Positions 1-23,679 of a stretch of 23,679 nucleotides of DNA are shown piece after piece. The stretch lies in IMG/VR virus record IMGVR_UViG_2724679073_000002. The stretch is one strand, 5' to 3'. The translations under genes were made by a program, and so were the position numbers. The DNA is from a virus. Taxonomy: Duplodnaviria > Heunggongvirae > Uroviricota > Caudoviricetes. The notes beneath the pieces were generated by a model, which saw only the letters and a program-made list of their open reading frames with translations, did not search any database and was not told the DNA's origin. Within the stretch, counting starts at the first letter, position 1. Each line of letters starts with the position of its first letter.

Positions 1-406
1 CAGTTACGCGGAGATAATCCCCGGAGAACGTCGAAACACGGCTGTAAGCCACACCTGCCATCGCATAAGCACTGAACCATTCATTCACGCGTACAGATGG
101 CCCCGCCATCATGCTGAACCAGCGGTTACGCACTGAATCTTCATGCCAGCGGGTATCGCTGTAATGCGTTTTTTGCTCATCTTTGGCATTGGCATAACTG
201 AATGACGTCACCAGCCCCAGCGTGTCCGTAAATTCATAACGGTATTTCACGTTAATGCCCTTCAGGTCATCACTGCCGGGAACGTATCGTCGGGTCTGAA
301 GATACCCGGCGCTTAGTGTGGACTGATGCTCTGCTGCGCTCGCTGGCGTACCAGCGGCAACCAGCCAGACTACTGCGGACAAAATAACAGCACATAATTT
401 ACGCAT
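1..406 (-). CDS. lom: Lom outer-membrane protein (Ail/Lom family), N-terminal ~135 codons; 3' end beyond window start
   Basis: ATG at 406..404 preceded by GAGAGG; translation MRKLCAVILSAVVWLVAAGTPASAAEHQSTLSAGY...VKYRYEFTDTLG...WHEDSVRNRWF has a signal peptide and matches lambda Lom as recalled; sits directly downstream of J as in lambda. Not in the ORF track because it is truncated by the window edge. Confidence 0.85.
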   Translation of the reverse strand, partial: MRKLCAVILSAVVWLVAAGTPASAAEHQSTLSAGYLQTRRYVPGSDDLKGINVKYRYEFTDTLGLVTSFSYANAKDEQKTHYSDTRWHEDSVRNRWFSMMAGPSVRVNEWFSAYAMAGVAYSRVSTFSGDYLRVT

Positions 407-430
407 AATTACCTCTCGCTTTTCTGCAAT

Positions 431-454
431 AAAAAAGGCGCCATTTCTGGCGCC
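431..454 (-). terminator. Intrinsic terminator-like hairpin between J and lom
   Basis: GGCGCC-ATTTCT-GGCGCC palindrome (437..454); on the minus strand it is followed by a T6 run (complement of A-run 431..436), about 20 nt after the J stop. Confidence 0.45.
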
Positions 455-473
455 CGTATCTGGGTTATAAAAT

Positions 474-3400
474 TCAGCTAATCGTGATGCCTGCAGTGGC
501 TTTCTTCATCACCACAACCAGCAAATCGCTGATACTTGCTGTGGGATACCAGTTATTTACCAGCCATGCTGACACCGAAAACTCCAGTGTCATGTGACCG
601 TGACCGGCAGGCATATCAATAACACCACTGTAAATCAGCGTATTATCCAGCGCGGTACGGTTATAAATTTCAGCACCGTTTTTCCGCACTATCAGACGGC
701 ATGAGGAGTAAATATCAGTATGCTCTTTCTCATGTTTAGCGCCGCTGAATGCCACCGCCGGAATAACAATCTGCCGGTCAAACGGCTGATCGTCATAAAC
801 CCTGACGGTAATGGTTCCTGATGGCCACCGCTCCGGTGCACGGGAGTCCCGGGGGAAAGCTTTGCCCACTGTTTTAACGAGATCGCCTTCAATCTGGTTC
901 GCGGACAATTTTCCCAGAACCCGACAGTTCTCGTTAATCGTGACGTTGTTGAGCGTCCCGGAGTTCGCATTCACGTTACCGCTGATATCGGCATTTTTCG
1001 CCGTCAGCCGCCCGTCCGGTGTCAGGGAAAATGCCGGAGGATTACCGCCGCTGGTAATGGTGGGAGCCGTCAGATATTTCAGGAACACTTCATTCATAAA
1101 TATCTGATCGCCCTGACCAACAAACATCGGCTTTGTGTTGCCATTCGCAGGATTAATCATCGCAATCCTGTCTGCCGCCAGCAGCACCTGACTCTGCATT
1201 CCTGCTGGCGTATTCTCAATACCGGCACCGATACCCGCAATATAAAGGCGTCCGTCCTGCATCTGCTGCAGTTTCACGGCCCACATGCTGTTCAGGTTAT
1301 TATTTGTATCAACCTGAACTTTCTGTATCTGCTGGATTGCCGCACTCTGATTTTCCAGTTTTTTATTGACGGTCTGCGTGATTTCATTGCTGACATTCGT
1401 AATGGACGTCCTGATTTCAGCCAGGTCCGGCGCAAGCTGACCGTTATCAATCTGCGTCCACAGCTCCTGGGCCAGATGTGTTTTCCCGATTTCTCCTTTG
1501 AAAAAATCCAGGTAACCTTCCGCATCATCGCTCGCCCGACCGACAGCCTCCACGAATGCCGATTTGCCAACAGTATTCACACTGCGGATATAAAAATAAT
1601 AATCATGGCCCGGTTTGATATTGATACTGGCAGCTATCCAGTACAGCGCCGAGCCAAGATAGCGGGCTGCGGTTTCAACCTGCCTGATATCCGCAATCCG
1701 CTTTTCCGAGAACCAGAACTCAAACTGTACCGTCGGGTCATAAACGGCAAGATGTGGCGTTGCGGTTATCTGAAAATAGCCCGGCGTCAGCTCAATCCGC
1801 GACGGTGCTGCCGGTGCGGCAATCCGGAAGGTGGTGGTGGCAGGTTCACCCTGCTGGCCATAGCTGTTTATCGCCCGCACCGTCAGGGTGTATTCCCCGA
1901 GCGGCAGGCCGCTGAAACGGTGCTCCGTGTCTGCGGTGATGGCGGTGGTCACCAGTCTGGCATCCGTTCCCTTACCACTGGTCAGGCGCAGACTGAAGCG
2001 CACACCCTTCACCACCCGCGGCGTGTCCCATTTCGCCTGCGCCAGATACTGGCCGTCAGCTGCGCTCACCTCCACCGTCAGGTGCTGCACTGCCGGTGGG
2101 ATGACGCTGTTCAGGGAACCTGACTGCGGCTCAAAGCGGGCACCGTTATCCACGATGGCTTCTTTTTCCGGTACGTGCTGCACCGCCGTGATGGCAAAGG
2201 TGCCGTCCGTGTTTTCCCGGATGGAGACACAGCGGAACAGGCGACGGCGCAGTGACGGCAGGGAGAGTCCCCACACCCCGTATGTCTCCACACCATCAGG
2301 CAGGGTACTGACCTGTATCCGGTCCGGCGCGGGGTGTGCGGTGATGTCCACACTCACCGGCTTACCGCTGCCGTTAATCAGGTTCACCGCCGATGTACCT
2401 GTCTCCGGCAGGGTAACCTCACGGTCCAGCGTCAGGGTGCGGGTGGCAGCATCAATGGACAGGACACGTCCGCCGGTCAGGGTCCCGGCATAGTCATTAT
2501 CACAGATTTCAATAATGTCACCGGGTGTGTGCCGCAGCCCCTGAGACCCGAGCGTGAAATCCACCGTCTGCGTTTCCAGCAGTTCGGTCTTTATCACCCA
2601 CAGTCCGGCACGGTGGGCCTGACCGCGGCTGGTACAGCCGAACGCGTCCATCTTCAGCAGGTTGCGTCCGTAGCGCAGTATGGCTTCCGGGTCTTCCACC
2701 AGTTCCGTGGAGGTCTGCCAGCCGTTCTGCGGGTCGGTGTAATTCACCTCCACCGCCGTGTGCCGGTCCTTCAGGGCACTGAAGCTGTAGCGGAATCCCA
2801 CGCCGTTATCATCCACCACCACATCGCTGTTGGTGTACGGCCACACCACATCCGACGGGCGGTCCTGAACGAACGTCAGCGTCTGACCGTTCCATACCGG
2901 CATACAGCGCATCGCAGAGCAGAAATCACTGAGAACGTCCCACGCCTTACGCTGTTGTGCCAGGTACGCATTAAAGGTCATCCGCGGCTCGGTCCCCCCG
3001 AAACCATCCGGGACCGTCTGGTCGCAGTACTGCCCGATGGCATACAGCGCCCACTTGTCCACATCCGCCGCCCCCAGACGTTTTCCCATGCCGTAGCGCG
3101 GGTGAGTCAGCATGTCCCACAGACACCAGGCCGGGTTGTTGCTGTATGCCGGTTTCAGACTGCCGTCCCAGATACCACTATACGTGCGTTTTTCCGGGTC
3201 ATAGTTTGACGGCACCTGGATGATGCGACCGCGGATATGGTAGTTCACCGTCATCTGCTGGCCGCCGAACTGCTCCGCATCCACCTGCAGCCCCACAATG
3301 GCCGTGTTCGGGTAGCACTGTTTCACATCGATGATTTCGGTGTATGACGACCACAGCGTCTTATTCTGCAGCTGGTCCGTGGTGCTGTCCGCCGTCTCCC

Positions 3401-3947
3401 TGACCATCCGGATGTTAAAGGGCCGGGGAGGCAGATTATCCAGAATCACCGAGGCCAGGAACTGTGAGGTGGTCTTGCCGTTAATGGTGACGTCCTTTTC
3501 TGTCACCCAGTTACCGTTACGCTGTAACTGAATCAGCAGGCGGACGGATGCCGGGTTACGGTCACCCTTTGAGGTGGTCTCCACCAGTGACTGCACCCCG
3601 AAGGTAACCCGCAGGCGGTCAATGTTCGCGGACGTAATGGTGCGCGTCACCGGTTTTGCCTTCGTCACTTCCACGCCCAGTCCGGTTTCAGCTCCGGAGG
3701 ACTCAAAGCCTTCCGGTGGTGTCTGCTCCTGCTCCCCGGCGCGCCAGACCGCCGTCACACCGTGTATCACGGGATTGCCGTCCGTGTCCGTCAGTGGGGT
3801 TTTGTTCACCAGAATACTCTGCAGTCCCTTCACCGGACCTTCTATCGGTCCCTCACCAATCGCATCAATCACGCTCATCATCTGCGTGGATTTGAGATTA
3901 TCCTTCGCCTCACGAGGCGTGTGTGCCTTACCGCCACCTTTTCCCAT
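474..3947 (-). CDS. J: Tail tip / host specificity protein J (central tail fibre), 1157 aa
   Basis: Full-length collinear similarity to lambda gpJ as recalled ([22 protein letters not shown]..., [116 protein letters not shown]); GGAAGG SD before the ATG. Confidence 0.95.
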
Positions 3948-4051
3948 ACAGCCTTCCCCTGAATAAATTAACCGCCACTTGCCATTCCGTACAGAAGTCG
4001 GATATCCTTCGCCCGAAAAGCATGAAACACATTTCTGCCATGCTAAAGAGA

Positions 4052-4086
4052 AACCCCGGTATCAGCAGATACCGGGGTTTTCTTTC
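4052..4086. terminator. Perfect 11-bp stem hairpin with T-rich flanks on both strands (bidirectional terminator-like)
   Basis: AACCCCGGTAT (4052..4062) pairs with ATACCGGGGTT (4069..4079); followed by TTTTCTTTC on plus and by TTCTCTTTAG on minus. Confidence 0.4.
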
Positions 4087-4152
4087 ATGCCCACCGATAA
4101 TCCTGTTGGTTAAAACCGGTAATGGCATAAAAATTCTGAATATCTTCACATT

Positions 4153-4180
4153 TTCACACACTGACTGTGGCGCTTATAAT
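4153..4180 (+). promoter_or_regulatory. Candidate sigma70 promoter (-35 TTCACA, 16-bp spacer, -10 TATAAT)
   Basis: TTCACA at 4153..4158 and consensus TATAAT at 4175..4180, reading toward the plus-strand terminator at 4252..4284. Confidence 0.35.
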
Positions 4181-4186
4181 TTCGCT

Positions 4187-4284
4187 GCGTTAGTGTTTTT
4201 TTGCCCGAGTAACAAAAACAACTCCTTAACATTGATCTTCATTTGTCTGTCCCCGCAGCTCCGCGATCACTGCGGGATTTTTTT
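4187..4284 (+). ncRNA. Candidate small RNA (~100 nt) in the I-J intergenic insertion
   Basis: Bounded by the candidate promoter and a strong intrinsic terminator; no ATG in 4187..4250 on the plus strand; contains CA-rich tract GTAACAAAAACAAC. Prediction only. Confidence 0.3.
4252..4284 (+). terminator. Rho-independent terminator (plus strand)
   Basis: Stem CCCGCAG (4252..4258) / CTGCGGG (4270..4276) followed by T7 (4278..4284); the minus-strand flank is not T-rich, so it is plus-specific. It ends 5 nt before the convergent I stop codon. Confidence 0.6.
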
Positions 4285-4289
4285 ATGTT

Positions 4290-4970
4290 TTATCCCTGTC
4301 GCCCGATAACCACGACCGTTCCGCCCCCGCCTTCATCACGGGTGCTGATGTCCTGGGATATACGGCGGGAGCCAACCAGCATTTCCCCGTAAGGCACCGG
4401 CATCGGGTTCCCCTGGGCAATCATGTTATCCAGCGAGGAAAAGTACGTGTTCTGTCTGCCGTTATCCGTTGCGCGGTAATCCGGTGTTTTTGCCTTCGGG
4501 GCCAGCATCTGGGCCACACCGCCCAGAATCATGCTGGCTCCAAGTGAAAACAGCATCGTGGTGGCAGAAAAACCACCGGCTGCCAGGGCTGAACCCCATA
4601 ACGCCATTGATGCCCCGGCAGTGAAGAAAGAGCCCACGATGGCTGCCGCCCCCAGCACAATCTGCAGTCCACCCTTTCCGGCCCCGGCCAGTCGCGGCAC
4701 AATATGGATGACCGTTCCCTCACCCAGCTGTTCGTGAAGACGGGCGTACACCGCCTCCGGTGCCGTGTCATAACCGGCAATACGTATCTGGTACCAGCCT
4801 TCGTTCATCTGACGGCGAAAGCCCGGCACCTGTAACGACAGCGCCCGGATGGCTTCCGCTGCCGTGTTCACATACAGGCTGAGGCGGCGGCCAAATCGTT
4901 GTAAATCCCCGTGAAGGCAGATGCGTGCCAGTGGCGGTGACGCCAGACAGAATGCGTTCGTCGTTGCCAT
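4290..4970 (-). CDS. I: Tail assembly protein I, 226 aa
   Basis: ARICLHGDLQRFGRRL...YQIRIAGYD...VIHIVPRLAGAGKGG...FSLGASMILGGVAQMLAPKAKTP...QNTYFSSLDNMIAQGNPMPVPYGEM matches lambda gpI as recalled; position between K and J. Confidence 0.9.
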   Translation of the reverse strand: MATTNAFCLASPPLARICLHGDLQRFGRRLSLYVNTAAEAIRALSLQVPGFRRQMNEGWYQIRIAGYDTAPEAVYARLHEQLGEGTVIHIVPRLAGAGKGGLQIVLGAAAIVGSFFTAGASMALWGSALAAGGFSATTMLFSLGASMILGGVAQMLAPKAKTPDYRATDNGRQNTYFSSLDNMIAQGNPMPVPYGEMLVGSRRISQDISTRDEGGGGTVVVIGRQG

Positions 4971-5611
4971 TTTTCGGAATACCTCTCCCGTTTACTCAGT
5001 TGTTCAGGCAGATGGTGAAGCAGCTCACCGTTGCCGCAGTAAATGGCGGCATGGTTCGGTACCGAAGCACCAAAGCAGCACAGCAGAATATCGCCCGCCT
5101 GTGCAGAGGACAGGGGCACCCGGTAAAAGCCGGTGACCGCCATATTGTCCAGGTAAAGGTTCTGACCGTTGCGCCACCAGTCATCCTCGCGATGAAAATC
5201 CGGCATTTCAGTCCCCGCCAGATGATAAGCATCCCGGAACAGCGTGTAACAGTCCGTCACCCCGTGCTCAAAGCGCCGTCCTGTCAGATGTGGCACACAG
5301 CGGAATTTGTGAATGTCACCCCGGCAGACCAGCCACCAGGGCAGTGCGCTTTTTATCTGCAGCCGCCGGTCAGCCTCGCTCAGCCAGGGCAGCCCACCGG
5401 GATGACTGTGGACCAGTGCCACAATCTCCCCCTGCATCTCTGCCCGCAGCCAGTCTTCCGGTGCGATACGAAAATACGCCTCCGGCTCTGCAGAAATATT
5501 CACACAAGGGATATACCACTCCCCCTCCGACGTGCTTATCACGAAGCCGCACGACTCCGCAGGCGCACACCGCCGGGCATGCGCCAGAATCGCTGATTCA
5601 GTCTGTGTCAT
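4868..5611 (-). CDS. K: Tail tip assembly protein K (MPN/JAMM plus NlpC/P60-like), 247 aa
   Basis: Start chosen at MTQTESAILAHARRC (ATG 5611..5609), 10 nt after the L stop; the track ORF extends to 5872 but that part overlaps L. JAMM motif HSHPGGLPWLSEAD (H-x-H-x7-S-x2-D); 103-bp overlap with I, as I recall for lambda K/I. Confidence 0.85.
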   Translation of the reverse strand: MTQTESAILAHARRCAPAESCGFVISTSEGEWYIPCVNISAEPEAYFRIAPEDWLRAEMQGEIVALVHSHPGGLPWLSEADRRLQIKSALPWWLVCRGDIHKFRCVPHLTGRRFEHGVTDCYTLFRDAYHLAGTEMPDFHREDDWWRNGQNLYLDNMAVTGFYRVPLSSAQAGDILLCCFGASVPNHAAIYCGNGELLHHLPEQLSKRERYSEKWQRRTHSVWRHRHWHASAFTGIYNDLAAASACM

Positions 5612-5621
5612 AAACCGGGAT

Positions 5622-6320
5622 TTACTGCGAAAGTTTATTAATGGAAAGGAAACCGCCAAAATTGCCGACATTCCTGCGCAGTTCACACCCGCGCATGCAC
5701 TTGCTGCATCTGTCCTTACGGATATCCGTGGTGGGGTTGTCGAACTCATCCGCCACCGCAGGACCGTTATACCCGCATTCATCTCCCCGGTAATCCCACA
5801 TACAGGTGTTCGCCAGCATGATGCGACCGGGAAACAGCGCCCCATCCGTCTCGGTCGGTGTAGCCAGCACAAACGAGGCCGTCATGGCTGTCAGCTGCGA
5901 CATCTGCTCCACCACCCAGCGGTCACTCAGCTCCTGCTCCGGGTCCGCCTCCGGATTGCCCGCAACGAAATTCACCGCATCCAGAAAACGGGCATACACC
6001 CGGCGGCGGACCACCGTGGCCCCCACCAGACTCTGCAGGTCTTCCGCCATCCCGGTGACCAGACCGAACAGATTGGACACCGTCAGCGACGGTCTGGCAC
6101 TGCTGCCCTTCCCGCTCATCTCAAAACCGCTGCCGTCAATCGGGTATGCCTGATATTGCCGCCCCTGCCAGGTGACCGGCTCCCCTTTTTCATTCAGCTC
6201 ATTACAGAAAAAATACCGCTCACCGCCCTGTACCGTCAGGTCGATTTCCCAGAGTACCACCCGCGGTGACTGCTCTGACTTAACCGACTCGTTCAGACTT
6301 TCTTCGCGAATATCCTGCAT
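5622..6320 (-). CDS. L: Minor tail protein L, 232 aa
   Basis: Same length as lambda gpL; C-terminal Cys cluster (CGYNG...CSKCMRGC) consistent with the known Fe-S site; position between M and K. Confidence 0.9.
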   Translation of the reverse strand: MQDIREESLNESVKSEQSPRVVLWEIDLTVQGGERYFFCNELNEKGEPVTWQGRQYQAYPIDGSGFEMSGKGSSARPSLTVSNLFGLVTGMAEDLQSLVGATVVRRRVYARFLDAVNFVAGNPEADPEQELSDRWVVEQMSQLTAMTASFVLATPTETDGALFPGRIMLANTCMWDYRGDECGYNGPAVADEFDNPTTDIRKDRCSKCMRGCELRRNVGNFGGFLSINKLSQ

Positions 6321-6661
6321 CAGTTCACCACCTGCTCAATCGTACAACTGAAATCACTGTGCCTGGCGTTATCTGTGACGCTCCACTCCCGGCACACCAC
6401 CCTCACCGTCAGGTTATGTTTCGGCGGTCGCCACAAAAAGGCACGGTAACCACCATGCCACGATAAAAATTCATCCAGCCAGCGCCGGGTTGGTTCATCC
6501 GTCACCCGGAACACCGCCTGAAACGTCTTCAGTCTGGCATTAAGTCCCGTCGGTCGGCGCTGTTCATAACCGTCACCAAACCGAACCCTCACCACCGACG
6601 GTTTCTCACTCACCTGCATCCCTTCACGCGGGACCAGATGCAGCGTTTTTATCTCAGCCAC
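6320..6661 (-). CDS. M: Minor tail protein M, 113 aa
   Basis: VRFGDGYEQRRPTGLNARLKTF...FLWRPP...TIEQVVN resembles lambda gpM; overlaps H stop and L start. Confidence 0.85.
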   Translation of the reverse strand: MAEIKTLHLVPREGMQVSEKPSVVRVRFGDGYEQRRPTGLNARLKTFQAVFRVTDEPTRRWLDEFLSWHGGYRAFLWRPPKHNLTVRVVCREWSVTDNARHSDFSCTIEQVVN

Positions 6662-9600
6662 TCAGCATTCCTCCGTCACGTCGCATGGACAGCATCACCG
6701 CCTGCACCCGCTGGTCAATCAGCTGCACAAGACTGCCTGCCGCCTCCGCCCCTATCTGTCCGTTAGCCCCGTCATTCTGAATGGCGATGTGGTAGACCGG
6801 GGAATACACCAGACCGGCACTGCCGTTCATACTGCCCACCGCGCGTACGCCCAGCGAGCCATCCGCCGCCCGGGTCAGGGGCATAATGGCTTCAGGTCCG
6901 GCTTCCCCCATCAGCCCGGCCCCTTTTGCAAACGCAAAGTACGTGGGCGTGTCCACAATGCTGTTGCTGTACGCACTCAGGTTTGCCGAGGTATACACGC
7001 CGCCTTTTGCATTGGCCACCGCACCGCCCAGCCAGTCACCAATGCTGCCAATAAATCCTCCCGCACCGGACATACCGTTTGCCGCCGTCTTAATTCCGTT
7101 GACAATCGCAGCATTCATAAGAACTTTTGAGATTTCCTGCAGTACGGATGAGGCCCAGTTGCGCCATTCCACTTTGTTTCCGTTCAGCATCTCCGTGATG
7201 TTATTCACCATCCCTGAGATACCCTCCGTCGCAAGCTGTGCTGCCTGTGAGGCGTAATCGGATGCATTGTCCACCCAGTTACTGAGCCCCTCCTGCAAGC
7301 CTTTCTGCCAGTCCGCACGCTGCGCATCCGATTCGGCATAAAAGGCTGCCTGGTCCTTAAGGCGTTCGCTCAGATACTGCGCGTTCTGTGCCCGTGCCTG
7401 TCTGTAAAAATCCTCACTGATATCCCCGGTCTGATACTGAGACTGAAGGTCCGCATCCTTCTGGCGGAAGCTGTCACGGATCTGCTGCAACTCCCGCATG
7501 CGTTCCCTGGCTCGTTCTCCCTGCCCGTATCCCAGCAGTTCGGCTTCATTTGATGCACGCGCAGCCACATTATCATTCTTCAGGGTCTCTTCCCGGGATC
7601 GCAACTGTTCCCGGATTTTTTGCTGGTCAATCAGGGCCGCGTTACGCAGCAGTTCCTGCTTCTGCATCTCCGTCAGGGTTTTCAGTTCGCCCTGCGCAGT
7701 CTGGTACTTCAGCTTCGCCAGCTCTGTATTCTGACCCGCCAGTGCCAGTTGCTCTTTCTGCTGCTTCAGTAGCCGGGAAAAACTGTCTTCCGCTTTTTCC
7801 GTCTCTGATTTTCCACCCCGGGATTTAGGTTTGTTCGCCTCGTTATTACGCCAGGCTTCCAGAGCATTACTGATATAACGCTGTCTCGCCTCCTGATACG
7901 AATCCCCCACAAAACCAAGGTCATCCGCCGCATACCCCAGCCGGGCACGCTCTTTTTCCTCCCCCTTCAGTCGGGACAGGGCCAGCTCACGTTCTGTTTT
8001 TGTCAGGGCGCTCTGCTGTTTATCATCCAGGGTGGCCTGCGGCAGCCGTAACGGTACATTCACCAGTCCCTGACGCTGCTGAAGCAGTTCATTCCCCAGC
8101 CCCAGCAGACGGTTGAATTCCGTATGCTGACCGTTCATAACCAGCATGGACTGGTACACCTTATTCTGCTCTGCCGCCTGCTGACGAATTAACGCCACAC
8201 GACGGTCTTCCAGCCCGGCAAGCACATCCTGAATGGACTGCGCTTTTTCCTGCATCTGTGCCAGACGGGACTGCTCAACGGCAAGCTGCTCTGTTGCCTG
8301 AGAAAGCCCTTCCGTCACGGTCTTCACCGATGTCAGATGGTTTATCATGAATCCGTCACCGGTTGTCCAGCCAGGGTTAGCCAGAACATACTGATATCCA
8401 GCGATTTTTTCCTGCAGGGATTTCACCCGGCTGGCCTGTTCATCAATCAGCCGGTTCTGCTCTGCCAGCGCCGCCCGTGTTCGTCCTTCATTATCTGAGG
8501 CTTCAGGCAAAGACATTGACGGCGTTTTATGCGCGATTTCATCTATCGTCAGTGCATACTGGCGCGCTGACTCCCTGGCCTGCTCCTGATTCTGGTACAG
8601 CGTATACCATGCTGCTGCCCCCAGCATCACCAGTCCGGGTACGCCACCAACCAGTCCCAACGCACCAGTCATCAGACGTGAGCCCACCGCCGTTGTACTG
8701 TTCAGCTCATTCTGGGCTGCGGTTCTGGCAGCAATATTTCTGTTCAGGCGTTCCTGTGTGGCCGCCAGACGGGCTTCTGCAGCAATCTGCATCTCCGTCC
8801 CGCGGGCTGCCGCCACAGCCTGCTGTGCACGGTACACGGCTGCCCTTGCCCGCGCCGTGGCAATCTGCGTCCCCCTGAGCTGTGCTTCCGCCAGTGCCAC
8901 TTCATTACGTGCTGCCGTCACAAGTCCTGCCGTGGCAGACACCGCTCCGGAGGCCATATTGCCAAAGTACCGGGCAACCCCGACGGCAACCAGCGCCCCC
9001 GCGGCTGTTGCCACATTATCAATATTACCGGCAACACCGTTCAGCACGCCGGAGAGCGTTTTCGTCGCTCCGCTGGCTTCATTCGCGCCACCCACCCAGG
9101 CCATAAAGGCGTTTTCCACCTTTGTGATCCCGTCAGAGACCGTTTCCGGCATGGCGGCATATTCATCACGCAATACCCCCAGCTGGCTGATTAACGCAGG
9201 AACGACTTTATCCGCCGTCAGTTTGCCGTCGTCCGCCATCGCCTTAAGGTCTTTACGGGCCACGCCCATACCCGCAGCCAGTGCACGTACGATCCGGTCT
9301 CCGCTTTCATTGACCGAATTAAATTCCTCACCGCGTAACACACCCTGTGCCAGCGCCTGGCTGAACTGGGTGATCACCGAGCCCGCCTCTGCCGTACTGG
9401 CACCGGAGATTTTCAGCCCCGTGGAAATGGCCTCCGTCACCTTCAGCACATCATCAGCACTGTAACCATATTCACGCATTGAGGCTGCCGAGCGGGCAAA
9501 CAGGGCCGCATTATCTGAAAATGCCGTGCCCGTCCGCTGGCTGATATCCATCAGCACTTTCTGTGATGACGAAAATTCATCGGATGACTGCGACGCCTGT

Positions 9601-9896
9601 TTCAGTCGGGCATTCACGGAACTCCATTCATCGGCCAGAGAAATCAGGTGTCCGGTGGCAAAGGCACCTGCAAATGCCCCCGCCGTTCCGGCAGCTGAAG
9701 CGCGGATTTCCGTCAACTGGCTGTTCAGCTCAGCCAGGGCGCGTCGCTGCACCCGGGCGACTGCGGCAGCCTGACGCCCGCCATTCTGCAGGGTCCGGTA
9801 ATATTCACTGCCCATGCGGGAAGCCCGCTGGATCTCCGACTGGAATGACTGCGAATTTGCCGAAATTTTGATAATCAGTTCACGTAACGTCGCCAT
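6654..9896 (-). CDS. H: Tail tape measure protein H, 1080 aa
   Basis: Very long Ala/Gln-rich coiled-coil protein between the G/G-T chaperones and M; hydrophobic Gly-rich segment (MTGALGLVGGVPGLVMLGAAAWY) typical of tape measure proteins. Confidence 0.9.
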   Translation of the reverse strand: MATLRELIIKISANSQSFQSEIQRASRMGSEYYRTLQNGGRQAAAVARVQRRALAELNSQLTEIRASAAGTAGAFAGAFATGHLISLADEWSSVNARLKQASQSSDEFSSSQKVLMDISQRTGTAFSDNAALFARSAASMREYGYSADDVLKVTEAISTGLKISGASTAEAGSVITQFSQALAQGVLRGEEFNSVNESGDRIVRALAAGMGVARKDLKAMADDGKLTADKVVPALISQLGVLRDEYAAMPETVSDGITKVENAFMAWVGGANEASGATKTLSGVLNGVAGNIDNVATAAGALVAVGVARYFGNMASGAVSATAGLVTAARNEVALAEAQLRGTQIATARARAAVYRAQQAVAAARGTEMQIAAEARLAATQERLNRNIAARTAAQNELNSTTAVGSRLMTGALGLVGGVPGLVMLGAAAWYTLYQNQEQARESARQYALTIDEIAHKTPSMSLPEASDNEGRTRAALAEQNRLIDEQASRVKSLQEKIAGYQYVLANPGWTTGDGFMINHLTSVKTVTEGLSQATEQLAVEQSRLAQMQEKAQSIQDVLAGLEDRRVALIRQQAAEQNKVYQSMLVMNGQHTEFNRLLGLGNELLQQRQGLVNVPLRLPQATLDDKQQSALTKTERELALSRLKGEEKERARLGYAADDLGFVGDSYQEARQRYISNALEAWRNNEANKPKSRGGKSETEKAEDSFSRLLKQQKEQLALAGQNTELAKLKYQTAQGELKTLTEMQKQELLRNAALIDQQKIREQLRSREETLKNDNVAARASNEAELLGYGQGERARERMRELQQIRDSFRQKDADLQSQYQTGDISEDFYRQARAQNAQYLSERLKDQAAFYAESDAQRADWQKGLQEGLSNWVDNASDYASQAAQLATEGISGMVNNITEMLNGNKVEWRNWASSVLQEISKVLMNAAIVNGIKTAANGMSGAGGFIGSIGDWLGGAVANAKGGVYTSANLSAYSNSIVDTPTYFAFAKGAGLMGEAGPEAIMPLTRAADGSLGVRAVGSMNGSAGLVYSPVYHIAIQNDGANGQIGAEAAGSLVQLIDQRVQAVMLSMRRDGGMLSG

Positions 9897-9914
9897 TCAC
9901 CTTTCTCCGGGCGT

Positions 9915-17574: not shown

Positions 17575-19236
17575 TTATATGAAAAAAACCGCATATTCTT
17601 TCTTTTTCGGTTCCGGGTTAAGGGACATCAGGGAGACCGCATTGAACAGCGCCATCAGCGGGTCAATTTTTCCCCGTCCACTGGCCTGTTTGGTGATAAG
17701 AATGGCGTTACCTTTAGGCTCCACCCGGGCATTGCCGACACACCAGGCCATCAGGGGCTGGTCACCATGCACCAGCACCCCTTCAGCCAGTTTGCGCTCG
17801 GTGGTTTTAATGGCCCCGCCCAGTTTCCAGCCCTGGCTTATCCCCACCACAATTCCGTCGGGGATCCCGGCTTCCGCCAGTGAATCCAGAATCTGCCCCA
17901 CCCCTGACGGGTCAATACCGATATGGTCCAGTAACTCAGCCTCATGAATGCGACGCACATATTCCGCCACTTCCGCCGTGTCATCCCCGACACGCCGGAC
18001 AATGGTCATATCTCCACAGGCAACAAGATCCTGAAACCGGGACGCCTCGCTCTTCCGTCGGACCACCGCGGTTTCATGCGCCCAGGCATGGCCCCAGCCC
18101 AGCCATTCGCGGGTCTCCCGGTCACGCCCAATCACATACATCCCCAGCAGATCATCCAGCCCTCCGCCGTCAATCCCCACCGTCACCACATCAGCACGAC
18201 GCAGGATATCGTCCAGGCTGATACAACGGCCCTGCTCTTCCCAGAAATCAGCCCCCGCCCAGCGGTCAGAGCGCAGGGCAAGACCAATTTCCACATTGGC
18301 GTGTTTTGACATGAACCCCCGGAATGTCTCTTCACCGGCTTCCCGGGCTTTACGGTACTCCCGGTACAGAAAGGCCTCATCCACTGAATAGCCGAGATTC
18401 GGATTGACCATGGCGAGGTTTTCCATCAGCAGGTTAGTCCCGCTTTCCACCATTTCAGGAGGGTGTTCAAATATCACCGGCAGAAAGTGCGGATCATGAA
18501 TTTTGCCGTCGCGCACATCCCGGGCGTACTGCAGTTTCTGTCTGAACACCCCGGCGGGCGGTTCATTCGACTGGGTGGTCGTATACACCACAAACCCTTC
18601 CGGGCGGGAGGCAAGGCCGCCTATGGCTTCACGTAACATGTCCTCCGCCTTGCACTGCTTGCCAAACAGCCACAACTCATCAATCAGCGTACCCACGGAC
18701 TTGATACCGGACACCGTATTCGGATCGGCTGCCACCACCTTCAGGGTGGTGTCCGTCACTCGGTGGGTGATGGTCCGGATATGGGTCTGTACCTGGCAGA
18801 GGTCATCCAGATCATCGTCACGTCGTACCATATCCCGGGCAGGGTTGAAGGCGTTGGCCGCCACCTCCACAGTCGGGGCCAGAATCGTGTAACCCGCCGC
18901 CTGCCGCCAGTTCAGTAACAGTGCAGTCATCATGATCCCCGCGGCCAGCGTGGACTTCGAGTTTTTCTTGGGGATAAGGATAAAAACTTCCTTGATATGG
19001 CGTACACCGGTCTGCGCATCGTAGGAGCCAAACAGGGCCGCCACCAGGTCAAACACCCACGGTGCACAGGACTCCCCGAACGTAGGGCTACCAGGTGCAT
19101 CCACAATCCGCAGTTGTTTAAAAATCGCCAGGGCATGTGCGGCCTCGTCCGGATAAATCGGATCCGGAATAATCGACAGCCCCTTTTTCAGGCGCTCTGC
19201 CCAGTCCGGGCAGGCTGTGCTCCATACAGGTATCAT
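17575..19236 (-). CDS. Terminase large subunit, 553 aa
   Basis: Size, position after the small subunit with ATGA overlap, and Walker-A-like region (ILIPKKNSKST) plus C-terminal nuclease-like region. Confidence 0.9.
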   Translation of the reverse strand: MIPVWSTACPDWAERLKKGLSIIPDPIYPDEAAHALAIFKQLRIVDAPGSPTFGESCAPWVFDLVAALFGSYDAQTGVRHIKEVFILIPKKNSKSTLAAGIMMTALLLNWRQAAGYTILAPTVEVAANAFNPARDMVRRDDDLDDLCQVQTHIRTITHRVTDTTLKVVAADPNTVSGIKSVGTLIDELWLFGKQCKAEDMLREAIGGLASRPEGFVVYTTTQSNEPPAGVFRQKLQYARDVRDGKIHDPHFLPVIFEHPPEMVESGTNLLMENLAMVNPNLGYSVDEAFLYREYRKAREAGEETFRGFMSKHANVEIGLALRSDRWAGADFWEEQGRCISLDDILRRADVVTVGIDGGGLDDLLGMYVIGRDRETREWLGWGHAWAHETAVVRRKSEASRFQDLVACGDMTIVRRVGDDTAEVAEYVRRIHEAELLDHIGIDPSGVGQILDSLAEAGIPDGIVVGISQGWKLGGAIKTTERKLAEGVLVHGDQPLMAWCVGNARVEPKGNAILITKQASGRGKIDPLMALFNAVSLMSLNPEPKKKEYAVFFI

Positions 19237-19796
19237 CCGTTGCCCTCATTATCGTTATTCACCACCAGTCGGGGGGGCGGTGGCACCGCAAAACGGTTAG
19301 CCGCTTTTTTCGCGGCATCACCTTTTGCCGATTTTTTCCCGGTATCCCCTTTTTTATGGTGCGTGAACTGCGCCAGACGCCAGGCCGCATCCAGTGCCAG
19401 TTTCGGATCAATGCAGAGGTTTTCCACCAGGATCCGCCCCATGGCTTTCACCGGATCGGGAAGACCATCCTCCATATATTCAATACCAGGAGACATCACC
19501 GCGGACGGTGGCATCTCCAGATTGTTTTCGTCCGGCTGTGGTATTGCAGCCGCCTCACGGCGACGGGGTTTATCCTCCTGCTCTGATTTTTTCTGCCGGT
19601 AAACAGGAACCTCATCCACCTCCACCGTCTCGCATTGTTTACGGGCTATAAACGCAAGCACCTCAGGATCTTTTGCCAGCTGCGAGCCTTTAACCCTGGC
19701 GGTCTTCGCCGAATAACCGGCGGCAATGGCTGACGCTGTTTTGTTTTTCCCGGACATGAGCGCCAGCGCAAATTTTCGTTTTTGCGTTGTCAGCAC
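19233..19796 (-). CDS. Terminase small subunit, 187 aa
   Basis: N-terminal HTH-like segment (KNKTASAIAAGYSAKTARVKGSQLAKDPEV) typical of small terminase subunits as recalled; sits between the cos-like region and the large subunit. Confidence 0.8.
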   Translation of the reverse strand: MLTTQKRKFALALMSGKNKTASAIAAGYSAKTARVKGSQLAKDPEVLAFIARKQCETVEVDEVPVYRQKKSEQEDKPRRREAAAIPQPDENNLEMPPSAVMSPGIEYMEDGLPDPVKAMGRILVENLCIDPKLALDAAWRLAQFTHHKKGDTGKKSAKGDAAKKAANRFAVPPPPRLVVNNDNEGNG

Positions 19797-19870
19797 AGCC
19801 TCCTCCCGGGTCCAGAACGCACTCAGCCGGGTATGGTTCAGCCCATTTTTCCCGGCGTCTCATGCCGCAA

Positions 19871-19992
19871 ATGTTAACTGCTGCCTGGTTAACATTTGCT
19901 GAAAAAGCCTGTTAACATTTTTTCCGCACAACAAACTGAATAATAAAGATAAAAACCGCAAAAATGCCCGGGCAGCCAGTTAACATGTTAAC
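19871..19992. promoter_or_regulatory. Cluster of five GTTAACAT/ATGTTAAC 8-mers; candidate terminase recognition (cosB/pac-like) sites
   Basis: ATGTTAAC at 19871; GTTAACAT at 19888, 19911 and 19979; ATGTTAAC at 19985, the last two forming the 14-bp perfect palindrome GTTAACATGTTAAC; located between the HNH gene and the small terminase gene. Confidence 0.4.
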
Positions 19993-20086
19993 TGCCCTGA
20001 AACGGGAATTTTTTCTCTGCGTGAGAGGGGGCGCGGTGTCCAAAGCGATCGTTTTTTACGCCGGATGATACCCCCCCCGGGTTGGG

Positions 20087-20452
20087 TTACAGTCCGATGA
20101 TGTCGTCCTCTCTGCCACTACCTCCGGACACCTCCGGCAGCGTCGGGTCCGGCATACCACTCGCCGCTTCACGAGCAGACTTTTGTCGATGGCATTCGGC
20201 ACAGAGCGTCCAAAGATTCGTCTCCTCATTACCACCACCGAACTGAAGTGCAATTCGGTGATCGAGTTCACTGTCACAGAGGTCAACCACACGACCACAG
20301 ATACAGCACTGCCCGGCGTCCCTCAGCCAGATATGACGCTTGAGGGAAACACGTGCACTGCCACTGACACGACGCTGCTCCCCCTTCAGAATATTCACCC
20401 GTCGGGTATTCAGTGTTTTGATTCTGCTCTGGAGTGTACGAAGCTCAGCCAT
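20087..20452 (-). CDS. HNH endonuclease (terminase-associated type), 121 aa
   Basis: Zinc-finger/HNH-like motifs CCICGRVVD...DHRIALQFGGGNEETNLWTLCAECHRQK; position immediately upstream of cos and terminase, as in HK97-like phages. Confidence 0.85.
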   Translation of the reverse strand: MAELRTLQSRIKTLNTRRVNILKGEQRRVSGSARVSLKRHIWLRDAGQCCICGRVVDLCDSELDHRIALQFGGGNEETNLWTLCAECHRQKSAREAASGMPDPTLPEVSGGSGREDDIIGL

Positions 20453-20493
20453 GTAAAATCCCCGTCATATGGCAATCAGTAAAGGAAATAAAT

Positions 20494-20694
20494 ATGTCAT
20501 CGAAAAACCGGACCCGCAGAACCACAACCCGCAATATCCGTTTCCCCAATCACATAATTGAACAGATCAACATCGCCCTTGAGCATAAAGGGTCCGGTAA
20601 CTTTTCAGCGTGGGTTATTGAAGCCTGCAGGAGAAGGCTGGCAACAGATGCAACGCATCTGCGCCCGGCCAGCATGACAAATAACGAGAAATGA
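20494..20694 (+). CDS. Small ribbon-helix-helix-like DNA-binding protein, 66 aa
   Basis: ATG at 20494 with AAAGGAAA SD; MSSKNRTRRTTTRNIRFPNHIIEQINIALEHKGSGNFSAWVIEACRRRL has basic N-tail, beta-strand, then helices, an RHH-like pattern. The track ORF 20434.. carries a spurious N-terminal extension into the HNH start. Confidence 0.6.
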   Translation: MSSKNRTRRTTTRNIRFPNHIIEQINIALEHKGSGNFSAWVIEACRRRLATDATHLRPASMTNNEK

Positions 20695-20892
20695 ACGTTC
20701 GGTTTCTTCCACCATCGCACCGGACAGGCGACTATGAGGGGACAACGCCGCGCTCCGTTAACGCGGTAAACCCCGGTGTGTATCGTTTTTGATTATCCCC
20801 GCACACTCGCGCAGAGGAGTCTCCCTGTCGGGCTGCGGTCTCTGTTAATGCAGGAATACGGCGACAATACCGCGCATGGATAATAAGGTCGC

Positions 20893-21108
20893 TCAACACA
20901 CTGGCTGTAATACCATGCGGCATTTAGCGGCATTCATCGTACACTCCACGGTTAGCTCTTCATTCGTGGCATTCACCTGAAAGGTCCGGGAGTGTAATTG
21001 CGTACATTTACCACTGAACGAACCTTCAACAAGAACACGACCACGCTGCAAAATACGGAACGGAATTGTTCCCTGAAAAGGTTCTACGGTTACCCGTAAT
21101 TTCTTCAT
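20893..21108 (-). CDS. Hypothetical protein, 71 aa, translationally coupled to Rz
   Basis: ATG overlaps the Rz stop (ATGA); Cys-containing hydrophilic protein [23 protein letters not shown]...; no homology recognised. Confidence 0.45.
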
Positions 21109-21599
21109 GTATCCTCCGGATAATAAAAAGCCAGCTTAGTGCACTGAGTGCGGATATATTCCTGCGCCCCTTCCAGCTGCTTCTGCATTGTCATCAACCG
21201 TTCTCTGAGGATGAAATAATCCCGTTCAGCGGTGTCTGCCAGTCGGGGGCCGGTTGCATTATCCACGCTGGAGGTGCCGGTGGCTTCACGCACGGTACCG
21301 GGGCAGGTGGCGTTGACCCGCAGGCGCTTACGACCAGCGGCAACATCAGCGCGCAGAGTTTCATTTTCAGCTCTCGCATCGGCTAATTCCTTCGTGTATC
21401 TGGCATCAAGCGCAGCGACATCTCGCTGGCGCTGCTGCATGTCAGTAATAGTGGCATTCGCCAGTTTCAGCTCACTGACTTTTTTATCGCGCTGCGCTTT
21501 GTAGGTGATGGCGTTATCGCGGTAATGATTCAGCCCCAGACTAAGCACACCACAGGCTACCAGCATGACAATAATCACCACACACAGAACACGGTTCAT
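21105..21599 (-). CDS. Rz: i-spanin Rz, 164 aa
   Basis: Start at [17 protein letters not shown] (ATG 21599); [16 protein letters not shown]...[25 protein letters not shown] matches lambda Rz as recalled; N-terminal TM segment. Confidence 0.9.
21194..21379 (-). CDS. Rz1: o-spanin Rz1 lipoprotein embedded in +1 frame of Rz, 61 aa
   Basis: Lipobox LVVSAC followed by Pro-rich [36 protein letters not shown], closely matching lambda Rz1 as recalled; fully nested in Rz. Confidence 0.85.
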
Positions 21600-21600
21600 A

Positions 21601-21687
21601 TCACCACCAACGGATTGCCCAGACCAGAACAGCAATGGCCACAATACGAATGGCAAATGCCATTGCCCGAATAAGTTCAGCACTCAT
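21601..21687 (-). CDS. Candidate small hydrophobic peptide, 28 aa
   Basis: [28 protein letters not shown]; stop TGA one nt before the Rz ATG; too short for the ORF track. Confidence 0.25.
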
Positions 21688-21698
21688 CTTTTTAAAGT

Positions 21699-21821
21699 TC
21701 ACGATTTCAGCGCAATGACCAGTTTTGCCAGCCCATACAGCATCGGAGACACAGCAATACCAACAGCCACCCACTTAATAGCAAAAGCCAGCGCTCTGCT
21801 GATGTCATCAGTCACTGTCAC
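21699..21821 (-). CDS. Candidate small membrane peptide, ~40 aa, putative GTG start
   Basis: (V)TVTDDISRALAFAIKWVAVGIAVSPMLYGLAKLVIALKS; GTG overlaps the stop of the upstream 43-aa ORF (GTGA); the longer 90-aa track ORF in this frame looks non-protein-like at its 5' end. Confidence 0.25.
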   Translation of the reverse strand: MTVTDDISRALAFAIKWVAVGIAVSPMLYGLAKLVIALKS

Positions 21822-21949
21822 CCCAGCAGCCCCGACGAAGACAACATCACCCAGGCGAGGGACAGAAAAAGAGCAACCAGCATTAGTGAAAATGAAATAC
21901 CGACAATCACACACAGGACCTTTGCCGGCGTTATGAGTTTGTCTGACAT
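21818..21949 (-). CDS. Candidate small membrane peptide, 43 aa
   Basis: MSDKLITPAKVLCVIVGISFSLMLVALFLSLAWVMLSSSGLLG; ATG 2 nt after the stop of the upstream 31-aa ORF; one TM segment. Confidence 0.35.
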   Translation of the reverse strand: MSDKLITPAKVLCVIVGISFSLMLVALFLSLAWVMLSSSGLLG

Positions 21950-21951
21950 AG

Positions 21952-22047
21952 CTACCCCTTAATTGCCACAATTAACTGGGATACTACCCATAAAAAAGGG
22001 ATGCTCCAGACCAGCAAAAATTTCCAGTTTGGTAATTGACTAATCAT
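21952..22047 (-). CDS. Candidate small membrane peptide, 31 aa
   Basis: MISQLPNWKFLLVWSIPFLWVVSQLIVAIKG with AGGGAG SD 9 nt upstream; the track ORF 21952..22164 extends 5' through a terminator hairpin and is probably over-extended. Confidence 0.35.
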   Translation of the reverse strand: MISQLPNWKFLLVWSIPFLWVVSQLIVAIKG

Positions 22048-22118
22048 GAGTCGCAACTCCCTAATCAGTTTGCTAAAATCAATCAAGGCAGCCTCCCATA
22101 GCTTACTGCCATAAAAAC

Positions 22119-22151
22119 AAAACCCCGCTTGCTGCCAACAAACGGGGTTTT
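22119..22151. terminator. Bidirectional intrinsic terminator-like hairpin downstream of the endolysin gene
   Basis: AAAACCCCG (22119..22127) / CGGGGTTTT (22143..22151), 15-nt loop; T-rich flank on both strands. Confidence 0.5.
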
Positions 22152-22241
22152 TACTTTTATTCACTTAGGTTTTGCCAGTTCACAGGACTTCGTGTTATCC
22201 GCCCGCGTTGGCCAACCTCATTTTTCAGCAAAATATTCTGC

Positions 22242-22775
22242 TTATCTGTCGATTCCCCAGCACGCCAGCGCGCTCTCCTGGTCACGACGGAATACCTGAC
22301 CGTAACAGTTATTTGAGCGAATACGGCAGTCTCTGCCACCGTCCTTAATCCACCAGCGAATCGCTTCGCATGCTCCCCTGCGATCACCTGCATTAATTCG
22401 TCTGTAAAACGTCGACGGGAAACACTTACCGGGACCAATGTTGTACGGACAGAATGACGCGATCCCCGCTTTCTGGGGTTCGGTCAATGGCACTTTGATG
22501 TTTTTCTCCACCCATGCCAGCGCCTTATCACGCTCAATGGCGTTAACCCGGTCGCATTTTTCCTTCGACAACTTCATGCCCGGAACGACAGGTTTGCCAT
22601 CCACCAGGATGGCACCGCGGCAGATGGTCCAGATACCCGCGCCATCACGGTATGCCGTGGTGTGGTTACCTTCCTTTTCATCCAGAAACTGGTCGAGAAT
22701 GTCAGGCGCAGGCGCACCAGCGGCAATCAGCGCCAGAACGGCAGCCGACAGGCCGTATCTGATTTTTGCGTTCAT
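22242..22775 (-). CDS. R: SAR endolysin (T4-lysozyme-like), 177 aa
   Basis: Weakly hydrophobic Gly/Ala-rich N-terminus (YGLSAAVLALIAAGAPAP) typical of signal-anchor-release endolysins; catalytic E-x8-D-x5-T spacing in EGNHTTAYRDGAGIWT. Confidence 0.9.
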   Translation of the reverse strand: MNAKIRYGLSAAVLALIAAGAPAPDILDQFLDEKEGNHTTAYRDGAGIWTICRGAILVDGKPVVPGMKLSKEKCDRVNAIERDKALAWVEKNIKVPLTEPQKAGIASFCPYNIGPGKCFPSTFYRRINAGDRRGACEAIRWWIKDGGRDCRIRSNNCYGQVFRRDQESALACWGIDR

Positions 22776-22880
22776 GGATATTTATCAGGATTTATCGGTT
22801 TCTGAGCCCTGGATATGTTTATCAGTTCCAGCCTGTTGCCTCAGGCTGCTAACAGGTCAATACAATCATGAGGATTATTT

Positions 22881-23153
22881 ATGGACAATAACACCATTTC
22901 TCTACAGGAGTTGCTCGACAGCATTTCCAGGCTTCGGGAAGACGTGAATACCCTTACCGTCGCCTTCTCATATCTGGCATTCTCAATTCCAAGGGAACAG
23001 ATGCAATCAACGCTGGCATCAATCCAGTTTGAATCATGCAATCCCAAATGGTCTCAGGAACAACAAGACTCTTTCAGGCGGCTTGCTGTATTACTGGATG
23101 AAAAATATGCTGGTAAAATTACCATTTCGGCGGACTCTTCAGAGAACCCGTAA
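22881..23153 (+). CDS. Hypothetical protein, 90 aa, opposite-strand gene between holin and endolysin
   Basis: ATG at 22881 with AGGA SD 8 nt upstream; helical protein-like translation; candidate -10 TACAAT at 22861; GC hairpin plus T-run about 50 nt past its stop; overlaps the 3' end of the 114-aa minus ORF by 35 bp. Confidence 0.4.
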   Translation: MDNNTISLQELLDSISRLREDVNTLTVAFSYLAFSIPREQMQSTLASIQFESCNPKWSQEQQDSFRRLAVLLDEKYAGKITISADSSENP

Positions 23154-23463
23154 TTATTCCCGGTAGTTTTCCTCTGTAGGTTATCAACACATCCTGCGCC
23201 TCTAAAATTACGGGGCGCTTTTCCGGCGACTGCTCATCCCCTTCACATAACCCGGCAGCAACATCCAGGAAGACCTGTCTGATGCTCCTTCTGGCTGCTG
23301 CCTCATAAAACTCCAGCGCGGCACCTTCAACACGGTCCAGCGAGATGTCCAGGTCAAAAATTTCACCGTCAAAGCGTTTTTTGTCCCGTAACGCTAAAGT
23401 TACCGTAACTTTATTCTCAAAATTGCGGATCCCTTTCACAATCAGTTCATAGTTTTGAGTCAT
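23119..23463 (-). CDS. Hypothetical protein, 114 aa, between holin and endolysin
   Basis: Starts 4 nt after the holin stop; N-terminal ~65 aa looks like a folded domain (YELIVKGIRNFENKVTVTLALRDKKRFDGEIFDLDISLDRVEGAALEFYEAAARRS) and may resemble small uncharacterised proteins seen in this position in E. coli cryptic prophages (from memory). Confidence 0.55.
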   Translation of the reverse strand: MTQNYELIVKGIRNFENKVTVTLALRDKKRFDGEIFDLDISLDRVEGAALEFYEAAARRSIRQVFLDVAAGLCEGDEQSPEKRPVILEAQDVLITYRGKLPGIITGSLKSPPKW

Positions 23464-23467
23464 TGAA

Positions 23468-23674
23468 TTACTCTCCCCGTGCCGCCTTACGACGGTCCTC
23501 TCTGATTTTGAAATACAGGTTAGTCAGATATGTCAGCAGCCCAAACAGCAGACTCCCCAGCACGCCTATTGCCGCCCACTGAGACGGGGAAACCCTGTCC
23601 AGCAACTGCAGGAACCAGTAGCCCGTTCCCACCGCTGACGTGGTGTATGACACACCTGTTGTGATTTTTTCCAT
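23468..23674 (-). CDS. S: Pinholin (phage 21 S-like class II holin), 68 aa; a longer upstream start cannot be excluded because the window ends at 23679
   Basis: [68 protein letters not shown] closely matches phage 21 S as recalled; two TM segments and a charged C-terminus. Confidence 0.9.
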
Positions 23675-23679
23675 CTGGT

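Follow-up and report, generated by a model that had tools for sequence, protein, structure and literature searches.

Small RNAs and morons of lambdoid prophages

Lambda OOP, a short antisense transcript that converges on a phage gene, overlaps cII at its 3' end. Classical morons encode proteins and mostly share the orientation of the late genes. Lambdoid morons have been described as late-operon units, each with a promoter and a terminator of its own (Juhala et al., 2000, as cited in PMC4104026). Among the small RNAs of resident prophages, HnrS (EcOnc10/11/12) is a multicopy prophage sRNA that represses hha (PMC13502914). EcOnc22/23/24 of E. coli O157 Sakai are plus-strand RNAs that crosslink to Hfq, run at ~85 nt on Northern blots and are destabilised in a delta-hfq strain (Tree et al., 2014; PMC4104026, Table S2). 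RNase E-CLASH fragments have been assigned to them (Waters et al., 2017; PMC5286369, supplement), and a review lists them as "function unknown" (PMC7873438). The locus analysed here lies between genes I and J in the window, by which we mean the whole 23,679-bp stretch of viral DNA under analysis. Positions 4127-4289 probably hold a genuine sRNA gene of the EcOnc22-24 family that is transcribed independently and whose product associates with Hfq.

A two-module spacer between I and J

The I-J spacer is 342 bp long, compared with 60 bp in lambda; a sequence-only reading of the window had given about 60 bp for lambda, which is right, the end of lambda I being at 15444 and the start of J at 15505. 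The same reading saw one insertion of ~340 bp. The length holds, and the single unit resolves into two separable modules (Table 1), J-proximal module A and I-proximal module B, with the sRNA unit confined to the 163 bp next to I. Module B is found alone in phages that lack module A, and other prophages carry an unrelated segment of 75-99 bp at the module A position. I and J are both encoded on the minus strand; plus-strand module B is antisense to the tail operon and converges with I. The suggestion that it forms a moron-like unit inside the late operon is supported.

Table 1. Features of the I-J spacer (positions in the window)
Feature	Position	Strand	Description
I-J intergenic spacer	3948..4289		342 bp; flanked by J 474..3947 (-) and I 4290..4970 (-)
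Module A	3948..4126		J-proximal 179 bp; nearly invariant; adjoins different module-B alleles
Hypothetical second plus-strand RNA	3979..4088	+	weak promoter-like TTGCCA-18-TATCCT at 3979-4008, then ~74 nt to the 4051-4080 hairpin
Hairpin	4051..4080		12-13-bp perfect stem, U-rich runs on both strands; bidirectional terminator-like, between the sRNA promoter and J
Module B, complete sRNA transcription unit	4127..4289	+	upstream block, promoter, RNA and terminator; EcOnc22/23/24 allele
Upstream block	4127..4152	+	A/T-rich UP-like tract and CRP-like palindrome TCTGA-N6-TCACA at 4135-4150
Sigma70-type promoter	4153..4180	+	-35 TTCACA 4153-4158, 16-bp spacer, -10 TATAAT 4175-4180
Predicted sRNA	4187..4284	+	~98 nt; start inferred 7 nt past the -10; end at the terminator U-tract
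Predicted 5' stem-loop	4194..4220	+	U-run 4196-4202 pairs with the A-rich tract; MFE and centroid fold
(ARN)5 tract AGU-AAC-AAA-AAC-AAC	4208..4222	+	candidate Hfq distal-face site; the tract earlier called CA-rich
Predicted single-stranded pairing region	4222..4240	+	CTCC, hexamer TTAACA 4226-4231, TTGATCTTC
Intrinsic terminator	4252..4284	+	CCCGCAG, 11-nt loop, CTGCGGG, A, U7

Architecture of the sRNA unit

Conservation was profiled over 26 alleles retrieved through the I protein. The profile has the shape of a plus-strand transcription unit: promoter, RNA start, core motifs and terminator stand out from variable segments that score 0.62-0.79. The promoter is near-consensus, as had been proposed, with 11 of 12 hexamer positions matching. 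No other site on either strand of the window reaches 11 of 12, and a match at least this good arose in 24 of 2000 dinucleotide shuffles of the spacer. All alleles keep a -10 element, be it TATAAT, AATAAT, TATCAT or GATAAA (conservation 0.94); beyond its leading TT the -35 hexamer is not conserved, reading TTCCGG in Sakai and TTCTGT in others.

The most conserved part of the unit is the upstream block, with a mean column conservation of 0.97. The palindrome within it has invariant half-sites and a variable centre across alleles. It agrees with the core of TGTGA-N6-TCACA at 9 of 10 bases and is the only site in the window to do so with one mismatch or fewer. Its centre falls at about -44.5 from the start site placed via the -10, 3 bp off the canonical class II position of -41.5, and it is a candidate CRP-like palindrome that may regulate the sRNA promoter.

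The transcript predicted from these signals begins with GCGTTA, conserved at 0.99, and contains no ATG between 4187 and 4284 on the plus strand, as direct reading of the sequence confirms. The proposal of an independently transcribed non-coding plus-strand RNA of ~100 nt is supported, both by the retention of promoter elements and terminator across alleles and by the Sakai homologue, a detected Hfq-bound sRNA. As a whole the RNA folds no better than shuffled sequences (z = -0.9). Its 5' stem-loop is a weak A-U stem that receives no support from the alignment fold or from covariation, the alignment fold recovering the terminator only.

The tract earlier described as CA-rich (GTAACAAAAACAAC, 4209-4222) is better read as a candidate (ARN)5 motif for the distal face of Hfq. 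Of 53 distinct alleles, 48 have at least three ARN triplets in a row here, compared with 3% of shuffles, and across alleles the tract is conserved as A-rich, not CA-rich. The predicted fold pairs part of the tract with the 5' U-run. The predicted Hfq features of the window allele are thus five ARN triplets and a U7 tail. Beyond the tract, positions 4222-4240 are unpaired in the predicted fold and juxtapose three elements of unequal conservation: CTCC (0.88), which is anti-Shine-Dalgarno-like, the hexamer (0.62) and TTGATCTTC (0.96).

The strong intrinsic terminator reported from the sequence is present, with a 7-bp stem (4252-4258 with 4270-4276, six of seven pairs G-C) followed by A4277 and T7 at 4278-4284. 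It does abut the convergent stop codon of I: the T7 run ends 5 nt short of the TTA that represents it on the plus strand (4290-4292). Its arms are conserved at 1.0 and 0.97 and its U-tract at 0.99, and the loop is variable and contains indels. The terminator is one-directional because the minus strand has no U-run after the stem. Other alleles carry CCCACAG/CUGUGGG, CUCCCGU/GCGGGAG or UCUCCCGU/ACGGGAGA in the same place, always followed by the U-tract. The stems of divergent alleles include one compensatory G-C to A-U change; because the stem is almost invariant, evidence from covariation is thin. The features of the spacer are beyond chance, since an equal architecture recurs at the same place in dozens of sequence-divergent alleles; at the level of sequence, the organisation of the unit as a gene is established.

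Module A contains the second hairpin with T-rich flanks that had been noted. It exists, with a stem of 12-13 bp (4051/4052-4063 with 4068-4079/4080) instead of the 11 bp first given, the loop AGCA, T-rich runs 3' on both strands and fold z-scores of -6.7 and -6.9; one variant (L042) lacks it through a 47-bp deletion. The promoter-like site upstream of it matches at 9 of 12 positions, and a second plus-strand RNA in module A is only a lead.

Relation to EcOnc22/23/24

The sequence-only reading could match this RNA to no named sRNA. It does match a catalogued, functionally uncharacterised family, EcOnc22/23/24. Units homologous to module B occupy the I-J spacers of the E. coli O157 Sakai prophages Sp15, Sp14 and Sp11. 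The alignment with VT1-Sakai (Sp15) covers 163 nt at 74.2% identity (E = 5e-20), and intermediate alleles bridge the window and Sakai units. EcOnc22 lies on the plus strand of Sakai with ECs_2944 and ECs_2945 on the minus strand, the same slot and strand as in the window, and the homology of the units is clear.

Two lines of evidence identify the published EcOnc22-24 RNA as the homologue of module B, as opposed to some other stretch of the I-J spacer. One is GCCTGAAAAATAACTCCATAACGTTAATCTTCA, a fragment of a CLASH read attributed to EcOnc22/23/24, which is identical to plus-strand positions 2153-2185 of the Sakai locus L003. Versions of the Sakai genome differ by a shift of +135 bp, which was calibrated on the Rfam hits for AgvB and AsxR; once corrected for it, the published EcOnc22-24 peak spans the RNA body and the terminator. 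The Sakai homologue has a predicted length of 91 nt, compared with ~85 nt on the Northern blot.

Earlier work demonstrated expression, size, Hfq binding and Hfq dependence for the Sakai allele only. Diagnostic 16-mers for the window allele and four others, searched in the Sakai CLASH supplement, yielded the Sakai allele only. Because the 16-mers of the window allele are absent from the Sakai CLASH tables, its experimental support comes by homology (74% identity), and we infer its expression, exact ends, trans-pairing and seed.

CLASH hybrids supply candidate trans targets of the Sakai allele, at 1-2 reads per hybrid (PMC5286369, supplement). In the hybrid with yjbJ the pairing part is CCAUAACGUU, the Sakai counterpart of 4222-4240. 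The Sakai allele pairs with yjbJ through this variable stretch at -22.7 kcal/mol, the window allele at only -9.5.

Two further identities were rejected. HnrS, a newly characterised multicopy prophage sRNA, is a different gene by sequence and by coordinates. AgvB and AsxR are ruled out by locus, by their covariance models (RF02702 and RF02703, E up to 10) and by GcvB pairing.

Distribution and conservation of the family

Module B or a relative of it is present in 1813 of 5426 complete E. coli genomes (33%), often several times and in up to 11 copies per genome, and 5544 copies were counted; the whole spacer is covered to at least 80% in 1445 of the 5426. Carriers include EHEC O157, O26, O111 and O145, ST131 and commensal-type genomes, and the allele in the window, which JJ1886 and the O157 strain 3-5-1 carry unchanged, is the commonest of the family. 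None of the complete E. coli genomes that carry the spacer or the sRNA family annotates it. Rfam returned no family for the spacer, either at the gathering threshold or at E up to 10, where the sub-threshold hits were chance matches from terminators. BLAST detected no module B beside the I homologues (34-45% identity) of Enterobacter, Pantoea, Rahnella and Pseudocitrobacter. Over 34 loci, the RNA body is ~73% identical where the flanking I and J DNA is ~97% identical. The I-J junction also accommodates tandem units, IS insertions and a sodC cassette; the variant with sodC retains the RNA body and has lost the promoter block.

Few unannotated prophage genes of E. coli are as widespread as this sRNA family. 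Both genome annotation and Rfam miss it completely, and one allele only, that of Sakai, had been examined previously.

Proposed action and alternatives

In a lysogen, the unit would be transcribed from its own sigma70 promoter independently of late-gene expression, with the conserved upstream block, UP-element-like and carrying a CRP-type palindrome, possibly aiding or regulating the promoter. The one-directional terminator would stop the sRNA and let Q-modified late transcription pass the opposite way, and the bidirectional terminator hairpin of module A may separate the sRNA unit from J. Hfq would be bound through the 3' U-tail and the (ARN)5 tract. The unstructured CUCC-[variable hexamer]-UUGAUCUUC stretch could then base-pair in trans with mRNAs; since CUCC resembles an anti-Shine-Dalgarno sequence, the contacts would most likely fall in or close to ribosome-binding sites, and the variable hexamer may set allele-specific targets. 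Taken on its own, a trans-acting seed mechanism is close to an even proposition. If it holds, swapping the hexamer should swap the targets. Such a test is within direct reach: the window contains the commonest allele, the alleles share a scaffold and differ in the stretch through which the Sakai RNA pairs, and the promoter palindrome is conserved.

A cis-antisense role in regulating the phage's own late operon, on the model of lambda OOP, is a rather unlikely alternative and one compatible with a trans role. The RNA would pair perfectly with the I-J intercistronic stretch of the late mRNA, or with products of leaky transcription in the lysogen; cleavage of the duplex by RNase III would then uncouple J expression from that of I or lower it in relation to I. 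The geometry invites this view, as the unit always sits at the I-J junction in the same orientation, yields an RNA complementary at every position to the late transcript, beginning 5 nt past the I stop, and is separated from J by a sense-direction terminator hairpin in both spacer types. The self-antisense duplex, at -58 kcal/mol, is the only strong one in the window. A search for further seed targets within the 23.7 kb returned the self-antisense site only; the other duplexes, among them those at the J ribosome-binding site, are gapped (-22 to -28 kcal/mol) and do not convince. However, the RNA overlaps neither a coding sequence nor the ribosome-binding site of J, which is ~230 nt away, and a purely cis role needs neither the Hfq (ARN) motif nor the conserved CUCC/UUGAUCUUC core. 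Moreover, the family was found in lysogens without induction, a state in which the late genes are silent, bound to Hfq and in hybrids with chromosomal mRNAs.

The unit might instead have no dedicated function, being a decaying cargo remnant or an insulator/terminator block at a recombination hot spot between tail modules. The traffic of cargo and recombination at the junction (the sodC cassette, tandem units and IS insertions) and the sodC variant that keeps an RNA body without a promoter block would fit such a history. We consider it very unlikely: promoter elements, 5' end, core motifs and terminator are kept among alleles that differ by ~27% in between, the unit persists in a third of complete E. 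coli genomes at up to 11 copies, and the Sakai allele is expressed and Hfq-bound.

Little credence can be given to the sponge reading, in which the RNA acts as an anti-sRNA and, after the fashion of AgvB, uses its CA-rich tract to sequester GU-rich seeds, for example GcvB R1. Prophage anti-sRNAs with ARN motifs, AgvB and AsxR, do occur in the same strains (PMC4104026), and the window allele carries AACAAAAACAAC. Whole-length RNAduplex runs against GcvB gave long meaningless duplexes and were replaced by 18-nt windows scored against R1, with dinucleotide shuffles and AgvB as positive control. The best duplex of the window RNA reached -11.4 kcal/mol, equalled by 37% of shuffles, whereas AgvB reached -19.2, attained by 3.5%. 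Other alleles have a tract that is not rich in CA (GAAAAAUAAC, AAGAAUAAU), and in the window RNA the predicted structure leaves it partly base-paired. The RNA lacks CACAACA, the consensus of GcvB targets, and neither the AgvB nor the AsxR model of Rfam finds a match, although both recover the true Sakai genes. As judged on GcvB, the sponge proposed from the sequence alone is not supported.

That the spacer is a protein-coding moron is scarcely credible: its open frames are a minus-strand mini-ORF (MKINVKELFLLLGQKNTNAAKL, 4246..4178), a minus-strand ORF of 66/77 aa, annotated as a hypothetical protein in phage ASU11 (ON416862), and a plus-strand ORF of 128 aa (3923..4309), yet the mini-ORF keeps its ATG in 23 of 53 alleles (ACG or ACA in 22) and encodes no conserved peptide, the 128-aa frame is open in 8 of 77 distinct spacers, the 77-aa ORF crosses the terminator hairpin and overlaps the J start, and the two longer ORFs have no Pfam or PHROGs match. 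None of the three ORFs tried is conserved or has a match in Pfam or PHROGs, and comparison of the alleles establishes the unit as non-coding. A type I toxin-antitoxin pair was likewise rejected, as the opposite ORF has its start in 23 of 53 alleles only and its peptide is neither conserved nor hydrophobic.

A broader and decidedly speculative extension of the sRNA reading would make the I-J junction a site reserved for sRNA cassettes. There, a short hypervariable seed, swapped or diversified between prophages, would be framed by a promoter and an Hfq/terminator scaffold that both stay constant, the promoter possibly responding to cAMP-CRP, so that poly-lysogens with as many as 11 copies might field a panel of allele-specific regulators against host mRNAs or the late transcripts of competing related phages.

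Comparison with known systems

The closest relative of the window unit is EcOnc22/23/24, which shares with it the I-J slot, the antisense strand, the upstream block, the position of the -10, the 5' end GC(G/A)UUA, the ARN tract, CUCC, a UUAAUCUUC-type motif, the CCCGCAG/CUGCGGG terminator and U7. The two differ in the 5' stem-loop region and in the hexamer beside CUCC, which is UUAACA in the window and AUAACG in Sakai; because of these differences, the yjbJ pairing of the Sakai allele is lost in the window allele. The -35 is near-consensus in the window and weak in Sakai, the predicted RNA measures 98 nt against 91 nt, and the J-proximal modules are unrelated (179 bp in the window, about 84 bp in Sakai).

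AgvB and AsxR are comparable systems: they are prophage-encoded and Hfq-bound, have an ARN motif and an intrinsic terminator, fall into families with conserved and variable parts and are expressed in lysogens. However, they show no sequence match to the window RNA, are 51-60 nt long, compared with ~98 nt predicted for the window RNA, and occupy the moron site that follows PR', where they converge with an STnc100-type RNA (L006-L008), whereas the window unit lies between I and J. HnrS, which pairs at a ribosome-binding site, provides a model for action: this prophage sRNA is encoded in the late region in multiple copies, ends at an intrinsic terminator and associates with Hfq. By contrast, it is 66 nt long, maps to other late-region coordinates (in Sp10, about 5 kb from AgvB1) and is enriched in LEE-positive strains, whereas the window family is also common in ST131 and commensal-type genomes.

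Lambda OOP reaches into the 3' end of cII, while the window RNA would stop 5 nt short of I. Like classical morons, the window unit is autonomous from promoter to terminator; unlike them, it is non-coding and antisense to the operon that houses it.

A predicted plus-strand transcription unit between I and J

In lambda, a 60-bp spacer separates the end of I (15444) from the start of J (15505), in agreement with the figure in the sequence-only reading. The much longer spacer studied here runs between minus-strand tail genes and is modular: its I-proximal part (module B, 4127-4289, 163 bp), with the predicted small RNA (sRNA) unit, is found in many phages without its J-proximal part (module A, 179 bp). 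A consensus scan of both strands of the entire 23.7-kb window returns a single promoter with at least 11 of 12 matches, located in module B (table), and dinucleotide shuffling of the spacer creates one in just 24 of 2000 trials. The terminator lies exactly where the earlier reading had placed it. On the minus strand its hairpin is followed by no U-run; thus, it would act on plus-strand transcription only, and late transcription would pass.

Features of the I-J region, with mean column conservation where computed
Feature	Position	Strand	Description	Conservation (26 alleles)
Tail gene J	474..3947	minus		
I-J spacer	3948..4289		342 bp	
Promoter-like site	3979-4008	plus	TTGCCA-18-TATCCT; weak, 9/12 matches	
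Upstream block	4127-4152			0.97
Palindrome	4135-4150		TCTGA-ATATCT-TCACA; CRP-like, within most conserved block	
Promoter	4153..4180	plus	TTCACA-16-TATAAT; consensus scan, 11/12 matches	
-35 hexamer			Constant part is leading TT only	0.87
-10			TATAAT, AATAAT, TATCAT or GATAAA	0.94
First six transcribed bases			GCGTTA	0.99
U-run and loop				0.73
A-rich tract				0.79
CTCC				0.88
Hexamer after CTCC				0.62
TTGATCTTC				0.96
Linker				0.66
Terminator stem (arms)	4252-4258 / 4270-4276	plus	7 bp, six G-C; 11-nt loop, A4277, T7 4278-4284	1.0 and 0.97
Terminator loop				0.78
A + U7				0.99
I stop codon	4290-4292		TTA on plus strand, just past terminator	
Tail gene I	4290..4970	minus		
sodC-bearing I-J spacer of locus L096	3182-4032 (L096)		851 bp	

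Comparison loci (L-numbers) were retrieved by two routes, with the I protein, which imposes no selection for the spacer, and with a 17-base pattern from the upstream block. The combined set holds 61 different units that end in the standard terminator motif and several more that end in another one; it includes 53 distinct RNA sequences and 77 distinct spacers. Mean column conservation, computed over 26 alleles obtained via the I protein, traces out a predicted plus-strand transcription unit whose scaffold is fixed and whose inserts vary. In divergent alleles, other terminator stems occupy the same position (CCCACAG/CUGUGGG, a compensatory G-C to A-U change; CUCCCGU/GCGGGAG; and UCUCCCGU/ACGGGAGA), every one followed by a plus-strand U-tract. 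At 34 loci found via the I protein, identity to the window is about 73% in the RNA region, against about 97% in the neighbouring 300 nt of I and 300 nt of J; allelic divergence is thus concentrated in the RNA body, with conserved genes on either side.

Protein-coding readings of the spacer fare poorly: a minus-strand mini-ORF (MKINVKELF...) keeps its ATG in just 23 of the 53 alleles, the window's 128-aa plus-strand ORF is open in just 8 of the 77 distinct spacers, and neither the latter nor a 77-aa minus-strand ORF has a match in Pfam or PHROGs. In phage ASU11 (ON416862), a "hypothetical protein", ASU11_gp9c, is annotated inside module A, corresponding to window 3928-4128 on the minus strand. 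The equivalent ORF, contained in the window's 77-aa ORF, passes through the module-A terminator hairpin and overlaps the J start; ASU11_gp9c is probably a false gene call.

In the promoter region, conservation peaks upstream of the -35 rather than in it. The block there contains a palindrome, and nowhere else in the window does a sequence come within one mismatch of the CRP core TGTGA-N6-TCACA. Among alleles, the two halves of the palindrome do not vary, unlike the centre between them. The canonical class II CRP position is -41.5. Because the block occupies the place expected of an UP element, and because the palindrome is centred at about -44.5 from the start inferred from the -10, 3 bp off the class II position, it is recorded as a candidate regulatory site and not as a CRP site.

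Identity with EcOnc22/23/24

Rfam returned nothing at gathering scores, and its sub-threshold matches were at chance level. Among known prophage sRNAs, AgvB and AsxR are located at the PR' moron site, outside the tail region (Tree et al., 2014, PMC4104026); Table S2 of the same study lists three homologous Hfq-crosslinked RNAs, EcOnc22 (Sp15), EcOnc23 (Sp14) and EcOnc24 (Sp11), of E. coli O157 Sakai prophages, and EcOnc22 gives a Northern band of about 85 nt and is destabilised in Δhfq (PMC4104026). The published coordinates refer to an older Sakai genome version; the shift was calibrated with Rfam matches to AgvB and AsxR, and the supplementary data of Waters et al., 2017 (PMC5286369) fix it at +135. 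Read on the current record, the published coordinates of the three RNAs fall within or adjoin the I-J spacers of Sp15, Sp14 and Sp11, on the strand opposite the tail genes.

Also printed in that supplement are the RNase E-CLASH reads attributed to EcOnc22/23/24 (PMC5286369). Their sRNA half, GCCTGAAAAATAACTCCATAACGTTAATCTTCA, is plus-strand sequence at 2153-2185 of the Sakai Sp15 locus (L003), in the body of the module-B counterpart. Between upstream block and terminator, this counterpart and the window align at 74% identity over 163 nt (E = 5e-20), and the counterpart's predicted RNA, 91 nt from 7 nt past the -10 to the end of the U-tract, agrees with the Northern band. Given the alignment, the position of the CLASH reads and the size agreement, the window's predicted unit is, by homology, an allele of this catalogued and experimentally detected family. 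The proposal of a prophage small RNA between I and J is thereby upheld. HnrS, a recently characterised prophage sRNA, is another gene (EcOnc10-12). A 2021 review still gives the EcOnc22/23/24 targets as unknown (PMC7873438), and no later literature on these RNAs was found.

At the three positions compared (1.27, 1.94 and 2.90 Mb; Sakai loci L003-L008), Tree 2014 and Waters 2017 give coordinates about 135-140 bp lower than NC_002695.2, and EcOnc names placed uncorrected onto the current record point to the wrong feature. In a table of the Waters supplement, the EcOnc22 interval carries the label 'asxR2'. Rfam STnc100 matches (L006 328-520, L007 1623-1828, L008 638-847) are directly convergent with AgvB/AsxR at the PR' moron site, consistent with the published EcOnc27-STnc100 overlap.

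RNA structure and possible action

The predicted fold begins with a weak 5' stem-loop formed by the U-run and the A-rich tract, continues with about 30 unpaired nt including CUCC-UUAACA-UUGAUCUUC, and ends in the terminator. Its stability is not above that of shuffled sequence, as is common for short sRNAs, and the alignment fold supports the terminator and nothing else. The CA-rich tract singled out earlier, AGU-AAC-AAA-AAC-AAC, consists of five successive A-R-N triplets, a candidate binding site for the distal face of Hfq; at least three such triplets occupy this position in 48 of the 53 alleles, versus 3% of shuffled sequences, and the tract is A-rich yet not CA-rich outside the window's allele.

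The suggestion that this tract makes the RNA a sponge for GcvB is rejected for the window's allele, since its best 18-nt duplex with the GcvB R1 seed (-11.4 kcal/mol) is equalled by 37% of shuffles, and AgvB reaches -19.2 kcal/mol in the same test. The favoured explanation is an sRNA that would be expressed from the lysogen and act in trans, Hfq-dependently, on targets defined by the variable hexamer. A real rival, which would not exclude this role, is an OOP-like, cis-antisense action on the late I-J transcript: the sole strong complement within the window is the RNA's own antisense site. The conserved CUCC preceding the hexamer is anti-Shine-Dalgarno-like (ACCUCCUUA in one allele). For the Sakai CUCC and hexamer stretch (CCAUAACGUU), pairing with yjbJ, its partner in CLASH, reaches -22.7 kcal/mol; on the same site the window's allele reaches just -9.5 kcal/mol. 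With only 1-2 reads each, the Sakai CLASH hybrids are weak evidence. Expression, size and Hfq binding have been demonstrated for the Sakai allele only (PMC4104026); for the window's allele we infer expression, RNA ends, trans-pairing and seed.

Module A and other cargo at the I-J junction

Module A varies very little and adjoins differing module-B alleles. The second hairpin noted earlier is present there, with 12-13 bp (4051/4052-4063 with 4068-4079/4080) instead of 11; T-rich runs lie 3' of it on both strands, and it looks terminator-like in both directions. On its sequence alone, 3979-4088 (plus strand) could hold a second small RNA: the weak promoter-like site is followed by about 74 nt ending at this hairpin. 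The hypothetical RNA would have a 5' stem-loop and a AAAGAGAAA linker and would be antisense to the J 5' leader.

Short-type spacers, including Sakai's, carry an unrelated hairpin, CAGGCAYCC-N4-GGRTGCCTG, at the equivalent place (about 30 spacers; L003 2043-2064). One of its base pairs changes from C-G to T-A in compensatory fashion, and among the intermediates with a single change, more would form a G-U wobble on the minus strand. The U-run (TTGTTTTTG) also lies on that strand; the hairpin is thus an intrinsic terminator in the sense direction of the late operon, just upstream of J. From its place between the sRNA promoter and J, it may shield J against transcription that is divergent or not antiterminated.

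Other cargo at the junction has the same antisense orientation. In L096, L093 and L018, a Cu,Zn superoxide dismutase gene (sodC), oriented against the tail genes and equipped with its own terminator, stands in place of module A and of the sRNA promoter block as far as the -10, while the body and terminator of the sRNA are kept. Two promoter blocks occur about 179 bp apart in L104 (9950, 10129), L159 (4152, 4331) and L179 (7424, 7603) and 471 bp apart in L145 (4544, 5015); these are two sRNA units per spacer, with different RNA bodies and terminator stems. L150 and L130 carry insertion sequences: that of L150 lies within the promoter spacer, its IS3-family transposase frame starting directly after the -35 region, and that of L130 is a 1.26-kb insertion in module A. 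L164 has a 992-bp J-proximal segment.

Distribution and significance

The full spacer, with at least 80% of its length covered, is found in 1445 of 5426 complete E. coli genomes, and the sRNA unit, at blastn sensitivity, at 5544 places in 1813 of them (median 2 and maximum 11 copies per carrying genome); neither is annotated in any. The commonest allele is the window's, with 863 records at 99% identity or more. Contigs labelled Streptomyces flavalbus, Parendozoicomonas haliclonae and Clostridiales MAG (L009, L011, L018) encode the E. coli prophage I protein studied here (90-98% identity), L009 and L011 with the sRNA spacer and L018 with a sodC-type spacer; these probably reflect contamination or mis-binning.

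What would justify experiments on the window's sRNA is its putative allelic seed, its conserved palindrome and its presence in multiple copies. It is not a new kind of element but an undescribed allele of a family known solely from supplementary tables.

Follow-up and report, generated by a model that had tools for sequence, protein, structure and literature searches.

The window analysed here, the whole stretch of 23,679 nucleotides from a virus of the Caudoviricetes (IMG/VR virus record IMGVR_UViG_2724679073_000002), carries its head and packaging genes on the minus strand, in the order lysis genes, HNH endonuclease gene, a 290-bp spacer, terS, terL and a protease-capsid fusion gene. The HNH gene (20087..20452) encodes a protein of 121 amino acids that matches Pfam PF01844 (31.1 bits against a cut-off of 21.4) and is 69% identical to the HNH gene product adjoining terS in Salmonella phage FSL SP-016; its predicted role is that of the accessory nuclease of HK97-type packaging modules. 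The small terminase gene terS (19233..19796) starts with a GTG codon after GGGAGGAGG and encodes 187 amino acids, residues 2-57 of which match Pfam Terminase_2 (PF03592, 36 bits against a gathering cut-off of 26.1). The large terminase gene terL (17575..19236) encodes 553 amino acids with the Pfam domains PF03354 (TerL_ATPase) and PF20441 (TerL_nuclease), and its product is 97% identical to TerL of phage Lys8385Vzw and 23% identical to HK97 gp2 (BLASTP E 2e-11). The identities of the HNH and terS genes agree with those given in a preliminary description of this DNA, which had also delimited the spacer between the HNH and small terminase genes correctly: the HNH stop codon occupies 20087-20089 and the terS GTG starts at 19796, both on the minus strand, which leaves the 290 bp from 19797 to 20086. 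Directly after terL follows an ORF of 645 amino acids (15574-17511, minus strand), in which a prohead protease (Peptidase_S78) and the major capsid protein are joined, and the interval between terL and this fusion holds no portal gene. Just upstream of the HNH gene, on the opposite strand, lies a small DUF3950 gene (20494-20694, plus strand; Pfam E 3e-19), conserved as ORF52 of BP-4795.

In the AlphaFold2 model of TerS, residues 1-56 have pLDDT values of 85-91, the remaining model being of low confidence. A Foldseek search with this N-terminus returned as the top match 4zc3, the DNA-binding domain of the SF6 small terminase, and also 2cmp (probability 1.00, target TM-scores 0.84 / 0.81, 30% identity), with an rmsd of 1.6 A to 4zc3. 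According to the model, the N-terminus of TerS is a helix-turn-helix DNA-binding domain of the SF6 fold.

The spacer is marked by repeats of the motif GTTAACAT, which has exactly five matches on both strands of the whole 23.7-kb window, all inside 122 bp (19871-19992): 19871-19878 (minus), 19888-19895 (plus), 19911-19918 (plus), 19979-19986 (plus) and 19985-19992 (minus). One hundred dinucleotide-preserving shuffles gave a mean of 0.43 copies and a maximum of three, and five copies were reached in none of them. The window-wide search confirms the earlier count of five copies of an 8-mer in both orientations, and the 14-bp palindrome reported with it, GTTAACATGTTAAC at 19979-19992, is also present, as the core of a longer one that is perfect over 18 bp, CAGTTAACATGTTAACTG at 19977-19994. 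A repeat search likewise recovered the 11-bp direct repeat ATGTTAACTGC at 19871 and 19985, and it revealed in addition an inverted repeat with perfect 12-bp arms, GCAAATGTTAAC / GTTAACATTTGC, at 19867-19878 and 19888-19899. Between the palindrome and the other copies, an A/T-rich segment (19919..19970, minus strand) with T5 tracts about 10 nt apart (CATTTTTGCGGTTTTTATCTTTATTATT...GGAAAAAA) can be read from the sequence, and it is possible that this segment serves as a bendable linker between the palindrome and the distal sites. The IHF consensus WATCAANNNNTTR, searched with at most one mismatch, has no match in 19797-20086, and any bending is therefore conjecture.

The preliminary description took the spacer for a cos or packaging region, a view supported by the gene identities and by the termini of Lys8385Vzw, a phage with a TerL 97% identical, whose virion ends map inside the homologous spacer. 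Termini mapping elsewhere, which that description named as a refutation, are thus not what this relative shows. According to PhageTerm analysis of virion reads, Lys8385Vzw is a cos phage whose cohesive ends, of 3' polarity, have the sequence CGCCCCCCCT (PMC7946995). The Lys8385Vzw record ends with ...GGACACCGCCCCCCCT and begins with CTCACGCAGAGAAAAAATTCCC..., followed by all five motifs, and this junction is homologous to the window junction 20026/20025. The homologous 10 nt of the window, CGCGCCCCCT, differ from CGCCCCCCCT at one base in ten, in a column that is polymorphic among relatives, and the flanks are identical. The text of the same paper places cos at 'base pairs 50,977-50,953' of a 50,953-bp genome, an apparent typographical error, and the record has the 10-mer as its last 10 bases.

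A tblastn search with TerS led to Burkholderia phages whose records start just upstream of the homologous terS. In the Bcep176 record the counterpart of the window 10-mer, CGCACGTTCC in gene orientation, is found twice, once at each terminus; the records of two further Burkholderia phages break 2 and 4 nt from the homologous position. Aligned to the window, the Bcep176 ends predict GGACAC/CGCGCCCCCT/CTCACGC (slashes marking the boundaries), for which Lys8385Vzw provides independent support. The hammerhead ribozyme of the Bcep176 papers lies elsewhere in that genome and is unrelated to cos. The cut, which could not be found by eye in the preliminary description, is thus placed to the base by homology to the published termini of a near-identical phage: the predicted cosN occupies 20026..20035 (minus strand) with CGCGCCCCCT as its 10-nt 3' cohesive end, the gene strand being nicked, by prediction, between 20026 and 20025 and the other strand between 20036 and 20035. 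Two Pseudomonas phage records, BR52a and BR161c, are partial assemblies; the break in BR52a lies at most 3 nt from the position given by the rule that the terS ATG stands at +40, and lends weak support to the cut position.

With +1 set at window position 20025, the terS GTG stands at +230 and the five motifs lie 34-155 nt inside the chromosome end adjoining terS. The dyad, formed by the 18-bp palindrome (19977..19994, no strand), has its two overlapping motif copies at +34..+47. The third copy (ATGTTAAC in gene orientation; 19911..19918, minus strand) stands at +108..+115, and the fourth (19888-19895) and fifth (19871-19878), at +131..+138 and +148..+155, are the arms of the 12-bp inverted repeat (19867..19899, no strand), which is interrupted by a 9-nt gap. 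The motifs lie where a cosB would, between cosN and terS and on the terS-side end.

Two further elements flank the predicted cut. On the HNH side, a run of eight G (C8 on the plus strand; 20071..20078, minus strand) stands at -53..-46 from the gene-strand nick and is conserved across lineages: each of the 16 compared has a G-run at -55..-43, and in HK97 a G9 run occupies -51..-43. On the terS side, the alignment of relatives reveals a conserved block, CTCACGCAGAGAAAAAAT, at +1..+18 (20008..20025, minus strand), which includes an A6 tract at +12..+17 and whose consensus over about 240 related loci is, from +1, CTCACGC[AG][CG]AGAAAAAAT. With no more than 5 mismatches the block recurs in Enterobacterales, in Burkholderiales and in further lineages; it is kept also where TerS has another N-terminal module. 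Conservation of both elements reaches from E. coli to Burkholderia, and that of the G-run also to HK97. The A6 block and the G-run may be read by TerL and HNH, or by a conserved TerS core. In PPompW-type prophages (locus L175, 2775-4233), an IS110-family element, ISEc20, lies in the G-run (window position about 20074) adjoining cosN; the upstream HNH and lysis genes are gone, and tRNA genes and Q follow directly after the IS. These copies are probably packaging-defective.

The spacer is widespread among phages of E. coli. It is present with 95-100% identity in 94 phage records, including BP-4795, 2851, YYZ-2008, 1717 and many Stx1a and Stx2c phages. Of 5426 complete E. coli genomes, 1277 contain it, at up to 7 copies each. 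No cos is annotated in the record of either BP-4795 or 2851; literature searches with the palindrome, block or overhang sequences returned nothing relevant, and a search for BP-4795 or Stx phages together with cos terms returned no description of this cos. A partial match to the spacer in H180 reflects only an IS1 insertion or deletion. In five chromosome records (CP107153, AP040186, CP049118, OZ121072 and CM185023) the spacer lies about 560 nt from the record end, so that the record boundary falls at terL; it looks as if start-fixing software had picked the prophage terL and not dnaA.

Among close relatives, the 43 distinct spacer variants show no variable column within the motifs (0 of 38), against 78 of 252 columns (31%) in the rest of the spacer (Fisher p = 5e-6, in a test that takes columns as independent and ignores the kinship of the sequences). 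The third copy is invariant in all 43 variants, as are the fourth and the fifth among close relatives. The preliminary description had expected the repeats to recur in related phages with the same terminase, and this held in part: all five copies stand at fixed offsets in every relative whose TerL is at least 92% identical, whereas more distant members of the same terminase family keep the dyad alone, at the same distance from cosN. Thus, the dyad is the ancestral site and the other three copies are a lineage-specific expansion.

The position of the dyad was followed through about 240 related loci gathered from viral contigs and species genomes, which are a sample of the terminase family. From the start of the conserved block to the terS ATG the distance is 38-39 nt in most lineages, and the ATG is enclosed in a near-palindrome, whose form is [GA]T[AT]AAC-ATG-TTAAC in Enterobacterales, while Burkholderiales and their relatives have TTGTTA-ATGGC-TTTAAC. 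The terS ATG stands at this dyad position (+39/+40), within [GA]T[AT]AAC-ATG-TTAAC, in FSL SP-016, in 78 of 79 relatives of the TerS of locus L065 and in 31 species genomes. Phage FSL SP-016, with a TerL 83% and a TerS 49% identical to those of the window, represents the short form, with a spacer of 106 nt. The central ATG of the window palindrome (19984-19986) falls exactly at the start position of terS in these relatives, and it is therefore a fossil start codon, about 190 bp before the present GTG. On the minus strand this ATG opens a hydrophobic ORF of 24 codons, MLTGCPGIFAVFIFIIQFVVRKKC (19912-19986). A small protein made from the fossil start (MLTGCPGIFAVFIFIIQFVVRKKC) was considered and rejected, as relative L046 has a 1-nt deletion that shifts the frame, and the ORF is probably not a gene.

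Loci with a displaced terS start allow the dyad to be separated from the start codon. Of 31 species genomes with canonical spacing, 29 have TTAAC within the opening 15 nt of terS; of six with a displaced start, none does (Fisher p = 1.2e-5); the same pattern, with TTAAC missing from the new start, is seen in the window and in loci L065 and L058. In the displaced-start loci the dyad itself stays at the canonical +34..+47. By sequence comparison, the dyad is tied to cosN and not to translation. The constraint on it likewise acts at the DNA level and is not a by-product of coding: the third codon of terS, a leucine codon, is TTA in 31 of 38 high-GC loci (82%), against 18 of 1874 (1.0%) for the other leucine codons of their terS and terL genes.

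Other lineages with long spacers also carry extra copies of their own motif variant, namely L163 (three copies of TGTTAAAGC), L141, L157 and L165. In the phage collection searched, homologues of the segment of about 190 bp inserted in the window are confined to this E. coli group. A search of this segment for signs of a transposon or MITE origin found no convincing terminal inverted repeats, only the flanking pair ATGTTAAC / GTGCTGAC.

In a few lineages the motif itself has changed. Locus L065 has TGTACA at +35, +41, +108 and +130, to be compared with the window sites at +34, +42, +110 and +133, and the DNA between the sites does not align. The TGTACA variant comes from one contig: exact palindromes of this type occur in 10 viral contigs, of which only the L065 contig itself has them in a cos context, and a TerS-based scan for a second TGTACA locus yielded 78 canonical loci and no second example. 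A more extensive change is seen in relatives whose TerS shares the C-terminal ~75 residues (E 2e-11) and has a Gly/Arg-rich peptide in place of the helix-turn-helix; these loci keep the G-run and the block, and A[AT]TCAAA direct repeats replace the GTTAAC dyad. At equal TerL divergence (about 69% identical), loci L070-L074 have GTTAA and loci L076-L083 have AATCAAA. The second TerS type, represented by L069, L076, L077, L078, L079 and L083, has an AT-hook-like N-terminus, MAGVKGRSGG..GAGRKP, with no Pfam match, and its A[AT]TCAAA direct repeats end at the ATG of terS. Loci L058, L059 and L116 show another arrangement, with GTTAAC-type repeats at -106 and -63 from the predicted nick, on the HNH side of the G-run, and three copies of GGTTAACC inside the terS coding sequence, at +230, +242 and +254. 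Their repeats thus lie on both sides of the cut, in a way reminiscent of pacL and pacR.

One known system with which the locus can be compared is that of HK97, in which TerS binds a single 15-bp site with an A-tract at +15..+29 through an 'arginine clamp', and cleavage is stimulated by the HNH protein and leaves 10-nt 3' overhangs (PMC11331095). In both systems cos is immediately bordered by the HNH gene on its upstream side and by terS on its downstream side, with a short A/T tract after the cut, and the TerL proteins are distantly homologous (E 2e-11); cohesive ends of 10 nt with 3' polarity are found in HK97 and in Lys8385Vzw, the relative of the window. The HK97 record ends with ...CAGGGGGGGGGATC...TGAC CGCCGCCAAA and begins with GTTTGAATTT..., its last 10 nt being assumed to be the overhang from the deposit convention. 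On this assumption the overhang boundary has the form ...AC/CGC... in both (TGAC/CGCCGCCAAA in HK97, ACAC/CGCGCCCCCT in the window). The alignment with HK97 cos proposed in the preliminary description accordingly shows a similar HNH side in the 16 lineages compared, in the G-run as well as in the AC/CGC boundary.

The terS side differs. TerS of the window is not homologous to HK97 gp1 by BLASTP (E 0.3), and HK97 gp1 has no Pfam match. While gp1 is without a defined helix-turn-helix and uses one site, the window has an SF6-like predicted helix-turn-helix, a candidate dyad and three further copies, spread over +34..+155. The locus has the HNH placement, the TerL type and the HNH-side layout of an HK97-type module, together with its kind of ends as judged by homology, and lacks a TerS of the gp1 type. 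Lys8385Vzw, BP-4795, 2851 and the Stx1a and Stx2c phages with the same head module carry the same element as the window.

The arrangement of the motifs also recalls lambda, where cosB consists of R3-I1-R2-R1 between cosN and Nu1, has an IHF site between the repeats and adjoins ends with a 12-nt 5' overhang. As in lambda, a short motif is present in several copies and both orientations between the cut and the small terminase gene, at the end packaged first, with an A/T-rich stretch in between. The window differs from lambda in having no IHF consensus, a Terminase_2 protein and not Nu1, 10-nt 3' ends (as established for the close relative) and an HNH partner. In SPP1 and SF6 the cut site is surrounded by short repeated boxes (pacL/pacR), spread over more than 100 bp, which serve in recognition; the G1P proteins of these phages belong to the same TerS family as that of the window, with the same N-terminal DNA-binding fold. 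To go by the title of a 2016 study by Greive cited in PMC11331095, the helix-turn-helix contacts of SF6, the best-studied Terminase_2 protein, are reportedly sequence-independent, so that specific recognition of the motifs by such a domain is not an established fact. Packaging in SPP1 and SF6 is of the headful (pac) type and yields no unique ends, unlike that of the window system, with its defined cohesive ends and HNH partner. Headful packaging does not fit the locus: the close relative Lys8385Vzw is classed by PhageTerm as a cos phage with 3' cohesive ends (PMC7946995).

Taken as a whole, the spacer is a real cos region, that of an HK97-type module in a lambdoid E. coli prophage, in which the five motifs are likely to form a cosB-like TerS array. 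At 20026-20035, TerL together with the HNH protein would cleave the concatemers and leave 10-nt 3' cohesive ends, and the five GTTAACAT copies would act like cosB and be read by the N-terminal helix-turn-helix domains of a ring-shaped TerS oligomer. The proposal made in the preliminary description, that the motifs are candidate small-terminase sites, finds support in the comparison of relatives. The peripheral helix-turn-helix domains of TerS could bind the dyad and the three distal sites, the A/T-rich segment with phased T-tracts (19919-19970) may let the DNA bend, and TerS on the array would anchor the terminase beside cosN and confer packaging specificity. Bound TerS would then position TerL and HNH at cosN, staggered nicks would give the 10-nt 3' ends, and packaging would run from the cut end toward terS and beyond. 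Binding of the motifs by TerS, bending or wrapping of the DNA and the assignment of each nick to a protein are the steps that we infer; the gene identities, the motif statistics, the comparative patterns and, by homology to published termini, the position of the cut are established here or in the literature. As to its history, the palindrome is the ancestral site, after which an insertion of about 190 bp moved the terS start downstream and added three sites.

This reading has to be weighed against one in which the spacer is still cos and the GTTAACAT copies are bound by another protein (HNH, TerL, a host nucleoid protein or a phage regulator), TerS reading the A6 block near the cut. The HK97 TerS site at +15..+29 includes an A-tract, and the A6 tract of the window lies at +12..+17, so that the block could be the true TerS site; both the block and the C-terminal core of TerS are conserved in all lineages, and helix-turn-helix binding by SF6 is reported to be independent of sequence. 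However, between loci of equal TerL divergence (L070-L074 against L076-L083) a different N-terminal module of TerS goes with a different motif type, and the window TerS has a well-defined helix-turn-helix in the model and no homology to HK97 gp1 (E 0.3). Another protein as the reader of the motifs therefore seems improbable.

It is quite improbable that the repeats are regulators of terS and not packaging sites, either as an operator or autoregulatory site over the ancestral start or as hairpins in a late mRNA, even though the dyad overlaps the Shine-Dalgarno sequence and ATG of terS in most relatives, copies 4 and 5 form a perfect 12-bp hairpin, and one weak promoter-like match on the plus strand is made of the motifs themselves. 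Where the start is displaced, the dyad remains at its cosN-fixed distance and the new start loses TTAAC. Moreover, the RNA fold of the whole spacer is not significant (z = -1.5), the spacer has no terminator-like site, positions 19000-21000 have no Rfam match at E up to 1, and in locus L063 the hairpin has a change in one arm (GCAAAT to GAAAAT) that the other arm does not compensate. It is possible that the repeats have a dual role, in regulation and in packaging. FSL SP-016 and similar relatives have no distal copies, which are thus not required throughout the family, and the 190-bp segment is confined to this E. coli group in the phage collection; the three distal copies might accordingly have no function and be left over from the insertion or duplication by which the terS start was displaced, so that cosN, and perhaps the dyad, would be all that matters. 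We consider this very improbable, since the motif columns are invariant in 43 variants while the columns around them vary, extra copies are also carried by the long-spacer lineages L141, L157, L163 and L165, and L065 sets its different motif at the same offsets.

Beyond the TerS array itself, the comparison suggests a more general scheme, which we put forward tentatively and hold to be somewhat less than an even chance. In this widespread terminase family a TerS recognition dyad would be built into the start of terS, overriding codon usage; several lineages, the present E. coli one among them, may have freed the start separately by inserting 25-200 bp with extra motifs at a conserved geometry; and swaps of the TerS N-terminus or of its specificity (GTTAAC to TGTACA; helix-turn-helix to Gly/Arg with AATCAAA) would retarget packaging. 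If this is true, it would be a naturally modular, re-programmable system of packaging specificity.

As elements of this kind are well known and the cut of a near-identical phage has been published, the advance lies in detail and not in concept. Many Stx1 and Stx2c phages share this head and packaging module, which about one quarter of complete E. coli genomes contain, often in several copies. Knowledge of the cut allows virion ends to be assigned in assemblies, and the dyad, the distal sites and the N-terminal swaps offer a simple test system for the choice of DNA by helix-turn-helix small terminases, which is still debated. The exact cut, together with the likely recognition sites, may also tell which prophages, defective prophages and satellites a given helper can package.

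What the first reader, a model, noticed from the sequence alone, without database searches (positions are those of the whole stretch)
21601..22047. Four tandem small hydrophobic ORFs between endolysin and Rz, each in a successive frame
In lambda and phage 21, R is followed directly by Rz. Here ~640 bp intervene, containing four back-to-back ORFs of 31, 43, ~40 and 28 aa, each with a predicted TM helix. Start/stop spacing is tight (2 nt; GTGA overlap; 11 nt; then 1 nt before Rz), and the frames step 0, 1, 2, 0. The combined length of ~142 aa resembles four-TM accessory lysis proteins of the P2 LysA type found between endolysin and spanin genes (from memory). The region may therefore be either a set of small membrane peptides (lysis regulators or toxins) or one membrane-protein gene broken by three frameshifts.
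Basis: partly seen in the sequence, partly recalled or inferred. Interest (0 to 1): 0.65.

Follow-up and report, generated by a model that had tools for sequence, protein, structure and literature searches.

The report
Small membrane-protein genes inside prophage lysis cassette
Between the cell-wall-degrading enzyme gene and the outer-membrane-disruption gene of this E. coli prophage sit four real but unstudied genes for tiny single-helix membrane proteins, part of a shuffled gene module found in about a third of complete E. coli genomes and in most Shiga-toxin phage records, which most likely fine-tunes how or when the phage bursts the cell.

Summary
On the minus strand, 642 nt separate endolysin R (stop 22242) from Rz (start 21599). 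They hold four tightly packed small ORFs, each with one hydrophobic helix.

The single-gene-with-frameshifts idea is wrong. The same sequence occurs in hundreds of genomes, and no relative has a fused ORF. Each ORF belongs to its own family, and each family recurs alone or in other combinations. There is no similarity to P2 LysA.

- ORF1: family phrog_6632.
- ORF2: a 43-aa family present in 276 phage records, mostly Stx phages.
- ORF3 and ORF4: paralogues of a third family, normally 37-60 aa.

All families show purifying selection in the proposed frames (pN/pS 0.15-0.5) and not in the alternative frames.

The array belongs to a conserved module: a terminator-like hairpin, a ~40-nt leader, then small TM gene(s), then the spanin gene. 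This module follows at least four unrelated endolysin types.

Function is untested. My best guess (about 0.4) is non-essential, late-expressed intramembrane modulators of lysis. The main rival is exclusion or moron-type cargo.

The parts
22242..22775 (-). SAR-type endolysin R (177 aa), the upstream boundary of the region
   Evidence: Pfam PF00959 at 9.3e-24 and phrog_7. PGAP annotates it as lysozyme/rrrQ.
22152..22241 (-). Spacer between the R stop and the hairpin. It contains GGGCGGATAACAC, which is shared with Salmonella loci. Role unknown.
   Evidence: Sequence comparison. It is the most polymorphic segment among close relatives (23 of 90 sites). The fold z-score of -4.16 includes the hairpin.
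22119..22151 (-). Intrinsic-terminator-like hairpin (15 pairs) followed by a T-run. It is the conserved 5' element of the small-gene module.
   Evidence: Terminator scan. It lies upstream of the first small gene in every context examined. Seven of 14 pairs show compensatory changes across 10 diverse loci. It is invariant among 20 close haplotypes.
22087..22118 (-). Leader carrying the Shine-Dalgarno GGGAGG (22097..22092), 5 nt before the TTG
   Evidence: Read from sequence. The homologous leader ...AAGGCAAGGGAGAAC... is conserved in Salmonella, Enterobacter, Citrobacter and Klebsiella loci.
21952..22086 (-). ORF1, family A/H (phrog_6632). The long form is 44 aa from TTG 22086.
   Evidence: Family matches and alignments. 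pN/pS is 0.32-0.36 against SEN34, versus 0.8-2.7 in the alternative frames. Three contigs have lost the long form but keep the ATG form.
21818..21949 (-). ORF2, family B (phrog_4906), 43 aa. The predicted topology is N-in with one TM helix.
   Evidence: phrog_4906 at 4.5e-21. It occurs in 276 phage records, mostly Stx phages. There are 103 protein clusters, most of them 43 aa long. pN/pS is 0.25-0.5 at pS of about 0.6, versus 0.9-3.5 in other frames. PGAP protein WP_001280935.
21699..21821 (-). ORF3, family C subtype C1. It lacks the usual N-terminal MKNGLELKAP. It starts at the GTG overlapping the ORF2 stop, or at GTG 21815.
   Evidence: phrog_1115 at 6.4e-25; alignments. pN/pS is 0.15-0.25 at pS 0.6-0.7, versus 0.9 to above 40 in other frames. 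The protein is invariant in 69 loci despite two synonymous polymorphisms. AF2 gives a single helix.
21684..21698 (-). ACT TTA AAA AGA TGA: the remnant 3' end of a fourth small-gene family (D), whose stop overlaps the ORF4 ATG. It marks a recombination junction.
   Evidence: Homology to the D-C2 junction in L121 and to the D gene in L118. This is an inference from alignment by eye.
21601..21687 (-). ORF4, family C subtype C2, the 'short-N' form, 28 aa. It ends in RWW, and its stop lies 1 nt before the Rz ATG.
   Evidence: phrog_4493 at 3.8e-6. Full-length and short-N relatives are seen in L106, L107, L121 and P0082-84. pN/pS is 0.28, versus 0.65-4.45 in other frames. PGAP protein WP_032140280.
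21105..21599 (-). Rz i-spanin (164 aa) with embedded Rz1 o-spanin (21379..21194), the downstream boundary
   Evidence: PF03245 at 4.4e-51 and phrog_13. The Rz1 ORF with a lipobox is seen.

Best explanation
SHOWN. The 642-nt R-Rz interval carries four genuine genes for single-pass membrane microproteins from three families:
- A/H: ORF1
- B: ORF2
- C: ORF3 and ORF4

They form one instance of a recombining module. The module is a terminator-like hairpin, a conserved ~40-nt leader with a Shine-Dalgarno site, a first small gene of family A/H or C, an optional B gene, and then the spanin gene. It occupies the endolysin-spanin junction of enterobacterial prophage lysis cassettes.

The window's array is a mosaic: A-B, then an N-terminally truncated C1, then a short-N C2, with a scrap of a fourth family at the last junction.

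INFERRED.
- The genes have no promoter of their own and abut Rz (1-nt gap). They are therefore transcribed only as part of the Q-antiterminated late lysis transcript and translated by coupling (GTGA overlap and short gaps).
- The upstream hairpin keeps them silent in the lysogen.
- The products insert N-in into the inner membrane, leaving almost nothing in the periplasm. Within the bilayer they act as non-essential modulators of lysis timing or efficiency, through contacts with the transmembrane helices of holin, SAR endolysin or i-spanin, or with a host membrane factor.
- This would be functionally comparable to P2 LysA, antiholins, Mu releasin or LambdaSo Lcc6, without being homologous to any of them.

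Confidence that these are real, late-operon membrane-protein genes is about 0.9. Confidence in the lysis-modulator function is about 0.4.
For: Coding signal. pN/pS is 0.15-0.5 in the proposed frames and about 1 or higher in the alternative frames, for all families. Family B keeps a strict 43-aa length over 103 clusters. All four ORFs are intact in 69 loci covering 20 haplotypes.

Position. Family C sits after four kinds of endolysin:
- GH24 lysozymes with S21-type or HP1-type holins
- GH108
- M15
- M15_4

Family A/H sits after GH24 and GH19 endolysins.

Survey. I examined 70 viral contigs that carry the hairpin-arm plus leader motif.
- 60 have an endolysin within 1.5 kb upstream.
- 61 have a spanin or lipoprotein gene downstream.
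- In between, nearly all have an A/H or C gene, with or without B.

Operon membership. The array is packed tightly against Rz. No sigma-70-like site lies between the hairpin and ORF1. Hairpin covariation is shown.

Non-essentiality. The inducible, transducing phage phiSTEC1589-Stx1c has ORF3 frameshifted and ORF4 deleted (PMC12029490). L103 has a stop codon inside ORF1.

Functional analogues. P2 lysA lies between K and lysB and is annotated 'nonessential; affects timing of lysis'. Lcc6 is a 65-aa TM protein required for pinholin-dependent lysis (bioRxiv 10.1101/2024.01.23.576932).
Against: - No experiment bears on these families. Seven literature searches and one search of supplementary files found nothing.
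- Family A/H also occurs, with the same hairpin and leader, inside tail or baseplate gene clusters in SEN34, Klebsiella and Citrobacter. That is typical of moron cargo rather than of lysis genes.
- The families co-occur with many different holins, endolysins and spanins, so no conserved phage partner is evident.
- ORF3 and ORF4 in this window lack their families' usual N-termini, and ORF4 has no clear Shine-Dalgarno site. Their translation here is not assured.
- A strong terminator in the middle of a lysis operon is odd, and insulation explains it only by inference.
- A prophage remnant in Salmonella keeps two intact C genes with no holin, endolysin or Rz gene in the ~5 kb examined. This hints at a host-side benefit.
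Confidence: 0.4

Rival explanations
1. The genes are moron-type cargo. The small membrane proteins benefit the lysogen or the infected cell in ways unrelated to lysis. Examples would be superinfection exclusion or blocking DNA entry (as with HK97 gp15), or another change to the envelope. They have simply accumulated at a permissive recombination hot spot between R and Rz.
For: - The R-Rz junction is a hot spot that also accepts antirepressor genes.
- Family A/H occurs as an insert in tail or baseplate clusters of three other phage types. In Citrobacter it sits beside a lipoprotein moron and is flanked by terminators.
- A degraded Salmonella prophage retains two intact C genes next to host genes.
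- The array is dispensable for phage production.
Against: - No promoter-like site lies between the hairpin and the first ORF.
- The terminator lies upstream, not downstream, and the last gene abuts Rz. Expression in a lysogen is therefore not expected.
- Families B and C are found almost only at the endolysin-spanin junction.
- There is no match to any PADLOC defence model.
Confidence: 0.25
2. The array is only partly alive. ORF1 and ORF2 form a functional, recurrent A-B pair. ORF3 and ORF4 are recent recombination leftovers that happen to remain open but are not translated or not functional in this prophage.
For: - ORF3 has lost the family's own start, Shine-Dalgarno site and first 10 codons. 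ORF4 has a replaced N-terminus, no clear Shine-Dalgarno site and a gene scrap in front of it.
- Most relatives have only one or two small genes before the spanin gene.
- phiSTEC1589-Stx1c has lost both and is viable.
Against: - The GTGA overlap and the 11-nt gap are classic coupling arrangements.
- The 'short-N' C form recurs with diverged sequence in other arrays and shows pN/pS of 0.28-0.41.
- ORF3's protein is invariant over 69 loci while two synonymous sites vary.
- The B-C1'-C2' block has spread into different phage backbones.
Confidence: 0.15
3. The genes are type I toxin-like. The hydrophobic peptides are membrane-depolarising toxins held in check by an antisense RNA that ends at the bidirectional hairpin.
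For: - The ORFs are small and hydrophobic.
- The hairpin has an A-run and a T-run, so it could terminate transcription in both directions.
- A weak promoter-like site lies on the + strand at 21943-21972, antisense to ORF1.
- The hairpin region gives a weak, sub-threshold resemblance to ohsC.
Against: - The promoter-like site is within chance expectation (2 found, 2.5 expected). It depends on the ORF1/ORF2 junction, which is absent in most relatives.
- No Rfam family reaches threshold; the ohsC match scores 19.9 bits against a cut-off of 50.
- The genes are embedded in an operon rather than forming a stand-alone locus.
Confidence: 0.05
4. The region is one four-TM membrane-protein gene of the P2 LysA type, broken by three frameshifts or by sequencing errors.
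For: The combined length (~142 aa) and the position between endolysin and spanin resemble P2 LysA (141 aa).
Against: - The same sequence is 100% identical in the many complete genomes listed (354 records are at least 99% identical) and in three phage isolates.
- No fused ORF exists anywhere.
- Each part is an independent family with its own start.
- There is no similarity to LysA.
Confidence: 0.01

Closest known systems
P2 LysA (with lysB/lysC)
   Same: It is a membrane protein encoded between the endolysin (K) and the spanin genes. It is non-essential and annotated as affecting lysis timing.
   Different: LysA is one 141-aa polypeptide with several TM segments. Here there are four separate single-TM proteins of 28-44 aa with no sequence similarity to it. 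No timing phenotype is known for them.
Dual-start holin/antiholin pairs (lambda S107/S105, phage 21 S71/S68)
   Same: These are small inner-membrane lysis proteins. Families C and A/H have two in-frame candidate starts, and the longer form adds a basic N-terminal extension (C: MRKYKRILLRLT; A/H: IDFSKLIRELRL).
   Different: The two starts lie 12-13 codons apart rather than 2-3. The proteins have a single TM helix. There is no Pfam holin match, and hhalign against the S21-like holin gives a probability of 1.8%. Use of either start is untested.
Mu gp25 releasin and Shewanella LambdaSo Lcc6
   Same: Both are small membrane proteins other than holin, endolysin or spanin that take part in SAR-endolysin or pinholin lysis (PMC9239132; bioRxiv 10.1101/2024.01.23.576932).
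   Different: They are essential in their phages, encoded elsewhere in the genome (Lcc6) or carry DUF2730 (gp25), and have larger soluble parts. Here there is no DUF2730 match, and at least ORF3 and ORF4 are dispensable.
Morons of lambdoid phages (for example HK97 gp15, lambda bor/lom; from my own knowledge)
   Same: They are small accessory genes inserted between essential late genes and exchanged horizontally as units. Family A/H also sits in tail clusters.
   Different: Classical morons have their own promoter upstream and a terminator downstream. Here the terminator-like hairpin is upstream, no promoter is seen, and the array runs straight into Rz.
Type I toxins (Hok, Ldr, Ibs, ShoB, TisB; from my own knowledge)
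   Same: They are hydrophobic peptides of 19-50 aa with one TM helix.
   Different: There is no Rfam antitoxin or toxin RNA match. There is no independent promoter, no supported antisense RNA and no sequence resemblance. The genes are located within an operon.

Membership tests
PHROG families phrog_6632 (ORF1), phrog_4906 (ORF2), phrog_1115/phrog_4493 (ORF3, ORF4); all of unknown function | Significant profile-HMM match over the length of the profile | tested here: met
   ORF1 long form: 1.4e-13 over profile positions 1-43 of 45. ORF2: 4.5e-21. ORF3: 6.4e-25. ORF4: 3.8e-6, and its full-length relative scores 5.5e-16.
P2 LysA-type lysis accessory protein | Sequence homology to LysA | tested here: not met
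   BLASTP of each peptide and of the concatenate against P2 LysA gave a best E of 0.03 in a one-sequence search with composition statistics off.
P2 LysA-type lysis accessory protein | A single polypeptide of ~140 aa with multiple TM segments | tested here: not met
   The region holds four separate ORFs. No fused homologue exists in any database searched.
P2 LysA-type lysis accessory protein | Encoded between the endolysin and the spanin genes | tested here: met
P2 LysA-type lysis accessory protein | Non-essential, and a mutant shifts lysis timing | not testable with these tools
   Dispensability of ORF3 and ORF4 is suggested by phiSTEC1589-Stx1c. Timing is unmeasured.
Holin/antiholin (phage 21 S family, PF04971) | A Pfam or profile match to a holin family | tested here: not met
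   No Pfam hit for any of the four peptides. hhalign of the window's holin against family C gives a probability of 1.8%.
Holin/antiholin (dual-start motif) | Two in-frame starts that yield products with a different N-terminal charge | tested here: inconclusive
   In-frame upstream starts are conserved in families C and A/H, including an in-frame indel and loss-of-long-form variants. Which starts are used is unknown, and the window's ORF3 and ORF4 lack the extension.
Type I toxin-antitoxin | A cis- or trans-encoded antisense sRNA with its own promoter | tested here: not met
   There is only one chance-level promoter-like site on the + strand. No Rfam family reaches threshold.
Type I toxin-antitoxin | Toxicity of the peptide when over-expressed | not testable with these tools
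   This requires cloned expression.
Moron (promoter-gene-terminator unit) | Own promoter upstream and terminator downstream of the gene | tested here: not met
   No promoter-like site in the leader. The hairpin is upstream. There is a 1-nt gap to Rz and no downstream terminator. The Citrobacter copy does have a downstream terminator.
i-spanin (Rz-like) | An N-terminal TM helix plus a periplasmic coiled-coil domain | tested here: not met
   The peptides end 1-14 residues after the TM segment. There is no PF03245 or DUF2514 match. ORF2 against Rz by BLASTP gives E 0.28.
Anti-phage defence systems (PADLOC) | A match to a defence-protein model | tested here: not met
   No hits for any family.

The most novel reading that the evidence does not exclude
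Enterobacterial temperate phages carry an unrecognised, recombinationally shuffled system of at least four families of single-pass microproteins (28-65 aa). The system is delivered as a 'terminator hairpin, leader, small gene(s)' cassette at the endolysin-spanin junction, and also in tail operons. These proteins would form a new class of intramembrane lysis regulators. They may use long and short isoforms from dual starts, as holins and antiholins do, and they may act on the spanin step, for which no dedicated protein regulator is known to me. Because family B sits in the lysis cassette of most sequenced Stx phages, it would also influence the timing of Shiga-toxin release.
Probability: 0.25. 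Interest if true: 0.7.

Novelty: new variant of a known kind. Interest (0 to 1): 0.5.

Why it matters
Lysis of Gram-negative hosts is usually described as a three-step process involving holin, endolysin and spanin. Recent work on Mu releasin and LambdaSo Lcc6 shows that additional small membrane proteins can be decisive.

The families here are widespread:
- Parts of the array occur in 1862 of 5426 complete E. coli genomes.
- The full array occurs in 589 of them; the listed full-length matches include O25b:H4/ST131 strains such as EC958 and JJ1887.
- Family B occurs in 276 phage records, mostly Stx-converting phages, where it is usually not annotated.

Despite this, they carry no function, no Pfam or NCBIfam model, and no literature that I could find.

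If they tune lysis timing, they affect burst size, prophage induction outcomes and Shiga-toxin release. If instead they are exclusion or host-modifying factors, they are a common and overlooked lysogenic-conversion trait.

Either way, the conserved hairpin-leader module gives a simple sequence handle for finding such genes. The natural variants (arrays of one to four genes, broken copies, long and short starts) provide ready-made material for genetic tests.

Tried and rejected
- **Frameshifted single gene or sequencing error:** rejected.
- **Homology to P2 LysA:** none.
- **Family A related to family C.** By eye, the C-terminus of ORF1 (PFLWVVSQLIVAIKG) resembles that of ORF3 (PMLYGLAKLVIALKS). 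hhalign gives a probability of 0.8%, so this is not supported. The shared 'RWW' ending of some A/H and C members is better explained by a common 3' junction that overlaps the Rz ribosome-binding site (CGTTGGTGGTGAnATGAACCG).
- **Family C related to the S21 holin TMD2.** This was prompted by P0062, a holin::C1 chimera. hhalign gives 1.8%, and P0062 is a single 554-nt metagenome scaffold, so it may be an assembly chimera.
- **ORF2 as a duplicate of the Rz N-terminal TM helix.** Both contain VLCV and the DNA strings CTGTGTGTG and ATGCTGGT. BLASTP is not significant.
- **A known sRNA in the R 3' region or the array:** no Rfam hit at gathering scores, and only terminator-driven sub-threshold hits otherwise. 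AgvB, AsxR and the Pas sRNAs map elsewhere.
- **Pfam, NCBIfam and PADLOC:** no hits for any family.
- **Literature and supplements:** nothing on these proteins or their accession numbers. The supplementary tables of the Sakai Ribo-seq small-gene paper do not contain the peptide strings.
Full report
**Context**

The window is the late region of a lambdoid E. coli prophage, read on the minus strand. It is 100% identical over the tested 801 nt to prophages of O25b:H4/ST131 strains such as JJ1887 and EC958, and to three isolated phages.

The gene order is as follows:
- S21-type class II holin, 23674..23468
- YdfR/DUF1327, 23463..23119
- an antisense 90-aa gene, 22881..23153 (+ strand)
- SAR endolysin R, 22775..22242
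- the region in question
- Rz, 21599..21105, with embedded Rz1
- a 71-aa ORF
- YlcI/YnfO on the opposite strand
- HNH endonuclease and terminase

Yes. The four ORFs, their lengths, the 2-nt gap, the GTGA overlap, the 11-nt gap and the 1-nt gap before Rz are exactly as described. The stepping of frames follows from those junctions and carries no information.

Each peptide has a strongly hydrophobic 19-residue window, with mean Kyte-Doolittle hydropathy of 1.9-2.9. AlphaFold2, given a family alignment, models ORF3 as one helix at pLDDT 94. In the K-12 prophages DLP12 and Qin, R overlaps Rz directly, so the 642 nt are an addition.

**Are they genes?**

PHROG profiles of unknown function match all four:
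- ORF1: phrog_6632
- ORF2: phrog_4906
- ORF3: phrog_1115, phrog_4493, phrog_3246
- ORF4: phrog_4493

ORF3 and ORF4 are therefore paralogues. Pfam, NCBIfam and PADLOC have nothing. PGAP annotates ORF2, ORF3 (as 51 aa) and ORF4 as hypothetical proteins and misses ORF1.

I collected divergent relatives and computed Nei-Gojobori pN/pS in all three frames.

| Family | pN/pS, proposed frame | pN/pS, alternative frames |
|---|---|---|
| C (ORF3) | 0.15-0.25 at pS 0.6-0.7 | 0.9 to above 40 |
| B (ORF2) | 0.25-0.5 at pS about 0.6 | 0.9-3.5 |
| A/H (ORF1), against SEN34 | 0.32-0.36 | 0.8-2.7 |
| ORF4 type | 0.28 | 0.65-4.45 |

Family B keeps a length of 43 aa across 103 protein clusters. Among 69 IMG/VR loci with the same 642-nt architecture (20 haplotypes), all four ORFs are intact. 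ORF3's protein is invariant although two synonymous sites vary. These are protein-coding genes.

**One broken gene?**

No. There is no fused ORF in any relative or database; the longest homologues are 87 aa and are upstream-extension calls. The families also occur separately. The architectures seen are listed below.

| Architecture | Where seen |
|---|---|
| R - hairpin - C1 (60/48 aa) - B - Rz | O157:H7 and many others |
| R - ant - B - Rz | Stx phages such as BP-4795 |
| R - hairpin - A - B - Rz | L103 |
| R - hairpin - C2 (37 aa) - Rz | L106 |
| lysozyme - hairpin - C1 - Rz | Salmonella L086 |
| endolysin - hairpin - A/H - Rz | Salmonella phage SPN3UB (unannotated there) |
| GH108 endolysin - hairpin - (D) - C - B - 60-aa lipoprotein | L092, L108, L118 |
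| M15 peptidase - hairpin - C2 - lipoprotein | L107, L121 |
| GH19 endolysin - hairpin - A/H - 92-aa i-spanin | Enterobacter |
| KilAC antirepressor gene inserted ahead of A'-B-C1'-C2' | L002, L102 |

P2 LysA shows no similarity.

**Refinements of the four ORFs**

*ORF1.* The family is 44-45 aa and begins (M)IDFSKLIRELR.
- The window has a TTG at 22086, 5 nt after GGGAGG. Five other loci have a GTG at the same position.
- In three contigs the long form is broken, by a 1-nt deletion or by GTG to GTA, while the ATG form stays intact.
- Both starts may therefore be used.

*ORF3.* This is a C1-type gene that has lost the family's first ten codons (MKNGLELKAP) at the junction with ORF2. It must start at the overlapping GTG or at GTG 21815.

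*ORF4.* This is a 'short-N' C2-type gene.
- Its ATG and the ten bases before it are homologous to the junction between a fourth family (D, 65 aa) and C2 in other arrays.
- The sequence at 21698..21684 is therefore a scrap of a D gene.
- The terminal RWW-stop overlaps the Rz ribosome-binding site. This junction is conserved even where a lipoprotein gene replaces Rz.

The window's array is thus a mosaic built by recombination at gene boundaries.

**The module**

In every context the first small gene is preceded by a GC-rich hairpin with an A-run before it and a T-run after it (window 22151..22119). A ~40-nt leader follows, with consensus TTTCTGCACCTTGAGGAAGGCAAGGGAGAAC. This holds even where family A/H sits among tail or baseplate genes in SEN34, Klebsiella and Citrobacter.

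Across ten diverse loci, 7 of 14 stem pairs show compensatory changes. The hairpin is therefore part of the small-gene cassette, not simply 'the R terminator'.

I scanned IMG/VR for the 3' arm plus leader and obtained 70 contigs.
- Nearly all have an A/H or C gene within ~40 nt, with or without B after it.
- 60 have an endolysin of at least four types upstream.
- 61 have a spanin or lipoprotein gene downstream.

The motif was taken from lysis contexts, so this sample is biased towards them.

**Distribution**
- Parts of the array occur in 1862 of 5426 complete E. coli genomes, and the full array in 589.
- Family B is in 276 phage records, family A in 16 and family C in 12.
- A profile of family C finds only 21 clusters among 1.84 billion representative proteins, so the family is narrow and enterobacterial.
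- Family A/H reaches Citrobacter, Enterobacter, Klebsiella, Providencia and Salmonella.

**How it probably works**

*Shown.* These are real genes for single-helix membrane proteins, packed into the lysis operon directly ahead of the spanin gene.

*Inferred.*
- There is no promoter-like site in the leader and no gap before Rz. The genes should therefore be expressed only from the Q-antiterminated late transcript and translated by coupling.
- The upstream hairpin would shield them, and Rz, from stray transcription in the lysogen.
- The proteins have 4-23 residues on the basic N-terminal side and 2-14 residues after the helix. Any activity must therefore occur within or at the inner membrane.

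*Non-essentiality.* They are not essential. phiSTEC1589-Stx1c is induced, forms particles and lysogenises K-12 (PMC12029490), yet it has ORF3 frameshifted and ORF4 deleted. L103 has a stop codon in ORF1.

*Best guess.* I put non-essential intramembrane modulators of lysis timing or efficiency at about 0.4. This role is analogous, but not homologous, to three known cases:
- P2 LysA
- Mu releasin (PMC9239132)
- Lcc6

*Main rival.* I put moron-type cargo such as exclusion factors at about 0.25. The tail-cluster copies of A/H support it, as does a Salmonella prophage remnant that keeps two C genes without lysis genes.

*Lesser rivals.*
- ORF3 and ORF4 may be untranslated leftovers in this particular array (about 0.15).
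- A type I toxin arrangement has no specific support.

**Novelty**

The genes are catalogued as hypothetical proteins and as PHROGs of unknown function. I found no functional study.

The kind, accessory small membrane proteins in lysis cassettes, is known. Three features are new variants of that kind: tandem microprotein arrays from several families, the hairpin-leader cassette, and the possible 12-13-codon dual starts.

**Verdict**

I rate it of moderate interest (0.5).

Noticed in passing
window 22152-22241 (- strand); L086, L099, L106: The ~90 nt between the R stop and the hairpin contain a motif, GGGCGGATAACAC(G/A)AA, shared between E. coli and Salmonella loci. With the hairpin it folds with z = -4.16. 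Yet it is the most polymorphic segment among close relatives (23 of 90 sites). It could be a 3'-UTR-derived RNA. No Rfam family matches.
   Followed up: partly
relatives L006, L086, L092, L105, L106, L091, L245, L275 (family C); L249, L282, L299 (family A/H): Both first-position families have two in-frame candidate starts 12-13 codons apart. The long form adds a basic segment (MRKYKRILLRLT in C, IDFSKLIRELRL in A/H). The frame is kept through an in-frame indel in L106. Some contigs have lost only the long form. This is reminiscent of holin/antiholin dual starts.
   Followed up: partly
L092 2831-2986, L108 1774-1956, L107 1591-1782, L118 2306-2461: In GH108 and M15 lysis cassettes the small genes are followed not by Rz but by a 51-63-aa lipoprotein (phrog_7528; lipobox LVGC; three Cys in the ~30-aa mature part). 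It is entered through the same RWW-stop/ATGAACCG junction. No i-spanin was seen there. Whether this is an o-spanin-like or other outer-membrane lysis factor is open.
   Followed up: no
L118 1807-2004; L121 596-829; L090 2356-2499: There is a fourth small TM family (D, 65 aa, MQAKINTTKDKFGDDLMIKAETTPQGADD...) coupled by an ATGA overlap to a short-N C gene. L090 carries a divergent 47-aa C paralogue. Arrays of one to four microprotein genes are therefore common.
   Followed up: partly
phage records (for example LC616036, KP682371, NC_028685, NC_010237): The family B ORF (43 aa) lies in the lysis cassette of most Stx-converting phage genomes but has no annotated feature in most GenBank records.
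   Followed up: no
P0062 / L110 (ENA scaffold, 554 nt): This is a 59-aa chimera of the S21-type holin N-terminus (to ...SPSQW) fused to the C1 C-terminus (VAVGVAVSPMLYGLAKLVIALKS), joined at a short stretch of DNA microhomology. It is either a rare recombinant or an assembly artefact.
   Followed up: partly
window 20893-21108 (- strand); L107 1920-2165; L259: A 71-aa ORF overlaps the Rz stop (ATGA) and matches phrog_2571. A homologue follows the lipoprotein in M15/GH108 cassettes. It is a conserved companion of unknown function at the end of lysis cassettes.
   Followed up: no
window 22881-23153 (+ strand): A 90-aa gene (phrog_2411, 1.1e-58) lies antisense between YdfR and R, inside the otherwise co-directional lysis operon. 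PGAP annotates it as hypothetical.
   Followed up: no
L099 (SPN3UB) 1496-1606: An unannotated 36-aa hydrophobic ORF (MSKRDVSALCFLMAAAVAISGNDGWGWLIFAGIIIL; weak phrog_14810 match) overlaps the end of the endolysin gene, upstream of the hairpin.
   Followed up: no
window 21821-21949 versus 21480-21599 (- strand): The TM region of ORF2 and the N-terminal TM helix of Rz share (K/R)VLCV and the DNA strings CTGTGTGTG and ATGCTGGT. This is not significant by BLASTP (E 0.28) and may be chance.
   Followed up: yes

Follow-up and report, generated by a model that had tools for sequence, protein, structure and literature searches.

In phage 21, the holin gene S and the endolysin gene R are adjacent. Lambda bor and lom, which are morons as defined by Hendrix, Juhala and colleagues, lie beside or inside the late operon, and bor encodes a lipoprotein (PF06291) with a signal sequence for which expression in the lysogen and a role in serum resistance are established. 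In pore-forming colicin operons, the genes for the colicin and its immunity protein are convergent. The locus described here is compared with these systems and with essQ-ydfR-rrrQ of the Qin prophage of E. coli K-12.

The whole stretch of Caudoviricetes DNA that was analysed (IMG/VR record IMGVR_UViG_2724679073_000002) is 23,679 nt long and is called the window below. Its lysis region has the usual holin–YdfR–endolysin layout of an E. coli lambdoid phage, with the addition of a 90-aa gene on the opposite strand. The coordinates that a first-pass annotation had given for the holin, 114-aa, 90-aa and R genes, as well as for the gaps and the overlap, were all verified on the sequence, and the same four CDSs, including the 114-aa and 90-aa ORFs, are annotated in GenBank ON470626.1 (Escherichia phage vB_EcoS-783R2). 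The spacer from R to the stop of the 114-aa gene is 343 bp. The features are as follows.

22242-22775, minus strand: putative SAR-type endolysin R, a lysozyme (PF00959, E = 9e-24).
22814-22819, plus strand: TATGTT, which resembles a -10 element, lies within the conserved CCCTGGATATGTT motif upstream of the hairpin and may be used as an alternative.
22825-23128, approximate extent: low-GC segment of ~300 bp that is missing in collinear Stx2 phages (alignment with Stx2_EH2201).
22829-22848, plus strand: stem-loop CAGCCTG-TTGCCT-CAGGCTG (dG -11.3 kcal/mol), which precedes the start codon of the 90-aa gene by 33-52 nt.
22861-22866, plus strand: TACAAT, the -10 candidate of the first-pass annotation, from the sequence; the hexamer is GACAAT in locus L011.
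22870-22874, plus strand: GAGGA, a good Shine-Dalgarno sequence 6 nt ahead of the start codon of the 90-aa gene, conserved in E. coli-type copies.
22881-23153, plus strand: 90-aa gene of the PHROG 2411 or "Ybl58" family (PHROG 2411 match, dN/dS).
23119-23153, both strands: 35-bp 3'-3' overlap of the 114-aa and 90-aa genes (sequence, alignment).
23119-23463, minus strand: 114-aa late gene of the YdfR/DUF1327 family (PF07041, PHROG 406).
23468-23679, minus strand: holin gene, P21-type class II, pinholin (PF04971, E = 7.8e-33).

The cassette had been assigned to the phage 21 type, and this assignment was borne out by the Pfam matches of the holin and R and by the SAR-like N-terminus and triad of R. 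The 68-aa form of the holin starts at 23674 and covers 23468-23674, and the annotated start of the 71-aa form lies 4 nt past the end of the window. The full CDS in ON470626 begins MYQMEKITT, and a check for a dual-start motif, which would yield an antiholin bearing one more positive charge, found two Met codons with no Lys or Arg between them. In the translation of R, the N-terminus contains a Gly/Ala-rich, weakly hydrophobic SAR-like segment, GLSAAVLALIAAGAPAP, and the triad E35-x8-D44-x5-T50 was recognized by inspection. We class R as a probable SAR endolysin, for which release from the membrane is predicted.

The 114-aa gene had been regarded as an interruption of the cassette. This view was not sustained, because E. 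coli prophages normally have ydfR directly behind a P21-type holin gene. The 114-aa protein matches PF07041 with E = 7.3e-43 and 145.2 bits (cut-off 25) over positions 1-91 of the 93 in the profile, matches PHROG 406 in a profile search as well, and is 66% identical to its homologue in an Stx2 phage. Its gene starts 4 nt past the holin stop codon (TAA-TTCA-ATG), and the Shine-Dalgarno sequence GGGGAGAG lies within the 3' end of the holin gene. The holin-ydfR block, annotated 'class II holin' and 'YdfR family', was found at 12,357 places in 4,397 of 5,426 complete E. coli genomes. A small gene beside ydfR occurs in a minority, 1,309 + 420 places for either of two small genes against the 12,357 holin-ydfR places. 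In another common form, a 116-aa ydfR is followed directly by R and the 90-aa gene is absent. Long YdfR forms bear a C-terminal extension of 62-70 aa, and their small acidic neighbour is not the 90-aa gene but PHROG 2572, which pairs with a 176-aa YdfR; homology of this extension to the 90-aa protein was ruled out, as BLASTP gave no alignment. DLP12 of REL606, where the 'ybl58' copy of E. coli B was sought, has essD-rrrD without ydfR. A literature search on DUF1327, ydfR, ybl58 and moron together with lysis cassette found only a paper on interaction with RNase E, and no expression data. According to that paper, YdfR of K-12 binds RNase E in its catalytic half, RNA co-purifies with YdfR, and only a few transcripts are affected when it is overproduced (PMC13232886).

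The plus-strand ORF is a genuine gene, as had been claimed. When eight loci were compared, dN/dS of the 90-aa frame lay between 0.10 and 0.38 in 23 of the 25 locus pairs for which the ratio was defined, and substitutions were in excess at third codon positions. The protein matches PHROG 2411 (UniProt name "Ybl58") over its full length, 1-90 of 90, with E = 1.1e-58, and the distant members P0186, P0194 and P0196 match it too. An alignment of 14 homologues has 24 invariant columns, and the frame is kept at 24-58% identity in other genera and contexts. The gene was found in 1,123 of the 5,426 E. coli genomes and in only 3 of 50,697 phage records. Strain uk_P46212 of ST131 (NZ_CP013658) is one lysogen in which the copy is identical. 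Frameshifted copies are also present in databases, which indicates that the gene is dispensable in some prophages. The first-pass annotation had held that conservation of only one of the overlapping frames would speak against its reading. Taken as a whole both genes are conserved, but within the 35-bp overlap only the YdfR tail belongs to a family motif. There the minus strand encodes the conserved tail TGSLKSPPKW, while the plus strand encodes the tail of the 90-aa protein, whose final 8 residues are variable, predicted to be disordered and absent in homologues of 83-85 aa.

The 90-aa gene lies in an optional segment. Stx2 phages, for which Stx2_EH2201 was used, have the order S-ydfR-R with a 50-bp gap and without the 90-aa gene, and the flanks are common on both sides. 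GC content is 0.41-0.44 in the 90-aa segment versus 0.55 in R and 0.56 in the whole window. In 364 genomes the same slot is occupied by an unrelated 86-aa acidic gene (PHROG 2572), which shares this type of leader hairpin and is followed by a terminator-like hairpin and U run of its own. Homology between the 86-aa and 90-aa proteins was ruled out with hhalign (probability 0.2%). In phiSTEC1575-Stx2k the block S21-ydfR-90aa is intact and the endolysin is replaced by another lysis set.

The TACAAT promoter proposed earlier is weak by consensus and did not pass a sigma-70 consensus scan, which returned no promoter for the 90-aa gene. We read this as a matter of spacing: the sole -35-like hexamer, TTGCCT (22836-22841), is 19 nt upstream, outside the spacer range of 16-18 nt that the scan allows. 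The CCCTGGATATGTT motif that contains TATGTT is common to the window and to loci L005, L010-L012, L006 and L017, and is kept in Stx2 phages without the 90-aa gene. At six other loci the leader hairpin has a stem of 8 bp in the corresponding position, 97.9% paired and with compensatory changes in 6 of 8 pairs, a result reached by none of 500 shuffles in a set that excludes the window's own hairpin arms and whose hand-registered, author-chosen hairpins bias it toward structure. The G.U pairs of the stem-loop form on the plus strand only. Judged from these alignments, the stem-loop in the window represents a leader hairpin whose structure is predicted to be conserved across the family. RNAalifold found no structure in a badly trimmed alignment of the leader, and the hand-registered alignment was used instead; Rfam has no family in the region. 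After the stop codon of the 90-aa gene in the window, no convincing intrinsic terminator was found (z = -0.44). Terminator-like hairpins follow the stop codon of the Citrobacter homologue (L006) and of the unrelated 86-aa gene in L012.

Relatives of the 90-aa gene occur in other contexts. Those in phages are reverse-oriented, two of them separating tail genes M and L (L017 and L022), one lying between Rz and the terminase genes (L020) and one, in Citrobacter, preceding a lambda-type holin (L006). Others stand alone in chromosomes, two between dinI and bssS (L015 and L016), one after an AIDA-type autotransporter (L025) and one adjoining a P-type ATPase-like ORF (L014), and these chromosomal relatives have no YdfR-like partner. 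In phage contexts the gene is always tail-to-tail with a neighbouring ORF, mostly one with a YdfR-like C-terminal motif of ~30 residues (...I-x-G-x-[hydrophobic]-x4-I-T-G-S-L-x-x-P-P), which was found in 6 of the 8 partners compared; that of L023 is without it and that of L022 has it weakly. The 238-aa partner in Citrobacter was considered as a DUF1327 member and rejected, since it has no Pfam or BLASTP match and shares only the C-terminal motif. The proposal that the 90-aa gene is a moron with independent expression thus held in part: the insert is optional, low in GC and opposite to the late genes and has stand-alone relatives, but the scans of the window found no convincing promoter or terminator of its own.

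The 90-aa protein is acidic (pI 4.5), has no transmembrane or other hydrophobic segment and is predicted to be soluble. An AF2 model (pLDDT 81.8) has helices at residues 8-35, 38-51 and 59-76. Searches of Pfam, NCBIfam and PADLOC gave nothing meaningful for this protein; a match of 15 residues to the anti-silencing protein Mip (E = 0.037, 13.7 bits versus a cut-off of 50) was taken as chance. A profile of its family found nothing below E = 0.45 among PDB sequences. Foldseek gave no match in the PDB with a first, weaker model and nothing below E = 0.75 in BFVD. Neither the 90-aa and 114-aa proteins nor the Citrobacter partner matched a PADLOC model at E <= 1.

The reading that we prefer, with moderate confidence, is that two real genes meet tail-to-tail at this locus, an ordinary ydfR late gene and a moron-type accessory gene of 90 aa. 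The 114-aa gene would be co-expressed with the pinholin, given the position of its start codon and Shine-Dalgarno sequence relative to the holin gene. The 90-aa gene would be carried on the optional low-GC segment at the 3' end of ydfR, be transcribed against the late operon like lambda bor, and encode a soluble, acidic protein with three predicted helices from a small enterobacterial family. It may have a weak promoter of its own and an mRNA whose 5' leader bears the conserved stem-loop, and the protein may be made in the lysogen. The protein would probably be cytoplasmic, bind another protein and act outside the holin-endolysin-spanin machinery. The occurrence of relatives at other late-operon sites and alone in chromosomes argues for an accessory gene of the moron type rather than a lysis component.

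An abutting ORF in every phage context, mostly one with a YdfR-like motif, could mean a functional pair and not an independent gene. We consider it possible, but distinctly less probable than not, that the 90-aa protein is a dedicated partner, either antagonist or immunity-like, of the adjacent YdfR-type protein, the two forming one functional mobile cassette. The late-strand gene would then be an effector of lytic growth, and the convergent acidic protein, made constitutively, would restrain it. Consistent with this, even highly divergent copies retain the pairing at sites between S and R, upstream of S, between Rz and terminase and between tail genes M and L, most partners share the C-terminal motif, the extended YdfR forms are matched with a different small acidic gene, and the layout resembles that of pore-forming colicin operons. 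However, most ydfR genes have no small gene beside them, relatives of the small gene in chromosomes lack such a partner, and neither protein matches a PADLOC model. The constant co-occurrence that characterizes toxin-antitoxin or effector-immunity pairs was not seen, as ydfR is alone in most prophages and the small gene is alone in chromosomes. We know of no toxicity of YdfR, and the small effect of overproduced K-12 YdfR on transcripts (PMC13232886) also argues against an effector. In a wider and rather unlikely form, a ydfR-type gene and a convergent small acidic gene would make up a mobile tail-to-tail cassette present at several sites of lambdoid late operons, with alternative C-termini after ...ITGSLKxPP each matched with a PHROG 2411 or PHROG 2572 protein and with a structured 5' leader in common. 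Such a cassette would be a new phage-borne effector/antagonist module that might be linked to RNase E and could act in phage exclusion or late-gene control.

The remaining explanations are much less probable than an accessory gene next to ydfR. Since no clear terminator follows the 90-aa stop codon, a plus-strand transcript could run into ydfR and S, and as an antisense RNA it might dampen leaky late expression in the lysogen or tune the lysis mRNA, the protein being secondary. The 3' overlap and the conserved leader hairpin would fit such a role, and the binding of RNase E and co-purification of RNA by K-12 YdfR (PMC13232886) are loosely suggestive of it. We nevertheless regard it as improbable: purifying selection on the frame and its conservation down to 24-40% identity indicate that the 90-aa protein itself matters, the Citrobacter homologue and the unrelated 86-aa gene have a terminator-like hairpin right after the stop codon, and for copies that stand alone in chromosomes there is nothing to act against. 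It is quite improbable, too, that the 90-aa protein regulates the timing of lysis, as an antiholin or a factor for the SAR endolysin. Its position between holin and endolysin in E. coli, and the persistence of the block in phiSTEC1575-Stx2k despite the swapped endolysin, would be accounted for in this way. However, its gene is on the strand opposite to the late operon, the soluble, acidic protein without a membrane segment is unlike known antiholins, relatives are found in tail operons and chromosomes, and collinear phages lyse without it. That the ORF is a chance frame antisense to a non-coding spacer is hardly credible. Frameshifted variants in databases and the lack of a Pfam family could be cited for it, but it is already contradicted by the pattern of substitutions, with dN/dS well below 1 for most locus pairs and a third-position excess; the retention of the frame in distant genera and contexts and the confident AF2 model also speak against it.

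If the 90-aa gene is indeed a moron, about 1 in 5 sequenced E. coli strains carry a prophage gene for this small cytoplasmic protein. Its expression would run counter to the lysis operon, and it would be a further candidate for an effect of the prophage on its host, be it through regulation, exclusion or a stress response. In lambdoid lysis regions, the 3' end of ydfR would mark a variable site that had not been described before. The conserved pairing with YdfR-like ORFs and the recently reported interaction of YdfR with RNase E offer a concrete and inexpensive experimental entry to DUF1327. Current views are not overturned. These phages commonly carry morons and orphan small genes, and what appears to be new, from comparison of the loci, is the tail-to-tail pairing with ORFs bearing the YdfR-like motif and a preceding putative stem-loop with compensatory base changes.

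Compared with S21/R21 of phage 21, the locus has a holin of the P21 family and a lysozyme with a Gly/Ala-rich SAR-like segment and an E-D-T triad. In contrast to phage 21, ydfR, the 90-aa gene and the 343-bp spacer lie between S and R, and we also list as a difference that the holin begins MYQMEK, with no basic residue between the Met codons. As in essQ-ydfR-rrrQ of Qin, the 114-aa gene is a full-length DUF1327 member directly after a P21-type holin gene, although YdfR of K-12 has 103 aa rather than 114. The likeness to colicin and polymorphic toxin-immunity systems is one of layout only. It consists of a late or induced effector-like gene, a convergent small gene with its own signals and then lysis genes, and of a conserved junction motif with alternative C-termini matched to alternative small acidic proteins. 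Unlike in those systems, most ydfR genes are without the small gene, and no sequence or fold likeness to immunity proteins was found in the PDB and Foldseek searches. Lambda bor differs from the 90-aa gene in its product, a lipoprotein with an established phenotype as against a predicted cytoplasmic, acidic and helical protein. The two are alike in that the 90-aa gene is small, accessory, beside the lysis genes and against the late operon, is present or absent among collinear lambdoid phages and is atypical in base composition. Moreover, the relative between Rz and terminase in L020 occupies the position of bor, which was itself seen there in L028.

The window between 22100 and 23679 is 100% identical to the reverse complement of part of Escherichia phage vB_EcoS-783R2 (ON470626.1, a partial genome), and both ORFs of interest are already annotated in GenBank, as "putative YdfR family protein" and "hypothetical protein". 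A lambdoid late region with holin, ydfR, R, Rz, terminase, head and tail genes occupies the minus strand. The first-pass annotation had placed the four genes of the lysis region, the 343-bp spacer between R and the 114-aa stop, and the 35-bp 3'-3' overlap of the 114-aa and 90-aa ORFs correctly:

22242-22775, minus strand: R endolysin, match to PF00959
22881-23153, plus strand: 90-aa ORF, Shine-Dalgarno GAGGA 6 nt ahead of the ATG
23119-23463, minus strand: 114-aa ORF (ydfR), starting 4 nt 3' of the holin stop
23468-23674, minus strand: holin ORF, match to PF04971 (P21 holin S)

The Shine-Dalgarno sequence of the 114-aa ORF, GGGGAGAG, lies inside the 3' end of the holin gene. The annotated start of the 71-aa holin (MYQMEK) falls 4 nt past the window end (ON470626 298-513; window 23674-23679). 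MYQMEK contains both Met codons of the dual-start motif, with no basic residue between them. By inspection, R resembles SAR endolysins in its Gly/Ala-rich N-terminal segment and its triad E35-x8-D44-x5-T50.

The 114-aa protein is a full-length member of the DUF1327/YdfR family (PF07041, E = 7e-43), 66% identical to its Stx2-phage homologue. Of 5,426 complete E. coli genomes, 4,397 carry a block made of the 3' part of the holin gene and ydfR, at 12,357 places in all, where the annotation reads "class II holin | YdfR family protein". P21-type cassettes in E. coli prophages are therefore usually laid out as holin-ydfR-endolysin. The earlier description of a cassette interrupted by the 114-aa gene was thus wrong as far as ydfR is concerned, which sits in its usual place. 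The sole experimental lead on this family is a 2026 paper (PMC13232886), in which two-hybrid and pull-down assays showed K-12 YdfR binding to the N-terminal, catalytic half of RNase E, RNA co-purified with YdfR, and overproduction of YdfR affected only a few transcripts.

What is optional is the DNA that follows. In Stx2 phages, Stx2_EH2201 among them, the order is S-ydfR-R with a gap of 50 bp, and a common 116-aa form of ydfR is likewise directly followed by R. Aligned with the window, Stx2_EH2201 lacks about 300 bp (roughly 22825-23128) but has both flanks, the left one including the motif CCCTGGATAT and the right one consisting of the last ydfR codons. This right flank contains the end of the 90-aa ORF (last 8 codons and stop), antisense to the YdfR C-terminus. 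GC content is 0.41-0.44 in the segment, 0.55 in R and 0.56 across the whole window. The YdfR core ends ...ITGSLK(T/S)PP and is followed by KW, LA, EF, ESQP or an in-frame extension of 62-70 residues, which gives forms of 176 and 183 aa. Where ydfR has the 176-aa form, another convergent gene, 86 aa long (PHROG 2572; L012 2479-2739, minus strand, from E. coli CP026836) and present in 364 E. coli genomes, occupies the interval between ydfR and R. Its product is also acidic (pI 4.6), and direct comparison detected no relationship to the 90-aa protein. The site 3' of ydfR thus behaves as a slot with alternative occupants. In phiSTEC1575-Stx2k (L027 965-2603; OQ243220) the S21 holin-ydfR-90-aa block leads into a different pair of holin genes, with an M15 peptidase in place of R; because the block adjoins other lysis genes there, the left edge of the segment is a recombination junction. 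That phage has three holin-like genes in a row, and the SAR endolysin is absent. Upstream of the holin gene at L012 are a tRNA gene (238-310) and the sRNA STnc100 (474-663; RF02076, 132 bits).

R and Rz are also apart, by 558 bp of lower-GC DNA (21684-22241; 0.455). This spacer holds two tiny hydrophobic ORFs, hypothetical in GenBank (21818-21949, 43 aa, and 21699-21815), and, about 90 nt past the R stop, a strong terminator-like hairpin at 22119-22151 (AAAACCCCG...CGGGGTTTT, 15 pairs); the spacer may serve the lysis cassette as a second accessory slot. Between Rz and the genes for the HNH endonuclease and terminase there is another small reverse-oriented gene (20494-20694, plus strand; DUF3950 in GenBank).

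Comparative evidence shows that the 90-aa ORF is a real gene. Its product is a full-length match to PHROG 2411 (E = 1e-58), the exact protein (UniProt name "Ybl58"; PGAP label "hypothetical protein") is encoded on at least 1,000 contigs, and its DNA was found in 1,123 of 5,426 E. coli genomes, in identity classes of ≥99% and 80-90%. Over the first 82 codons at eight loci, pairwise dN/dS had a defined value for 25 pairs and was 0.10-0.38 in 23 of them; just 4.5 synonymous differences lie behind each of the two exceptions (0.79 and 0.85). Third-position differences in divergent pairs were about twice those at first or second positions, and 24 columns are invariant across 14 full-length homologues. 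Both overlapping genes proposed in the first-pass annotation are conserved overall. Within the overlap, only the YdfR tail belongs to a motif kept across its family, and the tail of the 90-aa protein is variable: its last 8 residues differ among homologues, are absent from forms of 83-85 aa, and are predicted disordered (pLDDT < 50). Frameshifted database copies (P0037, P0049, P0051 and P0061; one cluster has 8 members) reflect decay in some prophages or else sequencing errors.

A profile search of 1.84 billion representatives returned only 19 proteins, the GTDB species representatives with the gene are only E. ruysiae and Citrobacter meridianamericanus, and only 3 of 50,697 phage records carry it. 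Phage members are always oriented against the late genes, at differing sites.

Contexts of relatives of the 90-aa gene
Between ydfR and R, opposite late genes: E. coli, E. ruysiae
Upstream of a lambda-type holin/CHAP endolysin/Rz set and adjoining hicAB, opposite late genes: Citrobacter (L006)
Between Rz and terminase genes, opposite late genes: L020
Between tail genes M and L, opposite late genes: L017-L019, L022
Between dinI and bssS, stand-alone chromosomal: L015, L016
After an AIDA-type autotransporter, stand-alone chromosomal: L025
Convergent with a 762-aa ORF read as a P-type metal ATPase, stand-alone chromosomal: L014

Since the family also occurs in tail operons and chromosomes, a lysis factor is unlikely. 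In the Citrobacter prophage the hicA/hicB toxin-antitoxin pair (L006 3587-4270) directly adjoins the tail-to-tail cassette, upstream of the holin gene.

Wherever the small gene occurs in a phage, it is 3'-to-3' with a late-strand ORF that it overlaps by 7-35 bp. These partner ORFs (60-238 aa) have mostly unrelated N-terminal parts, several of them coiled-coil-like by eye. Of eight compared, six have a YdfR-like C-terminal stretch of about 30 residues (...ITGSLxxPP) in common.

C-terminal ends of partner ORFs
Window: ...LITYRGKLPGIITGSLKSPPKW
Citrobacter (L006 2739-3455): ...KIEGKIRNEKITGSLRVPMKL
L007 (391-576): ...RSNRIIGSLITPPEL
L017 (3261-3476): ...IFSDQIFGDLKKPPSY
L020 (~2760-2950, minus strand): ...LRYKRLTGDILIPLES
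L022 (687-869), tail-to-tail with the 90-aa relative: motif weak

This conserved pairing and shared stretch suggest that the small gene and its partner travel as a unit, and they stand on the side of the main rival explanation, that the 90-aa protein is a dedicated partner of a YdfR-type protein. On the other side, neither gene needs the other: most ydfR genes occur without the small gene, and chromosomal small genes occur without the partner. The 90-aa protein itself has a pI of 4.5, a net charge of -5.5 and no hydrophobic segment. AlphaFold2, given a 20-sequence alignment, modelled three helices (8-35, 38-51 and 59-76; mean pLDDT 81.8), and searches of Pfam, NCBIfam, PADLOC models, PDB sequences and folds gave no meaningful match. 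Our best guess is a prophage-made factor that would act in the cytoplasm by binding another protein.

Phage copies carry a stem-loop 33-75 nt upstream of the ATG.

22814-22819, plus strand: TATGTT, second candidate -10, inside the conserved CCCTGGATATGTT motif
22829-22848, plus strand: leader stem-loop, CAGCCTG-TTGCCT-CAGGCTG, dG -11.3 kcal/mol

Six other loci, a set separate from the window's hairpin and including the unrelated 86-aa gene, have an 8-bp stem at the equivalent relative place, differing in sequence with pairing kept (97.9% paired, versus only 13-57% in slid registers). Both sides have changed in 6 of the 8 pairs, a level reached by 0 of 500 shuffles, for six hairpins picked and registered by eye, with many of the changes coming from one sequence (L022). 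Four G.U pairs form on the plus strand only, which favours an RNA structure in the plus-strand transcript. No Rfam family matched the hairpin. The first-pass annotation had proposed TACAAT (22861-22866) as a candidate promoter. A consensus scan found none for the 90-aa gene, the sole -35 for TACAAT (TTGCCT, at a distance of 19 nt) is inside the hairpin loop, and one variant has GACAAT. TATGTT as a promoter element would put the hairpin at the mRNA 5' end, fitting the plus-strand G.U pairs. Folding 3' of the 90-aa stop in the window was no better than for shuffled sequence (z = -0.44); a hairpin and U-rich run follow the stop in the Citrobacter copy (z = -4.0), and a 9-bp hairpin and eight U follow that of the 86-aa gene in L012 (z = -2.4).

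The best reading of these comparisons is that the plus-strand gene is a reverse-oriented accessory gene which, transcribed opposite to the late operon, would have its own expression. This agrees with the main idea of the earlier moron proposal, whose suggested promoter is weak by consensus. The tail-to-tail pairing, the alternative slot occupants and the covarying leader are the parts worth follow-up. Overall significance is modest: annotations already exist for both genes, each is widespread, and lambdoid phages commonly carry orphan morons.
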